The notes beneath the pieces were generated by a model, which had not been told where the DNA came from, made no database searches, and worked only from the letters and a program-made list of their open reading frames with translations. A DNA stretch of 64,000 nucleotides from an uncultured Candidatus Binatia bacterium (GTDB lineage: Bacteria > Desulfobacterota > Binatia > UBA9968 > JAJDTQ01). Shown here one piece after another: positions 1 to 64,000 of the stretch (its first letter is position 1; the number at the start of each line of letters is the position of its first letter). A program made the position numbers and the translations under genes. The stretch is taken from positions 1,984,001 through 2,048,000 of the forward strand of contig OZ243916.1 of assembly GCA_965213675.1 (NCBI GenBank). Reading direction: 5' to 3'.

Positions 1-672
1 GTGGATCAGTTGTCGCTGGCCAACTACCAAACCACCTTCGAGGACGAGGACTTCCTCGGAGTCTTCTGGAACACCGGGGTCGTGGTGTTCACCGCCGCCA
101 CGGTCACCGCGCTGATCTGCACGGTGGCCGCCTGGATCGTCGTGCGTTTCCCGGGAAAGCTGAGCACCGTCCTAAACCTGACCACGTTCATGCCCATCGC
201 GGTACCGTCGGTCATCATCGGACTGGCGCTCATCCTGGTCTACCTGTCCATCCCCATAGGCCTGTACGGCACCATCTGGATCATCGCCATCGCCCATATC
301 ACGCGCTACCTGTCCTACGGCTCCCGCACCATGATCGCGTCCCAGGTACAGATCCACAAGGAGCTGGAGGAAGCGTCCTACACCTGCGGCGCCTCCTTCC
401 GCATGACCCTGCGCAAGGTCATCATGCCGATTCTGCTGCCAGCGCTGGTGAGCCTGTGGTTGTGGGTGGCGCTGCACAGCATCCGGGAGCTGTCGTCCGC
501 GGTGCTGCTGGCGTCGTCAGAGAACACGGTTATCAGCACGCTGATCTGGACCCAGTACCACGAGGGCGAGGTGGGGGTCGCGTACGCGCTGTCGGTCATC
601 CTCATCGCGGTGTCGTTCGTCATCGCGTTCCTGGGACGGCGTCTGTTGAGCTGGCACGACCACCTGCGCTGA
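1..672 (+). CDS. ABC transporter permease (Fe3+/FbpB-like), 5'-partial
   Basis: Hydrophobic TM segments and the EAA motif ELEEASYTCGAS; runs in from the window edge. Confidence 0.85.
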   Translation: MDQLSLANYQTTFEDEDFLGVFWNTGVVVFTAATVTALICTVAAWIVVRFPGKLSTVLNLTTFMPIAVPSVIIGLALILVYLSIPIGLYGTIWIIAIAHITRYLSYGSRTMIASQVQIHKELEEASYTCGASFRMTLRKVIMPILLPALVSLWLWVALHSIRELSSAVLLASSENTVISTLIWTQYHEGEVGVAYALSVILIAVSFVIAFLGRRLLSWHDHLR

Positions 673-847
673 GTAGAAGCGCGGTTGGTTGTTTCCATGT
701 CCTTGGCTGGATCGATCCGTTGTCATGCGGCATCTTGTTGCATGCGGGGCGACCGGCCGGTCGCCACTGCATGGTTCCACTGGCCGGTTCCAATTCGTCC
801 GGGCACTCACGGGCGGGCAGACGAACCGTTGACCGCGAGGCATACCC

Positions 848-2830
848 ATGAGCATCACCCTTGAGATCGAGGAACGCGCGCCATTCGCTGAAGGAACCGG
901 CTTTGGCGACGCCGGCGCCTATGAACGGGTCCACGGACGCGCGCGCTTCGCCATCGATCCACGCCTGCCCGCCAACCGCGGTATCGTGGACCTGGCGCTC
1001 GCTCCGGCGGACGCGCACGGCCTGGTGGAGTACTCGACGGAGTTCTTCATCCTCAAGCCCGTGGACATGAGCCGCGGCAACCGCCGGCTGCTCTATGACG
1101 TGAACAATCGCGGCAACAAACGCGCGTTGCAGTTCTTCAACGACGCCCCGCCCAGCAACGACCCGCGCACCGCCGAGGACGCCGGCCACGGGTTTCTGAT
1201 GCGCCAAGGCTACACCGTGGCCTGGTGCGGCTGGCAGGGCGACCTGCTGCCCGGGGACGGCCGCCTGACCATGGATCTGCCCGTGGCCGCCGGCCCCGAC
1301 GGCCCGGTCACCGGACCCTTCCGGGCGGAGTTCATCATCGAGCAGCCTGGAGTGACCACCGTGTCGCTGGGCGGACACGACTACATCCGGCCCTGCCCCG
1401 CCGCGGATCTCGACACGGAGGGCGCCACCCTGACCCGCCGGCGGCTGGAGGCGGACCCGCGCGAGCCCCTCCCGCCCGGCGCCTGGCGCTTCGCCGCCCC
1501 GGATGCTGCCGGCAGACTCCAACCGTCGGCCACGCATTGTCATGTCCCGGAAGGCTTCCGGCCCGGCTGGATCTACGAGCTCATCCACACCGCCAGGGAC
1601 CCGCTGGTGCTGGGGCTCGGGTTTGCCGCCGTGCGCGACCTCCTCGATTTCCTGCGTCATGCCCGCGAGGACGCGGCCGGACAGGCCAATCCCCTGCGCG
1701 ACGGCGCGGCGGGGGTCGAGAAAGCCTACGCCTGGGGGCGCTCCCAGAGCGGACGTTTCCTGCGCGCGTTCGTCTACGGCGGGTTCAACGTGTCGGACAG
1801 CGGACGGCGCATCTTCGACGGGATCTTCTCTCATGTGGCCGGAGGCGGGCGCTTGCAGCTCAACTACCGCTTCGCGCAGCCTGACCGCTACCCGCGCCAG
1901 CACGAGGACCACCTCTACCCCTCGGAGGAATTCCCCTTCGCCTACGGCCAGACCGAAGACCCGTTCACCGGCAGGCAGGATGCCATTCTGAAAAGGCCGG
2001 ACACGGACCCCGTGGTGATCCACACCCAGACCGCCACCGAGTACTGGCAGCGGCGCGGCTCCTTGGTGCACACCGATCCTCGCGGCGGTGATCTCCCGGA
2101 GCACGACAACGTCCGGGTCTACTTGCTGTCGTCGTTGCAACACAACGACGCGGCCGCCGCCCTCGAAGGCGGCGTACCGCGATACCCGCAGAACCCGCTG
2201 CCGGCCAATCCAGTGCTGCGCGCCCTGTTGACCGCCCTGGACGAATGGTCCACTGCGGGGGTCCCGCCTCCGGACAGCCGTGTCCCGACGCGGTCCGGCG
2301 GCGACCTCATCACCGGCGCCGAGTTCCGCAACGGGTTCCCCGCCATCCCCGGAAGCGCTTGTCCCCAACCGCATTCGCTGTACCACCTGGACCGCGGGGC
2401 GGAATTCGCCGGCGGCATCATTTCCCGGGAGCCGCCCGTGGAGGACAACACCCGCGAATATCCGGTGCGGGTGCCCTCGGTGGACGCCGACGGCAACGAA
2501 CTCGCCGGCGTCCGTATCCCGGAAGTGGCGGCGCCCTTGGCGACCTACCTGGGATGGAACCTGCGCAAGGACTCGGACGTGATGGCGGGCATCGTGGGCA
2601 GCGCCATTCCCTTCGCCGTCACCGAGCAAGCGCGCACCGAGCGGGCAGACCCACGCCCATCCATCAAGGCACGCTATCCTGCACGGCAAGCCTATCTCGC
2701 CGCGGTGCGCGCGGCCGCCGAGGAACTCGTGGCGCAGCGGCTGCTGTTGGCCGAAGACGTGGAGCGGTGCGTGGCGCTGGCCCGCAAACGCTGGGACGCG
2801 CGGCTGGGAAACGGGTCCGGGAGGCGCTAG
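848..2830 (+). CDS. alpha/beta hydrolase domain protein
   Basis: FGDAGAYER, YDVNNRGN, nucleophile elbow GRSQSGR, VDADGNELAGVRIPEVAAPLATYLGWN. Confidence 0.8.
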   Translation: MSITLEIEERAPFAEGTGFGDAGAYERVHGRARFAIDPRLPANRGIVDLALAPADAHGLVEYSTEFFILKPVDMSRGNRRLLYDVNNRGNKRALQFFNDAPPSNDPRTAEDAGHGFLMRQGYTVAWCGWQGDLLPGDGRLTMDLPVAAGPDGPVTGPFRAEFIIEQPGVTTVSLGGHDYIRPCPAADLDTEGATLTRRRLEADPREPLPPGAWRFAAPDAAGRLQPSATHCHVPEGFRPGWIYELIHTARDPLVLGLGFAAVRDLLDFLRHAREDAAGQANPLRDGAAGVEKAYAWGRSQSGRFLRAFVYGGFNVSDSGRRIFDGIFSHVAGGGRLQLNYRFAQPDRYPRQHEDHLYPSEEFPFAYGQTEDPFTGRQDAILKRPDTDPVVIHTQTATEYWQRRGSLVHTDPRGGDLPEHDNVRVYLLSSLQHNDAAAALEGGVPRYPQNPLPANPVLRALLTALDEWSTAGVPPPDSRVPTRSGGDLITGAEFRNGFPAIPGSACPQPHSLYHLDRGAEFAGGIISREPPVEDNTREYPVRVPSVDADGNELAGVRIPEVAAPLATYLGWNLRKDSDVMAGIVGSAIPFAVTEQARTERADPRPSIKARYPARQAYLAAVRAAAEELVAQRLLLAEDVERCVALARKRWDARLGNGSGRR

Positions 2831-2838
2831 TGTGGTGT
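2827..2838 (+). repeat. MITE terminal remnant
   Basis: CTAGTGTGGTGT equals the target plus end of the 3744 MITE; the TAG is the upstream gene's stop codon. Confidence 0.5.
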
Positions 2839-2879
2839 GCCGCGGCGACCGGCCGGCCGCCGCGGCACCGCATCCGGGC

Positions 2880-3662
2880 CTATGCCATCAAGCCGTGGTC
2901 CCGCAGGAACTCGATGACGAAGGCGTCAAATCCCGCCGGGTCTTCGATGCAACACGCGTGACCGGTTCCGGGCAGCACCCTGTGCACCGCTCCCGGGGTC
3001 AGGGCCGCGGTTTTCCGACCGCCCTCCAGGGACATGTCGTGCTCGCCGTTGATGACCAGGGTGGGCACTTTCATCTCGGAAAGACGCGGCGTCATGTCGG
3101 TGCCGCGGCGGGCGCGGAAAATCTGGGCAATGGACCGGCCCGAAAGCCACGGATTCCGCTCCAGGAAGACATCCAACAGGTACTTGCCCAGCGGGGTGCT
3201 CTCGAAACCCGGCGCCACCAGCTCCTTGATGTGCTTCTCGTGGTAGGTCGCGACGTCGTCCGTATAGCCCTGTATGCGGTCGTCGATGCGCCCGCCCCCG
3301 CCACTGCTTCCGCCCACCAGGATCACCGCGCGGAACATCTCCGGATGATCGAGGCCCAGCAGCAGTGCGATGCCCGACCCCACGCTGACGCCCCCGATGA
3401 CCGCCTCGGTGACGCCTTCCGCCCGGCACACCGCCAGCACGTCGCCGGCCATGTCGCCCAGCGTGAACGGCGTCTCGGGCTTGTCCGAGCGGCCATAGCC
3501 CCGGATATCCAGCGAAATCATCCGGAACCAGGTGGAAAAATGCGCCACCTGGTACATCAGCAGATTGTGATCGAAGGGGTTCGCGTGCACCCAGATGAAG
3601 GGCGGCCCCTCCCCGGAAACCTCGTAGTAGATGCGGACCCCATCGGAATCCGTGTACGGCAT
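2880..3662 (-). CDS. alpha/beta fold hydrolase
   Basis: DIRGYGRS, GVSVGS nucleophile, GEHD, GTGH catalytic His. Confidence 0.88.
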   Translation of the reverse strand: MPYTDSDGVRIYYEVSGEGPPFIWVHANPFDHNLLMYQVAHFSTWFRMISLDIRGYGRSDKPETPFTLGDMAGDVLAVCRAEGVTEAVIGGVSVGSGIALLLGLDHPEMFRAVILVGGSSGGGGRIDDRIQGYTDDVATYHEKHIKELVAPGFESTPLGKYLLDVFLERNPWLSGRSIAQIFRARRGTDMTPRLSEMKVPTLVINGEHDMSLEGGRKTAALTPGAVHRVLPGTGHACCIEDPAGFDAFVIEFLRDHGLMA

Positions 3663-3743
3663 GGAGCACCTCGAACGGCGTTGTAGAGCGGTTTCAAACT
3701 TGGCCGTGTAGGAGTTTGTCCTACCGCCCGCTGTCCCTAACTA

Positions 3744-3902
3744 GTGTGGTGTCTGGTTAATTCGCGTCATAATCTGCGGGTCTTTTTCGCCGTCGGCTGC
3801 GTTGCTCTTCCTCGCGTGGTACACGCCACTGCTCGTCATCGCGCCTTGCCGACAATAAAAAATCCTCCGCAGATTATGACCCGAATTAACCAGACACCAC
3901 AC
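3744..3902. mobile_element. 159-bp MITE, copy 1
   Basis: 36-bp terminal inverted repeats (GTGTGGTGTCTGGTTAATTCG[C/G]GTCATAATCTGCGG, 1 mismatch) flanked by TA on both sides (CTAG site); near-identical copy at 58830-58988. Confidence 0.9.
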
Positions 3903-3989
3903 TAGCTGAAAACAAGCAAGTAATACTATCCGCTTGAAGGACCGGATGGCTCGCGTCGGAACAATCAACACATGGTCAACACGACGCAA

Positions 3990-4028
3990 CTGTCCTACGA
4001 AGTGGAAGCACCTCAGGGGACCACCTCA
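3990..4028 (-). mobile_element. IS3-like terminal inverted repeat remnants
   Basis: Reverse complement reads TGAGGTGGTCCCC then TGAGGTGCTTCCACTTCGTAGGACAG, matching the copies at 51712 and 56742. Confidence 0.6.
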
Positions 4029-4124
4029 GTTTGCTGCTTCCAGCTTAACACAGGTGAGCTCTTCAGGTCCTCCCTCGTTCGTATTTCTATGGGACACGAG
4101 TGACAATTCCCCTATAATGTTCCC

Positions 4125-4514
4125 ATGACGACTACCGAAAGCGTCCGGCTCGACAAGTGGCTGTGGGCGGCGCGGTTCTTCAAGACACGCGCGCTCGCGG
4201 CCGAAGCGGCCCAGGGCGGCAAGGTCCATGTCCGCGGCGACCGCGCCAAACCGGCCCGCCCGGTTCGCATCGGCGACCGGTTGGAGATCCGGCGCGGCCC
4301 CCTTGAATGGGTGGTCACGGTCAAGGGCCTGTCAGCGAGACGCGGCCCGGCCGAGGAGGCCATGCGGCTCTACGAAGAGACCGAGGAGAGCGTCCGCAAT
4401 CGCGACACAGCGCGTGCTCAGGTTCGGGCCCAGGCCGCCCCTTTTCGGGAGCACGGCGGCCGGCCCACCAAGAAGGACCGCCGGGACCGGGTGCGTTTCG
4501 CGGGCAAGGATTGA
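4125..4514 (+). CDS. hslR: RNA-binding S4 protein Hsp15
   Basis: VRLDKWLWAARFFKTR and GRPTKKDRR. Confidence 0.93.
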   Translation: MTTTESVRLDKWLWAARFFKTRALAAEAAQGGKVHVRGDRAKPARPVRIGDRLEIRRGPLEWVVTVKGLSARRGPAEEAMRLYEETEESVRNRDTARAQVRAQAAPFREHGGRPTKKDRRDRVRFAGKD

Positions 4515-5239
4515 CCCGGTCCCCCTACCGAACACGCTTCTCTGCCGAGCCGGATCAGGCCGTACGGGCGCAAGACCTCCGGGCTTACGTGGACGCCTAC
4601 TTGCGCGAAGAGATCCAGGCGGAGGCGCTGGTCCGCAATCTCGGAGGATATACCCGGTTGCTGGATCTCACGGCCGCGGCTTCGGGCACCATTCTGAACC
4701 TGAATGCCCTGAGCCACGACGCCGGCATCGCCTTTGAGACGGCGCGGCGTTATATGGAGGTTCTCGAAGACACGCTCATCGTGTTCCGTATCCCGGCCTG
4801 GAGCGGGTCGGACCGGGCGAGTCTGCTGAGCCACCCCAAGATCTACTTCTTTGACCTCGGGATACGGAATGCGTTGTTGCGACGACCTCTGGACCGGTGC
4901 CTCGAAGACGAACGCGGGCTCCTGCTGGAACATTTCATCGCGCAGGAACTTTACCGCCGGACGGGAACGCTCTGGCCCGAGCTCGCCTTGTCGCATTACC
5001 GCACCCGCCACGGGGCGGAGGTGGACTTCGTGATGGAGGTGGGCCGAGAGCTGTGGGCCGTCGAGGTCAAGTCGTCACGACGGGTGTCCCGGACGGCTTT
5101 GCGAGGGCTGCGGTCTTTTGCCGAGAGGGCCGGCCGTGTCCACCGGTCCATCGTGGTGTTTCCTGGACCGCGCCGACAACAATTGGGGGAGGTCGAGGTC
5201 CTGCCGGTGGTGGATTTCCTGGATGAGTTGCCGTCCTGA
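4515..5239 (+). pseudogene. 5'-truncated AAA-ATPase/DUF4143 protein
   Basis: HPKIYFFDLG, LLEHFIAQEL, EVDFV...VEVKS are present; no Walker A and no credible start. Confidence 0.7.
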
Positions 5240-5264
5240 CCGAACGCGGGCGCGCGGGTGACCC

Positions 5265-6512
5265 CTATATCCCTTCCAACAGCACCGTGCGGATCAACGA
5301 GATGGCGTTGAGGCTCATGCGGGTCCGGTCGGGGCCGCCGCGGCCGCCGAGGTTGTAGGTGCGGGTGTGGAACCGGGCGCCGTCGGTGACGGAGATGTAC
5401 GTCTGACCGCGAGCGAGGTTGACCGCGGTATCGCCCGGGTTCTCCACCGCGTGCAGTGCCAGACCCAGGTCGCTGCCGGCCTGCTGCCGGATGGTCCAGG
5501 CCAGTTCCTCGGTGAGCGCCTCCGGCTGCGCCAGCAGCGCCTCCGCCTCGTCGGGCCGGCGTGAATGCGCCAGCAGCCGGCGTGTGCCGCGCGCGCCCGG
5601 CGCCACCATGCCCTCCACGAAGTGGTCCTTGCTGGCCCGCTGCAGGCGGTCGGCCACGAGGCCAGCGGTCATGTCCTCGAACACGGCCACGCTCTGATCC
5701 TTCTCCCGGAGCAACCCGCCCACCGCATCCTCCATGGTCTCGTCGTCCACGGCGAAGATGTGCGTCGTGAGGAGTTCACGCACCTGCGTCTCTATCGGCG
5801 CGATGAGTTCCATGGCCTGCTCGCGGCTCGCCGCCTTGGCGGTGATGCGCACGTCCACCTGTCCCGGGTGGGCCAGGACCCCCACCGTGGGGTTGCTGGA
5901 GTTGGCGATGAGGTGGCCGATCTCGTGGTCCACCGAGCTTTCGCCCATGTCGGTCACCTTGAGCACACGGTAGGTGATGGTCTCCGACAGGTTCCACTTG
6001 CGCCGCGCGTAGGGCGTCAGTTCGTTCTCGAACAGCCACTTCATCTCGTGGGGCACCCCCGGAAGCGCGAAGACGGCGCCCTTCTCGTGCTCGACGATGA
6101 ACGACGGCGCAGTGCCGTTTGGGTTCTCCACCGGAATGGCGCCCTCGGGGATGTCCGCCTGGCGCTCGTTGTTGGGGGTCATGATCATGCCCCGGCGACG
6201 GAAACGCCGGTCGATCTGGTCCAGCAGGCCCGGGTCCCGCACGAGCCTCCGGCCGCACACCTCCGCGATGATTTCCCGGGTGATATCGTCCTGGGTCGGC
6301 CCAAGGCCGCCGCTGGTGATGACGAAGTCCGCCCGGTCCAGGGCCCGGCCGATGACGTCCTTCATGCGCCCGGGGTTGTCGCCCACGATGGTCTTGAAGA
6401 AGAGATTGACGCCCATATCCGACAGGCGCCGGGCCATCCACGCGGAGTTGGTGTCCACGATCTGGCCCAGCAGCAGTTCCGATCCGATGGCAACGATTTC
6501 AGCGTTGGGCAC
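5265..6512 (-). CDS. cinA: CinA family protein (MoCF-type pyrophosphatase domain plus degenerate PncC domain)
   Basis: IGSELLLGQIVDTN, GGLGPTQDD, LPGVPHEM; GTG start with GGAGG RBS. Confidence 0.88.
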   Translation of the reverse strand: MPNAEIVAIGSELLLGQIVDTNSAWMARRLSDMGVNLFFKTIVGDNPGRMKDVIGRALDRADFVITSGGLGPTQDDITREIIAEVCGRRLVRDPGLLDQIDRRFRRRGMIMTPNNERQADIPEGAIPVENPNGTAPSFIVEHEKGAVFALPGVPHEMKWLFENELTPYARRKWNLSETITYRVLKVTDMGESSVDHEIGHLIANSSNPTVGVLAHPGQVDVRITAKAASREQAMELIAPIETQVRELLTTHIFAVDDETMEDAVGGLLREKDQSVAVFEDMTAGLVADRLQRASKDHFVEGMVAPGARGTRRLLAHSRRPDEAEALLAQPEALTEELAWTIRQQAGSDLGLALHAVENPGDTAVNLARGQTYISVTDGARFHTRTYNLGGRGGPDRTRMSLNAISLIRTVLLEGI

Positions 6513-6646
6513 GACGCCCTCCTGTTCCGTGTGGGTCTGGTGAATCCGCGTTCGCTGGTGACTTACGTGCCAGAAGCCGGCACGGGTTGGCAAGGGGCGC
6601 CGGCGCCAGTCCCGTCCGGTTCACGGTTCCCTTGCTCCGGTGGGCT

Positions 6647-9600
6647 CTACTCCACACCGGGCGCGGGCACGGCCTCGGCGGGGGTATCGGCAGGCGCCCG
6701 GCGCCGGACCTTCGCAAGCACGTCCAGCCACAGGGAATAGAGCGTGGGCGTGAGAACCAGGGTGAACAGGGTGGAGACGGCGAGGCCTCCCAGCACCGCG
6801 GAGCCCAGGCCGCGGTAGAGTTCGGAGCCGGCGCCGCGGGAGAGCACCAGCGGCAACATGCCGAATACCGTGGTGGCCGTGGTCATGAAGATGGGGCGGA
6901 TGCGCGTGCGCACGCTGGCCAGAAGCGCATCCTGGGGCGTTTCCCCGGCGCGGATGAAGTTGAGGGTCTGGTGCACGATGAGGATGGCGTTGTTCACCAC
7001 GATGCCGGTGAGGATGATGAACCCCAGCATGGTGACCGTATCCATCTTGATGGTGGGCTCGGTGGCGTGGCCCAGGCTCACGGCCAGGACACCGCCGGTG
7101 GCCGCCAGCGGCACGCTGAACATGATGATCAGCGGGTAGCTCCAGGACTCGAACAGCGAACACATCACCAGGTACACCACCACCACGGCCAGCAGGAACG
7201 TCCACTTGAAGGCGTCCCACGTTTCCGCGAGCTTCTGCGCCTGGCCACTGACCTGGATGGAGTAACCCAGCGGCAGGTTGCGCCGCACCTCCTGGACCGC
7301 GCCTTCCTCCACCGCCCGCACGGCCTCCTCCAGCGGCATGGCGTGGTGCATGTTCGCGTTCAGCTTGATGGCGCGGTCGAGGTCCACGTGCTCCACCTTG
7401 GTGGGACCGTCCCCGGGCCGGATGACGGCGATGTCCGAGAGCTGCACCAACCGGCCCGCGCCGCCGGAGAGCATGAGCGTCCCCAGATCCTGGGTGTGCG
7501 CCATCTCCCCCCGCGGCCCCTTGAGGATGATGTCGATTTCCCTGCCGCGCTCCCGGAAACGCCCGGCGCGGGTGCCTTCCACCGCGGTCTCGATGACGTC
7601 GCCCACCTCGGAAGCGCGCAGGCCCAGGGCCGCGACGCGGTCGCGGTCCAGGTGAACGCGGATCTCGGGGTTGCCCCACTCGAACGACGAGTTGACGAAG
7701 TTCACCCCCTCCACCTGACGGATGCCGCCTTCGAGGCCCCGGGCGATGTTCCGGATGGCCTGCAGGTCGTCTCCCTTGACATCCAGGGCCACGTTGTTGC
7801 CGCCGATGAAGCCGCCCCGCTGGCGGAAAAGGGACGCCTGGGTGATGAACACCGCCTGGGTCCCGGGAATGCCGCCCACGGCGCGGCGCAGGGTCCCCAC
7901 CACCCGGCGCATGTCTTCGAGGCCGGTGTACGGTTCCTTCACGATGGCGCCCATGATGGGGCTGTCCAGGCGGATGACGGCGAACATGCGCTCTACCTCG
8001 GGAACGGCCCGGACGCGCGCCTCGATCTCCTTGATGATGGCTTCCTTCTGGTCGGTGTTGAAGCCCGGAGGCATCTTCACCACGCCGAAGATGAAGTTGC
8101 GGTTCCCCCGCGGCAGATAGTCCAACGGCGGTGCGAACCACCATGCCAGGGCCACCGAACCACCCACGATGAAGAGCACCACCGCCAGCCGCCGGACGGC
8201 GCCGCGCTGAAGCCACGCCAGCAGTCCGAGCACCACCCCGGAAAATCCGGCGCCGGCCCGGTCCAGCACGGACATGGCCGCGCGCAGGCGCGGGAACCGC
8301 TGCCGCGCCCGTTCCGGAAGGACGTGGGCCGCGAGCATGGGCACCACGGTGAGAGCCACCACCAGAGACAGGGCCACCGCCACGGACACGGCCAGGGCGA
8401 TGTCCCGAAAGAGCTGCCCGGCCTCCTGCCGCACGAACAGCACAGGCACGAACACGGCTACGGTGGTGAGCGTGGACGCCAGGATCGCGCCCCCCACCTC
8501 GCGCGCCCCGTCCAGCGCCGCGCGCACGCGCCCCTTGCCCATGTCGCGGTGGCGGAACACGTTCTCCAGCACCACCACGGCGTTGTCCACCACCATGCCG
8601 GTGGCAAAGGCCAGCCCGGCGAGCATGATGACGTTCAGGGAGGAACCGGCGATATTGAGGACCACGAAGGTGGTGACGATGGAGACCGGGATGGCCACCG
8701 CCACGATGACGATGCTGGCGGGGCTGCGCAGGAACAGCAGCAGTACCAGCACCGCCAGGGCCACGGCGAAATAGACGTTGCGCGTCACCAGGTCGATGGA
8801 GTCGTGGATGTAGTCGGTCTCGTCGTAGGCCATCTCCAGGCGGATGCCCTTGTCGCGGTAGCGCTGATCCAGCCGGCTCAGGGTCTCCCGGACGCCGTCC
8901 ATGACCGCCATGGTGTTGGCCCCGGAACGGCGCAGCACGCCTATGCCAAGGGCGGGCTTGCCGTCGATGCGCACGGCGAAATCCCGGTCCTCGCGGCCGA
9001 AAGACACCGCGGCCAGGTCGCGCACGTAAACCGGCCCCTGGCCGTCGTGCCGCACCACCACGTCGGCGATGTGCCGGAGTTCCTCGAACTGGCCCAGGGT
9101 GCGCACCACGTGCCGGCGCTTGCCCTCGCTCAGGTCGCCGCCCTTGACGTTGCGGTTCTCACGGGTGATGGCCTGCCGGACATCGGCCACCGTGATGCCC
9201 CGCGCCGCCATGGCGCGGGGATCCAGCGTCACGTGCACCTGACGGTCGCGGCCGCCGAAGCGCCACACCGCGCCCACGCCGGGAACCCGTTCCAACTGCG
9301 GCACGATGACGTCCTTCAGTTCCTCCCACACCTCATGGATATCCCGCTCCGTGTCCACCATGATCCACGAAATCGGGCTCTCCTCGTCGGTGTTGACCGC
9401 GCGGATGCGGGACTCGCCCACGTCCGGCGGAAGGCCTCGGACGGTGTCGAGCTTCTCGGAAACGCCCAGGCGCGCGATATCCTTGTTGGTGCCCCAGTCA
9501 AAACTGAGGACCACGCGGGAACGGCCCTCGATGGAGCTGGACGCCACCTGCTTGAGCCGCTCCACCGCATTGAGCCGCTCCTCCAGCCGGTCGGTGACCT

Positions 9601-9784
9601 CGCGCTCCACCTCCAGCGGCCCGGCGCCGCTGTACTCCGTCTCCACCGTGATCTCGGGCCGGTCCACGGTGGGGATCATCTGCACCGGCAGGCGGAACAG
9701 CGCGATGGTCCCGAACAGCACCGCCAGGAGGATGCCGACGGTCACCGAGACCGGATTGCGCACGCAGAAGTCAACGATTCCCAT
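6647..9784 (-). CDS. RND efflux permease (AcrB/AcrD/AcrF family)
   Basis: GMVVDNAVVVLENV, ASTLTTVAVFVP, RIRPIFMT. Confidence 0.95.
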   Translation of the reverse strand: MGIVDFCVRNPVSVTVGILLAVLFGTIALFRLPVQMIPTVDRPEITVETEYSGAGPLEVEREVTDRLEERLNAVERLKQVASSSIEGRSRVVLSFDWGTNKDIARLGVSEKLDTVRGLPPDVGESRIRAVNTDEESPISWIMVDTERDIHEVWEELKDVIVPQLERVPGVGAVWRFGGRDRQVHVTLDPRAMAARGITVADVRQAITRENRNVKGGDLSEGKRRHVVRTLGQFEELRHIADVVVRHDGQGPVYVRDLAAVSFGREDRDFAVRIDGKPALGIGVLRRSGANTMAVMDGVRETLSRLDQRYRDKGIRLEMAYDETDYIHDSIDLVTRNVYFAVALAVLVLLLFLRSPASIVIVAVAIPVSIVTTFVVLNIAGSSLNVIMLAGLAFATGMVVDNAVVVLENVFRHRDMGKGRVRAALDGAREVGGAILASTLTTVAVFVPVLFVRQEAGQLFRDIALAVSVAVALSLVVALTVVPMLAAHVLPERARQRFPRLRAAMSVLDRAGAGFSGVVLGLLAWLQRGAVRRLAVVLFIVGGSVALAWWFAPPLDYLPRGNRNFIFGVVKMPPGFNTDQKEAIIKEIEARVRAVPEVERMFAVIRLDSPIMGAIVKEPYTGLEDMRRVVGTLRRAVGGIPGTQAVFITQASLFRQRGGFIGGNNVALDVKGDDLQAIRNIARGLEGGIRQVEGVNFVNSSFEWGNPEIRVHLDRDRVAALGLRASEVGDVIETAVEGTRAGRFRERGREIDIILKGPRGEMAHTQDLGTLMLSGGAGRLVQLSDIAVIRPGDGPTKVEHVDLDRAIKLNANMHHAMPLEEAVRAVEEGAVQEVRRNLPLGYSIQVSGQAQKLAETWDAFKWTFLLAVVVVYLVMCSLFESWSYPLIIMFSVPLAATGGVLAVSLGHATEPTIKMDTVTMLGFIILTGIVVNNAILIVHQTLNFIRAGETPQDALLASVRTRIRPIFMTTATTVFGMLPLVLSRGAGSELYRGLGSAVLGGLAVSTLFTLVLTPTLYSLWLDVLAKVRRRAPADTPAEAVPAPGVE

Positions 9785-11210
9785 CACGCCTCGACTCGCG
9801 GCCGGCGGCCACGCCAGACGGTCTGGCGCCCGCGCCCAAGGCCCCGCCCGGCCGCGCCGCGCGCCTGCCGGGGGCTGGCCCGGAACCACCCGAGCGCGCC
9901 TCGGGCCTCCGTCCGGGCGCGCCTCCCCGTGGTCCTGTTCCAGACGCCGCCCGGTTGCCGAGTTGCACCTTGGCCCCGTCCCGCAGCGTCTCGTTGCCCA
10001 AGGTCACCACTTGCTGGCCGGGCCAGAGCGCGCCGTCGGAAATTTCCCGCAGCGCGCGGTAACCGCGCCCGGTGCTGACCCTCACCGCCTTCGCCTGCCC
10101 ATTGGACACGACGAAGACTATCTCGTCCGGGCCGCGCCGCACCACCGCGTCCTTGGGCACCAGCACGCTCGGCTCGCCGCTGGAAACGACCACCGCGACC
10201 CGCGCCAGCATGCCGGCCTTGAGGCGTCCGCGAGCGTTGGCAAGCCGGACCTTCACCGGAAAGGTGCGGCTGCGCGTGTCGGCCTGGGGAACGATGTGCG
10301 CGACCTCACCGGAGAACACCTCGCCGGGAAAGGCGTCCAGCGTCACCCTGGCCGGCAGACCCGTGCGCAGCCGCGCGATCTTGCGCTCGCCCACCGGGCC
10401 GGCGGCGAACACCGGATCCAGGTCCACCAGGTCGGCCACTGGCTCGCCCGCGTTGACCCAGTCGCCCACGTCCACGTGCTTTCGGACGATGACGCCGGAG
10501 ATGGGCGCCCGCAGCGTGCTGTGGTCGATCTCGTAGGCCACCGCGTCCAGACGCGCCCGGGCCTCCTCGTGCTCGGCCTCGGCCATGGCGATGTCCTCGG
10601 CCCGGGCGCCGGCGCGGGTGAGCTTCAAGGCGGCGCGGGCGCTGCCGTACTTCTCACGGGCGGCGAGGTAGTCGCTTTCCGCCTGCTGCAACGCCGCCAG
10701 GCTCACAAGGCGGTCCTCATAGAGTTGTTTGGCGCGATCAAAGTCGCGACGGGCGCGCTCCAGCAGCGCCTCCTGCTCCTTGGCCGCGGCCAGCCGCTGC
10801 GCCACCTCCTCGGAGCGGGACCCCTCCAGCACCTTCTCCCACTGCTTCTTCGCCCGCGCCACCGCGGCCGCGCGCTCGCGCAGGGCGATCTCACGCCGTC
10901 CCCGGTCCACCTGGAGCAAAACGGTCTTGCCCGCCGTCACCGCGTCGCCTTCCCGGAAGCCAGCCACGGCCACGCTGCCCGTCACCACCGCGGAAACGGT
11001 GGTGGCGACGTTGGGCTCGATGGTGCCGATGAAGGAGATCTCTTCGGGGATCGCCCGCGACTGCACCGGAGCCGTCTTGACGGCCACCGGCCGCGCGCCC
11101 CAAGGCTGCGCCCGAGCCTCACCGCCGGCGAAGACGAAAGCCGCCAGCAGGCAGCCGGCCACGAGAACCGGCCCCGGCGCGGCAACGAAGGACAGTGAAC
11201 GGGACAACAT
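9771..11210 (-). CDS. RND periplasmic adaptor subunit
   Basis: Coiled coil, LRAPISGVI, SRTFPVKV, LKAGM; start position estimated. Confidence 0.9.
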   Translation of the reverse strand: MLSRSLSFVAAPGPVLVAGCLLAAFVFAGGEARAQPWGARPVAVKTAPVQSRAIPEEISFIGTIEPNVATTVSAVVTGSVAVAGFREGDAVTAGKTVLLQVDRGRREIALRERAAAVARAKKQWEKVLEGSRSEEVAQRLAAAKEQEALLERARRDFDRAKQLYEDRLVSLAALQQAESDYLAAREKYGSARAALKLTRAGARAEDIAMAEAEHEEARARLDAVAYEIDHSTLRAPISGVIVRKHVDVGDWVNAGEPVADLVDLDPVFAAGPVGERKIARLRTGLPARVTLDAFPGEVFSGEVAHIVPQADTRSRTFPVKVRLANARGRLKAGMLARVAVVVSSGEPSVLVPKDAVVRRGPDEIVFVVSNGQAKAVRVSTGRGYRALREISDGALWPGQQVVTLGNETLRDGAKVQLGNRAASGTGPRGGAPGRRPEARSGGSGPAPGRRAARPGGALGAGARPSGVAAGRESRRDGNR

Positions 11211-11350
11211 GATTTTTTCCAAACGGTCCTTTTGCGAATCCACAAGCCCGCCCTGGAAGCACGGTGACCTCGACGAACTCCTGGCCCCGAACCCACAGGC
11301 GCGTGGACAACATCGCGACATCGCAAGTTCGACGATGCCAAGTTCGTTCC

Positions 11351-11387
11351 GTCGATACGCGTCGATACGATACGGCGCGTCGATGCG
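11351..11387. promoter_or_regulatory. Repeated GTCGAT(A/G)CG boxes, putative operator upstream of the RND operon
   Basis: GTCGATACGC GTCGATACG ATACG GCGC GTCGATGCG in a divergent intergenic region. Confidence 0.3.
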
Positions 11388-11624
11388 GCGCGGGCAACAC
11401 GCCACAAGTTGAGGATAGGGCTTTTGCGGGACGTGGGCAACCGTCGCCCTCTGGACTTCGCCACACCGAATCAGTACCTTTCTCAACTTTCAATCATGTG
11501 CCCCAGCGTCATCGAGCCCCAGCTTCCCTTGCCGTGAATCCGCCACAGCCATGAAGCGAGGCGACGACCGCGGACGGGGCCACAGGACGGGATGTCGCGC
11601 CGGATCCAGGCAGGTCGAGAGCCA

Positions 11625-12899
11625 ATGAATGCGGCAGAAGAACACTTCGACGTAATCGTGGCCGGCGGCGGCAGCGCAGGGGTCGCCGCGGCGGTGGGCA
11701 GCGCGAGAAGCGGCGCGCGAACGTTGCTGATCGAGCGGTACTACTGCCTCGGCGGGGCGTCGACCATGCGCAACATCCTGACGTACTGCGGCCTGTACAC
11801 GCTGGACGAGCATCCGAAGATGGTGGTGGGCGGTGTCGGCGCCGAGATCGTCGACCGTCTCCGGCGGCGCCATGCCCTCACCGGACCGTTTCGATTCCGC
11901 GGCGTCTTCGTGGTGTTCGATCCCGAGGCGGTGAAGGTCGTCCTGGACGATATCTGCCAGGACGCGGGGGTGACCGTCCTGCTTGGCGCCATGGTGGTGG
12001 GCGCGGAGCGCGCGGGCGGCGCCGTCACCACCGTAACCCTCGCCGACCATGCCGGCCTGCGCCAGGTCGGCGCCAAGGCGTTCGTCGATTGCACCGGGGA
12101 GGGGAACCTGGCGGCCCGGGCCGGCGCGGGCACCCGTTACGGCAATCCCGACGGCGTCAATCTGGGTAGCCTCGGCACGCGGTTCGGCGGCATACCCGCG
12201 GACCTCACGGTGACGGCTGACGACATCGCCGCCGCGGTGGCGCGGCTCGGACCCGAGCGCCGGCTCGTCACCAAGGAGCGCGGCGTGGTCGCCCGCCTGC
12301 CCCATTCGGGCGATCTGGCCTGTTACCTGGTCTCGGCGGACTTCGACCCGCGGGACGCGCGTTCCCTGTCCGACGCGGAACGGGACGGCCGGCGGCAGGC
12401 ATGGACGTACCTCAAGGCCATTCGCACCATACCCGGTTGCCAGGGCGCCTACCTCGTGGCCACGGGCCACGAATTCGGCACCCGCGAATCGCGGCACATC
12501 GAGTCGGTGCGTCCGTTCCAGTGGCGCGACGTGGAAGAGAGCCGCGGTTTCGACGACTGCATCGCGCTGGGCGCCTGGGGCGCGGAGTGGCACGACCGCA
12601 AGACCTACGGCAGCAGCTACGACTATCCCCCGGAGCGGACGTCCTACGAGATTCCGCTTTCCTGTCTCACCAGCCGGGACACGTCGAACCTGTTCGCGGC
12701 CGGCCGCGTCGCCGACGGCGACCGGCTCGCGGGCGCCGCCATCCGAGTCATGGGTACAGCGTTCGCCACCGGCCACGCGGCCGGTGTGGCCGCCGCGCAA
12801 GTCGCCAACGGCGGTCCCCTGCAATCCGCTTGCGTCCGGCGGGCGCTGGCCCGTCAGGGCGCCATCCTCGACCGTTCGGCGGTTTCCCCATCCCCATGA
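11625..12899 (+). CDS. FAD-dependent oxidoreductase
   Basis: DVIVAGGGSAG, FVDCTGEG, GTRESR, NLFAAGR, AIRVMGTAFATGHAAG. Confidence 0.88.
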   Translation: MNAAEEHFDVIVAGGGSAGVAAAVGSARSGARTLLIERYYCLGGASTMRNILTYCGLYTLDEHPKMVVGGVGAEIVDRLRRRHALTGPFRFRGVFVVFDPEAVKVVLDDICQDAGVTVLLGAMVVGAERAGGAVTTVTLADHAGLRQVGAKAFVDCTGEGNLAARAGAGTRYGNPDGVNLGSLGTRFGGIPADLTVTADDIAAAVARLGPERRLVTKERGVVARLPHSGDLACYLVSADFDPRDARSLSDAERDGRRQAWTYLKAIRTIPGCQGAYLVATGHEFGTRESRHIESVRPFQWRDVEESRGFDDCIALGAWGAEWHDRKTYGSSYDYPPERTSYEIPLSCLTSRDTSNLFAAGRVADGDRLAGAAIRVMGTAFATGHAAGVAAAQVANGGPLQSACVRRALARQGAILDRSAVSPSP

Positions 12900-12994
12900 T
12901 ATGACGGTTTCTTGACGGCCGTGCGCTGCTAACCCCTTGTTCGAGGGAAGGGCAGCGGCAACAATCGATTTCTGTCCCAGCAAAGGAGGATCGG

Positions 12995-14029
12995 ATGTTC
13001 AACAGAACCAATCGGAAGAGTTGGCGATGGTCCGCGGGCAGTCTCGCCGGCATCGCAATGCTCGGCCTGGCCACCCTGTGGACGAGCGAGGCCGCCGCGG
13101 AAAAGATCACCATCGGCGCGCTGCGTTTCACGTCGCATTCGCCGACGTTCATCGCCAAGGAACGGGGCTACTTCAAGAAGGAGGGCCTCGACGTGGAGCT
13201 CAAGTTCTTCCAGGCGGCCCAGCCCATCGCCGTGGCCATCGCTTCGGGAGACATCGACTTCGGCGTCACCGCCCTCACCGGCGGCTTCTACAACCTTGCG
13301 GGCAAGGGCGCCCTCAAGGTCATCGGCGGCCTCTACACCGAGGACCCCAAACACAACGGCATGGCGATCATGGCCTCCAACAAGGCCCACACTGCCGGTC
13401 TCACTACGCCCGAGGCCATCAAGGGGCGGAGCTGGGCCATGACCCAGCAGGGATCGTCCTTCCACTACATCATCGGCATGATCGGCGCGAAGCACGGCTT
13501 CGGCATCGCCGACGTCGATGTCAAGCCCCTTCAGAAAGTCCCCGCCATGATCGGAGCGGTGAAGTCGGGCCAGGTGGACGCCATGGCCATGGTGCCCCAC
13601 GTGGCGATTCCCCTCGACAAGGCCGGCGCGGCCAAAATCATCGGCTGGGTCCGCGACCTGGGCGACTATCAGGTGACGACGATCTTCACCTCAACGGACA
13701 ACGTCCAGAATCATCGTGGCAAGGTCGAGCGCTTCCTGCGCGCCTACCGCAAGGGCATCGCCGACTACCGCACCGTCATGCTCGACCAGAACAAGGACCT
13801 CGACGCCACCGAAGCCATGGTGGCCCTGATCCACAAGTACGTCTACACATCCCGGCCGCGCGAGAAGGCGGCGCCGTCCATCAAGGCGGGCGCGGTCTAC
13901 ATGACCGAGGACGCGGCCCTGGACATCGCCGACCTGAAGCGGCAGTTGGTGTGGTTCCAGGCCCAGGGCTTCGCTCCAAAGTCCTTGACCACCGAGACCT
14001 ACGTCGAGACCAGCTTCGTGAAGCCATAG
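12995..14029 (+). CDS. NitT/TauT ABC substrate-binding protein
   Basis: Signal peptide, AKERGYFKKEGLDVE, SGQVDA. Confidence 0.88.
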   Translation: MFNRTNRKSWRWSAGSLAGIAMLGLATLWTSEAAAEKITIGALRFTSHSPTFIAKERGYFKKEGLDVELKFFQAAQPIAVAIASGDIDFGVTALTGGFYNLAGKGALKVIGGLYTEDPKHNGMAIMASNKAHTAGLTTPEAIKGRSWAMTQQGSSFHYIIGMIGAKHGFGIADVDVKPLQKVPAMIGAVKSGQVDAMAMVPHVAIPLDKAGAAKIIGWVRDLGDYQVTTIFTSTDNVQNHRGKVERFLRAYRKGIADYRTVMLDQNKDLDATEAMVALIHKYVYTSRPREKAAPSIKAGAVYMTEDAALDIADLKRQLVWFQAQGFAPKSLTTETYVETSFVKP

Positions 14030-14279
14030 CGGTGAGAACCCCAGGCGGATGGAAGCGTCCCGGCGCGCCTCCATCCGCTTGGGAGCTTGCGCCGCCGGTA
14101 TTCGCGAAAGCGGATTTGCAGCCGTGAATTCCTACGGCGCATGCTCCTGGGAGCCCGTCTCGCGAACAGGGTCTTGAAGATGCGAGGGCGATCTTGTTGC
14201 CGGCAGGGCGCGATGGCGAGCGGTGGCGGGCAGGGACTCGCAGATTCATGCCAGGCAAGACACTGGGCCGCACAAGCGG

Positions 14280-15047
14280 ATGGACATCCACGTCGATCAC
14301 ATCAGCCACTGGTACGGGCAGACGGAAGTCCTGCGGGACATCGACCTGCGCATCGGCTCGGGACAGATCGTCTGCATCATCGGACCGTCCGGCTGCGGCA
14401 AGTCGACGCTGCTGCGGTTTCTGGGCGGGCTGGAGCGTCCGACCCGGGGGACCGTCCGGCAGATGGGCCCGCCGCCGCCCGACAGTCTCAATCCGCTGAC
14501 CTATATCTTTCAGGATTTCGCCCTGCTGCCGTGGCGCTCCGCCGCCGGCAACATTTCCCTGGTGCTGGAACGGCACGGCCTGTCGCGCGGCGAGGCCAAC
14601 GCCATCGTCGACGACGTGCTCGCCCGGACCAAGCTCACGGACTTCCGCGACGCCCTGCCGAAGCAGCTCTCCGGCGGCATGAAGCAGCGGGTGGCCATCG
14701 CCCGGGCGCTGGCGGTGCGGCCCGCCTGTCTGTTGATGGATGAGCCGCTGTCGTCACTGGACGGGCAGACACGGGAGCTGCTCCTCGACGACCTCCTGGA
14801 CCTGTGGCTGCGCGAACGCTTCACCGCCTGCTACGTGACCCACAATCTCGAAGAGGCCGTGCGGCTCGGTCACAAGATCGTGGTGTTGTCACGGCGGCCC
14901 GGCTGCATCCGCGAGGTCGTGGAACTGGACACGCCGCTGGAAGAGCGCAAGGGGCAGTCCGGCATGTTGTGGGAGCGCCAGCGCCACCTCTGGGAGCTGA
15001 TGCGGGAGGAAGCGCTGGCCGCGGATCAGGAGATCGTCCATGTCTGA
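14280..15047 (+). CDS. NitT/TauT ABC ATP-binding protein
   Basis: GPSGCGKST, LSGGMKQR, LLMDEP. Confidence 0.93.
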   Translation: MDIHVDHISHWYGQTEVLRDIDLRIGSGQIVCIIGPSGCGKSTLLRFLGGLERPTRGTVRQMGPPPPDSLNPLTYIFQDFALLPWRSAAGNISLVLERHGLSRGEANAIVDDVLARTKLTDFRDALPKQLSGGMKQRVAIARALAVRPACLLMDEPLSSLDGQTRELLLDDLLDLWLRERFTACYVTHNLEEAVRLGHKIVVLSRRPGCIREVVELDTPLEERKGQSGMLWERQRHLWELMREEALAADQEIVHV

Positions 15048-15837
15048 ACCTGCGGGCGGCGCGCCGGTTCCCTATCGCGGCGGCGGCTTCCAGCCCCGGC
15101 CCGTGGGCGTGGTGGGCCCGCTGGTCTTCGCCGGGCTCATCGGCCTGTGGGAGATCGCCTCCCGCGCGGGTTGGATCAGCGACCTCATGGCCCCCGCGCC
15201 CAGCCAGGCCATGGCCGCCCTCGTCCATCTGGTGAAGACCGGCGAGATCTGGTTGCATCTCGTGGCTTCGCTCCAGCGGCTACTGCTGGGCTGGACGCTG
15301 GGCACGGTGGCCGGGCTCCTGGTGGGCTTCTCCGCCGGACTGTTCTCGCTGGCCCGGGCGGGCATCGTCCCGTTCGTGGCCGCCATCTTTCCCATTCCCA
15401 AGATCGCGCTGTTGCCCCTGTTCATCATCTGGTTCGGCATCGGCGAGGAATCCAAGGTGGCGACCATCTTCTTCGGCACGTTCTTCCCCACCGTCATCTC
15501 GGTCTACGGCGGCGTCGACAACGTGGACCGCACGCTGATCCGCATGGGGCAGTCCTTCGACCTCACCTGGTTCTCCATCGTGCGCAAGATCATCCTGCCC
15601 GGCGCCATGCCCGCGATCCTTTCCGGCTTCCGCATATCCACGTCCATCGCCATCATCCTGCTGGTGGCCGCCGAGATGATCGGCGCCGAGTTCGGCGTGG
15701 GCGCCTACATCCTGCTGGCCGGCAACCTCATGGCCACCGACCAGCTCATCGCTGGCGCCGCCCTGCTGTCCCTCATGGGCCTCACCGTGAGCTGGCTCAT
15801 CGGCAAGGCCGAGAAGAGCATCCTGCGGTGGCGCTAG
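15040..15837 (+). CDS. NitT/TauT ABC permease
   Basis: PIPKIALLPLFIIWFGIGE, LVAAEMIGA. Confidence 0.92.
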   Translation: MSEPAGGAPVPYRGGGFQPRPVGVVGPLVFAGLIGLWEIASRAGWISDLMAPAPSQAMAALVHLVKTGEIWLHLVASLQRLLLGWTLGTVAGLLVGFSAGLFSLARAGIVPFVAAIFPIPKIALLPLFIIWFGIGEESKVATIFFGTFFPTVISVYGGVDNVDRTLIRMGQSFDLTWFSIVRKIILPGAMPAILSGFRISTSIAIILLVAAEMIGAEFGVGAYILLAGNLMATDQLIAGAALLSLMGLTVSWLIGKAEKSILRWR

Positions 15838-15857
15838 TGTGGTGTCTGGTTAATTCG
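15834..15857 (+). repeat. MITE terminal remnant
   Basis: CTAGTGTGGTGTCTGGTTAATTCG, identical to the end of MITE copy 1; overlaps a TAG stop. Confidence 0.8.
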
Positions 15858-16133
15858 AGGATGTAACCCAAGGCAGGGAACTGCGTAGGGGCCACGCGCC
15901 GGTCCCCCCACGGGAAATCGTCCGGTCACGGTCGGAAATCATCCGGTCACGGTCTTTGCGGCGGCGGCCGGTGGCCGGGCCGGATGCCGCTGCCGTCGAC
16001 GCATTCCGGCGTCCCGAATGAACCGCTGGGCTGCTTGACAGCCTTTCGGCGACGGCCTACGATTCCGACATTCCAGCACGGTGCGCCACCCAGCCCCCGG
16101 GTATCCCATTTCACGTTCGTGGAGGAAGCACAC

Positions 16134-17258
16134 ATGGCCAAGCAAGGCTTCAAGGCAATGGATTCCGATATGCATGTGTTCGAACCCCACGACCTGTGGG
16201 ATCGTTACATCGATTCGGAGTTCAAGGACCGCGCCCCCAAGGGTTTGCAACGCGATTTTCGCGACTTGGGCGTGGAGGTGGACGGGAAGATCCTGCCGGT
16301 GCCGAGGCGGCCGGAAAACCCCAACCTGCGCGAATACCGTCTGGCCACCCTGAAGGAGAAGTACAGCGACGTGGCGGCGCGCAACTTCGACGGCGTGAGC
16401 CAGGTCATGGCCATGGACAAGGAAGGCTTGGACATGGCGTTCCTGTTCCCCACCCGCGGGCTGTTCGTCCTGGGCATCGACGGGCTCGATCCGGACCTGG
16501 CGGCGGCCATCTCCCGCGCCTACAACGACTGGCTTTACGATTTCGCCGAGGCCGACCGTGATCGCATGGTGTGCGTCGCCATGGTGCCGCCGCACAACGT
16601 CGAGGCGGCGGTGGCCGAGACCCGGCGGACGGTAACCGAAATGGGTTTCCGGGGCGTCTTCATGCGCCCCAACCAGACCAACGGCAAGTGCTGGAGCGAC
16701 CCCTGCTACGACCCCCTGTGGGAGGTGTGCCAGAGCCTGAACGTGCCCGTGGGCTTTCACGAGGCCGGGCGCGTGTACCAGCCCCAGCCCGCCATCTCCC
16801 AGTTCATCCCGTCCTTCTCCATGTTCAACACCCTGAGCTTTCCGCTGGCCAACATGTTCGCGTGCGCGGACATGATCTACGGCGGCGTCATGGAGCGTTT
16901 TCCCAAGCTGCGCGTGGCCTTCCTGGAAGGCAACTGCTCGTGGCTGCCGTGGCTCCTGTACCGCATGGGCGACTACATGGAATCGGTGGGCAAGGCCGAG
17001 TACCCGGACTTGAAGCTCGAGCCGCTGGAGTACTTCCAGCGCCAATGCTTCGGCGCCGTGGAATGCGACGAGATCACCGCCCGGCACATCCCGGATTTCG
17101 GCCTGGAGGACAACGTGGTGTTCTCCACCGACTACCCGCACCTGGACGTCAAGTATCCCCACTCACTGGATACGTTCCTGGGAATGCCATTCTCCGACGA
17201 GTCCAAACGGAAGTACCTCTGGGACAACTGCGCCCGCCTTTACAACATGGAGCCATGA
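16134..17258 (+). CDS. amidohydrolase family protein (Amidohydro_2)
   Basis: DSDMH, AYNDWL, VGFH, FLEGNCSW, FSTDYPH. Confidence 0.9.
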   Translation: MAKQGFKAMDSDMHVFEPHDLWDRYIDSEFKDRAPKGLQRDFRDLGVEVDGKILPVPRRPENPNLREYRLATLKEKYSDVAARNFDGVSQVMAMDKEGLDMAFLFPTRGLFVLGIDGLDPDLAAAISRAYNDWLYDFAEADRDRMVCVAMVPPHNVEAAVAETRRTVTEMGFRGVFMRPNQTNGKCWSDPCYDPLWEVCQSLNVPVGFHEAGRVYQPQPAISQFIPSFSMFNTLSFPLANMFACADMIYGGVMERFPKLRVAFLEGNCSWLPWLLYRMGDYMESVGKAEYPDLKLEPLEYFQRQCFGAVECDEITARHIPDFGLEDNVVFSTDYPHLDVKYPHSLDTFLGMPFSDESKRKYLWDNCARLYNMEP

Positions 17259-17418
17259 CACTCCCCGTGTCCTGTCCGGCGGATTCGCGCATGACAAGGT
17301 GCGGAGAAGTGTCTGCGGAGAACTGTCATCGCCGGCCAAACGCGATGACTTGCAGGAGCGACCGGCGGTCGCTTTCGCGGGCGCCGCGCGAGGAAATGCC
17401 ACGCAGCCGGCGGCGAAA

Positions 17419-18582
17419 ATGACCCGCGGACCCGCATGTGAACCCGCCGGACGGGACGCCGACTCCAAGGCGACATTCGCGCGCCGTGGGATCGTGGAAG
17501 GTTTCTTCGGCCCCCCGTGGAGCATGGCCCACCGTACGGCGATGTTCGCATTCGGCGCCGCCCGCGGCATGAACACCTACCTCTACGCACCCAAGGACGA
17601 CCCCTACCACCGGGAGCACTGGCAACTGCCCTACCCCGAGCCGGAATGGCGCGAGTTGTGCGCGCTCATCGCCGCCGCCCAGACCCACGGCATCGACTTC
17701 GTCTACGGCTTTCACCCCGGCAAGGACCTGCGCTTTGCGGATTCGGAACCGGTGGGCATTCTGCTGGACAAGGCGGCGCGCCTGTACGACCAAGGCGTGC
17801 GCACCTTCGCGGTGTTGTTCGACGACATTCCGTCTCGCCTTGCGGACGCCGGCGACGTGCAGCGGTTCGACGGCAGCCTGGCCAAGGCCGAATCCCTCTG
17901 GCTCGAAGCGGTGCTGGAGCGGCAAGCCGCGGCCTGGCAGGTGGAGTGGTGGTTCTGTCCCTCGTACTACACACCGGACCCGTTCCTGGCCAGGGTGTTC
18001 GGCGAGTTCGAGCCCGGCTTTATCGAGACCGTGGCGCGGCACCTGCCGGCAGCGGTGGCGTGCTTCTGGACCGGCCCCAAGGTGGTTTCCCGTGACATCC
18101 CGCTGGCACACGTCGACGACATCGCCCGGAGGCTGGGACACCGGCTGCTGCTGTGGGACAACTATCCCGTGAACGATCTCTACATGAAGGACGAGTTGCA
18201 CATCGGTCCCCTCACCGGACGCCATCCGCGGCTGCCGGAGCAGGCGCACGGGCACCTCGCCAACCCGCTGTTGCAGGAGGCGCTGAGCTTCGTTCCCCTT
18301 GCCACCTGCTTCGACTACGCGCGCGACCCCGGGGCCTACGATCCGGAGAAGAGTTGGGAGGCGGTCGTGGCGGAACGGTTCGGCGCCGCCAACCTGGAGC
18401 CCTGGCGGGCGCTCCGACTGTTTTGTGAACGGGACGCGGCCAGCGCCGGCGCGGCAACGTTTTCGGAGCCGGAGCGCGGCGCCCTCGCAGCCGCCCACGC
18501 CTACCTTTCGACTCACCGGAGCGAAGCGTGGCGCCGCGAGTTCGAACCGTGGCGGGAGCGGCTGGAGCGCGCGCTACACTAG
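17419..18582 (+). CDS. GH84 beta-N-acetylglucosaminidase (O-GlcNAcase-like), single domain
   Basis: GIVEGFFGPPW, YLYAPKDDPYHR, catalytic VLFDDI, WTGPKVV, WDNYPVND; start uncertain. Confidence 0.88.
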   Translation: MTRGPACEPAGRDADSKATFARRGIVEGFFGPPWSMAHRTAMFAFGAARGMNTYLYAPKDDPYHREHWQLPYPEPEWRELCALIAAAQTHGIDFVYGFHPGKDLRFADSEPVGILLDKAARLYDQGVRTFAVLFDDIPSRLADAGDVQRFDGSLAKAESLWLEAVLERQAAAWQVEWWFCPSYYTPDPFLARVFGEFEPGFIETVARHLPAAVACFWTGPKVVSRDIPLAHVDDIARRLGHRLLLWDNYPVNDLYMKDELHIGPLTGRHPRLPEQAHGHLANPLLQEALSFVPLATCFDYARDPGAYDPEKSWEAVVAERFGAANLEPWRALRLFCERDAASAGAATFSEPERGALAAAHAYLSTHRSEAWRREFEPWRERLERALH

Positions 18583-18608
18583 TGTGGTGTCTGGTTGATT
18601 CGCGTCAT
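18579..18608 (+). repeat. MITE terminal remnant forming the whole GH84-senA spacer
   Basis: CTAGTGTGGTGTCTGGTTGATTCGCGTCAT, 1 mismatch to the MITE left end. Confidence 0.8.
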
Positions 18609-19911
18609 GGAAGACAAAACCGCATCCACCCGTGAAGTCCTGGGCACCCTGGAAGAGGTGCGCTCCCGGACCTTGGGCTTCGTTGAGGACCTGTCCGGGG
18701 AGCAACTCACGGTTCCCTTGCTGAACATCGTCAACCCCCCGCTCTGGGAGATCGGGCATGTATCCTGGTTTCACGAGCGCTGGGCGTTGCGGCATCTGCG
18801 CGGCCGCGATCCCATCATTGCCAACGGCGACGCGCTCTACGATTCCGCGGCCGTCCATCACGACACCCGCTGGGTGCTGGCGCTGCCGCCGCTTGAAGCG
18901 ACCCTCGCCTACAAGGCACGGGTCCTGCAACAGATCATCGAAGAGCTGCCCGCCCAGCGTTTGAGCCCGAAGGAAACCTACTTCCACAGGCTCGTGATCT
19001 TCCACGAGGACATGCACGCGGAGGCCATGACCTACACGCGCCAGACTCTGGGATATCCGCGGCCTCCATTCATGCGCCAACGCCAGGGCGCGGCCGGCGG
19101 TCCCTGCCCGGGCGACGTGGAGTTGCCGGGCGGCGAATTCATTCTCGGCGGCACGCCGGACCTGCCCTTCGTCTTCGACAACGAAAAATGGGGCCATCCG
19201 GTGACCGTGGCGCCCTATCGCATCGCCCGCGCTCCAGTGACGAACCTGGAGTTCGCCGCCTTCGTGGACGACAACGGCTACGGTGACTCGCGCTGGTGGA
19301 GCGACGCGGGCTGGCGCTGGCGGCAGGGCGAGGGGAGCGCCCATCCCGTCTATTGGAAACGCGAGTCTCCGGGACGGTGGCTGGAGCGGGTGTTCGATCA
19401 ATGGGGGCCGCTTCAAGCGGAGATCCCGGTGATCCACGTCAACTGGTACGAGGCCGAGGCGTATTGCCGCTGGGCCGGAAGGCGGCTGGCCACGGAGGCG
19501 GAGTGGGAGATGGCCGCGGCGGTGGACCCCGCCGGCGGCACAGATCCGGATGCCGCCAAGCGCCGCTACCCCTGGGGCGAGGTGCCGCCCGACCCCATCC
19601 ACGGCAACCTCGATTGGGCCGCTGGAGGCCGCCTGCCAGTGGACGCGCTTTCGGCGGGCGACAGCGCCGCCGGCTGCCGGCAGATGATCGGCAACGTGTG
19701 GGAGTGGACGGCCCACGCCTTCCACCCCTACCCCGGCTTCGTCCGGGACCCCTACAAGGAATACTCGGAGCCCTGGTTCGGCGACCGCAAGGTGCTGCGC
19801 GGCGGCTGCTGGGCCACCCGCTCCCACCTGATCCGCAACACCTGGCGGAACTTCTTCACCCCGGACCGCCGCGACGTGTTGGCGGGCTTCCGGACCTGCG
19901 CACGACACTAA
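18607..19911 (+). CDS. senA: selenoneine synthase SenA (EgtB-like DinB plus FGE-sulfatase domains)
   Basis: NPPLWEIGHVSWFHE, HEDMHAEA iron ligands, GNVWEW, EYSEPWFG, RGGCWAT; adjacent to senB. Confidence 0.85.
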   Translation: MEDKTASTREVLGTLEEVRSRTLGFVEDLSGEQLTVPLLNIVNPPLWEIGHVSWFHERWALRHLRGRDPIIANGDALYDSAAVHHDTRWVLALPPLEATLAYKARVLQQIIEELPAQRLSPKETYFHRLVIFHEDMHAEAMTYTRQTLGYPRPPFMRQRQGAAGGPCPGDVELPGGEFILGGTPDLPFVFDNEKWGHPVTVAPYRIARAPVTNLEFAAFVDDNGYGDSRWWSDAGWRWRQGEGSAHPVYWKRESPGRWLERVFDQWGPLQAEIPVIHVNWYEAEAYCRWAGRRLATEAEWEMAAAVDPAGGTDPDAAKRRYPWGEVPPDPIHGNLDWAAGGRLPVDALSAGDSAAGCRQMIGNVWEWTAHAFHPYPGFVRDPYKEYSEPWFGDRKVLRGGCWATRSHLIRNTWRNFFTPDRRDVLAGFRTCARH

Positions 19912-20050
19912 TGGCGTGGCACACGATGACGCGTGACAGGCCACGAATGTCTCGTCCTGTTCGACAACCCGGATGACAACACTTCGAACGAATTGGCCAG
20001 GACATCGGCCCATTGGATTGGACAACGAGTTGACACGAACAAGCACCGCG

Positions 20051-21007
20051 GTGGCCAGAATCGCGCTCGTGACTCCCGCTGGTCCCACCCGGCGCACCGG
20101 CAACCGGATTTCCGGGGGCCGGTGGGCGCGCATCCTGCGGGCGTCGGGATACAAGGTCACGGCCCTGGACCGCTACGAACGTGAACGCTGTGATCTGCTG
20201 ATCGCGTTGCATGCCCGGCGCAGTCATCCGTCCATCCGCCAGTTTCATGAGCGCCAGCCCGACAAGCCCATCATTGTCGTGCTGACCGGAACCGACCTGT
20301 ACCGCGACATTCACGTGGACGACGACTCCCGGGAGTCGCTGCGCTTGGCGACCCGCCTGGTGGTGCTCCAACGCAAGGGACTGGACGAACTCCAGCCGGG
20401 GCTGCACGAGAAGACCCGGGTCATCTACCAGTCCGCGCCAGCCCGTCCGGGCCATCGCCGCGACCGAAACCTGCAGTTCACGGTTACGGTGGTGGGCCAC
20501 ATGCGCCCCGAGAAAGACCCGTTCCGCACCGCCATGGCGGTGCGCTCGCTGCCCCGCACGTCCCGGATCCAGGTCACGCACATCGGCGACGCCTTCGGCG
20601 ACAGCTTCCTGCGCCGCGCCGAACGGGAAGTCGAGCACAACCCGCGCTACCGCTGGCTGGGCGACCTGCCCCACTGGAAGACGCGGCAACTCCTGGCCAA
20701 CAGCCACCTCACGTCCATCACCTCGCGCATGGAAGGCAGCTCCAATGTCCTGTGTGAAGCGCTGGCCTCCGGCGTGCCCGTGGCCGCGTCCAGGATCTCC
20801 GGTTTGATGGGAACCCTGGGCGACGACTATCCCGGCTACTACGAGATGGGCGACACCGCCGGGCTCAAGCGTCTCCTGCTGCGGGCCGAGAACGATCCGG
20901 CGTTCTATGAGAACCTGGCACGGCACTGCGCCAAGGTCGCCCCCCTGGTGAACCCGGACCGGGAGATCCTGACTTGGCAGGGGTTGGTCCGTGAAGTGAC
21001 GCGTTGA
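20051..21007 (+). CDS. senB: selenosugar synthase SenB (glycosyltransferase)
   Basis: TP...GNR...RWARIL, IALHARRS, VLTGTDLYRDI, VGHMRPEKDP, SRMEG, LGDDYPGYY. Confidence 0.88.
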   Translation: MARIALVTPAGPTRRTGNRISGGRWARILRASGYKVTALDRYERERCDLLIALHARRSHPSIRQFHERQPDKPIIVVLTGTDLYRDIHVDDDSRESLRLATRLVVLQRKGLDELQPGLHEKTRVIYQSAPARPGHRRDRNLQFTVTVVGHMRPEKDPFRTAMAVRSLPRTSRIQVTHIGDAFGDSFLRRAEREVEHNPRYRWLGDLPHWKTRQLLANSHLTSITSRMEGSSNVLCEALASGVPVAASRISGLMGTLGDDYPGYYEMGDTAGLKRLLLRAENDPAFYENLARHCAKVAPLVNPDREILTWQGLVREVTR

Positions 21008-21027
21008 TCACGCCTCAAACCTCTCTA

Positions 21028-21147
21028 TCATTCCCGCGAAAGCTTGCCCTCGACCCCGATCGGGGGCGGGAAACCAAGGCAGGGCCGCACCTCTCCCCAC
21101 CCCTGGATTCCGCTTTCGCGGGAAGGCCGGATAGGGCCAGGGATGAC
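21028..21147. repeat. REP/dRS3-like palindromic element (TCATTCCCGCGAAAGC...GCTTTCGCGGGAA)
   Basis: Inverted arms between convergent senB and lysJ; related to the element at 30099-30191. Confidence 0.7.
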
Positions 21148-21210
21148 GTTGCGGGTATTTCGCGGAAATGGTGTGTCGGGCACCTGGCGGAATGTCGGAG
21201 CGGCAAGGTA

Positions 21211-22370
<1,160 letters not shown>

Positions 22371-22371
<1 letters not shown>

Positions 22372-23162
22372 CACTGGATCACCGTTCCTTTCCCCGCCAA
22401 CGCGTCTCGCACCGGGTGTTCCGTGCGGCCGTCGCTCATGATGACCTTTTCCGCGCCGTCCTCGAAGAGCTTGCGCAGCGCCAGCATCTTGCGCTTCATG
22501 CGCCCCTCCACCTGCCCCTCCCGCTGTTCCAGTTCACCCGCCCGGATGTGCGGCACCACGGTGCCCTCGTCGTCCTTGTCGGCGAGGAAGCCCGGCGCCT
22601 CGATGAGCTGCAGCACCACCTCGGCATGGAAGGCAGCCTGGAGCACGTTGATGATGTCGTCGTTCTCCGAGTTGATGGCGTTGTGGCGCTCGTCGATGAT
22701 GGGGATGGACAGCACCGGGGCGTAACCGCCGTCGAGCAGCAACTGGAACAGTTCCCTGTTGGCGCTCCGGGGCTTGCCCGAGAAGTCGCGTACGATGAGG
22801 GTCTTGCCGTTCTTGCGCACCCGGATGCCCTTGTTGCGCTGGCCCTGAATGGCGCGGCCATCGATGCCCGAAAGGCCCACGGCATTGACCCCATTCTGTT
22901 GCAGCAACTCCACGATGCGCTTGTTCTGAACCCCGGCGTAGCCCATCAGGATGGCGTCGAGCGCGTCTTTGTCCGACAGCACGCTGGTGTAGCCCGACAC
23001 CGACGTGACCACCTGGGTGGGGGTCCCGAGCCTGGCCGCGATGGCGTCGCGCACCGCGTTGGCGCCGTGCACCACGATGAACCGGTCGGACACGGCCGCC
23101 AGATCCCCGGCGATGCCCGGAAGGTTGATGTCGCTGCCGCCGCCGATCTTCACCAGTATCAT
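22371..23162 (-). CDS. lysZ: [LysW]-aminoadipate/glutamate kinase
   Basis: VKIGG, VVHGA, SVSGYTS, GRMKRK. Confidence 0.88.
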
Positions 23163-23797
23163 CGAAGGTGCTCCACCGTGTCGTTGGGGATGACGCGCCA
23201 GTCGCCGCCCTCCGGCACGGTTTCCGAGCTGACGGTGAAGCCGCCCTCGTTCTCGCGGGCGCGCAGCCTGAAGTAGTCGGGTTGTTCATTGAAGAACGAC
23301 CCGACGTAGACATTCTCACCATCGGCAATGATCATGTTCATGGCGCGCACGTAGCGAGTCCTGCGGACGATGATGTCCATCCCCTTGCGCATGGCCGCGG
23401 CCATGTCGCCCTTGTCGAAGCGCTTGACGAAGTTGAACACTTTTTCCGCGCCGATGCGGCCTTCCGCGTTGATGCGAACGCCGCGCAGTTCGCCGTTGAA
23501 GGCGAACACGTAGCGATCATCGGAGAACGGCATGTTGTTTGCCACCACGATGTTCTCGTCCCGGAACGCGCTGCGGGCGTGTCCCACCAGCAGCGTGGTG
23601 GCGCCGAACTGCGTCAGGTCGTCCTCCCAGATGGGCTTGATGTTGTGATAGAACCGCCACGCGCCGTCAACCGTGTAGGCGCATCCCCAGCCGTGGCCCT
23701 GGTACTCGGGACTGTTCCGGGCGATGCCGGCCAGATGGGACAAGCGCTCGCCGATGTCGAACGGCTCCCGGCTCTTGACGCACAACAGGCGACACAT
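23159..23797 (-). CDS. class II glutamine amidotransferase / EgtC-like Ntn hydrolase
   Basis: N-terminal nucleophile M-C-R-L, GHGWG, GHARSA, NNMPF, FNGEL, VSSE. Confidence 0.85.
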   Translation of the reverse strand: MCRLLCVKSREPFDIGERLSHLAGIARNSPEYQGHGWGCAYTVDGAWRFYHNIKPIWEDDLTQFGATTLLVGHARSAFRDENIVVANNMPFSDDRYVFAFNGELRGVRINAEGRIGAEKVFNFVKRFDKGDMAAAMRKGMDIIVRRTRYVRAMNMIIADGENVYVGSFFNEQPDYFRLRARENEGGFTVSSETVPEGGDWRVIPNDTVEHLR

Positions 23798-23809
23798 GGC
23801 GTTGGACCG

Positions 23810-24856
23810 CTAGGGGTGGAGGCCCGGGAACTCGAGGCCCTCGGTTTCCTCGAAGCCGTTCATGATGTTGAAGGCCTGGACCGCCTGCCCGGCGGCGCCC
23901 TTCATGAGGTTGTCGAGGGCGCTCAGCACCACCAGCCGGTCCGACCCCTTCTCCTTCTGGAAGCCGATGTCGCAGTAGTTGGTGCCGCTCAGCAACTTGG
24001 GCTCGGGATAGCGGTAGATGCCGTCGGCTTCCTTGACGATGCGGATGAAGGGCTCCTTGCCGTAGGCCTCGCGGTAGGTCTTCCACACGTCCTTCTCTTC
24101 CAGCGGTTCGCGCAGGAACAAATGGCACGTCGCCAGGACGCCGCGCACCATTTCGATGGAGGTGGCGGAGAAGTACACCCGGACCGGCTCGCCGAACGCC
24201 AGTTCCTGGTAGATCTCCGCGCTGTGCCGGTGCAGGGTGGGCATGAACGAACGCACGGCGCCGCTCCGTTCCGGGTGGTGGGACGCGTCGCTGGCGGCGT
24301 TGCCGCCCTCGCTGGACCCCACCTTGACCTCCACCACCGTGCGCTCGGTGTCCACCAGCCCCTTCCTGAAGAACGGATAGACGCCAAGGATCGTGGCGGT
24401 GGCGTTGCAACCGGCGCCGGTGACGAAGCTCGCCTCCCGGATCTCCTCGCGGTGCAGCTCAGGAACCCCGTAGACGAACTCCTTCAAGAGCTCCGGGCGC
24501 TGGTGCGGCTTGCCGTACCAGCGCTGGTATTCGTCCACGTCGTTGAGCCGGAAGTCCGCGCTCAGATCCACCAGCTTCGGGGCGAGATCCCGGAACGACT
24601 CGATGCGTTCCTGGGCCTGGCCGTGGGGCAGGCAGAGGAACAGCAGGTCGCACGGCTTGAGCTCGTCCATCCTGCAGAAGCGGAGCTGCGTCCGCTTGCG
24701 CAGATTGGGATGGGCCTTGAACACGAACTTGCCCGCGAAGCGCTCCGAGGTGACCTCGCACACCTCCACCCGGGGGTGCCCCAGGAGCAGCCGCAGGAGC
24801 TCGCCGCCCGTGTAGCCGGACGCCCCCACGATAGAGACCTTCAGCTTCTCGATCAC
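23810..24856 (-). CDS. lysY: [LysW]-aminoadipyl/glutamyl-phosphate reductase (ArgC family)
   Basis: GASGYTGGEL, DLSADFRL, GAGCNAT, GSSEGG...HHPERS, DNLMKGAAGQA. Confidence 0.9.
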   Translation of the reverse strand: MIEKLKVSIVGASGYTGGELLRLLLGHPRVEVCEVTSERFAGKFVFKAHPNLRKRTQLRFCRMDELKPCDLLFLCLPHGQAQERIESFRDLAPKLVDLSADFRLNDVDEYQRWYGKPHQRPELLKEFVYGVPELHREEIREASFVTGAGCNATATILGVYPFFRKGLVDTERTVVEVKVGSSEGGNAASDASHHPERSGAVRSFMPTLHRHSAEIYQELAFGEPVRVYFSATSIEMVRGVLATCHLFLREPLEEKDVWKTYREAYGKEPFIRIVKEADGIYRYPEPKLLSGTNYCDIGFQKEKGSDRLVVLSALDNLMKGAAGQAVQAFNIMNGFEETEGLEFPGLHP

Positions 24857-25005
24857 TGCTCTTGCATCTCTTTCCCGTTCTTCCGGTTCCCGTCAACCCA
24901 GACAGTCTATCCCTGTCGGGCGCCCCCTAGACCGACTGCTGTTGCGGGCGGTTGCACTTGCCATTCGACAGCCTCTGTCCTCGTTCGGAACCGTGTAACG
25001 CACGG

Positions 25006-26013
25006 CTACGGCGCGGGAGCCCGCAGCTTCACAGCAGCGTTGTCGAGGAACCGCCGCAGGTTCTCGGACATTGACCTCAGAAGGACCACCGGGAACTGCG
25101 GGTAGTCGTCCGCGTGCGCAGCGGCGGTAATCAGTTGACAGGCGATCCGCAAGGTCACGATCAGACCAAACGACCAGCGCACGCACGCATCGTCGATCGG
25201 ATTTGACGGTCGATTCAAGACCGCGACCAGCGATACATCGTCGCCGATGCACTCCGCACCAAGAGCCTCGGCCAAGGCCTTCGCTGTCCTCGGAAGCCTG
25301 TCGGGGGTCGTTCGGTTCGCGTGGGCCCACAGCCTGCCGACGACCGTCGGGTTCTTCGAAGAACTCGGCCGATAACTAGTCGGATTCTTGATCGCCTCCA
25401 AAGTCCTTGCAATCCGATCCAACTCCTCGTCGATGCCTCCACCTGTCTTACTTCCGGAGAGAACTGAATCCCAAAGGCTCTGTATCCGCCGCCCGTCGAG
25501 TTGTCGCGACGCGCGCAACCGGAGCAACAGCGCCTCATCGACCTCGTAGAGAATCCGCCGCAAATCGTCGAGCCCCGACGCCGCGTGGGAGAGCATCACG
25601 GCCGCCGATCGCGAGAGATCCTCAACGTGAACCGTCGCAGCTTGTCCGGGCTTCACGGGGAACCACTCTGGCAACACGATCGGCGATGACGTGTCAGCCA
25701 AACTCAACTCCTTGCGGCTGACAATCACCAGGTCGACTCCATGCCGCTCCCGGGCGACTTCATTCTGCACTTGAATATCGTCCTTTGTGCGGCGCAGAAC
25801 CTCTGACACGTCGTTCATCACAGAGTTCGGATCGACGAAACCGCCCGTACGCAGCACATGCGGAACGATGGCAAGCTCTCCACGTAGTTGCTTCAACTCT
25901 CGCGCGACATAGTCACGATCGGTGGAGGCCCAAACCCAGAACACGTTCAACGGTCGCGATTCCCGCCGTCGCGAGACACGAATCGCCTGGACTATGGTAT
26001 CCGGTTCCAACAC
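25006..26013 (-). CDS. hypothetical protein, partner of the STAND ATPase
   Basis: 335-aa ORF 15 bp downstream of the ATPase gene; no family recognised. Confidence 0.75.
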   Translation of the reverse strand: MLEPDTIVQAIRVSRRRESRPLNVFWVWASTDRDYVARELKQLRGELAIVPHVLRTGGFVDPNSVMNDVSEVLRRTKDDIQVQNEVARERHGVDLVIVSRKELSLADTSSPIVLPEWFPVKPGQAATVHVEDLSRSAAVMLSHAASGLDDLRRILYEVDEALLLRLRASRQLDGRRIQSLWDSVLSGSKTGGGIDEELDRIARTLEAIKNPTSYRPSSSKNPTVVGRLWAHANRTTPDRLPRTAKALAEALGAECIGDDVSLVAVLNRPSNPIDDACVRWSFGLIVTLRIACQLITAAAHADDYPQFPVVLLRSMSENLRRFLDNAAVKLRAPAP

Positions 26014-26028
26014 TTGTTTACCCCGCCG

Positions 26029-28449
26029 TCACGTCACCTTGGGTCGGACTGCTGCAGCGATCCGCCCGAGCGTCGGAATCCCAACACGAACCCAGTCGTC
26101 ATCGTACGACAGAAAGTTTGCCTGGGACGCCGAGCGCAGTATTTCGTTGTCGTCCGGTGGTGGCTCGCCCTGTGGAACGGGAATCCGACGCATTAGTTCC
26201 GGGAAACACGCGCGTTCCACCTTGAACCCCGTGGACCCATTGTTCGCCAATTCGCGAAGCACCCAGTACGCCGTGAACAGCCATGGGTTGTCCCGGTATC
26301 CTTGCGCCGACATCGCCTCCGCAGCCGCATACCTGAAAAAGTCATAGTCAGGACTCAGCAGAATCCTGTCAGCGTTCAGTTTGTTGTCGGCGAAGTCCGT
26401 AAAATCGCCATCCTGCACCCGCAGGCCGATTTGCGGCCGTCGTTTTTCGATGAGCCACTCCACGAACTCCCCTAGGACGTTCGCCGTTAAATACGGGTGT
26501 CCTGCCGTCTCCTCGAACAGCGCGTCTAGGAACCGTGCGGTAACTTCGATCCGGTCGGCTAGTATCTTGCGCACCAACTCCGAGAACTCACCGGTGGTCG
26601 TCTGTGGCGAGTGCTCAAACAATGGGAACGGATCCTGCTGGACATAGGGAGCGAGTTGGTTCTGATCCATGAGAATAAAATGGGCGTCCGGTTGCTGGCC
26701 CAGAAACACCAACACATTGTCGTAGGAAAACGTCATCAGTTGGTTGAGGATCGGTTGCACTACAGTGTGCCGAATACTTGGTTCCCGCTCGACAGCCGTC
26801 TTAAGTCTCCCGAATAGTGTTTCGTACTCATCGATCACTAGTACCATCCGCTTGTCTTCATCGTGGATGGGTGGTGCACACGTTGTGACCGCGTTCTCAA
26901 CGAACTTTTCGGAAATCATCTGGCCATCCGCCAGAGCCTCACACACGAGATGGTAGAACTTCATGTCGTCTGAAGATTGCGACACTCCACACGTCTGACT
27001 GACAACATTCGCATCTCCACTCGTTGAGTCCATATCAAGACAGGCCGTCGTTTTACCACTCCTTCGCACGCTACACCACAATCGTACGCCAGGCCGCCGT
27101 TCGAAGGTCCGAAGAAGGTCACGTACGCTCGTGCGGGCTACGTGAAAAACCGTGGCTCGGTTCCGAATCTGATCCTGAAGCGGGAACTGGCGTGCGAAAT
27201 TGAACGTGATCGGCGTAGTCGTGCTCCAAGTGCTACGAAGCGCCATAACCGCGGCATCCCAAACTCTGAACGCTCGGTCGGCCGATTCTTCCCGCATCTC
27301 GCCTGCGGGCACGACGATCTCCGCTAGTCCACTCTGTTCGGAGGCAATTTTCCGCACGTCCGGCTTCAACGGCGCGATCACCAGCGTCACCTGCCGGCGG
27401 ACCGCGTCATCCAGCTCTGCCGGCGAGACGAAACTGTCGTCTAGGAACGCGTTGACTTCGACAAGCCGCTGCGATGCGGCATCGCGGGGGGGCCGCACGG
27501 CCACGTCGAGCCGCCGTTCGTGCCACCTATATTGTCCGGCGACCGGAACGGGATGATAATCGTCATCCGGTCGATCATGGAACCGTTGTAGTGCGTCGAG
27601 GAGGGGAAGGACGGTCGTTCTCAGGCCGTCAACGAGAGGGCCGGGCGCCAAGCGATCGACGAGGCGGTCGGCGTGACGAGGAAGCAGAAATGCTATGTAG
27701 TGCATCCATGAACGCTGGAACCTAGGAAGAACGGCGTTCCCTGTCTGCTGTTCAAACGACACCGACGAGTAACCTTCAAGAATACCGCTCAATGCGGCCG
27801 AAACCAGCAAACGCAGCGCCGAGGTAAATCCGTGATCGGACGTGGCCGATGACCGAACGGAATAGAAGTCCAACGGCAATGCTAGAAACCGCGACAGACC
27901 GTTTAGCGACTTCCTGAGTGCTTCGTCGTGATCATGTTTAGCACGTGTGAATCTGTACCCTTGTGAGAACACATCGCGGGTATGATCGGCGAGCGGACCT
28001 GAGAGGGAACGGCCGTCGTCGTCGGACGACAGGTGACGCATCTCATCAAGGAACTGACCGAGAAATTCTGTAAGGCAATCCCGATAGAACGTGGACCACT
28101 GGAAAATGTGCTGTTCACGGAGGGCATTGAGCGCTCTCCGAAAATCCGCTGCGAGTTCCAAGAGATTCCGGGTGGAGTCCCTTGGAGCAGACCCAGCAAT
28201 CGGTATTTCAATGACCTGCGCCGTCTCAGAGTCAGAGCTTCTGGTCTTCCCCCCGAGGATTCTCAACAGGTTATTGCGGCGCTTCGGCCGAAACCGTTGA
28301 AGCAAGTTTTCGATTTCCAGGCGCCATTCGGAGAGCTCGATGTCATCCATCTGGCGAACAAGCGCCTCCAGCGCTCGCTCCGGGCGTTCAGCTTCAAGCT
28401 TGTCTAACCAACGCCTGATCTCGGTAAGACGTTCTTCAATCGTCGACAT
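26029..28449 (-). CDS. P-loop AAA/STAND-like ATPase with an unknown N-terminal region
   Basis: Walker A VRRSGKTT, Walker B LVIDEYE, helical GxP motif ETAGHPY. Confidence 0.8.
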   Translation of the reverse strand: MSTIEERLTEIRRWLDKLEAERPERALEALVRQMDDIELSEWRLEIENLLQRFRPKRRNNLLRILGGKTRSSDSETAQVIEIPIAGSAPRDSTRNLLELAADFRRALNALREQHIFQWSTFYRDCLTEFLGQFLDEMRHLSSDDDGRSLSGPLADHTRDVFSQGYRFTRAKHDHDEALRKSLNGLSRFLALPLDFYSVRSSATSDHGFTSALRLLVSAALSGILEGYSSVSFEQQTGNAVLPRFQRSWMHYIAFLLPRHADRLVDRLAPGPLVDGLRTTVLPLLDALQRFHDRPDDDYHPVPVAGQYRWHERRLDVAVRPPRDAASQRLVEVNAFLDDSFVSPAELDDAVRRQVTLVIAPLKPDVRKIASEQSGLAEIVVPAGEMREESADRAFRVWDAAVMALRSTWSTTTPITFNFARQFPLQDQIRNRATVFHVARTSVRDLLRTFERRPGVRLWCSVRRSGKTTACLDMDSTSGDANVVSQTCGVSQSSDDMKFYHLVCEALADGQMISEKFVENAVTTCAPPIHDEDKRMVLVIDEYETLFGRLKTAVEREPSIRHTVVQPILNQLMTFSYDNVLVFLGQQPDAHFILMDQNQLAPYVQQDPFPLFEHSPQTTTGEFSELVRKILADRIEVTARFLDALFEETAGHPYLTANVLGEFVEWLIEKRRPQIGLRVQDGDFTDFADNKLNADRILLSPDYDFFRYAAAEAMSAQGYRDNPWLFTAYWVLRELANNGSTGFKVERACFPELMRRIPVPQGEPPPDDNEILRSASQANFLSYDDDWVRVGIPTLGRIAAAVRPKVT

Positions 28450-28929
28450 TGTTTCAAACTACCAAACTGCAAGGCCGTCACTTCCAGGCTGTCCTACACA
28501 ACCAATCCTGTCCACGTCACAGACTTACGCATCTATCGCGCAACAGGCAGGAGCGCAAAAACACATGCTCGGCAACAACTCGTGCCCTTGAATGGCCGTG
28601 ATCGACAAAAAAGTAATTACTTTGGTGCGGGTTCACTCTAGGCAATCGTACGTCGTATCGCAAGCTGACGTTCTTGCCGCCGCCGCCAACTCGCGCTCAG
28701 ACAACGTCCCGGTGCATGTCCTGATCACCCTCAATACGCGGGGCACGGACCCCTCCGGTCTCTAGGATTCTGTGCTCATTCCCACATGGGGATGACCGAT
28801 TCGTTCGGGGCGCTGAAGGTACAAACCGTTCCTTCACCACGCCACCAAGATTGGGAATGCTTGGAACGCAGCCGACGGAGCGCGCACAATGACTACATCA
28901 CAGGTAGGCATAGGCCCCGAGCCGCCGAA

Positions 28930-29805
28930 TCAGGACGCGCCCCTGCGCCCCTGTTCCTCACGGCCCGCCTTGAGCACGTGCTCCACGACCAAGCCGGGAA
29001 TGTTGACGCCGGTGGTGTCGATGCTGTTGCGGAACTCCATGGTGTAGTTGACCTCGTTGACCAGCAGGCCGCCGGGAGTTTCAAACAGGTCCACGGCGAC
29101 GATGCCGCCGCCCACGGCCCGGCCCGCGCGCACCGAAAGGTCTCGCAGTTCGTCCGTCAGCGGACAGTTCTCGGCGCGCCCGCCCCGCGCCGTGTTGGTG
29201 ATCCAGTGATCGCTGTAGCGGTAGATGGCGGCCACGCACTCGTCACCGATGACGAAGCTGCGGATGTCGCGCCCGGCTTTTTTTTCGACGTACTGCTGGA
29301 TGTAGAAGATGGAGTGATGGTAGCTGCCCAGGATCGCCTTGTGCTCCAGGATCGTCTCCGCCGCGTCGCGGTCGTTGACCTTGGCCAGCAGCCGGCCCCA
29401 GGAGCCCACCGCGGGCTTCAGCACCACCGGGTAGCCCATTTCCTCGATGGCCTGCAGAGTGGATTCCTCGGTGAAGGCGATGCGCACCTCGGGCTGCGGC
29501 ACGCCGTGCTCTTGCAGGTGCACCGAGGTGAGGATCTTGTCGCCGCACACCGTCGCCACCGACGACGCGTTCACGCAGCGCACGCCGGCGCTCTCGAACA
29601 GCCGCAGGCCGTGCAGCGCCCGTGAGTGGTTGATGCAGCGCTCCAGCAGCACGTCCAGGTCGAACTCGTCCCTGCCCAGGTTGAACGAGAGCTTCCGGTC
29701 GTCGATCATCTGAAGCTCCACGTCGGGATGCTTCCGGAACTCCTTGATGAGAAGCTTCTCCTCGGGCCGGACCAATGAGTGCAGCAGACCGATCTTCAAG
29801 CTCAT
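28930..29805 (-). CDS. lysX: LysW-amino acid ligase (RimK ATP-grasp)
   Basis: [42 protein letters not shown]. Confidence 0.92.
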
Positions 29806-29966
29806 TCCCCCCAGTCTTCCTCTTCCGAGGGCGCTTCTTCCACCGCCGGAGGATCGAGGCTCGTGACCTCCAGCTCGGTGCCGCAGTCGGCGCAGGCGAT
29901 CAACTCGCCCTCCACCGCGTCGTCCTCCAATTTGAACTCCGCTCCGCAAACCGGACACTCAACCAT
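29802..29966 (-). CDS. lysW: amino-group carrier protein LysW (54 aa, absent from the ORF track)
   Basis: MVECPVCG...CADCG...EEEDWGE: zinc-ribbon CxxC pairs and C-terminal EDWGE; ATGA overlap with lysX; GGAGG RBS. Confidence 0.95.
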
Positions 29967-30098
29967 CAGCGGATACCTCCCTCGTCAAGAACTGATCCAA
30001 TGAAGCACATCCTTCGATTTCACCTCGTTCGTCATTTCTGGCGGCGGCCACCCCCGTCAATCCTGGCCTCCCCTTCCGTCACTCCCTTCCTCCCTCCT

Positions 30099-30191
30099 GT
30101 CATTTCCGCGAAAGCGGGAATCCAGGCGGGGTGGTGGAAAGTGCTGCCCAACCCCGATCCGCTCCCGGATTCCCGCTTTCGCGGAAATGAC
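30099..30191. repeat. REP/dRS3-like palindrome
   Basis: Perfect 25-bp inverted repeat GTCATTTCCGCGAAAGCGGGAATCC / GGATTCCCGCTTTCGCGGAAATGAC. Confidence 0.85.
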
Positions 30192-30261
30192 GGGGGGAGG
30201 CGGGATTGACAGGAGGAGAGGCGGGAATGACGATACGGACGTCGGCGGATCGCTGGTGTCG

Positions 30262-31650
30262 TTACGACGGCACGGCCTTTGCAACCGTGATGATGGCGTT
30301 TCGCAAGATCCCAACGATATCGTCGATCTGCTCATTCGTGACCACCAGCGGCGGACACACCGCCAAGGCGTGAGTGCCGCATACCCTCAGCAGCAGCCCG
30401 TTGGCGAGGCACTCGTCGCAGACCTGCCGGGGCACCTGTTGCTCCGCCGCAAAGGGCTCCCTGGTCGCCTTGTCCTTGACCAGCTCCACCGCGGCGATGA
30501 GGCCCTTGCCACGCACCTGGCCCACCATGGGCAGTTCCGCCAGCGCCGCCAGTCGTTCCTGCATGTACGCGCCCACCTCCGCCGCCCGCTCCACCAGCCG
30601 CTCCCGCTCGATAATGTCCAGATTGGCCAGCGCCGCCGCGCATGCCACCGGATGTCCGGTGTAGGTAAAGCCGTGGTAGAACGCGTCGTCGGCCGTACCC
30701 AGCAATGTCTGGAAGATCTCTTCCCGGAACAGCATGGCGCCCAGCGGCAGGTAGCCGCTGGTGAGGCCTTTGGCCGTCACCAGCACGTCCGGGGTGACGC
30801 CCTCGCCCGCGCACGCAAACAGGCTCCCGGTGCGCCCGAATCCGGTGATCACCTCGTCGCAGACCATCAGGATGCCATGCCGGTGGCAAATCTCCCGGAT
30901 GCGCGCCAGCCAGCCTTGGGGCGGCACGATGACCCCGCCCACCCCCTGCACCGGCTCGGCGACGAAGGCGGCGATGCTGTCCGGGCCGTACCGCTCCACA
31001 AGCCGTTCCAGCTCGCCGGCGCAGGCGAGCTCGCAGTCCGGCCAGGTCTTGCCCAGCTCGCACCGGTAGCAGTGGGGCCGTGCCATGTGATGCACATCCG
31101 GCAGGCCCGGTTCCATCTGCCGGTTGAAGAGCGGGATGCCGGTCAACATGGCGGCGCCGCTCGACGAGCCATGATAGCCCTGGTTGAGGGTGACGAAACG
31201 CGTCCGCCCCGGTTGGCCCTGGGCCTTCCAGTAGGCCCGCACCAGCCGGATCATGCTCTCGTTGGTCTCCGAGCCGCCCGAGGTGAACATCACGCGGGTG
31301 AGCCCTTCCGGCGCCATCTCCGCAAGCCTCGAAGCCAACCGGATGGTGGGTTCCGAGGTAGGGCCGATGAGCGTGGGCGCGTAGGCGAGACGGTCCATCT
31401 GGTGCGCCACCGCGCGGGTGATCTCTTTGCGGCCATGGCCCACGTGGACGTTCCACAGGGTGGAGAGACCGTCGATGTAGCGCTTGCCGAGGGCGTCCAG
31501 GAAATAGACGCCTTCCGCGCGCACGAACACCGGCACGCCCTCCGCCTGGTGCCGCGAGAGCGGCACGAAGCCGTGGACGAGATGGTCCCGATCGGCCCGG
31601 CTCATGGCCGCGGCGCGTTCGAGATCGACGGGGTCCTGGAAGTCCATCAT
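30262..31650 (-). CDS. class III (omega) aminotransferase
   Basis: SGGSETNE, GYHG, DEVITGFGRTG, AKGLTSGYLPLG, HGFTYTGHP. Confidence 0.92.
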   Translation of the reverse strand: MMDFQDPVDLERAAAMSRADRDHLVHGFVPLSRHQAEGVPVFVRAEGVYFLDALGKRYIDGLSTLWNVHVGHGRKEITRAVAHQMDRLAYAPTLIGPTSEPTIRLASRLAEMAPEGLTRVMFTSGGSETNESMIRLVRAYWKAQGQPGRTRFVTLNQGYHGSSSGAAMLTGIPLFNRQMEPGLPDVHHMARPHCYRCELGKTWPDCELACAGELERLVERYGPDSIAAFVAEPVQGVGGVIVPPQGWLARIREICHRHGILMVCDEVITGFGRTGSLFACAGEGVTPDVLVTAKGLTSGYLPLGAMLFREEIFQTLLGTADDAFYHGFTYTGHPVACAAALANLDIIERERLVERAAEVGAYMQERLAALAELPMVGQVRGKGLIAAVELVKDKATREPFAAEQQVPRQVCDECLANGLLLRVCGTHALAVCPPLVVTNEQIDDIVGILRNAIITVAKAVPS

Positions 31651-31742
31651 CCGCTCCGAAGTGTCACGTTCAATGAATCCAGCGGGCTGGAAGGACACCG
31701 CTCTCCCGATCCGTCATTCCCGCTTCCCCCACGGCCGTGGCC

Positions 31743-32789
31743 TCAAAGCCCATAGTAGCGCTTGGGGTTGTCGCACAGGATCTTCTTGCGCAACTCCGGC
31801 TTCACGTCCTCGCGGGCGAAGAAGTCCGGCAGATCGTGGAAGAACTCCGAACGGGCGCGCTCGTGGGGATAGTCCGAGGCCCACAGCACCTGATCGCCGC
31901 CGAGCCTCTCCAGCACGTAGGGAAGCGCCTTTTCGTCGATTTCGCAGGTAAAGAAGATGTTGCCTCCGCGAATGATGTCGCTGGGGCGCTGCTTCACCGT
32001 CAGGGCGCGGCCGCGCCGCTCCCAGTTCTCGTCCAGCGCGTCCATCATGAACGGCACCCAGCCGGTGCCGCACTCCAGATAGGCCACCCGCAGGTTGGGG
32101 AAGCGGTCGTACACGCCGGCGTTGATCATGCTCATGATCTGCACCATCTGCGGCATGGCGTGCTCCAGCGGGCGCGCCTCGGCCAGGCTCTCGAACATGT
32201 CCAGGCCCAGGCCGGTGACCGGGCCGCCGTGCACCGCGAGGGGGCAGTTCAGCCGCTCGGCCTCGGCGTAGAGGGGGTCGAACTGACTGCCCCCCAGACC
32301 CACCAGCGGCGCCATCACCGACGGGATCACGCCCGCCACCATACCCAAGTCCTCCACGCACCGGCGCAGCTCCGCCACCGCCGCGTCGATGTCCTGCACC
32401 GGCAGCAGCGCCACCCCCTTGAGCCGGTCCGACTGGCGGCAGAAGCTGTCGTACAGCCAGTCATTGTAGGCCTGGGCCACGGCCACCGCCCAGCCTTTGT
32501 TGCGGATCTGGCCGTGGAACAGCGCGTTGCTGGGATAGAGGATGGTCTGGTCGATCTGCGACTCGTCGAGGAAGCTCAACCAGTTGGCGGCGTCAGGCAC
32601 CTCGGCCTTGTGGCGCGACGACATGCCGCGCATCCAGCCGTCGGTGAGCGGGAAAAAGTAGTACTCGCGGGTCCAGTCCTTCTCGTTCCAGGGCGCCGGC
32701 AGGTAGCGGCGCAGGTCCTTGTCCTGGTCCACCACGTGGCCATCGGCGTCGATGATGTCGTGCTTCTGCTCCATCGGCAACTGTTCCAT
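31743..32789 (-). CDS. amidohydrolase family protein
   Basis: IDADGH, AYNDWL, LAVHG, YLECGTGW, WASDYPH; RBS at 32796-32800. Confidence 0.88.
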   Translation of the reverse strand: MEQLPMEQKHDIIDADGHVVDQDKDLRRYLPAPWNEKDWTREYYFFPLTDGWMRGMSSRHKAEVPDAANWLSFLDESQIDQTILYPSNALFHGQIRNKGWAVAVAQAYNDWLYDSFCRQSDRLKGVALLPVQDIDAAVAELRRCVEDLGMVAGVIPSVMAPLVGLGGSQFDPLYAEAERLNCPLAVHGGPVTGLGLDMFESLAEARPLEHAMPQMVQIMSMINAGVYDRFPNLRVAYLECGTGWVPFMMDALDENWERRGRALTVKQRPSDIIRGGNIFFTCEIDEKALPYVLERLGGDQVLWASDYPHERARSEFFHDLPDFFAREDVKPELRKKILCDNPKRYYGL

Positions 32790-32923
32790 GGGAAACCTCC
32801 GTGAATGAGAACCGTCCTGGGAGCTTGCACCGCCGCCCGTCCAGGGGCGCTTGTGGACTTCCCGGATCCCGCTCCAAAAGCCCCGAACGGGTTCCGTTAT
32901 GGGATCTGTTGGCGCCGCGCGCG

Positions 32924-34393
32924 TCAGCGGATCATCAGCCGGCCGGACTGGCCGGAATAGTTGATGAAGACGGTCTTCAACTCGGTAAAGAAGTTGACGC
33001 CCTCCTCGGACATCTCGCGCTCGCCCACGCCCGTGGACTTGATGCCGCCGAAGGGGAGCTGGGCCTCGCCCCCGACGGTGGGCTCGTTGACGTGCACCAT
33101 GCCGGTCTCCACCTCCTCCACGAAACGCATCACCTGGTCCACGTCCTGGGTGAAGATGGAGGTGGTGAGGCCGAAGTCCACGGAGTTGGCGAAGCGGATG
33201 GCTTCGTCCAGGTCCGCCGCCGCTGCCACCGAGAGCACCGGGCCGAATATCTCTTCGCGGAAGATGCGCATGTCCGGGGTGACGTCGTCGAACACCGTGG
33301 GTTCGACATAGTAGCCATGGTCCAGCCCCGCGGGCCTGTTGCCGCCGGTCACCAGCCGGGCGCCCTCCTGCTTGCCGATCTCGATGTACTCCAGATCGGT
33401 CTTCCACTGGCCTTCATCCACCGCGGGCCCCATGTCCACATCCGCGTCCAGGCCCGGGCCCACGCGGAGCTTCTTCGCGTGCTCCTCCAGCCGGGCCACC
33501 AACTCGGCCCGGGTGCCGCCAATGGCGATGACCCGGGAAGTGGCGGTGCAGCGCTGGCCGGTGGAGCCGAATGCGCCGTCGCGAATGGCCACGGCCGCCT
33601 TGTCGAGATCGCAGTCGGGCATGACAATGACGGCGTTCTTGCCGCCCATCTCGCAGGTGACCTTGGCGCCGCGGGAGGCGGCCTTGACATAGAGGTCGCT
33701 GCCGATCTCGTTGGAACCGGTGAACGACACCACCGGGATGCGTCCGGAATTGACGATGGTCTCGCCCACGTCGCCCCCGGAGCCCACCACCACGTTGAAG
33801 ACGCCCTTGGGAAGACCAGCCTCCTCGTACACCTCCGCGAGCAGGCCGGCGGTGGCCGGGGTCAGGGACGCCGGCTTGAGCAGCACCGCGTTGCCCGCCA
33901 CCAGCGCGGGGGCGGACTTCCACACCGGAATCGCCCAGGGAAAGTTCCACGGCGCGATGAGCCCCACCACGCCCATGGGCTGGCGGATGGTGTAGGTGAA
34001 GGTGTCGCGCGCCTCGGACGGCAGGGTCTTGCCGCCCAGCCGGTAGCCCGCCCCGGCGTTGTATTCCAGCAGCGAGATCCCCTTGAGCACCTCACCCCGG
34101 GCCTCCTTGAAGATCTTGCCTTCCTCGCGCGTCATCATTTCCGCGATTTCGTCCACGCGCCGGCGCGCGATGTCCGCGGCGCGCCAGATCACCCGGCCGC
34201 GCTCCGGCCCCGGCGTCTTGCGCCAGCCCTGGAACGCCTCCGCGGCCGCGTCGATGGCCCGCTCCGTGTCCGCGGCCGTGGCCATGGGGAACTCGGCGAT
34301 GACGTCGCGGGTGTCCGCCGGATTGACGTTGCGGATGCGCCGCTCGGAGTTGGGCTGGTACCATTCCCCGTTGATGTAAGAACCGGTTTGCAT
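32924..34393 (-). CDS. aldehyde dehydrogenase (KGSADH-like)
   Basis: PWNFP, FTGS, EMGGKN, GQRCTA, EEIFGP, PFGGIK. Confidence 0.94.
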
Positions 34394-34677
34394 GCGCGTC
34401 TCCTTGGAGCGGTGTGGTGCGCCACTGACGGATTCGGGCGCGGGCGGGTTTGCGCCACCGTCGCCAGAAGCTTGCGCCGCAGGAACTCACGCAAACTTCT
34501 AGACCGCGTCGTCGGTGCTGCCGGCGGCGAGACCTGCACAGCGGTTCCGCGACGCGGGCTTCCCGCGTTGGGCGTGTGTCGGATTAAAAAAGACAACAGG
34601 TTCCGTGTCAAGCTGTGACGCAGGCTCCCGGTTGCTGCGTCCCATCGCGGCCCAAATATGCTATTGCTGGCCGAACG

Positions 34678-35193
34678 ATGACGAAGCCCATGAAACAAGT
34701 CACCATCTACACCGACGGCGCCTGCATCGGGAACCCCGGTCCGGGAGGCTATGGCACCGTGCTCCTGTGCGACACGACTACGCCTGAGCGCAAGGAGCTC
34801 AGCGGCGGATACCGCTGGACCACCAACAACCGCATGGAGATCATGGCCGTGCTGGCCGGGCTCCGGTCCCTCAAGGAACCGTGCCGGGTGACCCTCTACA
34901 GCGACTCCCGCTACGTAGTGGACGCCATGTCCAAGGGATGGGCCGCTGGCTGGCGCGCGAAGGGTTGGCGGAAGGCCGACAAGACCCCAGCCCTGAATCC
35001 CGACCTCTGGTCCGAGATGCTGGAGATTTCCGAACGGCACCAGATCGAGTACCGCTGGGTCAAGGGCCACGCCGGCAATCCGGAGAACGAGCGCTGCGAC
35101 GAACTCGCCGTGACCGCCGCGCGCGGAGCGGACCTGGCCCGCGACGAGATCTACGAGCGCGGCAACGGTCGAGGCCGGGGCCCGCAGCGGTAA
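34678..35193 (+). CDS. rnhA: ribonuclease HI
   Basis: [28 protein letters not shown]...NERCD. Confidence 0.95.
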
Positions 35194-35267
35194 CACGGGC
35201 GCCGCAACGGCTCTCTCCATCAACGCTCTCCCTATGAATAATCCCGCCTGATGTTAAATTGGAGTCC

Positions 35268-36320
35268 ATGAAAGTCGGACTCACCGGATTCTCAAGAGCG
35301 GGCAAGACGACCCTCTACAACGCCCTTACGGGACTCAGCACCGAGGTGGGCGGTTTCGAGACGCGCCACGAGGCGGCCATGACCGTGGTCAAGGTCCCGG
35401 ACCCGCGCGTGGACGCGCTGAGCGACATCGTCCATCCCAAGGACAAGAAGTACGCCGAGGTCACGTTCCTGGACTTCCCGCCGTCCCAGGAACGGAAGGC
35501 CGCCCTCGAAACCCAGTCCCTGGCGCAACTGCGCGAGGTGGACGCCCTGGCGCAGGTGGTGCGCGCCTTTGACGACCCCCTGGCCAGTGAGCCGCCGGCG
35601 CCGGTTCAGGACCTCAACGCCTTTCAGGTGGAGTTGATACTGGCTGACCTGGCCGTCATCGAGAAGCGGCTGGAGCGCATTCGCAAGGAAACCGGCAAGG
35701 ACCACCAGCGCGAACTGGAACTCCTGACCCGCTGCCAGGCCACCCTGGAGGGCGAACGCCCCCTACGCGGCCTGGAGTTCCTTCCCGAGGAACGGACCCT
35801 GATGTCCGGCTTCGCCTTCCTGAGCGCCAAGCCGCTGCTCGTGGTCTGCAACACCGGCGAAGAGGCGCTGGGGCAGGCCCTGCCCGCCGGCGTCGCGGAC
35901 TACGCCGAGGCTGAAAACCTCATCGTGGTGCCGGTGTGCGGCAAGCTGGAAATGGAGATCGCCCAGCTCGACCCGGACGAACGCGCCGAGTTCCTGTCGG
36001 AACTGGGACTATCCGAAACCGCCCGGGACCGCTTCATTCGCCACGCCTACGACCATCTCCACCTCATGAGCTTCTTTACCGCTGGTCCCATGGAGGTGCG
36101 CGCCTGGACCATCGCCCGCGACACTGCCGCGGTCCGCGCCGCCGGCAAGATCCACTCCGACATCGAGCGCGGCTTCATTCGCGCCGAGGTGATCGCCTAC
36201 GACGACTTCATGGAGCACCGCGGCGAATCCGGCTGCCGCGCCGCCGGCAAGCTGCGGCTGGAAGGCAAGGAGTACCGCGTGCAGGACGGCGACGTCATGC
36301 ACATCCGGTTCAACGTGTGA
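35268..36320 (+). CDS. ychF: YchF/OLA1 family ATPase (divergent)
   Basis: GKT P-loop, ELILADL, AAGKIHSDIERGFIRAEV, EGKEYRVQDGD. Confidence 0.85.
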   Translation: MKVGLTGFSRAGKTTLYNALTGLSTEVGGFETRHEAAMTVVKVPDPRVDALSDIVHPKDKKYAEVTFLDFPPSQERKAALETQSLAQLREVDALAQVVRAFDDPLASEPPAPVQDLNAFQVELILADLAVIEKRLERIRKETGKDHQRELELLTRCQATLEGERPLRGLEFLPEERTLMSGFAFLSAKPLLVVCNTGEEALGQALPAGVADYAEAENLIVVPVCGKLEMEIAQLDPDERAEFLSELGLSETARDRFIRHAYDHLHLMSFFTAGPMEVRAWTIARDTAAVRAAGKIHSDIERGFIRAEVIAYDDFMEHRGESGCRAAGKLRLEGKEYRVQDGDVMHIRFNV

Positions 36321-36350
36321 GACGAGAGACGCCGGTATGACGGAGCGGCC

Positions 36351-36509
36351 ATGGCCTATCTAGTGTGGTTCACCGCTCAGGACGGCATCAACCTCTACTA
36401 TCGCGACTACGGCGCCGACCACCCGCAGCCGGACTGGGCGAGCGCGGCGGAGGCCATCAAGACGCGGTGGCCCGCTACCGCACTTCAAACTGGGGCGATC
36501 GGTGCTTGA
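36351..36509 (+). pseudogene. internally deleted alpha/beta hydrolase remnant
   Basis: 52-aa ORF containing FTAQDGINLYYRDYG, a typical hydrolase N-terminus. Confidence 0.45.
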
Positions 36510-36545
36510 CCTTGTCAAATTCAACAACTAGTCTACTACTAGTTG
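36506..36545 (+). promoter_or_regulatory. vapBC promoter/operator
   Basis: TTGACC -35-like box within TTGAC-N3-GTCAA; perfect inverted repeat CAACTAGT-N5-ACTAGTTG. Confidence 0.6.
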
Positions 36546-36557
36546 GAGATATAAGCC

Positions 36558-36800
36558 ATGGCTGAAATCGGTGCTTTCGAAGCGAAGACTCACCTGCCGC
36601 GGTTGCTGCGGCGCGTCCAGGAAGGCGAGCGCTTCATCATCACCAAGCACAACCGGCCCGTCGCCGAGTTGATCCCTTTTCAACCGCGGGATGCCGACAG
36701 AGTGCGTGCGGCGATCGCGGGACTGAAGGCGTTTCAACAAGCGCACAGTCTGGGCGGACTGTCGGTCCGCGAGATGATCGACGAAGGACGCAAGTACTGA
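36558..36800 (+). CDS. vapB: Phd/YefM antitoxin
   Basis: IGAFEAKTHLPRLL...ITKHNRPVAEL. Confidence 0.9.
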   Translation: MAEIGAFEAKTHLPRLLRRVQEGERFIITKHNRPVAELIPFQPRDADRVRAAIAGLKAFQQAHSLGGLSVREMIDEGRKY

Positions 36801-37216
36801 TGGCATTCGTTCTCGATTGCTCCGTCACCATGGCCTGGGTATTCCCGGACGAAGCAACGGAAGCCACCGACCGGCTGCGCGACTCGCTTGTGGATGGCAA
36901 GGCCTCGGTTCCCTCTCTCTGGCCGGTGGAGGTGGGAAACGTGCTACTGGTTGCCACTCGTCGCGGCCGTGTTCGTGTCGACGAGTGGCCGGAGATCCGG
37001 GCTTTTCTCGAAGCATTGCCAATTGAAATCGACCCGGTCGCCACGTCCCGGGTGTGGGGCGTGTCACTGGAACTGGCCGAGACACACCAACTCTCTGTCT
37101 ACGATGCCATGTACCTGGAACTGGCCGTACGGTTGCGACTTCCCCTGGCCACCCTGGATCGTGCGCTCCTGGTCGCCGCACGGGCCGTAGGCATCGAGGC
37201 ACTCTCGCCCTTGTGA
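36800..37216 (+). CDS. vapC: PIN-domain toxin
   Basis: VLDCS, EVGN, VYDAMYLELA, LATLD; coupled to the antitoxin. Confidence 0.9.
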   Translation: MAFVLDCSVTMAWVFPDEATEATDRLRDSLVDGKASVPSLWPVEVGNVLLVATRRGRVRVDEWPEIRAFLEALPIEIDPVATSRVWGVSLELAETHQLSVYDAMYLELAVRLRLPLATLDRALLVAARAVGIEALSPL

Positions 37217-37232
37217 ACGAGGAGGTATTCGA

Positions 37233-37598
37233 ATGAAGAAGTTTTCCATCCTCCAACACCCCGCCTCGGGCCATGAGGTCGTCAAGGACGGCTGGAGCTG
37301 GCCGGCGTTCTTTTTCACCTGGCTCTGGGCGTTCGTAAAGAAACTATGGCTGATCGGCGTGACCGTCTTCCTGTTCGGGATTCTTGCGAGTTCGATCCCC
37401 GAGGCTTGGCTGCTCGGCGAGTTGATCATTTCCCTTGTCATGGGCGCCAAAGGCAACGAATTACGGCGCAAGCGGCTGCGAGAGTCAGGGTACGAACAAG
37501 TGGCGACCGTGGAGGCGAGGACGCCCGACGGTGCGCTGGCGGTGCATCTCGCTTCGAACGGCAATGAGAACCCGCCGCCGGAAGGCATTGTGAGGTAG
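37233..37598 (+). CDS. DUF2628-like membrane protein
   Basis: VKDGWSWPAFFFTWLW...GAKGNE. Confidence 0.75.
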   Translation: MKKFSILQHPASGHEVVKDGWSWPAFFFTWLWAFVKKLWLIGVTVFLFGILASSIPEAWLLGELIISLVMGAKGNELRRKRLRESGYEQVATVEARTPDGALAVHLASNGNENPPPEGIVR

Positions 37599-37603
37599 GC
37601 CCC

Positions 37604-38908
37604 TCACCGGATCATCGTATTCGGCAGGAACAGCGCGATCTCCGGAAACGCCACCAGGATGGCGAGGCAGGCGGCCATGGCGAGCCAGAACGGGAAAATG
37701 CCGGCGAATATCCGGCTCATGGGAACGTCCTCGGCGATGCCCTTGACCACGAAGACGTTGACGCCCACCGGCGGGCTGATGAGACCCATCTCCAGCACGA
37801 TGACCATGATCACGCCGAACCAGATGGGGTCGTAACCCAGGGTAAGGATGATGGGATGTACGATGGGGAGGGTCAGCACCAGCATGGCGAAGCCCTCCAG
37901 GAACATTCCGAGAACGATGTAGGATGCCAGCAGGATGCCCAGCACGGCCAACCGGGGAAGCTCCATGCCCACCAGGAGTTCCGCGAGATCCGAGGGGATG
38001 TGGGTCAGCGCCAGAAAGGGGTTGAAGATGTGCGCGCCCACCAGGATCAGGAAAACCAGGGCGGTGGTGCGTACGCCCTCCAAGGCCAGGGCAACCAACG
38101 AACGCACCGTCAGGCGGCGGCGCGCCAGCGCCAGCAACGCCGCCAGGAAGGCGCCCACGCCAGCGGCCTCGGTGGGGGTGAACAGGCCGGCGTAGATGCC
38201 GCCGATGGTGACCGCTATCACGCCGATCATGGCGCTGGCCTGGCGCAAGGCGCGGACGCGGTCCATGAAGGTGGAGGCCGGGCCCGGCGGCCCCAGGTCC
38301 GGGTTGATGCGCGTCTGGATAAAGATCGACAGGATGAACAGGGCGGTCAGCAGCAACCCCGGAAAGACCCCGGCCAGGAACAGACGGCCGATGGACTCTT
38401 CGGTGAGGATGGCGTAGATCACGAAGCCGGTGCTGGGCGGGATGAGGATGCCCAGGGTACCGCCGGCGGCAATGGCGCCCGTGGAAAGGCGCGCGTCGTA
38501 GCGGTAGGAGCGCATCTCGGGCAGCGCCACCTTCCCCATGGTCACGGCCGCCGCCACCGACGAGCCGGAGAGCGCGGCGAACCCCGCGCAGGCTGCGATG
38601 GTGGCGGACGCCAGCCCGCCGCGCCAATGCCCGAACCAGGTGTAGGCCGCGGCGTAGAGATCACGGCTCATGCCCGAGACCGTGACGAAGTTCCCCATGA
38701 GGACGAACAGCGGGATGACGATGAGCTCGTAGTTGGTGGCGATGACGAAGGGCTCGTTGCCCAGGACGGCCAAGGCGGGCCCCCAGCCGTTCAGGACGCC
38801 GAAACCCAGCACCCCCACGAGCATCATGGCGATGCCCACTGGCATCCTGAACACCAGGAGCACGAACAACCCCGCCAAACCCAGAAGACCCGTGGCGGTG
38901 GGACTCAT
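37604..38908 (-). CDS. dctM: TRAP transporter large permease
   Basis: SGSSVA, GGTLGILIPPS, ISPPVGVN. Confidence 0.93.
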   Translation of the reverse strand: MSPTATGLLGLAGLFVLLVFRMPVGIAMMLVGVLGFGVLNGWGPALAVLGNEPFVIATNYELIVIPLFVLMGNFVTVSGMSRDLYAAAYTWFGHWRGGLASATIAACAGFAALSGSSVAAAVTMGKVALPEMRSYRYDARLSTGAIAAGGTLGILIPPSTGFVIYAILTEESIGRLFLAGVFPGLLLTALFILSIFIQTRINPDLGPPGPASTFMDRVRALRQASAMIGVIAVTIGGIYAGLFTPTEAAGVGAFLAALLALARRRLTVRSLVALALEGVRTTALVFLILVGAHIFNPFLALTHIPSDLAELLVGMELPRLAVLGILLASYIVLGMFLEGFAMLVLTLPIVHPIILTLGYDPIWFGVIMVIVLEMGLISPPVGVNVFVVKGIAEDVPMSRIFAGIFPFWLAMAACLAILVAFPEIALFLPNTMIR

Positions 38909-39432
38909 TCAACCTTCTCTTGGGGAGTTTGCGGAACCCGCAGGATGCCGGAGCACGCCTGGAGCAGCAACACCAAGGCAAACAACAGCCAGCCCAGGCT
39001 CATCAGGAACATGAATGGATGGTGCGGGATCTCCACGAGGTTGGTGGCTTCGCCGTACTTGAGGGCGTCCAAGCCCTGATCCATGGACTGCCAGGCGACG
39101 ACGGCGAACAACGCCGCGCTCAGGAGCCGCATGAGGGTGTCGGTGTAGCGCAGCCAACTCTCCGGCGCCACCGTGCTGATCAGGTCCACGGCTACGTGGC
39201 CGCCGGTCCGGCCGCAGTAGGGTATCCCCAGAAACACCACCACGGCCAGACTCAACTCGGAGATGTCCTGCGCGCCCAGGATGGGCGCGTTGAAGACATA
39301 ACGCATCACCACCGCCACCACCGTCAGCAGCATCAGCCACAGCAATGCCGCACCGGCGGCGTAGGCCAGGAACCGGCTGCTCCAATCGGCCACCGCGGTC
39401 CCCGGCAACACCGCGCGCGATTCTTCACTCAT
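38905..39432 (-). CDS. dctQ: TRAP transporter small permease
   Basis: Four TM segments, MRYVFNAPI, GHVAVD. Confidence 0.9.
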   Translation of the reverse strand: MSEESRAVLPGTAVADWSSRFLAYAAGAALLWLMLLTVVAVVMRYVFNAPILGAQDISELSLAVVVFLGIPYCGRTGGHVAVDLISTVAPESWLRYTDTLMRLLSAALFAVVAWQSMDQGLDALKYGEATNLVEIPHHPFMFLMSLGWLLFALVLLLQACSGILRVPQTPQEKVE

Positions 39433-39459
39433 GGGTTATACGAGACCGGGCCGCCCGAC

Positions 39460-40470
39460 CTACTCGCCCATGGCCGCGAGGATCTTCCTGGCGTTGATAC
39501 CCTTGGCCCTGAGATCCTTGAGGGTCTTGGCGCGCACCCCGGTCAGCGCCTGGCGGAAACGCTTGTCTTCCGCGTCCGAGAGCGTGATCACTTCGCCCCG
39601 GCCGCTCTTCTGCTCGCCCATCAGCGCGGCGGCGCCGGCCTTCCGGTAGACGTCGGCGGCCTTGACGCTCAGCGCCTCGCCCGAGGTCTCGTCGACGATC
39701 TTGCGGTGCTCCGCCGAGAGACCTTCGTAGGCCTGTTTGTTCATCACCAGAAAGAACGCGGTGTTGGCGAACGGCCCACGGGTGTAGTACTTGGCCACCT
39801 CGCCGATCTTGAAGCTGCGGATGACGCTCGGCGCCACCATGAGACCGTCCACCACGCCGGTCTTGAGGGCGTTGTACATGCGCGTCACCGGCATGGCCAC
39901 GGGTGTGGCGCCCAGAGCCTTGATGATGTCGCCCTGAAGCTTCGAGGGCGTGCGGATCTTCATGCCCTTGACGTCGTCCAGGGTCCGCACCGCCTTGTTG
40001 CGGGTCATGATGACCGCCTTGTCATTGGCCCATAGAGCCAGGACCTTGGTCCGCGTGTACTCCCGCTGGATGGTATCGCTGGCCTTCCACAGCATCCTGG
40101 TCGCCGCCACCGCATCCGGGGCGAGGCCCGGCAACTCCATCAGCAGTGTCCTCGGGAAAAGCGACGATGTATATCCATGGAGGCCGAAGGTGATGTCCGC
40201 GATGCCGTCCGCGGCGCGCTTGTACTGGGCCTGCGGCCCCTTGCCCAGTTCACCGCCGGGATAGATGCGCACCGTCAGCGCATTGTTGCTGCGCTTGGCC
40301 ACATCCGCGGCCCACGGGCGCATCACCAGCCGGTCCATCGGGTGCTTGGCAGAAGTGAAATGAGCGAGCCTGAGCTCCACCGCATGTACCGATGACGCTG
40401 CCAGGAGCAGGCCGCACACCGCCGACGCGACCGCCAGCCGCTTGAAACAGGCTGCGAGCAATAGAGACAT
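39460..40470 (-). CDS. dctP: TRAP substrate-binding protein
   Basis: Signal peptide, IYPGGELG, DVKGMKIR, YNALKTGVVDG. Confidence 0.9.
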   Translation of the reverse strand: MSLLLAACFKRLAVASAVCGLLLAASSVHAVELRLAHFTSAKHPMDRLVMRPWAADVAKRSNNALTVRIYPGGELGKGPQAQYKRAADGIADITFGLHGYTSSLFPRTLLMELPGLAPDAVAATRMLWKASDTIQREYTRTKVLALWANDKAVIMTRNKAVRTLDDVKGMKIRTPSKLQGDIIKALGATPVAMPVTRMYNALKTGVVDGLMVAPSVIRSFKIGEVAKYYTRGPFANTAFFLVMNKQAYEGLSAEHRKIVDETSGEALSVKAADVYRKAGAAALMGEQKSGRGEVITLSDAEDKRFRQALTGVRAKTLKDLRAKGINARKILAAMGE

Positions 40471-40565
40471 GGTCCATTCTCCTTTCAGAATATGCACGGG
40501 TCACAAGAGGACCGCAGACTAGCGGAACAGGGGAAGGAGTGTCAAACTCCGTCCGCGGAAGTCTC

Positions 40566-42002
40566 ATGCAAATTGGTATCATCGATTCGCTGGCTGTGTA
40601 CTGGGAGCGGCGCATGGCGCGCATCTTCCTGCTGGGCATCATCAGCGGGTTCCCTTGGGTGCTCATCGGCAGCAGCCTCACCCTGTGGCTCAAAGAAGAC
40701 GGCCTGAGCCGCACCACCATCGGTTTCGCCGGGCTCATCTTCGGAGTCTACGCCGTCAACTTTCTCTGGGCGCCTCTCATCGACCGCATCCGCATCCCCT
40801 GGCTCACCGGCAAGCTCGGCCACCGGCGCGCCTGGATCCTGACGTTGCAGGCCGTCATCGCGGCATCTCTCGTGCTCTGGAGCTTCGCCGACCCCAGCGC
40901 CAACCTGGCTTGGGTTGTGGGCTTGGGCCTCGCCATCGCCATCGCCTCCGCCACCCAGGACATCGCCGTGGACGCGCTGCGCATCGAGCAGGTGGGCACG
41001 TCGGAAGGCGAAACCATGGCCGCGGGCGCCGCCGTCGCGGTGGTGGGCTGGTGGACCGGCTACAAGCTCGGCGGCATCATCGCGCTGGAAAGCGCCACCC
41101 GGTTCCAGAACGCGGGGGTGGAGGACTACTGGCAGGCTACCTTCCTGGTGCTGGGCGCGGTGGTCGTCCTCACCAACATCGGCCTGCTGTTCGTGCACGA
41201 ACAAGGCACGGCGGAGCGCATCGCGTCCCAGACCGCGGACGACAACCGCATCGCATCCACTCTCGGGGCGTCCGGCCCGTTGGGCCGCGCCGCGGCGTGG
41301 CTTGGCGGCACCGTGGTGAGCCCGCTCACGAGCTTCTTCCGGCGCAACGGCTTTGCCATCGCCCTCACCGTCCTCGGCTTCATCTTCCTGTTCAAGATCG
41401 GCGAGGCTTTCATGGGGCGCATGTCGATCCTCTTCTACCGGGAGATCGGCTTCTCCAAGTCCGAGATTGCGCTGTATTCCAAGGGGCTCGGGTGGGTCAC
41501 CACGGTGGGCTTCACCGTGCTGGGCGGGTTCTTCGCCATCCGCATGGGCCTCATCAAGGCCATGTTCCTGTCCGGCATCGCCATGGCCGCCACCAACCTT
41601 CTCTTCGCCCTGCTGTTCTGGGTGGGGAAGTCCGAGGCCCTGTTCGCCGCCGCCGTGGTGGTGGACGACCTCACCAGCGCCTTCGCCACCGTCACCTTCG
41701 TGGCCTTCATCTCCATGCTGGTGGACCGCACCTACACCGCCACCCAGTACGCCCTGATGGCCTCCATCGGAACCGCCGGCCGGACCATCCTGGCCGGCTC
41801 CTCCGGCGCCTTGGTGGACTGGCTGGAAGGCGACTGGGCCACCTTCTTCATCATCACCACGCTGATGGTGATCCCGTCCCTGATCTGCCTGTGGGCCATC
41901 CGCGGCAAGCTCCGGGAAATGCTGGCGGGAGCGCAGATGAGGCTATCGGGACGGCACGTGGAGCAGCATGAGGAGAAGTACGGACCGGGAGCGCTGAAGT
42001 AG
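40566..42002 (+). CDS. ampG: AmpG family muropeptide MFS permease
   Basis: LGIISGFP, FLWAPLID, SATQDIAVDA, TATQYAL; an alternative GTG start lies at 40539. Confidence 0.9.
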   Translation: MQIGIIDSLAVYWERRMARIFLLGIISGFPWVLIGSSLTLWLKEDGLSRTTIGFAGLIFGVYAVNFLWAPLIDRIRIPWLTGKLGHRRAWILTLQAVIAASLVLWSFADPSANLAWVVGLGLAIAIASATQDIAVDALRIEQVGTSEGETMAAGAAVAVVGWWTGYKLGGIIALESATRFQNAGVEDYWQATFLVLGAVVVLTNIGLLFVHEQGTAERIASQTADDNRIASTLGASGPLGRAAAWLGGTVVSPLTSFFRRNGFAIALTVLGFIFLFKIGEAFMGRMSILFYREIGFSKSEIALYSKGLGWVTTVGFTVLGGFFAIRMGLIKAMFLSGIAMAATNLLFALLFWVGKSEALFAAAVVVDDLTSAFATVTFVAFISMLVDRTYTATQYALMASIGTAGRTILAGSSGALVDWLEGDWATFFIITTLMVIPSLICLWAIRGKLREMLAGAQMRLSGRHVEQHEEKYGPGALK

Positions 42003-42032
42003 AATGGCGCCCCGGCGCCGGACGGATGGGGG

Positions 42033-43889
42033 CTATCCGGCGGCCTGGAGAGGATCCTCGTTGTGGCGGGCGTGAAATTTCCGTTGGTTGGGGTCGAGGT
42101 GGCGTTTCCGTAGCCGGAGATGGCGCGGCGTGACCTCGATCAGTTCGTCGTGGCGGATGAACTCGATGGCCTGCTCCAGCGACATGCGCACCGGCGGAAC
42201 GATCTTCTCGATGCCCTTGAGGACGGAGGCGCGCATGTTCGTCAGCTTCCGCTCCTTGGTGATGTTCACGTCCAGGTCCTTGTCGCGGTGGCTCTGTCCC
42301 ACCAGCATGCCGCCGTACACCGGCTCGGTGGGGCCGACGAACAGCTCGCCCCGCTCCTGAAGGTTGAACATCGCGTAACCGCTGACACGGCCCCCGCGGT
42401 CGGCCACCAGAGCGCCGGTGGAACGATGGACGATGTCGCCGGCCCACGGGCGGTATCCGATGAACATGTGCGTCAGGGTTCCGGTGCCCTTGGTGTCGGT
42501 GAGAAACTCGGTCCGGTATCCGATCAACCCGCGACTGGGCGCCTCGATCTCCAGGCGAATCCTTCCGGAACCGCGGTCCGCCATTTTGACCAGCACGCCC
42601 CTGCGCGCGCCGAGCTTCTGGACCACCACTCCCTGGTATTCTTCCTCGGTCTCGACGAGAGCCAGCTCGTAGGGTTCGTGGACCACACCGCCGGCGGTGC
42701 GGGTCAGCACCCGCGGCATGCCCACCGAGAACTCGTACCCCTCGCGACGCATCTGCTCGATCAGCACCGCGAGTTGCAGTTCTCCGCGGCCGTAAACCAG
42801 GAACCCGTCGGACGATTCGATGGACTCCACCCGGATGGCGAGGTTGTGCCCGGCCTCCTTGAGCAGGCGCGCGCGGAGGTGGCGCGAGGTAAGGTAGCGG
42901 CCGTCCTTGCCGCTGAACGGGGAATCGTTGATGGAGAATTCCATGGACAGCGTGGGTTCCTCCACGGCGAGGGCCGGCAGCGGCTTGGGATCGTCGCCGC
43001 CGGCGATGCTTTCGCCCAGCCCGATGCCGCTCAGGCCCGCCAGCGCGACGATCTCTCCGGGACCGGCCGATGGCACCGGCCGGCGCCCGAGCCCCTCGTA
43101 GATGAACAGCTCCGCCACCGCGGCCGCGGTCTGCGACCCGTCGCGGCGGCACAGGGTCACCGCCTGCCGGTTCCGCACGGTGCCGGCCACCACGCGACCG
43201 ATGGCCAGCGGTCCCAGGTATTCGTCGGGTGTGACGTGGGTCACCAGAATCTGCAGCGGGTGGGCCGGGTTTCCCGCGGGCGGCGGAATGTGCTCGACAA
43301 TGGCCTGGAACAACGGCCGCAGATCGGTCAGCTCGCCGCCCGGCAACACGGTGCACCGGCCCTGCCGGGCCACCGCGTAGATGACCGGGAACTCGATCTG
43401 TTCCTCGGTGGCGCCCAGGTCGATGAACAGGTCGTAGATTTCGTTCAGCACTTCGGCCGGGCGCGCGTCCTGACGGTCGATCTTGTTGATGACCACGATG
43501 GGCGGCAGTCCCAGCTCCAGCGCCTTGGCCAGCACCGCGCGGGTCTGGGGCATGGGCCCTTCGGCGGCGTCCACGAGCAGCATGACGCCATCCACCATGC
43601 GCAGCGTGCGCTCCACCTCGCCCCCGAAATCCACGTGTCCGGGCGTGTCGGCGATGTGAATCTTGACGCCGTCGCAGGTCACGGAGGCGTTTTTCGCCAT
43701 GATGGTAATGCCCTTTTCGCGCTCCAGGTCCATGGAGTCCAGCACCCGTTCGCGCACATCCTGATTCTCGCGGAAGGTTCCGCTCTGCCACAGCATGGCG
43801 TCCACCAGCGTGGTCTTGCCGTGGTCCACGTGGGCGATGATCGCGATGTTGCGAAGATTCACCGCCTCGCGGCAAGCGACGAGTTCCAT
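42033..43889 (-). CDS. typA: translational GTPase TypA/BipA
   Basis: [32 protein letters not shown]. Confidence 0.96.
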
Positions 43890-44013
43890 CAGTCACTCCT
43901 GTTCACCCGCTTCGGGCCGCCCCGCGGTGCGAGCGGATGCCAATGCGGTTAGGGTCGGTTCGTGGGCGCCCTGGAAATGGCCGGAAGATCCGGACGGTTT
44001 CCGGCTTGGAGGT

Positions 44014-44045
44014 GCTTCAACGACAGCTTCAACAGAGGCTTCAAC
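44014..44045. repeat. GCTTCAAC x3 with a 12-bp period
   Basis: Copies at 44014, 44026 and 44038, upstream of typA. Confidence 0.6.
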
Positions 44046-44144
44046 GGCTTGGGATGCCGCCGGGGATACTCTAGCAGTTTTGTCATGCGGTGCCGAACCC
44101 GCGAACCACGGAGCGAAGCATCGGGTGTTCTCAAACCGGTGTTC

Positions 44145-44756
44145 TCAGATCGCAAGGACCCCGATGTCGCGCAGGGATCGGATGGCTCGCGCCGCCTTTG
44201 CCGCGGCATCGACGAGGTCCTGTTTCGGCGTCTCGAACCACTCTTCCGCAGGCAGTCCGCGCTTCTCCCTCACCAGGGCGATGGCGTTCCTGAGCTCGGG
44301 GTAACGGGTCGGATCCTGCAGGTGGAGATAGAGAGCCGCCAGAGCCACCGAACGACTGCGCCCCTCGCGGCAGTGGACGAGCACGTTGCCCCACACCTGT
44401 GGGGGGTAGCTCTCCTTGTGCGGCAGGGTCTGATGCAACGCGCCGTGGAGAATGCAGTACCCACCGAGCATCATGCCGGGAGGATTCTCGCCGTCCACCA
44501 GCCCCAGCTTGAAGACCCGAAACGGCGCGAATCCCGCGCGGCACACGGCGTTCGATTCGCCGTCCTCGCCGCCGTCGCCCGGCGCGGCGACGTAGTTCAC
44601 GTCCACGTTGACCGCGGTGTTGACGACGGTCGAAATGCCATGCCGCCGCAACAGCTCGATGTCACGCGCCGCAGCGGTTCCGCCGATGAAAAGATCGGCG
44701 CCGTGGGGGTCGAGGCCCCGGGCGATCAAACTGAGCGAAGGAAGGGGAATGGCCAT
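44145..44756 (-). CDS. dual-specificity/PTP-family phosphatase
   Basis: CX5R motif VHCREGRSRS, GLVDG; start estimated. Confidence 0.85.
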   Translation of the reverse strand: MAIPLPSLSLIARGLDPHGADLFIGGTAAARDIELLRRHGISTVVNTAVNVDVNYVAAPGDGGEDGESNAVCRAGFAPFRVFKLGLVDGENPPGMMLGGYCILHGALHQTLPHKESYPPQVWGNVLVHCREGRSRSVALAALYLHLQDPTRYPELRNAIALVREKRGLPAEEWFETPKQDLVDAAAKAARAIRSLRDIGVLAI

Positions 44757-44835
44757 GCTTGGTGCTTCCACGATCTCGCGCCGCCCCTGCAGCGCGACTC
44801 CGGTCAACGAGACTCCAGTGTATCGCCTTGCGTCC

Positions 44836-44877
44836 GTCACACGAACCGGAGTAATAGTCACACGAATCGGAGTAATA
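44836..44877. promoter_or_regulatory. tandem 21-bp direct repeat, putative operator
   Basis: GTCACACGAA(C/T)CGGAGTAATA x2 between divergent genes. Confidence 0.6.
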
Positions 44878-44971
44878 ATAAGGCCCGGTCACAGCGTATG
44901 AAGTCGCGCAACCCACATTGACAAATCAAATCCACTACAAACCAAGTCAACTCACCCGATGGGAGAATAAC

Positions 44972-46216
44972 ATGAAACACCTCGTCACGCGTCTGCCGGC
45001 AGTGCTCATGGCCGCCCTGTTCGCCCTATCCTTCCTCACCGCAGCCAGCGCCGCCTCCAAGCCGCCGCCCGAGATGGAGGCTTGGCTCAAGGCGGCCAAG
45101 CTCGGCCCCTACGACAAGAACGAAAACTGGGACGAGATCGTCGCCAAGGCGAAAGCCGAAGGCGAGGTCGTGGTCTACACGTCCTCCGGTCGCATCTCCA
45201 AGCTGGTAAAGCCGTTTGCCGCGCTTCATCCGGAGATCAAGGTGACCGTGCACGATCTGGGGTCCGTCAAGTCCGTCGAAAAGACTATTCGCGAGCAGGA
45301 GGCGAACATCTTCAACGCCGACATCGTGACCACCGGCAACTCGGGTCAGGTGATCTACGAGATGCTCAACAAGAACCGCCTCGTCAACTACGTGCCGCAT
45401 CACTACAGGGACCGGATTCCCGAGGAGAACCGGGATCCGCTGCTGATCCGCGTCAACGAGGCCATGGTGTTTCTCTACAACGCGGAAGCCTACCCCGATG
45501 CGCCGCCCGTCAAGAACGTCTGGGAGCTGACCGAGCCCCGGTTCAAGGGCCGGGTGGGCATGAAGAACCCGCTGTCGTCCGGCTCCACACTGATGGGCGT
45601 CATGACGCTGATGCAGCGTCCCGATGTCATGGCGGCCGCCTACCAGCGCTACGCCGGCAAGCCCATCGAGTTGAGCGAGGGGGTGCCGGACGCGGGCCAC
45701 GAGTTCTGGGCGCGGATGCTCGCCAATGACCTGGTCATCTTCAAGTCGGGCTCGAAACTCGCCCGCGCCTCGGGCAATAAGGGTCAGAAGAGGCCCCTGA
45801 TCGCGTTCGCCAACATGACCTATATCGCGCGCAACGATTCCAAGGGCTATGTCAACAAGATCCTGGCCAAGGTGGATCCGGTGGGCAAGCTGGTCTACCC
45901 GACCTTTACCGCCATCGCGCGCCAGGCGCCGCACCCCAACGCGGCCAAGCTGTTTACCGCCTACCTCTTGGGCAGCCTCGAGCTGAGCAAGGATTCGAAG
46001 CTCTCGAAGCCCTACGACAAGGGCGCCAGCATGGCCCTGTTGCAGGGTCTGGCTCCCTATTTCGACCCGGGTACGGTGAGCCCGCGGAGTGACGTGCCGC
46101 TGCCGGCGGGCGGCGAGATCTGGGACGACATGGAGGGCTGGAACGTGGACGCCGCGTACATGTGGAAGCGGGGACCCAAGGTCCGGGACTTCTGGACGGT
46201 GCACTCGAGCAAATAG
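44972..46216 (+). CDS. ABC substrate-binding protein (AfuA/FbpA-like)
   Basis: Signal peptide, AKAEGEVVVY, APHPNAAKLF. Confidence 0.85.
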   Translation: MKHLVTRLPAVLMAALFALSFLTAASAASKPPPEMEAWLKAAKLGPYDKNENWDEIVAKAKAEGEVVVYTSSGRISKLVKPFAALHPEIKVTVHDLGSVKSVEKTIREQEANIFNADIVTTGNSGQVIYEMLNKNRLVNYVPHHYRDRIPEENRDPLLIRVNEAMVFLYNAEAYPDAPPVKNVWELTEPRFKGRVGMKNPLSSGSTLMGVMTLMQRPDVMAAAYQRYAGKPIELSEGVPDAGHEFWARMLANDLVIFKSGSKLARASGNKGQKRPLIAFANMTYIARNDSKGYVNKILAKVDPVGKLVYPTFTAIARQAPHPNAAKLFTAYLLGSLELSKDSKLSKPYDKGASMALLQGLAPYFDPGTVSPRSDVPLPAGGEIWDDMEGWNVDAAYMWKRGPKVRDFWTVHSSK

Positions 46217-46222
46217 TCACGC

Positions 46223-47332
46223 ATGGAGGAGATCCATCTCACAGGGATCCGGAAGTCGTACGGCAAGGAAGTCGCCGTGCGGCATCTGGACCTGACCGTC
46301 GAGCCGGGTGTTTTCCTGACCATTCTGGGACCATCGGGTTGCGGCAAGACGACGACGTTGCGCGTGATCGCCGGACTGGAGGAACCCGAAGCGGGTGAGA
46401 TCCGGTTCGGCGACAGGCTCATCTTTTCTCGCCAGAAGGGCGTGATCGTTCCCCCCGAGAGCCGCAACCTCGGGCTCATCTTCCAGAGCTACGCGCTCTG
46501 GCCCCACATGACGGTGGAGCGGAACATCACGCTCGGCCTGAAACAACTGGGCCTGAGCGTGGGCGAGACCGCCGAGCGCCTCGAGGCCGCCCTCGACAAG
46601 GTGCAGATGAAGCCATACCAGCTTCGCTACCCGTCGGAGCTGTCCGGCGGGCAGCAACAGCGCGTGGCTCTGGCGCGCATGATCGCCTCACGCTCGTCCA
46701 TCCTGCTCATGGACGAACCCCTGTCCAACCTCGACGCCAAGCTGCGTACGGAAATGCGCGGTGAACTCAAGCGGCTGCACCGTGACCTCAACGCCACCAC
46801 CGTTTACGTGACCCACGATCAGATCGAGGCCCTGACGCTCTCCGACATCATCGTTGTCATGGACAAGGGTGTGGTCAAGCAACAGGGCACGCCCTACGAG
46901 ATCTATCACCATCCCGCGAACCTGTTCGTCGCCGACTTCATCGGCGATCCCGGGATCAACCGGCTGGCCGGCAAAATCAACTGGAGGGACGGCGCGGCGG
47001 GCCTCGATTGCGGCGATCTATGGTTGCCGATCCCCGGCGACCCGCCTGCGAACGCGCAGGACCTCGTCGCCACCATTCGCCCCGAAAGCATCCATGTATC
47101 GACCGAAGCCAGGGAGGACTGGCTGAGGGTAACGCTGGAATCGGTTCAGCCGAAGGGTGCCGACACGATCCTGCAAGCCCGGACCGACAACCGTTCCATC
47201 ACCCTCCTGCAACCGGGCTTCATACGGATGGACCTCGGCGACCCCCTGTGGATCGACTTCGACGCGCAATCGATGAATTTCTTCGACGTCGCATCGGAGA
47301 ACAATCTGTTCAATCAAAGCCAGCCCGCGTGA
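46223..47332 (+). CDS. ABC ATP-binding protein
   Basis: GPSGCGKTT, LSGGQQQR, DEPLSNLD. Confidence 0.93.
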   Translation: MEEIHLTGIRKSYGKEVAVRHLDLTVEPGVFLTILGPSGCGKTTTLRVIAGLEEPEAGEIRFGDRLIFSRQKGVIVPPESRNLGLIFQSYALWPHMTVERNITLGLKQLGLSVGETAERLEAALDKVQMKPYQLRYPSELSGGQQQRVALARMIASRSSILLMDEPLSNLDAKLRTEMRGELKRLHRDLNATTVYVTHDQIEALTLSDIIVVMDKGVVKQQGTPYEIYHHPANLFVADFIGDPGINRLAGKINWRDGAAGLDCGDLWLPIPGDPPANAQDLVATIRPESIHVSTEAREDWLRVTLESVQPKGADTILQARTDNRSITLLQPGFIRMDLGDPLWIDFDAQSMNFFDVASENNLFNQSQPA

Positions 47333-47358
47333 GCGGAAGAAAACGGAAGTCCTGACCC

Positions 47359-49203
47359 ATGTCATTGGATACGGCCTCTTCCGGTAGCCAGCCTCCGCTC
47401 CTTTCACGGAGCAATCTCACCTATCACCTCTATCGGCTGCTGAACCAGCCCGAGAAGATCCTGGGCCTCCTGTGCCTCGCCGTCCTGTCCGTGCTGGTGT
47501 TGGGGCCGCTTTTCGAAATCATCCACGACGCGCTGGTCTACCAGAGCTACGACCTCGCCTACAGGCCGGAGGCCAAGGTCGGCTCCTTCACCCTGTTCCA
47601 CCTCGAACGGGTCTTCACCGGGCCGCTCTCCAAGGCGCTATTCCTGAAGCCGCTGTTCAACAGCGTCGCCGTCGGCGTCTGTGTGACCATTCTGGGCGTC
47701 AGCATCGGAAGCGGCCTGGCGTGGCTGATGGTGCGCACCAACATCCGCTTCAAGGGTGTGTTCGGAGCGCTCGTGGTGGTGCCGTACATGATGCCGTCAT
47801 GGGTGCTGGCGCTGGCGTGGCTGAGTCTTTTCAAGAACGACCGGATCGGCGGCGCCGAGGGCATGTTCACCAGTTTTTTCGGCGTGCAGCCGCCCGACTG
47901 GGTGAGCTACGGCTTCTTTCCCATCGTCATCTGCCTGGCGCTGCACTACTACGCCTACGGCTTTCTGCTGATGTCGGGCGCTCTGGCGACGGTGGACTCG
48001 GAGCTGGAAGAGGCGGGCGCCATCGCCGGCATGAACCGGCGCCAACGGCTGTGGCGGATCACGTTTCCCCTGCTGCTGCCCGCGCTCGGTTCCGCCGTGG
48101 TGCTCACCTTCATCCGCATTCTCGGCACCTTCGGGACGCCCGCGCTGCTGGGGCTGCCGGTCCGCTTCTTTACTTTTTCGACCCAGATCTATGCTTCACT
48201 GAACGCCCGCAACAGCGGCGACGCTTTCGTCCTCGCCCTGGTGCTGATCGTCATGGCGATCACGTTCATCTGGATCAACAGCCGGGTGATCGGCATCCGG
48301 AGGAGCTTCGTGACCCTCACCGGCAAGGGCTTCCGGCAACGCGAGATCAAACTCGGGCTTTGGCAATGGCCGGCCACCATCGGGGTCGCCGCGTTTCTTG
48401 CCGTGACGGTCGTGCTCCCCTTGCTGATCCTGCTTTGGGAATCCCTGGTCATCACGCCGGGCGACTATTCCCTGAGCGGCCTGACGACTCACTTCTGGAT
48501 CGGCGAGAGCCACACCGACTTCGCCTATGGCGAACCCGGCATCATCCACTCCCCCGGCATCCTGACGGCGTTGGGGAACAGCATCAAGCTGGGCGTGCTG
48601 GCGGCGGTGTGCAACGGCCTGCTCGGGTTGCTGGTGGGCTACGCGGCGGTACGCGGCCGCGGCACCCTGTTGGCGCGCTGGCTCGAGGGCGTTGCCTTTG
48701 CGCCCTACATCTTCCCCTCCATCGCCCTCGGCGCCATCTACATCGGCATGTTCTCGACTCCCTGGGGACCGTTGCCGGCGCTGTACGGCACATTCACGAT
48801 CCTGGTCCTGATCACGGTGGTCAAGAACCTGCCTTTCACTTCGCGCACCGGCATCGCCGCCATACTGCAAATCGACAAATCCCTGGAGGAAACCGCGCGG
48901 GTCCAGGGGATCGGCTGGTTCCGGCGCATGGCCAGGATCATCATACCCATGTCCTCGAGCGGCGTCATCGCGGGCATGTTGCTGACCTTCATCACCGCCA
49001 CCCGTGAACTGTCCCTGATCATCCTGCTGCTGTCGCCGGCCAACATGGTGCTCACCGGAGTGATCTTCAACTACAACGAACAGGACATGACCCAACACTC
49101 CGGCGCCGTGACCCTTTTCCTGGTGATGATCATCGTCGGCGCCAACGTACTGGTGCGCCTGCTCACCGGAGGCGGCGGGCTGGCGGGGCTGCGGCACACC
49201 TGA
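47359..49203 (+). CDS. ABC permease (fused, FbpB/AfuB-like)
   Basis: Two EAA motifs (ELEEAG, SLEETA). Confidence 0.9.
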   Translation: MSLDTASSGSQPPLLSRSNLTYHLYRLLNQPEKILGLLCLAVLSVLVLGPLFEIIHDALVYQSYDLAYRPEAKVGSFTLFHLERVFTGPLSKALFLKPLFNSVAVGVCVTILGVSIGSGLAWLMVRTNIRFKGVFGALVVVPYMMPSWVLALAWLSLFKNDRIGGAEGMFTSFFGVQPPDWVSYGFFPIVICLALHYYAYGFLLMSGALATVDSELEEAGAIAGMNRRQRLWRITFPLLLPALGSAVVLTFIRILGTFGTPALLGLPVRFFTFSTQIYASLNARNSGDAFVLALVLIVMAITFIWINSRVIGIRRSFVTLTGKGFRQREIKLGLWQWPATIGVAAFLAVTVVLPLLILLWESLVITPGDYSLSGLTTHFWIGESHTDFAYGEPGIIHSPGILTALGNSIKLGVLAAVCNGLLGLLVGYAAVRGRGTLLARWLEGVAFAPYIFPSIALGAIYIGMFSTPWGPLPALYGTFTILVLITVVKNLPFTSRTGIAAILQIDKSLEETARVQGIGWFRRMARIIIPMSSSGVIAGMLLTFITATRELSLIILLLSPANMVLTGVIFNYNEQDMTQHSGAVTLFLVMIIVGANVLVRLLTGGGGLAGLRHT

Positions 49204-49213
49204 CGGAACCTCG

Positions 49214-50146
49214 ATGGCAACGACCATCAGGATCGCCGTAACCATGACCCTACGCGCCGGCGAGGCCTTCGAGATCGCCCTGGGACTCGCGGAGAGGAAC
49301 CTGCCCGACGGGTCGGAGATCGTCGTCTCGTACGGCGTCGGCAACAGCCGCCTCGGAGGGTTCGAGGCGCCGAGGCTGCTGGCGGAGGGAAAGGCGGACC
49401 TGGCATTCCTCAACCCTTCGCCGGTGACCCACATGGCGTTGAACGGGCTGGCGCCCTATTCGGAGAAGATCAACATCCGGAATCTCGCCGTCTTCCCCTC
49501 CTGGGACAAGATCGCCTTCGCGGTCAGGAAGGACCTCGGTGTGGGCTCTCTGGAGGAGATCGGCGAGAAGAAACTGCCGCTCAGGCTGTCGACCCGGGGA
49601 CAGGGCCCTGAAGGAACCACGGAGTTCATCATCCGGCGGATCCTGAGTCTTTGCGGCTGGAACCTGGAGGACGTGGAGCCATGGGGCGGCACCGTGGACC
49701 AGGTGCCGGTCCCATCGCACCCACGGCGCATGGAGGGCATCGAGCAGGGCGCCTACGACGCCGTGTTCGACGAAGGCATCACAGGCTGGACCGCCGAGGC
49801 CCTGGCCCGGGACATGGTCCTCGTGCCGTTGCAGCCGGCGGTCTTCGCCGAAATGGAGCAAAAGGGTTTTCGTAGATCGACCATTCCCAAGTCCGCGTTC
49901 CCGGCGCTGGACGCGGACGTGCCCGCCCTGGAGTTCGGCGGCTGGCCGCTCTTCTGCCGCGCCGACTTTCCCGACGACCTCGCCTACGCGGTGGTCAAGG
50001 CCATCGCCGCCAGAAAAGACACCATGCCGGTGGACGGCGACCGGTTCGACATGAGCCGGATTTGCCGGGACACGGAAGAGGGGCCGATGTGCATACCGCT
50101 GCATCCGGGTGCGGAGCGGTACTATCGGGAAGCGGGGTATTTGTAG
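49214..50146 (+). CDS. TAXI-family solute receptor-like protein
   Basis: GKADLAFLNP, PDDLAYAVVKA, IPLHPGAERYYREAG. Confidence 0.75.
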   Translation: MATTIRIAVTMTLRAGEAFEIALGLAERNLPDGSEIVVSYGVGNSRLGGFEAPRLLAEGKADLAFLNPSPVTHMALNGLAPYSEKINIRNLAVFPSWDKIAFAVRKDLGVGSLEEIGEKKLPLRLSTRGQGPEGTTEFIIRRILSLCGWNLEDVEPWGGTVDQVPVPSHPRRMEGIEQGAYDAVFDEGITGWTAEALARDMVLVPLQPAVFAEMEQKGFRRSTIPKSAFPALDADVPALEFGGWPLFCRADFPDDLAYAVVKAIAARKDTMPVDGDRFDMSRICRDTEEGPMCIPLHPGAERYYREAGYL

Positions 50147-50161
50147 GGTGCGGCGGATAAC

Positions 50162-50224
50162 TTGCGCGTACGATTCTCTACGCGCAACTTGCCAGTCCTA
50201 TGCGCAAGCAATTGTTGCGCATAG
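50162..50224. repeat. paired TGCGC(G/A)TA inverted repeats
   Basis: TTGCGCGTA-N8-TACGCGCAA and CTATGCGCAA-N7-TTGCGCATAG. Confidence 0.65.
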
Positions 50225-50274
50225 AAGACCTGAGTTGCGTCTAATACACCCGCTCCTCCACGTCGCCTCATCGT

Positions 50275-51627
50275 TCATGACGCCCCAATCTCCCAAAGCC
50301 GTCGGAGCGGGACCGCGTAGAGCCCGTCGCCGTGGCTGACACACATCTCGCCGTCGTAGACCACAACCCCTCCTGCAAAGCGGCTGCCCGTCGCCGTCTT
50401 CAACTTGCGCAGGCCACGGAAGTCCGCCGCGGTGACGGTGGCTCCTGCCTTGACCTCCACGCCCGCCACCGCCCGGGTGCCGCGCTCGATGACGATGTCC
50501 ACCTCGGTCTTGTCTCTGTCGCGGTAGTGGAAGAAGGTGAAGAAGTCCTCCTGCCAGCTCGCCTGCCGCCTCAACTCCTGAAACACGAATGTTTCGAGAA
50601 GCTGACCCAGCAGGGTACGGTCAGCCGCAAGACCGGCGGCATCCACACCGAGCAGTGCGCAGGCGAGACCCGTGTCACCCATGTGCAGCTTCGGCGTCTT
50701 GACCAACCGGCTGAGCCGATTGCTGTGCCATGGCGGCAGTCTCTCCAGCAGAAAGACCCGCTCCAGCAGCACGATGTAGTCCCGGATGGTGGGCCTGCTG
50801 ATCTGGAACGGTGCCGCCAACTCGCTCACGTTGAACAGACTCGCTGTTTGCGCGGCCGACAGGGCGAGCAGTCTCGGAAGCTCTTCGAGGGTTCTAATGC
50901 GGGAAAGATCCGGCACGTCCCGCCGTGTCTGCGCGTCGAGGTAGTTGCGGTACCAGTTGGCGCGCCGGCGTCCGGGCGGACGCGCGAGAGCCGCCGGGTA
51001 TCCTCCGGCAGCGACGCGGTCGCACAACTCCGCTCCGAGTCGCGACGTCCGCGACGTCTTGAACCCTTGGCCGAACAAGGCGTCGAGGAAGTCGAAGATT
51101 TCATCCGAACCCAAGGAACCGGACCACCCACTTGCGATCTCACCTTGCGCCAGGGGATGTAAACGAATCACCTCCAGGCGACCCGCCAACGAGTCCTGAA
51201 TCGCCGGAACCCGCAACACGTCGGCCGACCCCGTCAACACGAAACGACCCGGCACCCGCTTCCGGTCCACCTCCATCTTCAGGGCGGTAAAGAGCGCCGG
51301 CACCCGCTGTACCTCGTCGAGGATGACCCTCTCGGGGAGATCGGCCACAAAGCCCATCGGGTCCTCTTCGGCACCGGCGCGTGCGACATCGTCGTCGAAG
51401 CTGATGTAAACGTAGTTCCGGGCCTCGCCGCTCAAGAAACCCGCCGGAGGCATATCCGCAACCTTTCGCGCGTCCGGCCGAACCGAGATCGCCGGAGGAC
51501 ACAGCATCTGCGCCAAGGTTGTCTTGCCGCACTGGCGCGGACCCTGGATCAGGACCACCGGCGAATCCGCCAGCGCCTCGGCCAGTCGCTGCCCGATGTA
51601 TCGTGGGAAAAAGCCACTGTCAGCCAT
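50275..51627 (-). CDS. AAA ATPase with DUF4143 domain
   Basis: GPRQCGKTT, ILDEVQ, LTGS, SLAGR, PKLHMGDTG, EVDIV...EVK. Confidence 0.9.
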   Translation of the reverse strand: MADSGFFPRYIGQRLAEALADSPVVLIQGPRQCGKTTLAQMLCPPAISVRPDARKVADMPPAGFLSGEARNYVYISFDDDVARAGAEEDPMGFVADLPERVILDEVQRVPALFTALKMEVDRKRVPGRFVLTGSADVLRVPAIQDSLAGRLEVIRLHPLAQGEIASGWSGSLGSDEIFDFLDALFGQGFKTSRTSRLGAELCDRVAAGGYPAALARPPGRRRANWYRNYLDAQTRRDVPDLSRIRTLEELPRLLALSAAQTASLFNVSELAAPFQISRPTIRDYIVLLERVFLLERLPPWHSNRLSRLVKTPKLHMGDTGLACALLGVDAAGLAADRTLLGQLLETFVFQELRRQASWQEDFFTFFHYRDRDKTEVDIVIERGTRAVAGVEVKAGATVTAADFRGLRKLKTATGSRFAGGVVVYDGEMCVSHGDGLYAVPLRRLWEIGAS

Positions 51628-51712
51628 CGGCTGATTGTAACTTCATCATGCGGCTGATTGCAAGTTTAGGGAGCGGCTATTTGAAAGGTTAAGGTTCGGC
51701 CGGTTGAAAGGT
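51628..51712 (-). promoter_or_regulatory. four degenerate repeats with an exact 23-bp period
   Basis: CGGCTGATTGTAA (51628), CGGCTGATTGCAA (51651), CGGCTATTTGAAA (51674), CGGCCGGTTGAAA (51697). Confidence 0.65.
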
Positions 51713-51738
51713 GAGGTGGTCCCACTTCGTTGGACAGG
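51712..51738 (+). mobile_element. IS3-like terminal repeat
   Basis: TGAGGTGGTCCCACTTCGTTGGACAGG; 24 bp identical to 56745-56768. Confidence 0.65.
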
Positions 51739-51981
51739 CAGGCGGCAGAAACAAGGAGTATTCCGGCGTAATGGATCATGCCGCCCGGGGCCTGTATACC
51801 ACGTCATTCTGTTCCGGTAGAGCCGGCAGAGGGGCAGGTGAGCTGCAACGCTGTGCCGGCCTCTGCGTCAGCATTCCCTTTTCGTAGGCCTCGGGGCTGG
51901 AGCGGCGCCCTCCGAGGCGGAGTGGGGGCGCACCGCATCTGATTGGCCTCTCGATGGCCGATTTTTTCCATTGGACTTGGG

Positions 51982-52686
51982 CTAACCGCCCAGGTACGCC
52001 TCCCGGACGTGGGGGATGTCTTTCAACTCGGCGCCGGTTCCCTGCAGGGCTACGGCGCCGGATTCGAGAAGATAGGCGCGGTCGCAGATTTCCAGCGCCG
52101 CGTAGGCGTTCTGTTCGACCATTAGCACGGTGACACCCTCGGCCCGGATCTCGGTGATGATCTCGAAGGTGGTCTCGACCAGATTGGGCGCCAGGCCCAA
52201 GGAAGGCTCGTCAAACAGCACCAGCTTCGGCCGCGACATCAGCGCCCGGCCAATGGCCAGCATCTGCTGCTCGCCGCCGGAAAGCGTCCCCGCGGTCTGA
52301 CGCCGCCGTCCTTCGAGGATCGGGAAACGCTCAAACACCCGCTGCAGGTCCGCTTCGATGCCGCGGGCGTCGCGGCGCAGGTAACAGCCCATGTCGAGAT
52401 TTTCCTGAACGCTCATGTATGGAAAGATACGCCGCCCTTCGGGGCAATGGGCGATGCCCAGGGACAGGACTCTTTGCGCCGACGCGTTGGAGATGTCGTG
52501 GCCGTCGAATACGATGCGCCCGGCCGCGGGCGGGAGCAGTCCCGAAATGGCCTTCAGGGTAGTGGACTTCCCGGCCCCGTTGGCGCCGATCAGGGTCACC
52601 AGCTCGCCCTGGTTGACGATCATGGACAGGCCGCGGATGGCGCTGACCTTGCCGTAACGGCATTCCAGACCGGTGATCTCAAGCAT
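51982..52686 (-). CDS. livF: branched-chain amino acid ABC ATPase
   Basis: GANGAGKST, PEGRRIF, LSGGEQQMLA, DEPSLGLAP. Confidence 0.92.
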   Translation of the reverse strand: MLEITGLECRYGKVSAIRGLSMIVNQGELVTLIGANGAGKSTTLKAISGLLPPAAGRIVFDGHDISNASAQRVLSLGIAHCPEGRRIFPYMSVQENLDMGCYLRRDARGIEADLQRVFERFPILEGRRRQTAGTLSGGEQQMLAIGRALMSRPKLVLFDEPSLGLAPNLVETTFEIITEIRAEGVTVLMVEQNAYAALEICDRAYLLESGAVALQGTGAELKDIPHVREAYLGG

Positions 52687-53455
52687 CGGCGGCCGCCCCT
52701 CCCAGGTATGCCCGAATCACCTCCGGGTGGCGGCGAATCTCTTCCGGCGTCCCCTCGGCCAGGATGAGGCCCTGATTCAGCACGATGACCCGGTCGGAAA
52801 TTCCCATCACCACACGCATGTCGTGCTCCACCAGGAAGATGGTGGTGCCCTGGTCGCGGATGGCCGACACCCGGTTCATGAAGTTCTGTGTCTCCGACGG
52901 GTTCATCCCCGAGGCTGGCTCGTCCAGCAAGAGCAGTGACGGCCGCGCCGCCAGAGCGATGGCCACCTCCAACAGGCGTTGCTCGCCGTAGGGCAGATCC
53001 GACGCCAGCTCGCCGCGCCGGTGGGACAGGCCCACCTGCTCCAGGATGGCGGCGGCCTGCCACCGAAGATCGCGCTCCTCGGCCTTGATGCGCGGCAGGG
53101 CCAGCAGAATCTCCCACACGCGGCCGCGGCCGCGGCGGTGCAAGCCGATCAACATATTGTCGATGACGCTCAATCCGCTGAAGAGGCTCGTCTTCTGGAA
53201 AGTCCGGACCACGCCGAGGTCGGCGACATCGTTGGGGCGCAGGCCGTCCAGGGAAACGCCGCGGTAGCGGACGCTGCCGGCGCTGGCCCGCAGGAACCCC
53301 GTGATGACGTTGAAGGCGGTGGTCTTGCCGGCTCCGTTGGGACCGATGAGGCTGGCGATCTCGCCCTCGCGGACGACGAAATCCACGTTGGACACGGCCA
53401 CCAGACCGCCGAACTGAACGGTGAGGCCCTCGACGCTGAGTGCGGCATCCGTCAC
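52679..53455 (-). CDS. livG: branched-chain amino acid ABC ATPase
   Basis: GPNGAGKTT, RTFQ, LPYGEQR, VEHDM, VIRAYLG. Confidence 0.92.
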   Translation of the reverse strand: MTDAALSVEGLTVQFGGLVAVSNVDFVVREGEIASLIGPNGAGKTTAFNVITGFLRASAGSVRYRGVSLDGLRPNDVADLGVVRTFQKTSLFSGLSVIDNMLIGLHRRGRGRVWEILLALPRIKAEERDLRWQAAAILEQVGLSHRRGELASDLPYGEQRLLEVAIALAARPSLLLLDEPASGMNPSETQNFMNRVSAIRDQGTTIFLVEHDMRVVMGISDRVIVLNQGLILAEGTPEEIRRHPEVIRAYLGGAAADA

Positions 53456-54480
53456 CGCGCTTCCTCCGTAGCGCCAAGGCCACCCTCGGGGGCGGCGAAA
53501 CGCACCTTCCACCACGACGTGACCGCCGGCACGATGCCCTGTGGCAGGAAGAACACGATGACGATCATGAACACGCCGTAGATCACCCACTGCACTTCGG
53601 GGCTGGCGATTTCCCGCAGCACCTCGGGCAGGATGCCGAAGATGAGGCCGCCCACCACCGGGCCAGCGGTAGTTCCCTTGCCGCCGGTGACCACCATGAT
53701 CACCATGGTCACGGTATAGATGAACAGGAAGATATCCGGATCGACAATACGCACGTAGTGGGTATAAAGCCCGCCGGCGGCCCCGGCCATGGCCGCCGAT
53801 ATGATCGTCGCCAGGACCAGGTAACGGGTGACGTCGACGCCCACCGAAGAGGCCAAGGCCTCGTTCTCGCGCAGGCCGATCATGGCCCGTCCGGCCCGGG
53901 ACCGCACCAGGCGCCGGACGACGATGTAGGAAACGGTGGCCACGACCAGGACCAGATAGTAGTTGGGCAGCTTCTGGTAGAAGACCTGCTCCCACAGGCC
54001 GGGAATGGCGACGCTGAACGGCGGGATGTTGTTGAGCGCCATGGGGCCTTCGGTGAGGTCGAGCCAGTTGAGGGAGATGAGCCGCACGACCTCGGCGAAG
54101 CTGATGGTGACGATGACGAAATAGGCGCCGCGGACCTTGAAGGCGATCTTGCCGATCAGCCACCCGAACAGGCCGGCGGCGGCGATGCCGGCGACGAAGG
54201 CGACCCACACCGACTGCGGCGCGAACACGAACGTGTAGGAGTCGGTCAACTCGAGGTCGAAGCCCAGGGACACCAGCGCGCTGGTATAGGCGCCGATGCC
54301 GAAGAACGCCACATGGCCGAGGCTCAGTTGTCCGGTGTAGCCGAGCAGCAGGTTGAGGCTGATGGCGGCGATGGTGAAAATGCCGGCGCTGATGAGGATA
54401 TGGAGGATATAGAGGTCCGTCATCCACAACGGAACGGAGAACAGGAACACCACCCAGGCGGCTGTGACGGCGTGCCTCAC
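53452..54480 (-). CDS. livM: branched-chain amino acid ABC permease
   Basis: GYTGQLSLGH, RGAYF, GRAMIGLRENE. Confidence 0.9.
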   Translation of the reverse strand: MRHAVTAAWVVFLFSVPLWMTDLYILHILISAGIFTIAAISLNLLLGYTGQLSLGHVAFFGIGAYTSALVSLGFDLELTDSYTFVFAPQSVWVAFVAGIAAAGLFGWLIGKIAFKVRGAYFVIVTISFAEVVRLISLNWLDLTEGPMALNNIPPFSVAIPGLWEQVFYQKLPNYYLVLVVATVSYIVVRRLVRSRAGRAMIGLRENEALASSVGVDVTRYLVLATIISAAMAGAAGGLYTHYVRIVDPDIFLFIYTVTMVIMVVTGGKGTTAGPVVGGLIFGILPEVLREIASPEVQWVIYGVFMIVIVFFLPQGIVPAVTSWWKVRFAAPEGGLGATEEAR

Positions 54481-55349
54481 CCGATGCGCTCCTTGGCCGC
54501 GAACAGCCCTGTCGGCTTGAACACCAGCACCAGGATAATCAGCAGGAAGCCCATGGCGTCGCGGTAGCCCGACGAGACGTAGCCCGCGCCCAGTTCCTCG
54601 GCCAAGCCCAGGACGAAGCCGCCGAGGGTGGCGCCGGGTATGCTGCCGAGGCCGCCGAGAATGACGATGGCGAAAGCCTTGAGCGCCGCCAGGTCCCCGA
54701 TGGTCGGCGCCACCACGAAGACGGGACCCAGCAGGGCGCCGGCCGCGGCCGCAAGGCAGGAGCCGAAGGCGAACGTCAGCGTGTGGATGCCCTTGACGTT
54801 GACGCCCATGAGGGCGGCGGTCTCACGGTCCTGAAAGGTCGCGCGCATGGCCTTGCCCAGACGTGTCCAATGGATCAGCAGGTAGGTGACGGCGATCAGC
54901 AGGACCGCGAAGGCGAACACGAAAACCCGTACCCAGGAAACCGACACCTCCCCGATGACCAGAGGATCCAGAGGAAAGGGATGGTCGATGGATTTGGCGA
55001 TACCGGTCCAGGTGAACTGTTCCAGGTTCTGCATCGCGATCCAGGCGCCGATCATGACCAGCATGGTGGTATCGATGTCGGCGCCCCGGAGGGGACGCAG
55101 CAGCACGAACTCGATCAGCGCGCCGAGGACCACGCCGAGGGCCATGGCCAGCAGGATGCTGGCAAAGAAGTTCAGGCCCAGCACCATGACAAGGAAAAAC
55201 ACCATGTAGGCGCCGAAGGTGTAGAGCTCACCGTGGGTGAAGTTGACCACCCGCATGATGCCGAAGATCAGTGTCAGCCCGATGCCCAAAAGGGCATAGG
55301 TGCCGCCGAGAATCAGGGCGTTGAGGAGGTGCTGGAGAAATTCAGGCAC
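54477..55349 (-). CDS. livH: branched-chain amino acid ABC permease
   Basis: GLTLIFGIMRVVNFTHG, GKAMRA, ILGGLGS. Confidence 0.9.
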   Translation of the reverse strand: MPEFLQHLLNALILGGTYALLGIGLTLIFGIMRVVNFTHGELYTFGAYMVFFLVMVLGLNFFASILLAMALGVVLGALIEFVLLRPLRGADIDTTMLVMIGAWIAMQNLEQFTWTGIAKSIDHPFPLDPLVIGEVSVSWVRVFVFAFAVLLIAVTYLLIHWTRLGKAMRATFQDRETAALMGVNVKGIHTLTFAFGSCLAAAAGALLGPVFVVAPTIGDLAALKAFAIVILGGLGSIPGATLGGFVLGLAEELGAGYVSSGYRDAMGFLLIILVLVFKPTGLFAAKERIG

Positions 55350-55466
55350 GGTGAGAAATTCGGGACCGCGAGGGCCGGCCCCGGCGCACGCCCCTCCCGG
55401 GAGATCCGACAAGGGCGTGCATCAGGTCAGGGCCGGTGGGCATTCGTCGGCCGCCTTGTGACAGCG

Positions 55467-56621
55467 TCAGGGCAACGCGACCTTGCCGTCCTTGATGGTG
55501 ACCACGTAGACGTTGGGAATGTTCTGGGCGCTCTCCTTGCCCTTGGGGCCTTGCTTGATGAACGCGATGTCGCCGTTGACGCCGTCCACCTTGACCCCCC
55601 AGAGGGCCTTCTGAATGGCCTTGGGCTCAGCCTCGCCGGCCGCCTTGATGGCGGCGGCAATGGTCATGATGCCGTCATGGCCACGGAAACCCTCCGTCAG
55701 GCCGGCGAAATTGTGGCCGCGCTTGTTCCACTCGTTGACGAACGCGGTGGCGACTTCGGGGTTCGGCGCCGAGCCTGGAAACCACGGAGCGAAAAACAGC
55801 AGGTGGTAGCTGCCTTCGGCGGCCGCGCCGGCCTGCGCGATCAACTGATCCGGCGATGACGAACCACCGGTGGTGATCACCCGTTGCGTGACCCGCTGCT
55901 CCTTCATCTGCTTCAGCACCAGGGTGATCTGCTCGACCCCGGTGGTGACGAAAACCGTATCCCCGCCCGCTGCCTTGATCTTCGCCAACTGGGCGCTCAT
56001 ATCCGTGGCCTTGGCGTCCATGGTTTCCACCACGCCGACGGCAATGCCCTTGCTCTTGAGCATCTTCTGGAATTGCTCGGACGCGCCCAGACCCCAGTCG
56101 TTGTTGACCACCAGGAAGTTGGCCTTCTTGATGTGGAACTGCCCCACCTTGGTGCCGAAAGACTGGGCTTCCATGGCCGAGGTCGGGCTGATGCGGAAGA
56201 TCCACGGATTGCCCGAGGTCGTGATCTTGCCCGAAGACGAAGTCTCGACCACCATGGGCACGCCGTACTCCATGAGTTTCGGCATCACCGCCAGGGTATA
56301 GGTGGAACTCCACGCTCCCATGAGCGCCGGCACCTTGTCGCGCACGATGAGCTTCTCCGCCGTAGCCACCGCTTCCTTGGGATTGCTCTTGTTATCCTCG
56401 ATGATCAACTGCACCTTCTTGCCCAACAAGCCGCCGGACGAATTGAGAAACGACTCGGCGATCCTGGCGCCTTGCGCCACATAGTTGCCGGACGCCGCCA
56501 CCGCGCCGGTCAGGGGCTGGGTGACGCCGATCTTGATGGTCTCGGCCGCCCCGGCGATGGGCGCGGCCGCCGCCAACGCAATCCCGGCCACGAGCAGTGC
56601 CGTCCGTTTGAAGCTCAACAT
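55467..56621 (-). CDS. livK: branched-chain amino acid ABC substrate-binding protein
   Basis: Signal peptide, IKIGVTQPLTG, EDNKSNP; exact ligand unknown. Confidence 0.85.
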   Translation of the reverse strand: MLSFKRTALLVAGIALAAAAPIAGAAETIKIGVTQPLTGAVAASGNYVAQGARIAESFLNSSGGLLGKKVQLIIEDNKSNPKEAVATAEKLIVRDKVPALMGAWSSTYTLAVMPKLMEYGVPMVVETSSSGKITTSGNPWIFRISPTSAMEAQSFGTKVGQFHIKKANFLVVNNDWGLGASEQFQKMLKSKGIAVGVVETMDAKATDMSAQLAKIKAAGGDTVFVTTGVEQITLVLKQMKEQRVTQRVITTGGSSSPDQLIAQAGAAAEGSYHLLFFAPWFPGSAPNPEVATAFVNEWNKRGHNFAGLTEGFRGHDGIMTIAAAIKAAGEAEPKAIQKALWGVKVDGVNGDIAFIKQGPKGKESAQNIPNVYVVTIKDGKVALP

Positions 56622-56741
56622 GATTTCCTCCCGTCGTTTGGAACAGAAATGGGCCATTGAAACAGGCAATGGAAGTGGCAACAGCCTCCTTCAGGGTGAC
56701 GGATTCTAGCCCGGATACATCAAGGAATCTAGCCTGAGAGT

Positions 56742-56958
56742 TGCGGTGGTCCCACTTCGTTGGACAGGTGGGCGGCGATGGTGTCGAAGGTTTGCCATCC
56801 TCGAATGGGTCGACTCGTTCAACCACCGCCGACTCCTGGTAGGGATCGGCTATGTGCCGCCCGCGGAACTTGAAGAGCGGCTCCATCAGCAATGCGGTGA
56901 GTCGGCCATGGTGGCCTGACTCAAACTATTCCGTCTCCGGGAAAGCCGGGGCGGTTCA
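56742..56958 (+). mobile_element. IS3-family remnant (terminal repeat, orfB 3' fragment, right end)
   Basis: TGCGGTGGTCCCACTTCGTTGGACAG; reading frame LEWVDSFNHRRL..IGYVPPAELE; end GTCTCCGGGAAAGCCGGGGCGGTTCA. Confidence 0.8.
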
Positions 56959-57054
56959 CAGTTTGGTTTGACGTAAGGGTCAATCATCCCATGCGCAATC
57001 AAACAATCAAATATTGCGCGTAGCACGCTCAGATACTTCTTGTTGGTCTCTCCC

Positions 57055-58764
57055 TCACACAAAATCCGCCCGCCAAAGATGCACGGCGCGCTCGGCGAGC
57101 CGTCGTTGGCGCTGATCCAGCAACGCCGGTGTCCAATGCTCGGGGGCGATCTCCAGAATGCGCCGGGTCAACGCGTAGCCGCTACGGGCATAGGCCGCGA
57201 CCTTTTCCGGATAGGCCGCGTTGCCGAGACGGCGGTTGGTGGCGGGTTCGAGGAGGGTGAGGTTGCCGAGGCTGTAGATGGACTCGTCCCACAATGTCCG
57301 CGGAAAGGACTCCTCCCAAGCGTCCACGGGATTTTCGGGAAGGATATGCTCGATGGTGCCGGGGTCGGTGTCAGGGTCGCAAGCACGGCCTGAGGCGTCG
57401 GCTTCGAGGCGGGCGAGGATGTACCGCGTGAGCTTGCCCCAACGGCCCTCGGTAGCGACCGTCAGAAACTCGAAATCCTGCTTCATTCGGGCATCGTCCA
57501 CGTAGAGGGGCTTAATCACGGAAAACACCTCCGCGGGGGTCGTCGCCTCACCGTCCATCACCGCCTTGGCCGCGTGGTGGTAGGCCGGCTCAAGCGGATG
57601 GGTGTTGAGCCCGCTCACCACCGTGTAACGGAACGCGATCACGCTGACGAGCTTCAGGACGCGCACGAAATCGGCATTCGAGAAATGCTCCCAAGCGGCG
57701 AAAAGCAGCGGCATCATCTGCTGCACGCGGAAGAGGTCGAGTTCACGAATGTAGGGTCTTGCGGCGGGCAGATCGATCCAATACCCGTGGGTGGGGTCCA
57801 GGACCGCCGCGAACAACTCGGCGCGGCTCTCCAATTGGTCCAGCAAGGCGAATACGTCCGCGGGCGTCCGATTCTGGTCGCGCACCAGCTTGAAGAGCCG
57901 CTGGCTCCGGACCTTGGGCTGCCGACACAGCAAGTGGTAGCGGAGAAACCTGGAGAAACGCTCCTGCCCCACGGTAGCGACGAGTCGCTGCCAGCGGCGC
58001 TGGAGGGCGTCCAGGTCAGCGGCCACGTGGACACGGGAGAACAAGTAGTTCTTCAGCAAGTCCGTCGTGGTCAGTTCGAGACCACGCGCGTTGAGCGTCT
58101 CGAAGACGGTGTAGGCGTTGAGCTCGTCGTCGACGGTGATCAGGATGAACAGGAGTTGGCGGGCCACCGTCTCGGACAACAGGCTTGCCAGAGCTTGGCC
58201 GTCGTCCTTGAAGGCATCCATCCCGTCGAGCCGCTCCTTGAAATAGCCGAAGCATTTCCAGAGGAGACGGTTCGACTTGGACAAGCCACGCGGGTTGAGC
58301 GGCTCCCGCAGTTGCACCAGATAGTCCTGGTAGAAGGCGTCGTCGGTGGCATTGAGGTAGAGCCGGCTGCTCTCGGTCAATGACGCAGGGTCCTTCTCCC
58401 CCACGAACCGGTCGCGAAGGCCCTGTGCGCGAGCGCTGTTGGCATCGGTGTGTACGCCGCCGGCGGCCATGTCTTGTAGCTTGGCGATCACCGCCAACGC
58501 GAACAGGCTGATCGTGGCGAGCCGTTGCTGGCCGTCGATGATCAGGAACTCGCGGTCGCTGCTCCCTTCGACCACCAAGGCGCCCATGTAGTGGACGGCC
58601 TCGGAATCAGGGTGCAACTCCACGATGTCGTTCCAGAGATCCTCCCATTCCTCCTCCGACCACGAGTAGTCGCGCTGATAGGGCGGCACCCGGTACGACT
58701 TGCCGTTGCCCATCAACTCCAGATAGTTGATCGTGCGCGTGTTCAGGATGTTGGCTTTGGCCAC
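57055..58764 (-). CDS. DUF262/DUF1524 protein (GmrSD-like type IV restriction enzyme)
   Basis: PYQRDYSW, DGQQR, FETLNARG, IEHILP, LGNLTLL. Confidence 0.9.
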   Translation of the reverse strand: MAKANILNTRTINYLELMGNGKSYRVPPYQRDYSWSEEEWEDLWNDIVELHPDSEAVHYMGALVVEGSSDREFLIIDGQQRLATISLFALAVIAKLQDMAAGGVHTDANSARAQGLRDRFVGEKDPASLTESSRLYLNATDDAFYQDYLVQLREPLNPRGLSKSNRLLWKCFGYFKERLDGMDAFKDDGQALASLLSETVARQLLFILITVDDELNAYTVFETLNARGLELTTTDLLKNYLFSRVHVAADLDALQRRWQRLVATVGQERFSRFLRYHLLCRQPKVRSQRLFKLVRDQNRTPADVFALLDQLESRAELFAAVLDPTHGYWIDLPAARPYIRELDLFRVQQMMPLLFAAWEHFSNADFVRVLKLVSVIAFRYTVVSGLNTHPLEPAYHHAAKAVMDGEATTPAEVFSVIKPLYVDDARMKQDFEFLTVATEGRWGKLTRYILARLEADASGRACDPDTDPGTIEHILPENPVDAWEESFPRTLWDESIYSLGNLTLLEPATNRRLGNAAYPEKVAAYARSGYALTRRILEIAPEHWTPALLDQRQRRLAERAVHLWRADFV

Positions 58765-58788
58765 GTGTTATCCACCGACACCGGGTAT

Positions 58789-59042
58789 TGGCGGAGGGGG
58801 CAAGACTCGAACTCGCGGCCCGCTGTTTAGTGTGGTGTCTGGTTAATACGCGTCATAATCTGCGGGTCTTTTTCGCCGTCGGCTGCGTTGCTCTTCCTCG
58901 CGTGGTACACGCCACTGCTCGTCATCGCGCCTTGCCGACAACAAAAAATCCTCCGCAGATTATGACCCGTATTAACCAGACACCACACTAGGCGAACGCC
59001 GATTTTCAAGACCAGTGCCTTGAGCCGCTCGGCCACCCTTCC
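58789..59042 (-). tRNA. tRNA-Ser(TGA) interrupted by a MITE, possibly a pseudogene
   Basis: Removing the insertion gives 93 nt: GGAAGGGTGGCCGAGCGGCTCAAGGCACTGGTCTTGAAAATCGGCGTTCGCCTAAACAGCGGGCCGCGAGTTCGAGTCTTGCCCCCTCCGCCA, with long variable arm, G73 and CCA. Confidence 0.88.
58830..58988. mobile_element. 159-bp MITE, copy 2, within tRNA-Ser
   Basis: Three differences from 3744-3902; TA duplicated at 58828-29 and 58989-90. Confidence 0.92.
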
Positions 59043-59084
59043 GTAAGGGACAACGGATTGAAAGGCAGCACGTGGGCTTCATCC

Positions 59085-59090
59085 ATTATA
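59085..59090 (-). promoter_or_regulatory. -10 box for the tRNA gene
   Basis: TATAAT on the minus strand about 43 bp upstream of the tRNA 5' end. Confidence 0.5.
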
Positions 59091-59356
59091 CCGCATTGCC
59101 TGCCACCCCGCGTCAGGGTCTTCAAGAATAGGAGAATCCCGCCGACATGACAAGATTCCCCGCGGGAACCCCCGATGGCGGCCCCACCCCGAGCACCAGG
59201 TCTACTCCCATCTGCTCAAGGGATTGACCATCCCGATCAGGGCAGCCAGTTCACCAGCCCTGTCCACCAATCCCGGGGAAGGCCACAATGTTGAAGTAGC
59301 TTCAAGAAGCGCCTTGGGGCCTCGGACCGCCAAGCGCCACGGCTCTATCCGAGCGG

Positions 59357-59402
59357 TCTATGCGCAGAAATCCTGCGCGTAGCGACCATTTCTGCGCATA
59401 GA
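59357..59402. repeat. 15-bp perfect inverted repeat of the TGCGCATA family
   Basis: TCTATGCGCAGAAAT-N16-ATTTCTGCGCATAGA. Confidence 0.7.
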
Positions 59403-59441
59403 GCACCCGGTCTCAGCGTTTTCGCGAAGGGACATCGCCCA

Positions 59442-60365
59442 TCATCCCCTGAAGCAGTGGTCATTGTGCCAGGTAAGGGCAACCGGATCGGGGCGCTGGG
59501 TAGCTTCACTCGGCGCGCTGATCCGCTGACCCTGTAGGGCATAGTAATGCCGGCCGTTGTCAAACTCTTCCTTGATGCGGCGGCTGACCTCGAACTTGAG
59601 AGCGGGCGTGACCGTCACATAACCGGCGTCGAACAGGCTGTGGATGTCGCGCCGCAGCAGAAGGCCGTTCCGGGCCTCGTGTGCGCCCCCGTCGCCATAG
59701 GGACGGATATGCGCCGCCTCAAGCGCCGGCAGAGTCCGCTCCTGCGTGACGGCACAACGCCGCCCATAAATGTCGGTCACCAGCACACGGAATGCGCCCT
59801 GCCCGAGCCGGGGCCGGATGAGATGGGGCTCCCCGAACCGCGCCTGCTCTTTGGCTATACCAGGGAACAGCTGCCGGGCCGAACGGTCGTTGACCGCCTC
59901 CCACAGGGCCAGCCCCTCGGCTTCGGCCGTGTTGTAGGTCTTGAACGAGACGATGTTCGGCGACCAGCTTTCCGGTACCGGAATCCGGTCGGCCTCGTCG
60001 AGAAAGAACGGTTGGGTCAAGATGCGGCAACCGATGGCGAAGTCGCTGCGGTCGTCCGGGTCCGTCCTTCGGTACTTTGCGATGCGCGTGCGCATTTCCT
60101 GTGCCGACCGCGCGCCGTTCGCCTCGCCGAACGCTTCCCAGGCAAGCGAACACGGCAATGCGTTTGCATAGGTGAAGATGCCGCCGCCGCCAATCACGTT
60201 GCGCGATCCGCGCAACTTGAACAGGAACAACTCGCCCGGCTGGAGCGCCCGAAAATTCTTCCCTGCCGAGGGTGCCCAGAAGTTGACCTCGCTGCGGTCC
60301 GGCTGCTGCCGCAGCATCTCGAACCAGTCGTCATCGGTGACGGCGATGATCAGATTAATGCCCAT
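59442..60365 (-). CDS. HNH endonuclease (putative restriction endonuclease)
   Basis: RLGQGAFR, CAVT, LEAAHIRP, NGLLLRRDIHSLFDAG. Confidence 0.88.
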   Translation of the reverse strand: MGINLIIAVTDDDWFEMLRQQPDRSEVNFWAPSAGKNFRALQPGELFLFKLRGSRNVIGGGGIFTYANALPCSLAWEAFGEANGARSAQEMRTRIAKYRRTDPDDRSDFAIGCRILTQPFFLDEADRIPVPESWSPNIVSFKTYNTAEAEGLALWEAVNDRSARQLFPGIAKEQARFGEPHLIRPRLGQGAFRVLVTDIYGRRCAVTQERTLPALEAAHIRPYGDGGAHEARNGLLLRRDIHSLFDAGYVTVTPALKFEVSRRIKEEFDNGRHYYALQGQRISAPSEATQRPDPVALTWHNDHCFRG

Positions 60366-60602
60366 ACCCAGCCGCCATCATTCGATGCCAGAGCCGCCGG
60401 CAGGTCTGACCAGTCCGAACTGTCCAGCGTGTCCTCGTAATGAACTTGGTGCAAATGTCGCGTTCGCTGAGACTCTTCTTGTTCATGGCGATCAGCGCTC
60501 ATTGAGGGTCTGTGTCAAGGCCCAACGACCCGCCCACTCAACGTCGACATTAGGCGTCGGATTCTTGACACCGTACCGTGATTTTGTGTCTTGGAAAAGC
60601 CT

Positions 60603-60731
60603 GATCGGCAATGGCTCGAGGCTTGCGCGTGTTTCCCGCCAGTCGTCTACACGGATCCGGTCCCGCCGCGTGGCGACCAAGAGCAGGTTGCCGGCCTCCA
60701 CGGGCTGGAGGGAGGGGACGAATGCTTGCAT
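60603..60731 (-). pseudogene. vapC fragment
   Basis: VPSLQPVEAGNLLLVATRRDRIRVDDW...LPI matches the internal part of VapC at 36800. Confidence 0.75.
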
Positions 60732-60976
60732 CGCCGTCTGCGATACGCTTGAATTCGCCCCGGTTTCGGGTCACACGCTTCCGGTACGCTTACGCTCCGG
60801 TGATGGGACCGACTGGCTCACCAGATGAACTTCTTACGTAATCAGGACGGCCCTTGCGTGCCTCGTGCGCGGGTGGCGGTACTCTTGCTGCACCGCGCGC
60901 CTTTGATCTCGGGGAGAGGGCGAGGACGGAATCGAGCGATACACCACCCGGTGACGCGCCGGTGCGGGAGACGGGG

Positions 60977-61108
60977 CTCATCTGCGGGGTAGAGGAACGC
61001 GCCATCGTCGTCGTGCCCTACCGCCCGGATTGGCCGGAGACGTTTCGCCAGCACCGGGAGCGCATCGCGGCGGCGATCAGCGCGGGGGCGCCAAAGGACG
61101 CGCGCTGA
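60977..61108 (+). pseudogene. GrpB-family N-terminal fragment
   Basis: LICGVEERAIVVVPYRPDWPETF...RIAAA followed by an early stop. Confidence 0.6.
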
Positions 61109-61129
61109 AGGGGGCGACCCGGTCAGGGG

Positions 61130-61846
61130 ATGAACATTCGAGAATCCGTCATTGTCGCCCTGCGCGATGCCGCCGACCCGGTCAGGGCACCGCAGCAGCA
61201 GGCATACATGAAGTCGGACATGCCCTACCTGGGGGTGGGCGTGCCGCAATGCCGTCGCATCGCAGGCGCCCTGTTCGCCAAGCACCCGCTGCCGGACGCC
61301 GACGCCTGGGAGGCGGCCATTCTCGACCTCTGGCGCCGGGCCGCCCACCGCGAGGAACGCTACGCGGCGATCGAGCTGCTGCTCTTCCGGCGCTATTCGA
61401 GCTGGCTCGAGCCGGCGCGCCTTCCCATGATCGAGGAGATGGTGGTCACCGGCGCCTGGTGGGATTACGTGGACGCGATTGCCGGCCGCGGGGTGGGGGC
61501 CATGCTCGCCGCACATCCCCGCCCGATGAAGGCCATCCTCCGGGAGTGGGCGAGGGACGGCGACATCTGGAAGCGGCGAACCGCCATTCTCGCCCAACTC
61601 CACGCGAAGCAAGGGACGGACCCGAACCTGCTCGCCGACGCGATCCGGCCGTCCATCGGCGACCCGGAGTTCTTTCTTCGCAAGGGTATCGGCTGGGCGC
61701 TCCGCGAGTACTCCAAGACCGATCCGGGATGGGTGACGGCGTTCGTGGACGCGCATCCCGGGCTCTCCACGCTGAGCCGGCGCGAAGCGCTCAAGCACCT
61801 GGATCGTCAACGCCAACGGAGGTCCGCGGCAGGGCCTTCGGACTGA
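61130..61846 (+). CDS. DNA alkylation repair protein (AlkD-like)
   Basis: AYMKS...GV, REERY, WWDYVD, EFFLRKGIGWALREYSK. Confidence 0.88.
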   Translation: MNIRESVIVALRDAADPVRAPQQQAYMKSDMPYLGVGVPQCRRIAGALFAKHPLPDADAWEAAILDLWRRAAHREERYAAIELLLFRRYSSWLEPARLPMIEEMVVTGAWWDYVDAIAGRGVGAMLAAHPRPMKAILREWARDGDIWKRRTAILAQLHAKQGTDPNLLADAIRPSIGDPEFFLRKGIGWALREYSKTDPGWVTAFVDAHPGLSTLSRREALKHLDRQRQRRSAAGPSD

Positions 61847-61921
61847 AGCCGCCCCCCACGCGGTGTTCCACGGCGTTCCGCATCGTTCCCGGCGGAGGGA
61901 GCGATGTCGCGCCATACTTGC

Positions 61922-64000
61922 TCATCCGCCATCCGGCTGCCGGTACGCGATCTCGAACGAGGCATCGCTCATCCACCGCTTGAAGCCCTGGTTGTCCATG
62001 AATTGCTTGTAGAGCTGGGTGTCGTCCTTCATCAGGGAGGTCATGACGCGCTTCAGGGCCTTGTCGTGCTCGATGCGGGCGTTTTGCTTGTCCGAGTTCT
62101 GCTGGGCGTTCCTGAAGGCGGTGTCCGCGGCCACCCGGGCGGGGATCGTCTCCGTGATGAGCTGGTGCACGCGGTCGGCGTCTTCCCAGACAATGTTGCC
62201 GAACAGATCGTTGAACATCCGGACGATGTTGGAGAGCTGGTCCATCTCGGGCTCGGGAACATGGCCGCCACCCGTGGTGGGTACCGGGTCGATCTCGGCG
62301 TCCTGGTCGGGCAGCAGTATCTTCTGCATCGCCTGTTTCTCGGCCCGGTAGCTGTCCAGGTCGATGGCCTCGAGGATGCCCTTCGAGAGGTCGTCCTCCT
62401 CGGGGGCCGGCAACTTGGGAATCAGGAAATTCAGAAAGATCGAACGCTTCTCCCACTCGGCGTTGGTGTAGGGAAGGACGCAGGAGAGAAAGCTGTAAGT
62501 GCGGACGAAGCCCTTGGCCTTGCCCTTGAAATCCACCTGACCATCTTCCTCGAGTTCGTGCTTGTACACCGCCACGCACGCGTCGAGTATCGGATCCAAC
62601 TGGTCGCGGTCGGCCCCGCCCAGGTAACGCTTCACGAAGTCATCGACCTGATCCTCGGAGTACACATGGGCAGCATCCAGAGCCGCCTGCAGGTCGTGCA
62701 GTTTGTTGGGATCGGTCTCGTCAGCCAGGATCGTCGCCCGATAGAAGTCCGCGAACCCGTCGCGGATGGTGTCGACGTCGTTCAGGAAATCCAGCACGAA
62801 GACATCGTGCTTCTTGGGGTGCGCCCGGTTGAGTCGGGACAGGGTCTGCACCGCCTTGATGCCGGAGAGCGTCTTGTCCACGTACATGGTGTGCAGCAGC
62901 GGTTCGTCATATCCGGTCTGAAACTTGTCGGCGCAGACCAGGAAGCGGTAGGAGTCCTCCCGGAACCGCTCGGCGATCCGGCCGGAGGGGAAGCCGTTCA
63001 ACGACGCCTCACTCACCTTCGTATCGTCCAACTCGTGCTCGCCGGAGAAGGCGACCAAGGCCTGGTGCCGGCTCTTGCGCTCCTGCAGATAGTCGCGGAT
63101 GGCGTGGAAGTACTGGATTGCGCGCTCAATGCCGTTGGTGACCACCATGGCCCGGGCTTGTCCGCCGACCTTGTCTTGGGCCAGGACCTGTTCGTGGAAG
63201 TGGTCGACCATGATCTCGGCCTTGAGACGGATCGCGTGGTCGCTGCCCTCCACGAAACGCCGGAGCTTCTTCTGCGCCTTCCGTGTATCGAACTGCGGGT
63301 CGTCCTCTACAGTCGTGGCCAGCTTGTAGTAGCTGTCCACTGGCGTGTAGTGCGCGAGCACGTCCAGGATGAAGCCCTCCTGGATGGCCTGCTTCATGGT
63401 GTAGGTGTGAAAGGCATGGTGCTGGACCGTGCCGTCGGCCTGGGGATCGGGGTTGCCGAAGATTTCCAGGGTCTTGTTCTTGGGCGTGGCCGTAAAGGCG
63501 AAGTAGCTGGCGTTGGGGAGCAGCTTGTGCGACTCCATGAGGCGGTTGATCTGATCCTCATAGGTCTCTTCCTCGGCTGCCTCACCGGCCTGGGAGAGCG
63601 CCTGCGCCATGGCTGCGCTGGTGCGGCCGCCCTGGCTGGAGTGGGCCTCGTCGATGATGATGGCGAAGCGCCGCCCGCGTTGTTCGTTGCCGATCTCACC
63701 GAGGATGAAGGGGAACTTCTGTACGGTCGAGATGATGATCTTCTTGCCAGCCTCGATGAACCGGCGCAGGTCGCCCGAACGCTCGGCATGCCCGAGTGTC
63801 GCGCCGATCTGGGCGTACTGTCTAATGGTGTCACGAATCTGCTTGTCGAGAATCCGCCGGTCGGTGACCACGATGATCGAGTCGAAGACCGGCGCGTCAT
63901 CCCTTACCAGTCCGATCAATTGATGGGCCAGCCAGGCAATGGAGTTGCTCTTGCCGCTGCCCGCCGAGTGCTGGATTAGATAACGTTGGCCCGGTCCGCG
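61922..64000 (-). CDS. hsdR: type I restriction enzyme R subunit, 5'-partial
   Basis: QHSAGSGKS, IIDEAHSS, FTATP, KFQTGYDEP, QTLSRLNR; frame is open to the window edge. Confidence 0.93.
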   Translation of the reverse strand, partial: RGPGQRYLIQHSAGSGKSNSIAWLAHQLIGLVRDDAPVFDSIIVVTDRRILDKQIRDTIRQYAQIGATLGHAERSGDLRRFIEAGKKIIISTVQKFPFILGEIGNEQRGRRFAIIIDEAHSSQGGRTSAAMAQALSQAGEAAEEETYEDQINRLMESHKLLPNASYFAFTATPKNKTLEIFGNPDPQADGTVQHHAFHTYTMKQAIQEGFILDVLAHYTPVDSYYKLATTVEDDPQFDTRKAQKKLRRFVEGSDHAIRLKAEIMVDHFHEQVLAQDKVGGQARAMVVTNGIERAIQYFHAIRDYLQERKSRHQALVAFSGEHELDDTKVSEASLNGFPSGRIAERFREDSYRFLVCADKFQTGYDEPLLHTMYVDKTLSGIKAVQTLSRLNRAHPKKHDVFVLDFLNDVDTIRDGFADFYRATILADETDPNKLHDLQAALDAAHVYSEDQVDDFVKRYLGGADRDQLDPILDACVAVYKHELEEDGQVDFKGKAKGFVRTYSFLSCVLPYTNAEWEKRSIFLNFLIPKLPAPEEDDLSKGILEAIDLDSYRAEKQAMQKILLPDQDAEIDPVPTTGGGHVPEPEMDQLSNIVRMFNDLFGNIVWEDADRVHQLITETIPARVAADTAFRNAQQNSDKQNARIEHDKALKRVMTSLMKDDTQLYKQFMDNQGFKRWMSDASFEIAYRQPDGG

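Follow-up and report, generated by a model that had tools for sequence, protein, structure and literature searches.

A GH84 glycoside hydrolase gene paired with senB in one order of Binatia: a candidate for the removal or recycling of a selenium-bearing sugar

In selenoneine biosynthesis, SenB converts UDP-GlcNAc and selenophosphate to 1-seleno-beta-GlcNAc, and SenA couples this selenosugar to hercynine as a selenoxide. The last step of the described pathway is non-enzymatic, and a reduced GlcNAc-selenoneine side product is without known fate. According to the accessible part of the paper on the senABC system of Variovorax paradoxus, the mechanism includes an internal elimination, of the Cope type, from the selenoxide, the product of SenA is said to need no EgtE-like step, and the selenoether was seen in vitro after reduction of the SenA reaction with DTT, no enzyme being assigned to it (bioRxiv 10.1101/2022.04.13.486033). 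The words glycosidase, hydrolase and acetylglucosaminidase are absent from the same part of that text, and a literature search found no paper connecting GH84 to selenoneine.

The window studied here, a stretch of 64,000 nucleotides from a Candidatus Binatia bacterium, resembles the Variovorax system in that true SenA and SenB are encoded side by side on one strand. It differs in that the cluster lacks senC and has, 5' of senA, extra genes for a GH84 and an Amidohydro_2 protein. The first gene of the block, on the plus strand like the others, is of the Amidohydro_2 family (15984-17258; PF04909, 116 bits) and lies directly 5' of the gene for a predicted GH84 beta-N-acetylglucosaminidase of 387 aa (17419-18582; PF07555 NAGidase, 275.3 bits for a cut-off of 25). 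Selenoneine synthase, SenA, with DinB_2 and FGE-sulfatase domains, is encoded next (18607-19911; NF041186, 507 bits, cut-off 420), followed by the selenosugar (SeGlcNAc) synthase SenB (19973-21007; TIGR04348, 383 bits, cut-off 300). The GH84 frame is open already from a GTG at 17299 (ORF 17299/17419-18582), and the senA ORF (18595/18607-19911) has an ATG at 18607. Direct reading places the GH84 stop codon TAG at 18580-18582, which leaves 24 nt to this ATG. The original prediction, an intact GH84 gene 24 nt 5' of senA on the same strand with senB behind it, is confirmed by the ORFs and the profile scans. For senB, the GTG at 20051 may be an alternative start, as a database protein 99% identical to it is only 318 aa long.

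The profiles for GH84, SenA and SenB each have a single above-cut-off match in the genome, and the TIGR04348 cut-off is reached by no control genome. No senC or SelD-type gene adjoins senAB; the single above-cut-off SelD match of the genome is found 0.7 Mb off (C1:2717463-2718389) and contains an in-frame TGA (Sec-type). The Amidohydro_2 gene, whose closest solved relative is PtmU3 (PDB 6omp, E = 1e-34), holds a conserved place at the head of the block in this genus: orthologues 85-90% identical abut GH84 in each of the 3 loci of the genus that were examined, and 6 more loci of the genus type show the same. No terminator-like site was detected between the genes of the block, and promoter and terminator counts over 11000-22500 do not exceed those of shuffled sequences. 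Judged by its sequence, Amidohydro_2-GH84-senA-senB reads as a single candidate operon.

The junction between GH84 and senA carries a 30-nt solo terminal-inverted-repeat copy of a MITE-like element (18578-18608, plus strand; repeat families D2, I6 and I9), which covers both the stop codon of GH84 and the start codon of senA, with the 24-nt spacer between them. The parent is a 169-nt element with copies at 3742-3910 and 58828-58996, and the core motif of the repeat has 6 matches in the window for 0 expected. The MITE-derived spacer that had been suspected is hence real. However, the accompanying concern, that it might mark a recent chance junction, is ruled out. The 17-nt repeat core is confined to this genome's loci among the 123 loci fetched and absent from those of the relatives, whereas the gene order is common to the order; the junction is therefore ancestral and no recent accident.

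The GH84 protein resembles the bacterial O-GlcNAcases TtOGA (PDB 5diy), CpOGA NagJ, BtGH84 and OgOGA (sequence match, 204 bits). The translation contains the motifs VLFDDIP and LWDNYPVND, and residues D135-D136, K59, Y184, W246, N248, D253 and N282 align with those of CpOGA and TtOGA. The catalytic DD pair and the GlcNAc-binding residues are at least 90% conserved across 69 aligned GH84s. At the N-terminus, MTRGPACEPAGRDADSK, a hydrophobic signal segment is lacking; the catalytic FDD and the lack of an obvious signal peptide, both noted earlier, thus hold. In the AlphaFold model (pLDDT 95.1), a TIM-barrel catalytic domain is followed by a helical bundle, as in the known enzymes. Among the matches listed, all of its fold matches (44/44) are GH84 structures, O-GlcNAcases, the best being that of T. 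terrenum (5diy, TM 0.84). The GlcNAcase equivalog NF041654 (BT_4395-type, 732 positions) gave 192 bits for the 1000 needed, and the catalytic domain alone matches. On these sequence and model grounds, the GH84 looks intact and cytoplasmic, and is predicted to be catalytically competent.

In comparison with the bacterial O-GlcNAcases, the protein is short (387 aa vs. 447-474 aa for the single-module OgOGA and TtOGA) and belongs to a separate, sen-linked clade, outside of which the nearest GH84s are at most 42% identical. This clade is marked by the substitutions Y30F, S99H, T182S, E183Y and Y201F, and by an inserted loop after Tyr184 (residues 186-198) with conserved aromatic residues. Position 30 is near the active site and is Phe in 100% of the clade vs. 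Tyr in 96% outside. Its equivalent in hOGA, Tyr69, is proposed, in the part of the source available, to form a hydrogen bond to the catalytic acid (PMC3476531).

The linkage was surveyed in 61 genomes of the order, covering 3 families and 14 genera. GH84 is present in 55/61, SenB in 57/61 and both in 54/61. In 50 of the 54 genomes holding both, the two genes are found on one contig and strand, at most 4.3 kb apart, so that the linkage with senAB expected in related genomes was indeed recovered as a GH84-senB pairing; the assemblies of the 4 remaining genomes are split into 260 to 400 contigs. Identities across the order are 58-78% for GH84, 55-87% for SenA and 55-82% for SenB, and these sequences suggest that GH84 is under constraint similar to that on the two Sen proteins. 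The GH84 gene appears broken in 2 genomes, by an internal TAA in G044 and as two frame pieces in L039; hence, it may be dispensable.

The genes flanking the block vary between families. In family f3, one to three genes (VOC, SBP, alpha/beta-hydrolase) separate GH84 from senA in 7 of the 14 loci fetched. Beside GH84, families f2 and f3 have a gene for a secreted FGE-sulfatase-like protein. The idea that this might be another SenA-like enzyme was rejected on account of its signal peptide and its lack of a DinB domain. In f2, GH84 and senB are 110-270 nt apart, while senA is located 0.8-1.4 Mb off or on another contig, without other cluster genes beside it. This layout links GH84 with the selenosugar part of the pathway rather than with the product of SenA in particular; a substrate made by SenB only fits it at least as well as a SenA-derived selenoether. 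The GH84 might then hydrolyse free 1-seleno-GlcNAc to GlcNAc and selenide, releasing selenium from a store or buffer or allowing the use of an imported selenosugar. AmpG-type carriers transport GlcNAc-containing cargo, and an AmpG-family permease convergent to senB in f3 (9/13 loci with the far flank Pfam-scanned; TIGR00901 254 bits, below the cut-off of 350) hints at traffic of GlcNAc-Se compounds. However, this genus has no AmpG-like gene near the cluster, the sole match of the genome being 28-34% identical. Moreover, an operon encoding both the synthase and the hydrolase of a compound would, without regulation, give a futile cycle, and SenA is present in 6/6 GH84-carrying genomes checked for it. 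Hydrolysis of the free selenosugar is, on balance, unlikely.

A role without relation to selenium was also considered, such as NagZ-like wall recycling, removal of O-GlcNAc from proteins or amino-sugar catabolism, the adjacency to senAB being then inherited synteny. Every linked case falls within one order, possibly the result of one ancestral event, and no GH3/NagZ was found in this genome. Furthermore, short cytoplasmic GH84s exist in other contexts: the one GH84 detected in 401 Burkholderiales-order genomes is located ~4 kb from an AmpG-like MFS gene, with no SenB within 10 kb, and 27 genomes of the same class are GH84-positive and SenB-negative. On the contrary, GH3 and the sen-linked GH84 occur together in 25/28 f3 genomes, and genus g7 has neither as far as was found, so that the two are not complementary. 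AnmK (PF03702) was not found in this genome either, and GH84 as a NagZ substitute is hence unsupported. The same applies to O-GlcNAc cycling: no GT41 OGT (PF13844) was found in this 97.7%-complete genome, and the genomic partner of the GH84, unlike that of the O-GlcNAcases, is a Se-glycosyltransferase. As the adjacency has also persisted where the genes on either side changed and where senA left the block, an ordinary role seems rather unlikely.

Outside the order, the picture is different. At least 578 senB loci exist in the species collection, 80 of them among the matches listed. GH84 was found in 0/56 senB loci of other phyla by phmmer and the GH84 profile, and in 0/5 betaproteobacterial senB genomes. 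Pfam was run on 202 of the 307 neighbouring ORFs (36 of the 56 loci, the other 20 being searched for GH84 only), and no GH3, GH20 or GH84 was present among these 202 ORFs. In the class sample, a GH84 was detected in 2/6 genomes that carry SenB and fall outside the order, on contigs other than those of senB. The pathway thus runs elsewhere without such an enzyme near senB, and the GH84 is a lineage accessory rather than a missing enzyme that the sen pathway would need in general. The original prediction of an undescribed pathway enzyme is therefore partly supported, as a candidate accessory of this order, and does not extend to the loci of other phyla.

The reading tentatively preferred, quite possible though short of probable, is that the GH84 removes GlcNAc from selenium-GlcNAc conjugates made through SenB, the likeliest substrate being the hercynyl-SeGlcNAc selenoether. 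The analysis shows the gene identities, the intact active site, the predicted cytoplasmic location and the conserved senB linkage; the substrate and the physiological role are inferred. Removal of GlcNAc is favoured because the linkage outlasts changed flanks, the f3 insertions and the departure of senA in f2, because GH84 and SenB are jointly missing from genus g7 (2 genomes; G034 retains SenA), and because the GH84 forms a distinct clade with changes near the active site. Where SenB attaches selenium to GlcNAc, the GH84 would act as its partner and take GlcNAc off, hydrolysing beta-Se-GlcNAc linkages in the cytoplasm by a substrate-assisted mechanism. Cellular reductants would reduce the selenoxide before elimination to give the selenoether, whose hydrolysis would yield selenoneine, a good selenolate/selone leaving group, and GlcNAc, which could re-enter UDP-GlcNAc synthesis. 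By functional analogy only, EgtC and EgtE of ergothioneine biosynthesis also serve to remove a chalcogen-delivering carrier after its coupling to hercynine, although the families are unrelated and act by amidohydrolysis and as a PLP-dependent lyase, not by glycoside hydrolysis. Cleavage of a chalcogen glycoside is not automatic, and the leaving group decides: Cys-S-GlcNAc peptides are described, in the part of the source available, as non-hydrolysable by hOGA (PMC10636738).

The elimination itself offers another candidate substrate. Glycosidases can hydrate glycals, and the GH84 could salvage the by-product by hydrating 2-acetamidoglucal to GlcNAc via an oxazoline-type mechanism, for which the full conservation of its sugar-site residues would be suitable. 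The Cope-type elimination is published, but the departure of the sugar as 2-acetamidoglucal is deduced from it, the word glucal being absent from the accessible part of that text, and no source was found for GH84 action on this compound. Moreover, the aromatic loop 186-198 fits a bulky aglycone better than none, and the f2 layout weakens the tie to the SenA reaction. Such salvage appears improbable.

The pairing of GH84 with senB in one order of Binatia points to a step, so far undescribed, in which a selenium-bearing sugar would be removed or recycled. Its restriction to this order tempers the importance of the GH84, which is an accessory and not a universal member of the pathway. In a wider and more doubtful extension, GlcNAc would be a recycled selenium carrier, a dedicated GH84 seleno-glycosidase would free selenoneine in vivo, and the AmpG-like permease of f3 would move GlcNAc-Se compounds. 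For a pathway described with a spontaneous last step, the conserved operon-linked GH84 offers a specific candidate enzyme for release or salvage. If the wider reading is true, the GH84 would be the first glycoside hydrolase in nature with a C-Se glycosidic bond as its special target, and the release of selenoneine in vivo would be enzymatic instead of a spontaneous selenoxide elimination. The enzyme could also raise selenoneine yields in engineered hosts.

Four genes were called in a row on the + strand of the window, from 15984 to 21007. An Amidohydro_2 gene (15984-17258; PF04909, 116 bits) is followed by GH84 (17419-18582, in a frame already open at 17299; PF07555, 275 bits), by the selenoneine synthase gene senA (18607-19911; NF041186, 507 bits, cut-off 420), which encodes DinB_2 and FGE-sulfatase domains, and by the selenosugar synthase gene senB (19973-21007; TIGR04348, 383 bits, cut-off 300). 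Read directly in the sequence, 24 nt separate the GH84 stop codon from the senA ATG, and the N-terminus of GH84, MTRGPACEPAGRDADSK, lacks a hydrophobic signal segment. The arrangement described in the original prediction, a GH84 without signal peptide just before senA on the same strand with senB next, is thus seen in both the sequence and the profile matches. An FAD oxidoreductase and an SsuA/NMT1-type ABC transporter lie 5' of the block; 3' of senB, in convergent orientation, are a class-III aminotransferase, a LysW-type kinase, a small amidotransferase-like gene and argC/lysY. In the organism's own genus the block has the Amidohydro_2 gene fused to its front, and the closest solved structure to that gene's product is PtmU3 (6omp, E = 1e-34), a monooxygenase of the non-haem di-iron type built on an amidohydrolase fold. 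Further downstream is an inverted repeat (30093-30197), whose 39-nt arms are 87% complementary and enclose a 27-nt loop.

A genome-wide search of the 4.53-Mb, 97.7% complete genome, in which the window spans C1:1984001-2048000, returned one GH84, one SenB and one SenA, the latter two above cut-off. No senC, the dedicated selenophosphate synthetase gene of canonical senABC clusters, was found beside senAB in the neighbourhood scan. The single above-cut-off SelD match, on the same contig (C1:2717463-2718389, locus L006) ~0.7 Mb from the block, has an in-frame TGA; it is presumably a selenocysteine-containing selenophosphate synthetase supplying both Sec and selenoneine synthesis, replacing senC. 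An EgtD-like methyltransferase lies ~22 kb upstream of GH84 (281 bits, slightly below the 290.9 cut-off).

The GH84 product is predicted to form a complete GH84 catalytic barrel plus a short bundle of helices (AlphaFold pLDDT 95.1, pTM 0.92). All 44 Foldseek matches listed are GH84 structures (5diy, TM 0.84). By sequence, 5diy, an O-GlcNAc hydrolase from Thermobaculum terrenum, ranks first among solved structures (204 bits), and C. perfringens NagJ comes next. The DD pair (D135, D136) and the motifs GIVEGF-G-PW, YAPKDDPYHR, CP..Y and W.NYPV.D align with the solved enzymes, and E27, G28, R39, K59, D135, D136, Y184, T218, G219, W246, D247, N248 and D253 are invariant across 69 aligned GH84s. Position 30 is an invariant Phe in the sen-linked clade and Tyr in 96% of the others; S99H, T182S, E183Y and Y201F are also clade-specific, as is an aromatic-rich insertion (186-198) after the active-site Tyr184. 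For the equivalent hOGA residue, Tyr69, a hydrogen bond to the catalytic acid has been proposed, yet the Y69F enzyme is still active (PMC3476531). Phe30 would be compatible with a substrate needing little acid catalysis, which is only a hint. In a search of 1.84 billion cluster representatives, the sen-linked GH84s group tightly: a single full-length representative reaches 61% identity, all other full-length ones are at most 42% identical, and the remaining matches above 42% are fragments of 152-301 aa. Two sen-linked copies may be pseudogenes or reflect sequencing errors, one with an internal TAA (G044:C17:44432-45610) and one broken into two overlapping frames (L039:7191-8352).

Searches with the GH84 protein and the SenB family covered 61 genomes from the order, spread over 3 families and 14 genera. 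Of these, 55 carry GH84, 57 carry SenB and 54 carry the two together; in 50 of the 61, and hence in 50 of the 54 with both, the two genes share a contig and strand, 0.1-4.3 kb apart, which bears out the linkage in related genomes on which the original prediction depended. The other four have them on separate contigs, all in fragmented assemblies (260 to 400 contigs). In one genome (G009), GH84 adjoins senA and SenB was not matched. Three fragmented or incomplete assemblies (G042, G056, G059) have SenB without GH84, and neither was found in G019 (76% complete), G034 or G036, of which G034 retains an above-cut-off SenA.

Gene orders were compared in 19 fetched loci of the order. The own genus (g1) has Amidohydro_2 - GH84 - senA - senB with convergent lys genes. 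Family f3 has GH84 - senA - senB, or GH84 - VOC - (SBP) - alpha/beta-hydrolase - senA - senB, with an AmpG-family permease convergent after senB and, in one locus, EgtD. Family f2 has GH84 - senB only, 110-270 nt apart; the distance to senA is 1.4 Mb in G028 and 0.8 Mb in G032, while G030 has the gene on a different contig, and no other cluster genes were found beside senA in the two f2 loci fetched (G028, G032). Given the differing flanks, the f3 insertions and the distant f2 senA, the GH84 pairing outlasts both rearrangement and the departure of senA. Identities across these loci span similar ranges for GH84 (58-78%), SenA (55-87%) and SenB (55-82%).

The f3 permease (TIGR00901, 254 bits, below cut-off; L022, L023, L026, L028, L029, L030, L032 and others) is present in most loci of that family and may carry GlcNAc-Se compounds; its only relative in the own genome is 28-34% identical. 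Divergent from GH84 in L017-L019, L022, L023, L031 and L032 is a secreted FGE-sulfatase-like protein of ~270 aa with a signal peptide and no DinB domain, often found together with a LysE exporter and a fatty-acid-desaturase-like gene; in f3, several loci have these three genes 5' of the block. In the Acidobacteria locus L078, too, there is a desaturase after senB.

The original prediction held that the spacer before senA was MITE-derived and could mark a recent chance junction. The repeat itself is there: a MITE-like element of 169 nt with 39-nt terminal inverted repeats has two copies (3742-3910 and 58828-58996), and solo ends occupy two intergenic spacers (15833-15863 and 18578-18608). In both spacers the upstream gene takes its TAG stop from the solo end, and the end at 18578-18608 contributes the senA ATG as well. 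The 17-nt core has six matches in the window vs. none expected, and none was found in the relatives' fetched loci. The junction is therefore not recent: the repeat is a private addition at an ancestral junction.

Beyond the order, a SenB-alignment scan with one genome per species gave at least 578 relatives, of which 80 loci were compared. Among these 80, 24 are by record title of Binatia or 'delta' type, with GH84 in 17; in six, the contig ends inside or just 5' of senA or the hydrolase, and L047 is the sole one with no GH84 in 4.3 kb upstream. The other 56 (Acidobacteriota, Burkholderiales, other Proteobacteria, Planctomycetota, Rubrobacteraceae, Tectomicrobia, Poribacteria and others) gave no GH84 by phmmer and the GH84 profile, within flanks that reached 10 kb a side at most and in many loci less. 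A Pfam scan covering 202 of their 307 neighbouring ORFs, those of 36 loci, found no GH3, GH20 or GH84. Six clusters (L075, L080, L081, L082, L085, L096; titled Blastocatellia, Pyrinomonadaceae or Heliomicrobium) contain two tandem SenA-like genes, ~250 and ~500 bits to the own SenA, together with SelD and a pyridine-nucleotide disulphide oxidoreductase; they may point to another seleno-imidazole product or to a reductase dedicated to the pathway. In a class sample of 151 genomes, 48 have GH84 and 24 have SenB. Six of the genomes outside the order have SenB, two of them with GH84 on other contigs, and 27 have GH84, mostly longer forms, without SenB. GH84 was found in none of five betaproteobacterial SenB genomes and in one of 401 Burkholderiales genomes, where SenB is absent within 10 kb. 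With order-wide pairing and no linked case outside, the linkage is real and old, and restricted to one order in these samples.

Could GH84 serve instead as a NagZ substitute? GH3 was not found in the own genome, as such a role would have it; however, 25 of 28 f3 genomes have GH3 and also keep the sen-linked GH84, genus g7 yielded neither, and AnmK was not found in the own genome. The GH84 and GH3 distributions are not complementary. As an eraser in O-GlcNAc cycling, GH84 would act without a writer, since no GT41 OGT was found in the own genome.

In GH84 enzymes, the nucleophile is the acetamido group of the substrate itself. A thiol-rich cytoplasm would divert part of the SenA flux into a selenoether, whose hydrolysis by GH84 could free selenoneine, a good leaving group. 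The preprint bioRxiv 10.1101/2022.04.13.486033 gives SeGlcNAc as the SenB product and reports that the SenA selenoxide escaped direct detection, while its reduced form, the hercynyl-SeGlcNAc selenoether, was detected and ascribed to DTT; an EgtE-like enzyme is said there to be unnecessary, elimination being spontaneous. According to the title of a study cited in PMC10636738, O-GlcNAcase needs no general acid catalysis to cleave thioglycosides; PMC10636738 itself calls a Cys-S-GlcNAc peptide non-hydrolysable, and the leaving group therefore matters. Alternatively, GH84 may hydrolyse free SeGlcNAc or salvage the sugar from selenoxide elimination, and both stay live because the f2 GH84 follows senB, not senA.

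A literature search of openly available main texts found no paper linking GH84 to the selenoneine pathway, reporting selenoneine in Binatia, or joining an N-acetylglucosaminidase with selenosugar and selenoneine. Glycosidase, hydrolase, acetylglucosaminidase and GH84 go unmentioned in bioRxiv 10.1101/2022.04.13.486033, as do glycosidase, hydrolase, glucosaminidase, selenoether and elimination in the ovoselenol preprint; the titles and abstract openings of papers on the selenoether and selenoneine concern no enzyme acting on the hercynyl-SeGlcNAc selenoether. Selenoether hydrolysis is the leading candidate for the GH84 reaction, held tentatively at somewhat under even chances, and a functional tie of GH84 to SenB selenosugar chemistry is quite probable. 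With its intact and dedicated GH84, the block represents a genuine selenoneine cluster variant that has been conserved; GH84 itself is an accessory belonging to one order and no universal step of the pathway.

Follow-up and report, generated by a model that had tools for sequence, protein, structure and literature searches.

A cysteine N-terminal-nucleophile protein occupies LysW operons without LysK and is a candidate for releasing lysine or ornithine from the carrier

When lysine or ornithine is made on a carrier protein, the last step has, to our knowledge, a single published enzyme, the [LysW]-lysine/ornithine hydrolase LysK. It is a metal-dependent M20 peptidase, recognised by the models NF003367 and TIGR01902, and among the nine LysK-type loci considered here its gene follows lysJ in six (seven when the inverted locus L138 is included) and lysX in two, L079 and L084. 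EgtC (PDB 4zfj, 4zfk and 4zfl; TIGR03442) is a stand-alone protein of about 210-235 residues with the cysteine N-terminal-nucleophile (Ntn) class II amidotransferase fold, and cleaves a gamma-glutamyl amide, as its PDB entry titles also indicate. The same fold, with an N-terminal cysteine, an arginine and an Asn-Gly pair, is found in the glutaminase domains of GlmS and PurF and in two orphan structures, 3mdn and 1te5. In class II amidotransferases the conserved arginine binds the carboxylate and Asn-Gly forms the oxyanion hole, and the aspartate in [ST]-D-[ST]-E holds glutamine by its free alpha-amino group.

We analysed a 64,000-nucleotide stretch of bacterial DNA (the window) that carries a LysW operon in which a gene of this fold, here called the Ntn gene, lies between lysY and lysZ. 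The genes run on the minus strand in the order lysW-lysX-(two inserted genes)-lysY-Ntn-lysZ-lysJ, an order claimed in a preliminary description and borne out by NCBIfam and Pfam matches together with the coordinates. The amino-group carrier protein LysW (29802-29966) has 54 residues, a CxxC...CxxC pattern and the ending EDWGE, and aligns with 16 LysW of related loci. The start ATG of lysX (28930-29805), which encodes the ATP-grasp ligase that charges LysW, overlaps the lysW stop; the reading frame as listed is longer, its homology starting at residue 52-56, and the product scores 343.3 bits on TIGR02144 (cut-off 275.6) and matches the Pfam families LysX_preATP_grasp and RimK. Further downstream lie lysY (23810-24856), for an ArgC-family [LysW]-aminoadipyl/glutamyl-phosphate reductase (TIGR01850, 394.1 bits, cut-off 233.6), lysZ (22371-23162), for the [LysW]-aminoadipate kinase (NF010659, 242.9 bits, cut-off 223), and lysJ (21211-22374), for the [LysW]-aminoadipate/glutamate semialdehyde transaminase, which scores 440.8 on TIGR00707 (cut-off 410.05) and 466.5 on the LysJ model NF042418, under its cut-off of 700. 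The zinc-ribbon cysteine pattern and EDWGE tail of the carrier, with LysX, LysZ and LysY (as argC) above the cut-offs of their models and LysJ above that of a subfamily model, identify the cluster as a LysW operon. The Ntn gene (23159-23797) encodes 212 residues beginning MCRLL. Its tight packing, also part of the preliminary description, can be read directly from the letters: the lysY stop (23810-23812) and the Ntn ATG (23797-23795) are 12 nt apart, and the Ntn stop TGA (23161-23159) and the lysZ ATG (23162-23160) share letters as ATGA.

The position of the Ntn gene is highly conserved. Across 47 genome loci, which by their record titles belong to Binatia, Melioribacteraceae, Calditrichia, Rhodothermaceae, Gemmatimonadota, KSB1, Arenicellales and Bdellovibrionota, lysZ lies directly downstream of it in all 47 and lysY upstream in 44, and by record labels the Ntn-type operon spans at least nine phylum-level lineages. 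A search for LysZ homologues listed only close relatives (at least 67% identity) and no LysK-type operons, so metagenome contigs were scanned with a LysW alignment, a sample biased toward LysW like that of the window. The Ntn gene sits between lysY and lysZ in 28 of the 80 metagenome loci that were selected on LysW only, and where the slot could be read the sample holds 28 loci of the Ntn type and 10 of the LysK type.

The protein belongs to a compact, undescribed family. Among the papers searched, none assigned the Ntn gene or named a substitute for LysK; source databases label the protein 'class II glutamine amidotransferase'. Its AF2 model (pLDDT 97.2, pTM 0.93) has the four-layer alpha-beta-beta-alpha Ntn fold, with Foldseek probabilities of 1.00 to EgtC, 1te5, 3mdn, PurF and GlmS alike, and the best PDB matches are the EgtC structures 4zfk, 4zfj and 4zfl (TM 0.77-0.82, E about 1e-12). 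The label 'EgtC-like' applied in the preliminary description thus holds for the fold. It does not hold for the family: the protein scores 43.7 on TIGR03442, for which the cut-off is 218.65, and is under the Pfam gathering cut-offs for both GATase_4 (20.0 against 23) and GATase_6 (20.9 against 27). Identity to EgtC is 17%, and the profile alignment covers the N-terminal half alone. The Ntn protein shows no M20 peptidase homology, with no match to PF01546, TIGR01902 or NF003367; Ntn and LysK are unrelated in fold and in chemistry, a cysteine nucleophile in one and a metal in the other.

The fold match, together with an EgtB-related gene 1.3 kb beyond lysJ, could suggest that the protein is a genuine EgtC of an ergothioneine- or selenoneine-type pathway. 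We regard this as barely credible. The EgtB-related gene scores as SenA (507.1 against a cut-off of 420) and has SenB beside it (382.7 against 300), and the selenoneine route is not known to have a gamma-glutamyl intermediate. Moreover, no protein anywhere in the genome exceeds the TIGR03442 cut-off, and in different phyla the Ntn gene keeps its place within lysW operons whatever such neighbours are present, rather than among egt genes. EgtC orthology was rejected on these grounds: a score far under the cut-off, neighbours that are lysY and lysZ and not egtA, egtB, egtD or egtE, and an EgtB-like gene that is SenA.

The active site is conserved throughout the family. A cysteine directly after the initiator methionine is found in 73 of 74 family sequences, M-C-R opens 75 of 76 tblastn matches from related loci (the exception being a partial match), and H73, R75, N101, G102 and the segment G116-A-E-K119 are invariant among the 74. 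In a profile alignment R75 and N101-G102 correspond to the HVRAS and HNG motifs of 3mdn. The canonical G-S-T-D-S-E of 3mdn, however, aligns with G-x-x-G116-A-E, and the position of the aspartate is taken by the invariant G116. This replacement fits a substrate whose alpha-amino group sits in a peptide bond, such as the protein-borne gamma-glutamyl group proposed below, which would distinguish the protein from EgtC as well.

The preliminary description had proposed that this protein replaces LysK, and had named a genome search for lysK and profiling for anti-correlation between the two genes as checks; both speak for its proposal. It had noted that the cluster holds no M20 peptidase; there is none in the entire window, and all 14 PF01546 matches of the genome, which represent about ten distinct places, fall outside C1:1984001-2048000. 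In this genome the best TIGR01902 match reaches 56.2 bits, the cut-off being 163.1, and NF003367 gives no match at E<=1e-40. TIGR01902 is above cut-off in none of 26 Ntn genomes (this one and 25 others); as a positive control, the same model gives 244-323 bits with six LysK taken from LysK-type loci. To identify LysK in metagenome loci, open reading frames were scanned with NCBIfam and tblastn was run; with those six sequences as queries, tblastn found no LysK in 76 Ntn loci, and conversely Ntn is present in none of the nine LysK loci, so that the co-occurrence in homologous operons that might have spoken against replacement is not seen.

The same pattern appears in three phylum samples totalling 403 genomes. 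LysX is present in 18, with Ntn only in 14, LysK only in two and neither in two. Within Gemmatimonadota (121 genomes) five of the seven LysX-bearing genomes carry Ntn only and two LysK only; in the phylum of G006 (131 genomes) all seven carry Ntn and none LysK; and in the phylum of the window's own genome (151 genomes) four carry LysX, two with Ntn and two (G170 and G181) with neither enzyme. In both of the latter the locus is cut by contig ends, and that of G170 has the LysK-type order. The 385 genomes without LysX contain no LysK above cut-off and no close Ntn, with distant relatives of 83-85 bits in two. Ntn and LysK are mutually exclusive in the loci and genomes sampled, as the preliminary description had anticipated. 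All 73 Ntn-type LysZ, that of the window included, fall in one clade (SH-aLRT 100), and the Ntn-type operon has essentially a single origin, with spread by transfer, an observation that goes beyond the preliminary description. The anti-correlation with LysK therefore amounts to few independent events, and not to many independent replacements.

A prediction of the complex between Ntn (residues 2-212) and LysW provides a possible view of the substrate. It scores 0.61, with 0.02 for the best of three controls; 58 of 80 solved complexes attain the mark for such scores, as do 2 of 110 mismatched pairs, counts that are rough since self-made alignments were used. At least 67% of contacts agree between runs and the partner pLDDT is at least 80. 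The modelled interface joins Ntn residues 2, 75-78, 100-110 and 115-117 to LysW residues 45-54 and places the carrier tail on Cys2, within the active site.

On the strength of the conserved operon position, the exclusion in loci and genomes, the active-site features and this model, with the carrier terminus and the pathway context described below also counted in favour, we infer, with a probability of roughly 0.7, that the Ntn protein replaces LysK and cuts the finished amino acid off LysW. It would be a cysteine N-terminal-nucleophile amidohydrolase acting on the gamma-acyl group of the C-terminal residue of LysW. In this model, removal of the initiator methionine would expose Cys2 as the nucleophile, which would attack the gamma-glutamyl isopeptide through which finished lysine (or ornithine) is bound by its alpha-amino group to LysW-Glu54. 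This would free the amino acid and form a LysW-gamma-thioester, and resolution of the thioester by water would regenerate LysW. Where LysW ends in glutamine, this chemistry would amount to a glutaminase reaction on the protein-bound residue and would create the glutamate needed by LysX. Ntn would therefore perform the reaction of LysK in the same type of operon, from a slot between lysY and lysZ rather than one after lysJ.

A more conventional function, as a glutaminase or amidotransferase subunit that uses free glutamine and feeds glutamate or ammonia to the pathway, would agree with the fold, with the cysteine, arginine and Asn-Gly pair, and with the database name. Such a role seems very unlikely. 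Unlike GlmS and PurF, the protein has no synthase domain, nor is there a partner; the aspartate that would hold the free alpha-amino group is an invariant glycine; the family is confined to LysX-bearing genomes, with Ntn in 14 of 18 genomes that have LysX and no close match in the 385 that lack it; and the predicted complex has the LysW tail in the active site. As a main reading it was rejected on the active-site alignment, the conservation and the genome samples.

The carrier C-terminus raises a different possibility, namely that Ntn serves carrier maintenance only, deamidating Gln-ended LysW or stripping misligated amino acids as a form of proofreading, with the product released by an unlinked hydrolase such as another M20 peptidase. 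Gln-ended LysW was found only together with Ntn: 15 of 73 Ntn loci encode it, and none of 15 non-Ntn or LysK loci does. This contrast is not significant (Fisher p=0.064) and is drawn from related genomes that are not independent. The M20 peptidase sites elsewhere in this genome bear on the same point, as one of them could release the product, which counts against replacement of LysK. However, the other 58 of the 73 Ntn-type loci, that of the window included, encode a Glu-ended LysW that needs no maturation, and yet retain Ntn with an invariant active site. Furthermore, the Ntn genomes G012, G014, G017 and G024 are almost without ArgE-, DapE- or LysK-like M20 proteins, their single best matches to the LysK model reaching 27-36 bits, and LysK, otherwise linked to the operon, is missing exactly where Ntn is present. 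We therefore consider a role restricted to maintenance improbable.

If Ntn does release the product, the fate of the proposed thioester allows for a variant. By analogy with gamma-glutamyl transpeptidase and ArgJ, Ntn enzymes that transfer acyl groups, the thioester on Cys2 might be resolved by the alpha-amino group of fresh aminoadipate or glutamate, so that LysW would be recharged without ATP and LysX would only prime the cycle. At its fullest, this scheme would make Ntn the hub of an ATP-sparing carrier cycle, much as ArgJ renders the acetyl pathway cyclic, both activating a Gln-ended pro-LysW and passing the gamma-acyl group from lysine to the next aminoadipate or glutamate. The argument is one of chemical analogy, the operon evidence accommodates transfer and hydrolysis alike with no observation that separates them, and lysX is kept in every complete Ntn-type locus. 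We hold transfer in place of hydrolysis to be a doubtful proposition, and the hub scheme an equally speculative one.

A homocitrate-synthase-like gene lies within or adjoining the operon in 14 Ntn-confirmed loci, which ties this operon type to aminoadipate and lysine. The genome of the window, in an observation also additional to the preliminary description, has complete-looking DAP-lysine and acetyl-arginine routes, with LysA, ArgJ, ArgB and a type-2 ArgC, the last encoded away from the operon and separate from lysY. A dedicated homocitrate synthase or homoaconitase was not found in it, the only candidates being leu-operon-like genes of 25-33% identity. The product of this operon copy may be either lysine or ornithine.

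Should Ntn release the product as proposed, a pathway gap would be filled in many bacterial phyla, and automated pathway reconstruction would be wrongly calling a lysine gap in organisms with the Ntn-type operon. The class II amidotransferase fold would gain a new protein-directed activity, and the working of a carrier encoded with a terminal glutamine would be explained.

The two genes inserted between lysX and lysY, a 3.9-kb segment, are outside the LysW pathway. PADLOC and a repeat search returned nothing for the segment, and no flanking repeats were seen; neither gene has a Pfam, NCBIfam or PADLOC match, and none of the 47 related genome loci contains either of them. The product of the first (26029-28449, minus strand; 806 residues) contains GKT and appears STAND/AAA_22-like by language-model features, with atlas values of 0.97-0.99 to AAA-like, AAA_22 and nSTAND1 clusters. 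Its GC content is 0.57-0.60. The second (25006-26013, minus strand; 335 residues, no family match) is paired with it and occurs as one copy in the genome.

The LysW operon of the window lies on the minus strand and comprises lysW (29802-29966; 54 aa, C-terminus EDWGE), lysX (28930-29805), two ORFs without a family match (26029-28449, then 25006-26013), lysY (23810-24856), an Ntn hydrolase ORF of 212 aa with the N-terminus MCRLL (23159-23797), lysZ (22371-23162) and lysJ (21211-22374). In the window sequence 12 nt separate the lysY stop from the start of the Ntn ORF, whose TGA overlaps the ATG of lysZ; the preliminary description of this gene order, its spacing and the lack of an M20 gene in the cluster was accurate in every detail. 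The interpretation best supported by our data, to which we would give a probability of about 70%, is that the Ntn protein replaces LysK, the metallopeptidase that usually performs the releasing step. If this is true, the LysW pathway exists in a new variant, and a fold already known is predicted to carry a new activity.

The Ntn gene is followed by lysZ in all 47 loci recovered from a scan of species genomes, with neighbors assigned by tblastn. LysZ is in turn followed by lysJ in 46 of these (the exception being L048), lysY lies upstream of the Ntn gene in 44, and lysW was found in 45. Among the lysY exceptions, L024 reaches a contig end, while no lysY match precedes the Ntn gene in L042 or L047; L043 has an additional lysX-like gene between the two. 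The record titles span Binatia, Melioribacteraceae, Calditrichia, Rhodothermaceae, Gemmatimonadota, KSB1, Bdellovibrionota, Arenicellales and other Gammaproteobacteria, together with one bin labelled Woesearchaeota. In L038, lysW is followed by a homocitrate-synthase-like gene (NCBIfam), and tblastn places genes with 57-84% identity to it inside or alongside the operon of 19 more loci, which links operons of this type to lysine synthesis by way of aminoadipate. Some operons of the Ntn type contain two lysX-like genes (L043:1449-4327; L044:5254-6926), an arrangement reminiscent of the LysX/ArgX pairs of bifunctional archaeal systems. One Binatia locus (L031:1840-10168) carries the lysY-Ntn-lysZ-lysJ segment twice in tandem, with the second lysZ shortened (8636-9073).

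Replacement of LysK implies that the two enzymes should avoid each other, and the preliminary description had proposed looking for such an anti-correlation, which is seen in both individual loci and phylum samples. We drew 80 metagenome contigs by alignment of 17 LysW sequences, blind to the releasing enzyme. The Ntn gene lies between lysY and lysZ in 28, lysY is followed by lysZ without it in 10, and 42 stop before this slot or lack lysZ. LysK, identified with NCBIfam models, directly follows lysJ in L091, L105, L116, L120 and L139 and adjoins it in L138 (TIGR01902 244-323 bits, NF003367 281-431 bits); with these six proteins as tblastn queries, LysK was also found after lysX in L079 and L084. 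Among the five remaining loci without the Ntn gene, four are cut within or before lysJ, and L123 has no LysK in the 3 kb past lysJ, where a homocitrate synthase and a homoaconitase-like gene are found. Co-occurrence in homologous operons, named at the outset as evidence against a replacement, was found in neither the 76 Ntn loci (47 genomic, 28 metagenomic and the window) nor the nine LysK loci (eight metagenomic and the fetched locus L146).

The same separation holds for whole genomes. TIGR01902 scores over its cut-off in none of 25 further Ntn-bearing genomes and in four of 14 control genomes. In four of the Ntn-bearing genomes (G012, G014, G017 and G024) the sole match reaches 27-36 bits and in a fifth (G025) there is none, so these have almost no ArgE/DapE/LysK-like enzyme. 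Three phylum samples were evenly drawn. In Gemmatimonadota (n=121), LysX is over cut-off in seven genomes, five of which have the Ntn gene (245-278 bits) without LysK, and two (G064 and G118) LysK without the Ntn gene, the G064 locus being a classical lysW-X-Y-Z-J-K operon; the other 114, including one flagged as unpublished (G082), have neither enzyme. In the phylum of genome G006 (n=131), the seven genomes with LysX are the same seven that carry the Ntn gene, about 2 kb away, and LysK is found in none. In the window's own phylum (n=151), LysX occurs in four genomes, with the Ntn gene in the window's genome and G156 and neither enzyme in G170 and G181. The G170 contig, on which lysW-X-Y-Z-J are ordered as in LysK-type operons, stops 32 bases past lysJ, and that of G181 (2950 bases) ends inside lysY; as both contigs are cut and the genomes are approximately 90% complete, these cases are uninformative rather than contrary.

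The window's own genome (4.53 Mb, 97.7% complete, 8% contamination; window at C1:1984001-2048000) yielded no LysK over cut-off when searched as the preliminary description had suggested. Its top TIGR01902 match reaches 56.2 bits (cut-off 163.1), NF003367 finds nothing at E<=1e-40, and all 14 M20 (PF01546) matches lie outside the window. The genome encodes LysA (C1:3505959; 528.8 bits), ArgJ (C1:3775857; 422.1 bits), ArgB (C1:3499614; 258.5 bits), adjoined by an ArgD-like gene, and type-2 ArgC (C1:687599; 368.7 bits). It has no homocitrate synthase over cut-off (top score 275.6 vs 413.55), and nothing closely related to the homocitrate synthases linked to the operon elsewhere or to homoaconitase, the best matches (25-33% identity) lying in or near a leu cluster. 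The LysW operon here, whose product could be lysine, ornithine or another compound, looks either redundant or directed to a product other than expected.

The Ntn ORF scores weakly against its own families (Pfam GATase_4 20.0 vs 23; EgtC TIGR03442 43.7 vs 218.65). Word-indexed searching of 5.8 billion proteins retrieved 2780 relatives (E<=1e-3); among those listed, nearly all have 207-230 aa, and they either lack a name or are annotated as 'class II glutamine amidotransferase'. When 1.84 billion cluster representatives were searched in full with HMMER, only 351 passed E<=1e-3, while 201 passed 1e-10 and 63 passed 1e-30, and the family is therefore compact and well set apart from other amidotransferases. 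Two genomes without LysX encode more distantly related proteins of about 261 aa (83-85 bits; G248:C105:6280-6966 and G281:C22:105767-106453), which are taken to lie outside the family as a sister subfamily.

The AlphaFold2 model of the Ntn protein (70-sequence alignment; pLDDT 97.2, pTM 0.93) has EgtC as its best Foldseek match in the PDB (4zfk/4zfj/4zfl; E ~1e-12, TM 0.77-0.82, 17% identity), followed by 1te5, 3mdn, PurF and GlmS; by sequence profile, 3mdn (6.5e-11) precedes EgtC (1.7e-7). Cys2 is present in 73 of 74 family members from the loci examined, and H73, R75, N101, G102, G113 and G116-A117-E118-K119 are invariant in the 74. In the alignment to 3mdn, HARS pairs with HVRAS and FNG with HNG, whereas G-S-T-D-S-E of 3mdn corresponds to G-x-x-G116-A-E, placing an invariant Gly at the Asp position. 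In class II amidotransferases this Asp binds the free alpha-amino group of glutamine. A Gly in its place would be expected for a gamma-glutamyl substrate that is part of a polypeptide chain, as at Gly53-Glu54 of LysW.

Complex prediction supports binding between the Ntn protein (residues 2-212) and LysW, with a modelled score of 0.61 (runs 0.64, 0.44 and 0.61) against 0.02 for the best of three controls. In the tool's calibration, 58 of 80 solved complexes and 2 of 110 mismatched pairs attained the score mark, figures that apply here only approximately because the alignments were our own. At least 67% of contacts are shared between runs, and the partner pLDDT is at least 80. The confident interface comprises Ntn residues 2, 75-78, 89, 100-110, 115-117, 119-120 and 146-148 and LysW residues 31 and 45-54, and the acidic LysW tail is predicted to lie on the nucleophile, the Arg, the Asn-Gly pair and the G116 stretch.

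LysW ends in EDWGQ in 11 of 45 genome loci and 4 of 28 Ntn metagenome loci, in none of 13 non-Ntn or LysK metagenome loci, in neither fetched LysK-type locus (L144, L146), and in 6 of 42 unclassifiable contigs. The contrast of 15/73 with 0/15 (Fisher p=0.064, the related genomes being non-independent) is only suggestive, and fits an enzyme acting on the gamma position of the last residue of LysW. Processing of such Gln ends is not its main role, since Glu is the encoded terminus in 58 of the 73 Ntn loci, among them that of the window. In L103 (3169-3690) there are tandem LysW-like genes, the first ending in EDWADS rather than EDWGE or EDWGQ.

In a LysZ tree (87 rows, quick IQ-TREE method, rooted on the genome's own ArgB, only matches with <230 aligned residues left out), all 73 LysZ from Ntn loci form one clade (SH-aLRT 100; stem 2.62 changes per column), with the LysK-type and unresolved LysZ outside it. 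The Ntn-type operon therefore had one origin and then spread across phyla, making the exclusion of LysK strong as a description but the product of few independent events. The very long stem may reflect an abrupt change in LysZ once the Ntn gene became coupled upstream of it, which would point to a physical or kinetic connection between them. LysZ of the bin labelled Woesearchaeota (L046) groups with that of a KSB1 bacterium inside this bacterial clade; the contig may be mis-binned or transferred.

Full-text searching of the main text of largely non-subscription literature found no paper that connects LysW to an enzyme of the Ntn, EgtC-like or class II amidotransferase type. The GapMind 2026 preprint (10.1101/2024.10.14.618325) names LysW only for LysZ, the genome paper on Caldithrix abyssi (PMC5317091) describes a locus of eight genes with 'LysWXZYJ and Hcs' and states that the remaining steps need further analysis, and a 2025 FEBS J paper (PMC12998189) takes LysK as the hydrolase.

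The two ORFs parting lysX from lysY form a 3.9 kb insert (25006-28449, minus strand; 806 aa with a GKT motif, and 335 aa) with a GC content of 0.57-0.60, below its surroundings. It is single-copy in the genome, is carried by none of the 47 related loci and has no Pfam, NCBIfam or PADLOC match; its language-model features resemble STAND/AAA_22-type NTPases, and the insert may represent a cassette with a mobile or defence function. Just upstream of lysW is a class-III (omega-type) aminotransferase (30262-31698, minus strand), in whose place 20 of 22 Binatia-type loci (L017-L037, L053) have a LysJ-like match of 31-33% identity. On the other side, convergent to lysJ, a selenoneine cluster (18595-21007, plus strand) encodes SenA (selenoneine synthase; 507.1 bits vs 420) and SenB (selenosugar synthase; 382.7 vs 300); L047 likewise has a SelD gene close to its lys operon.
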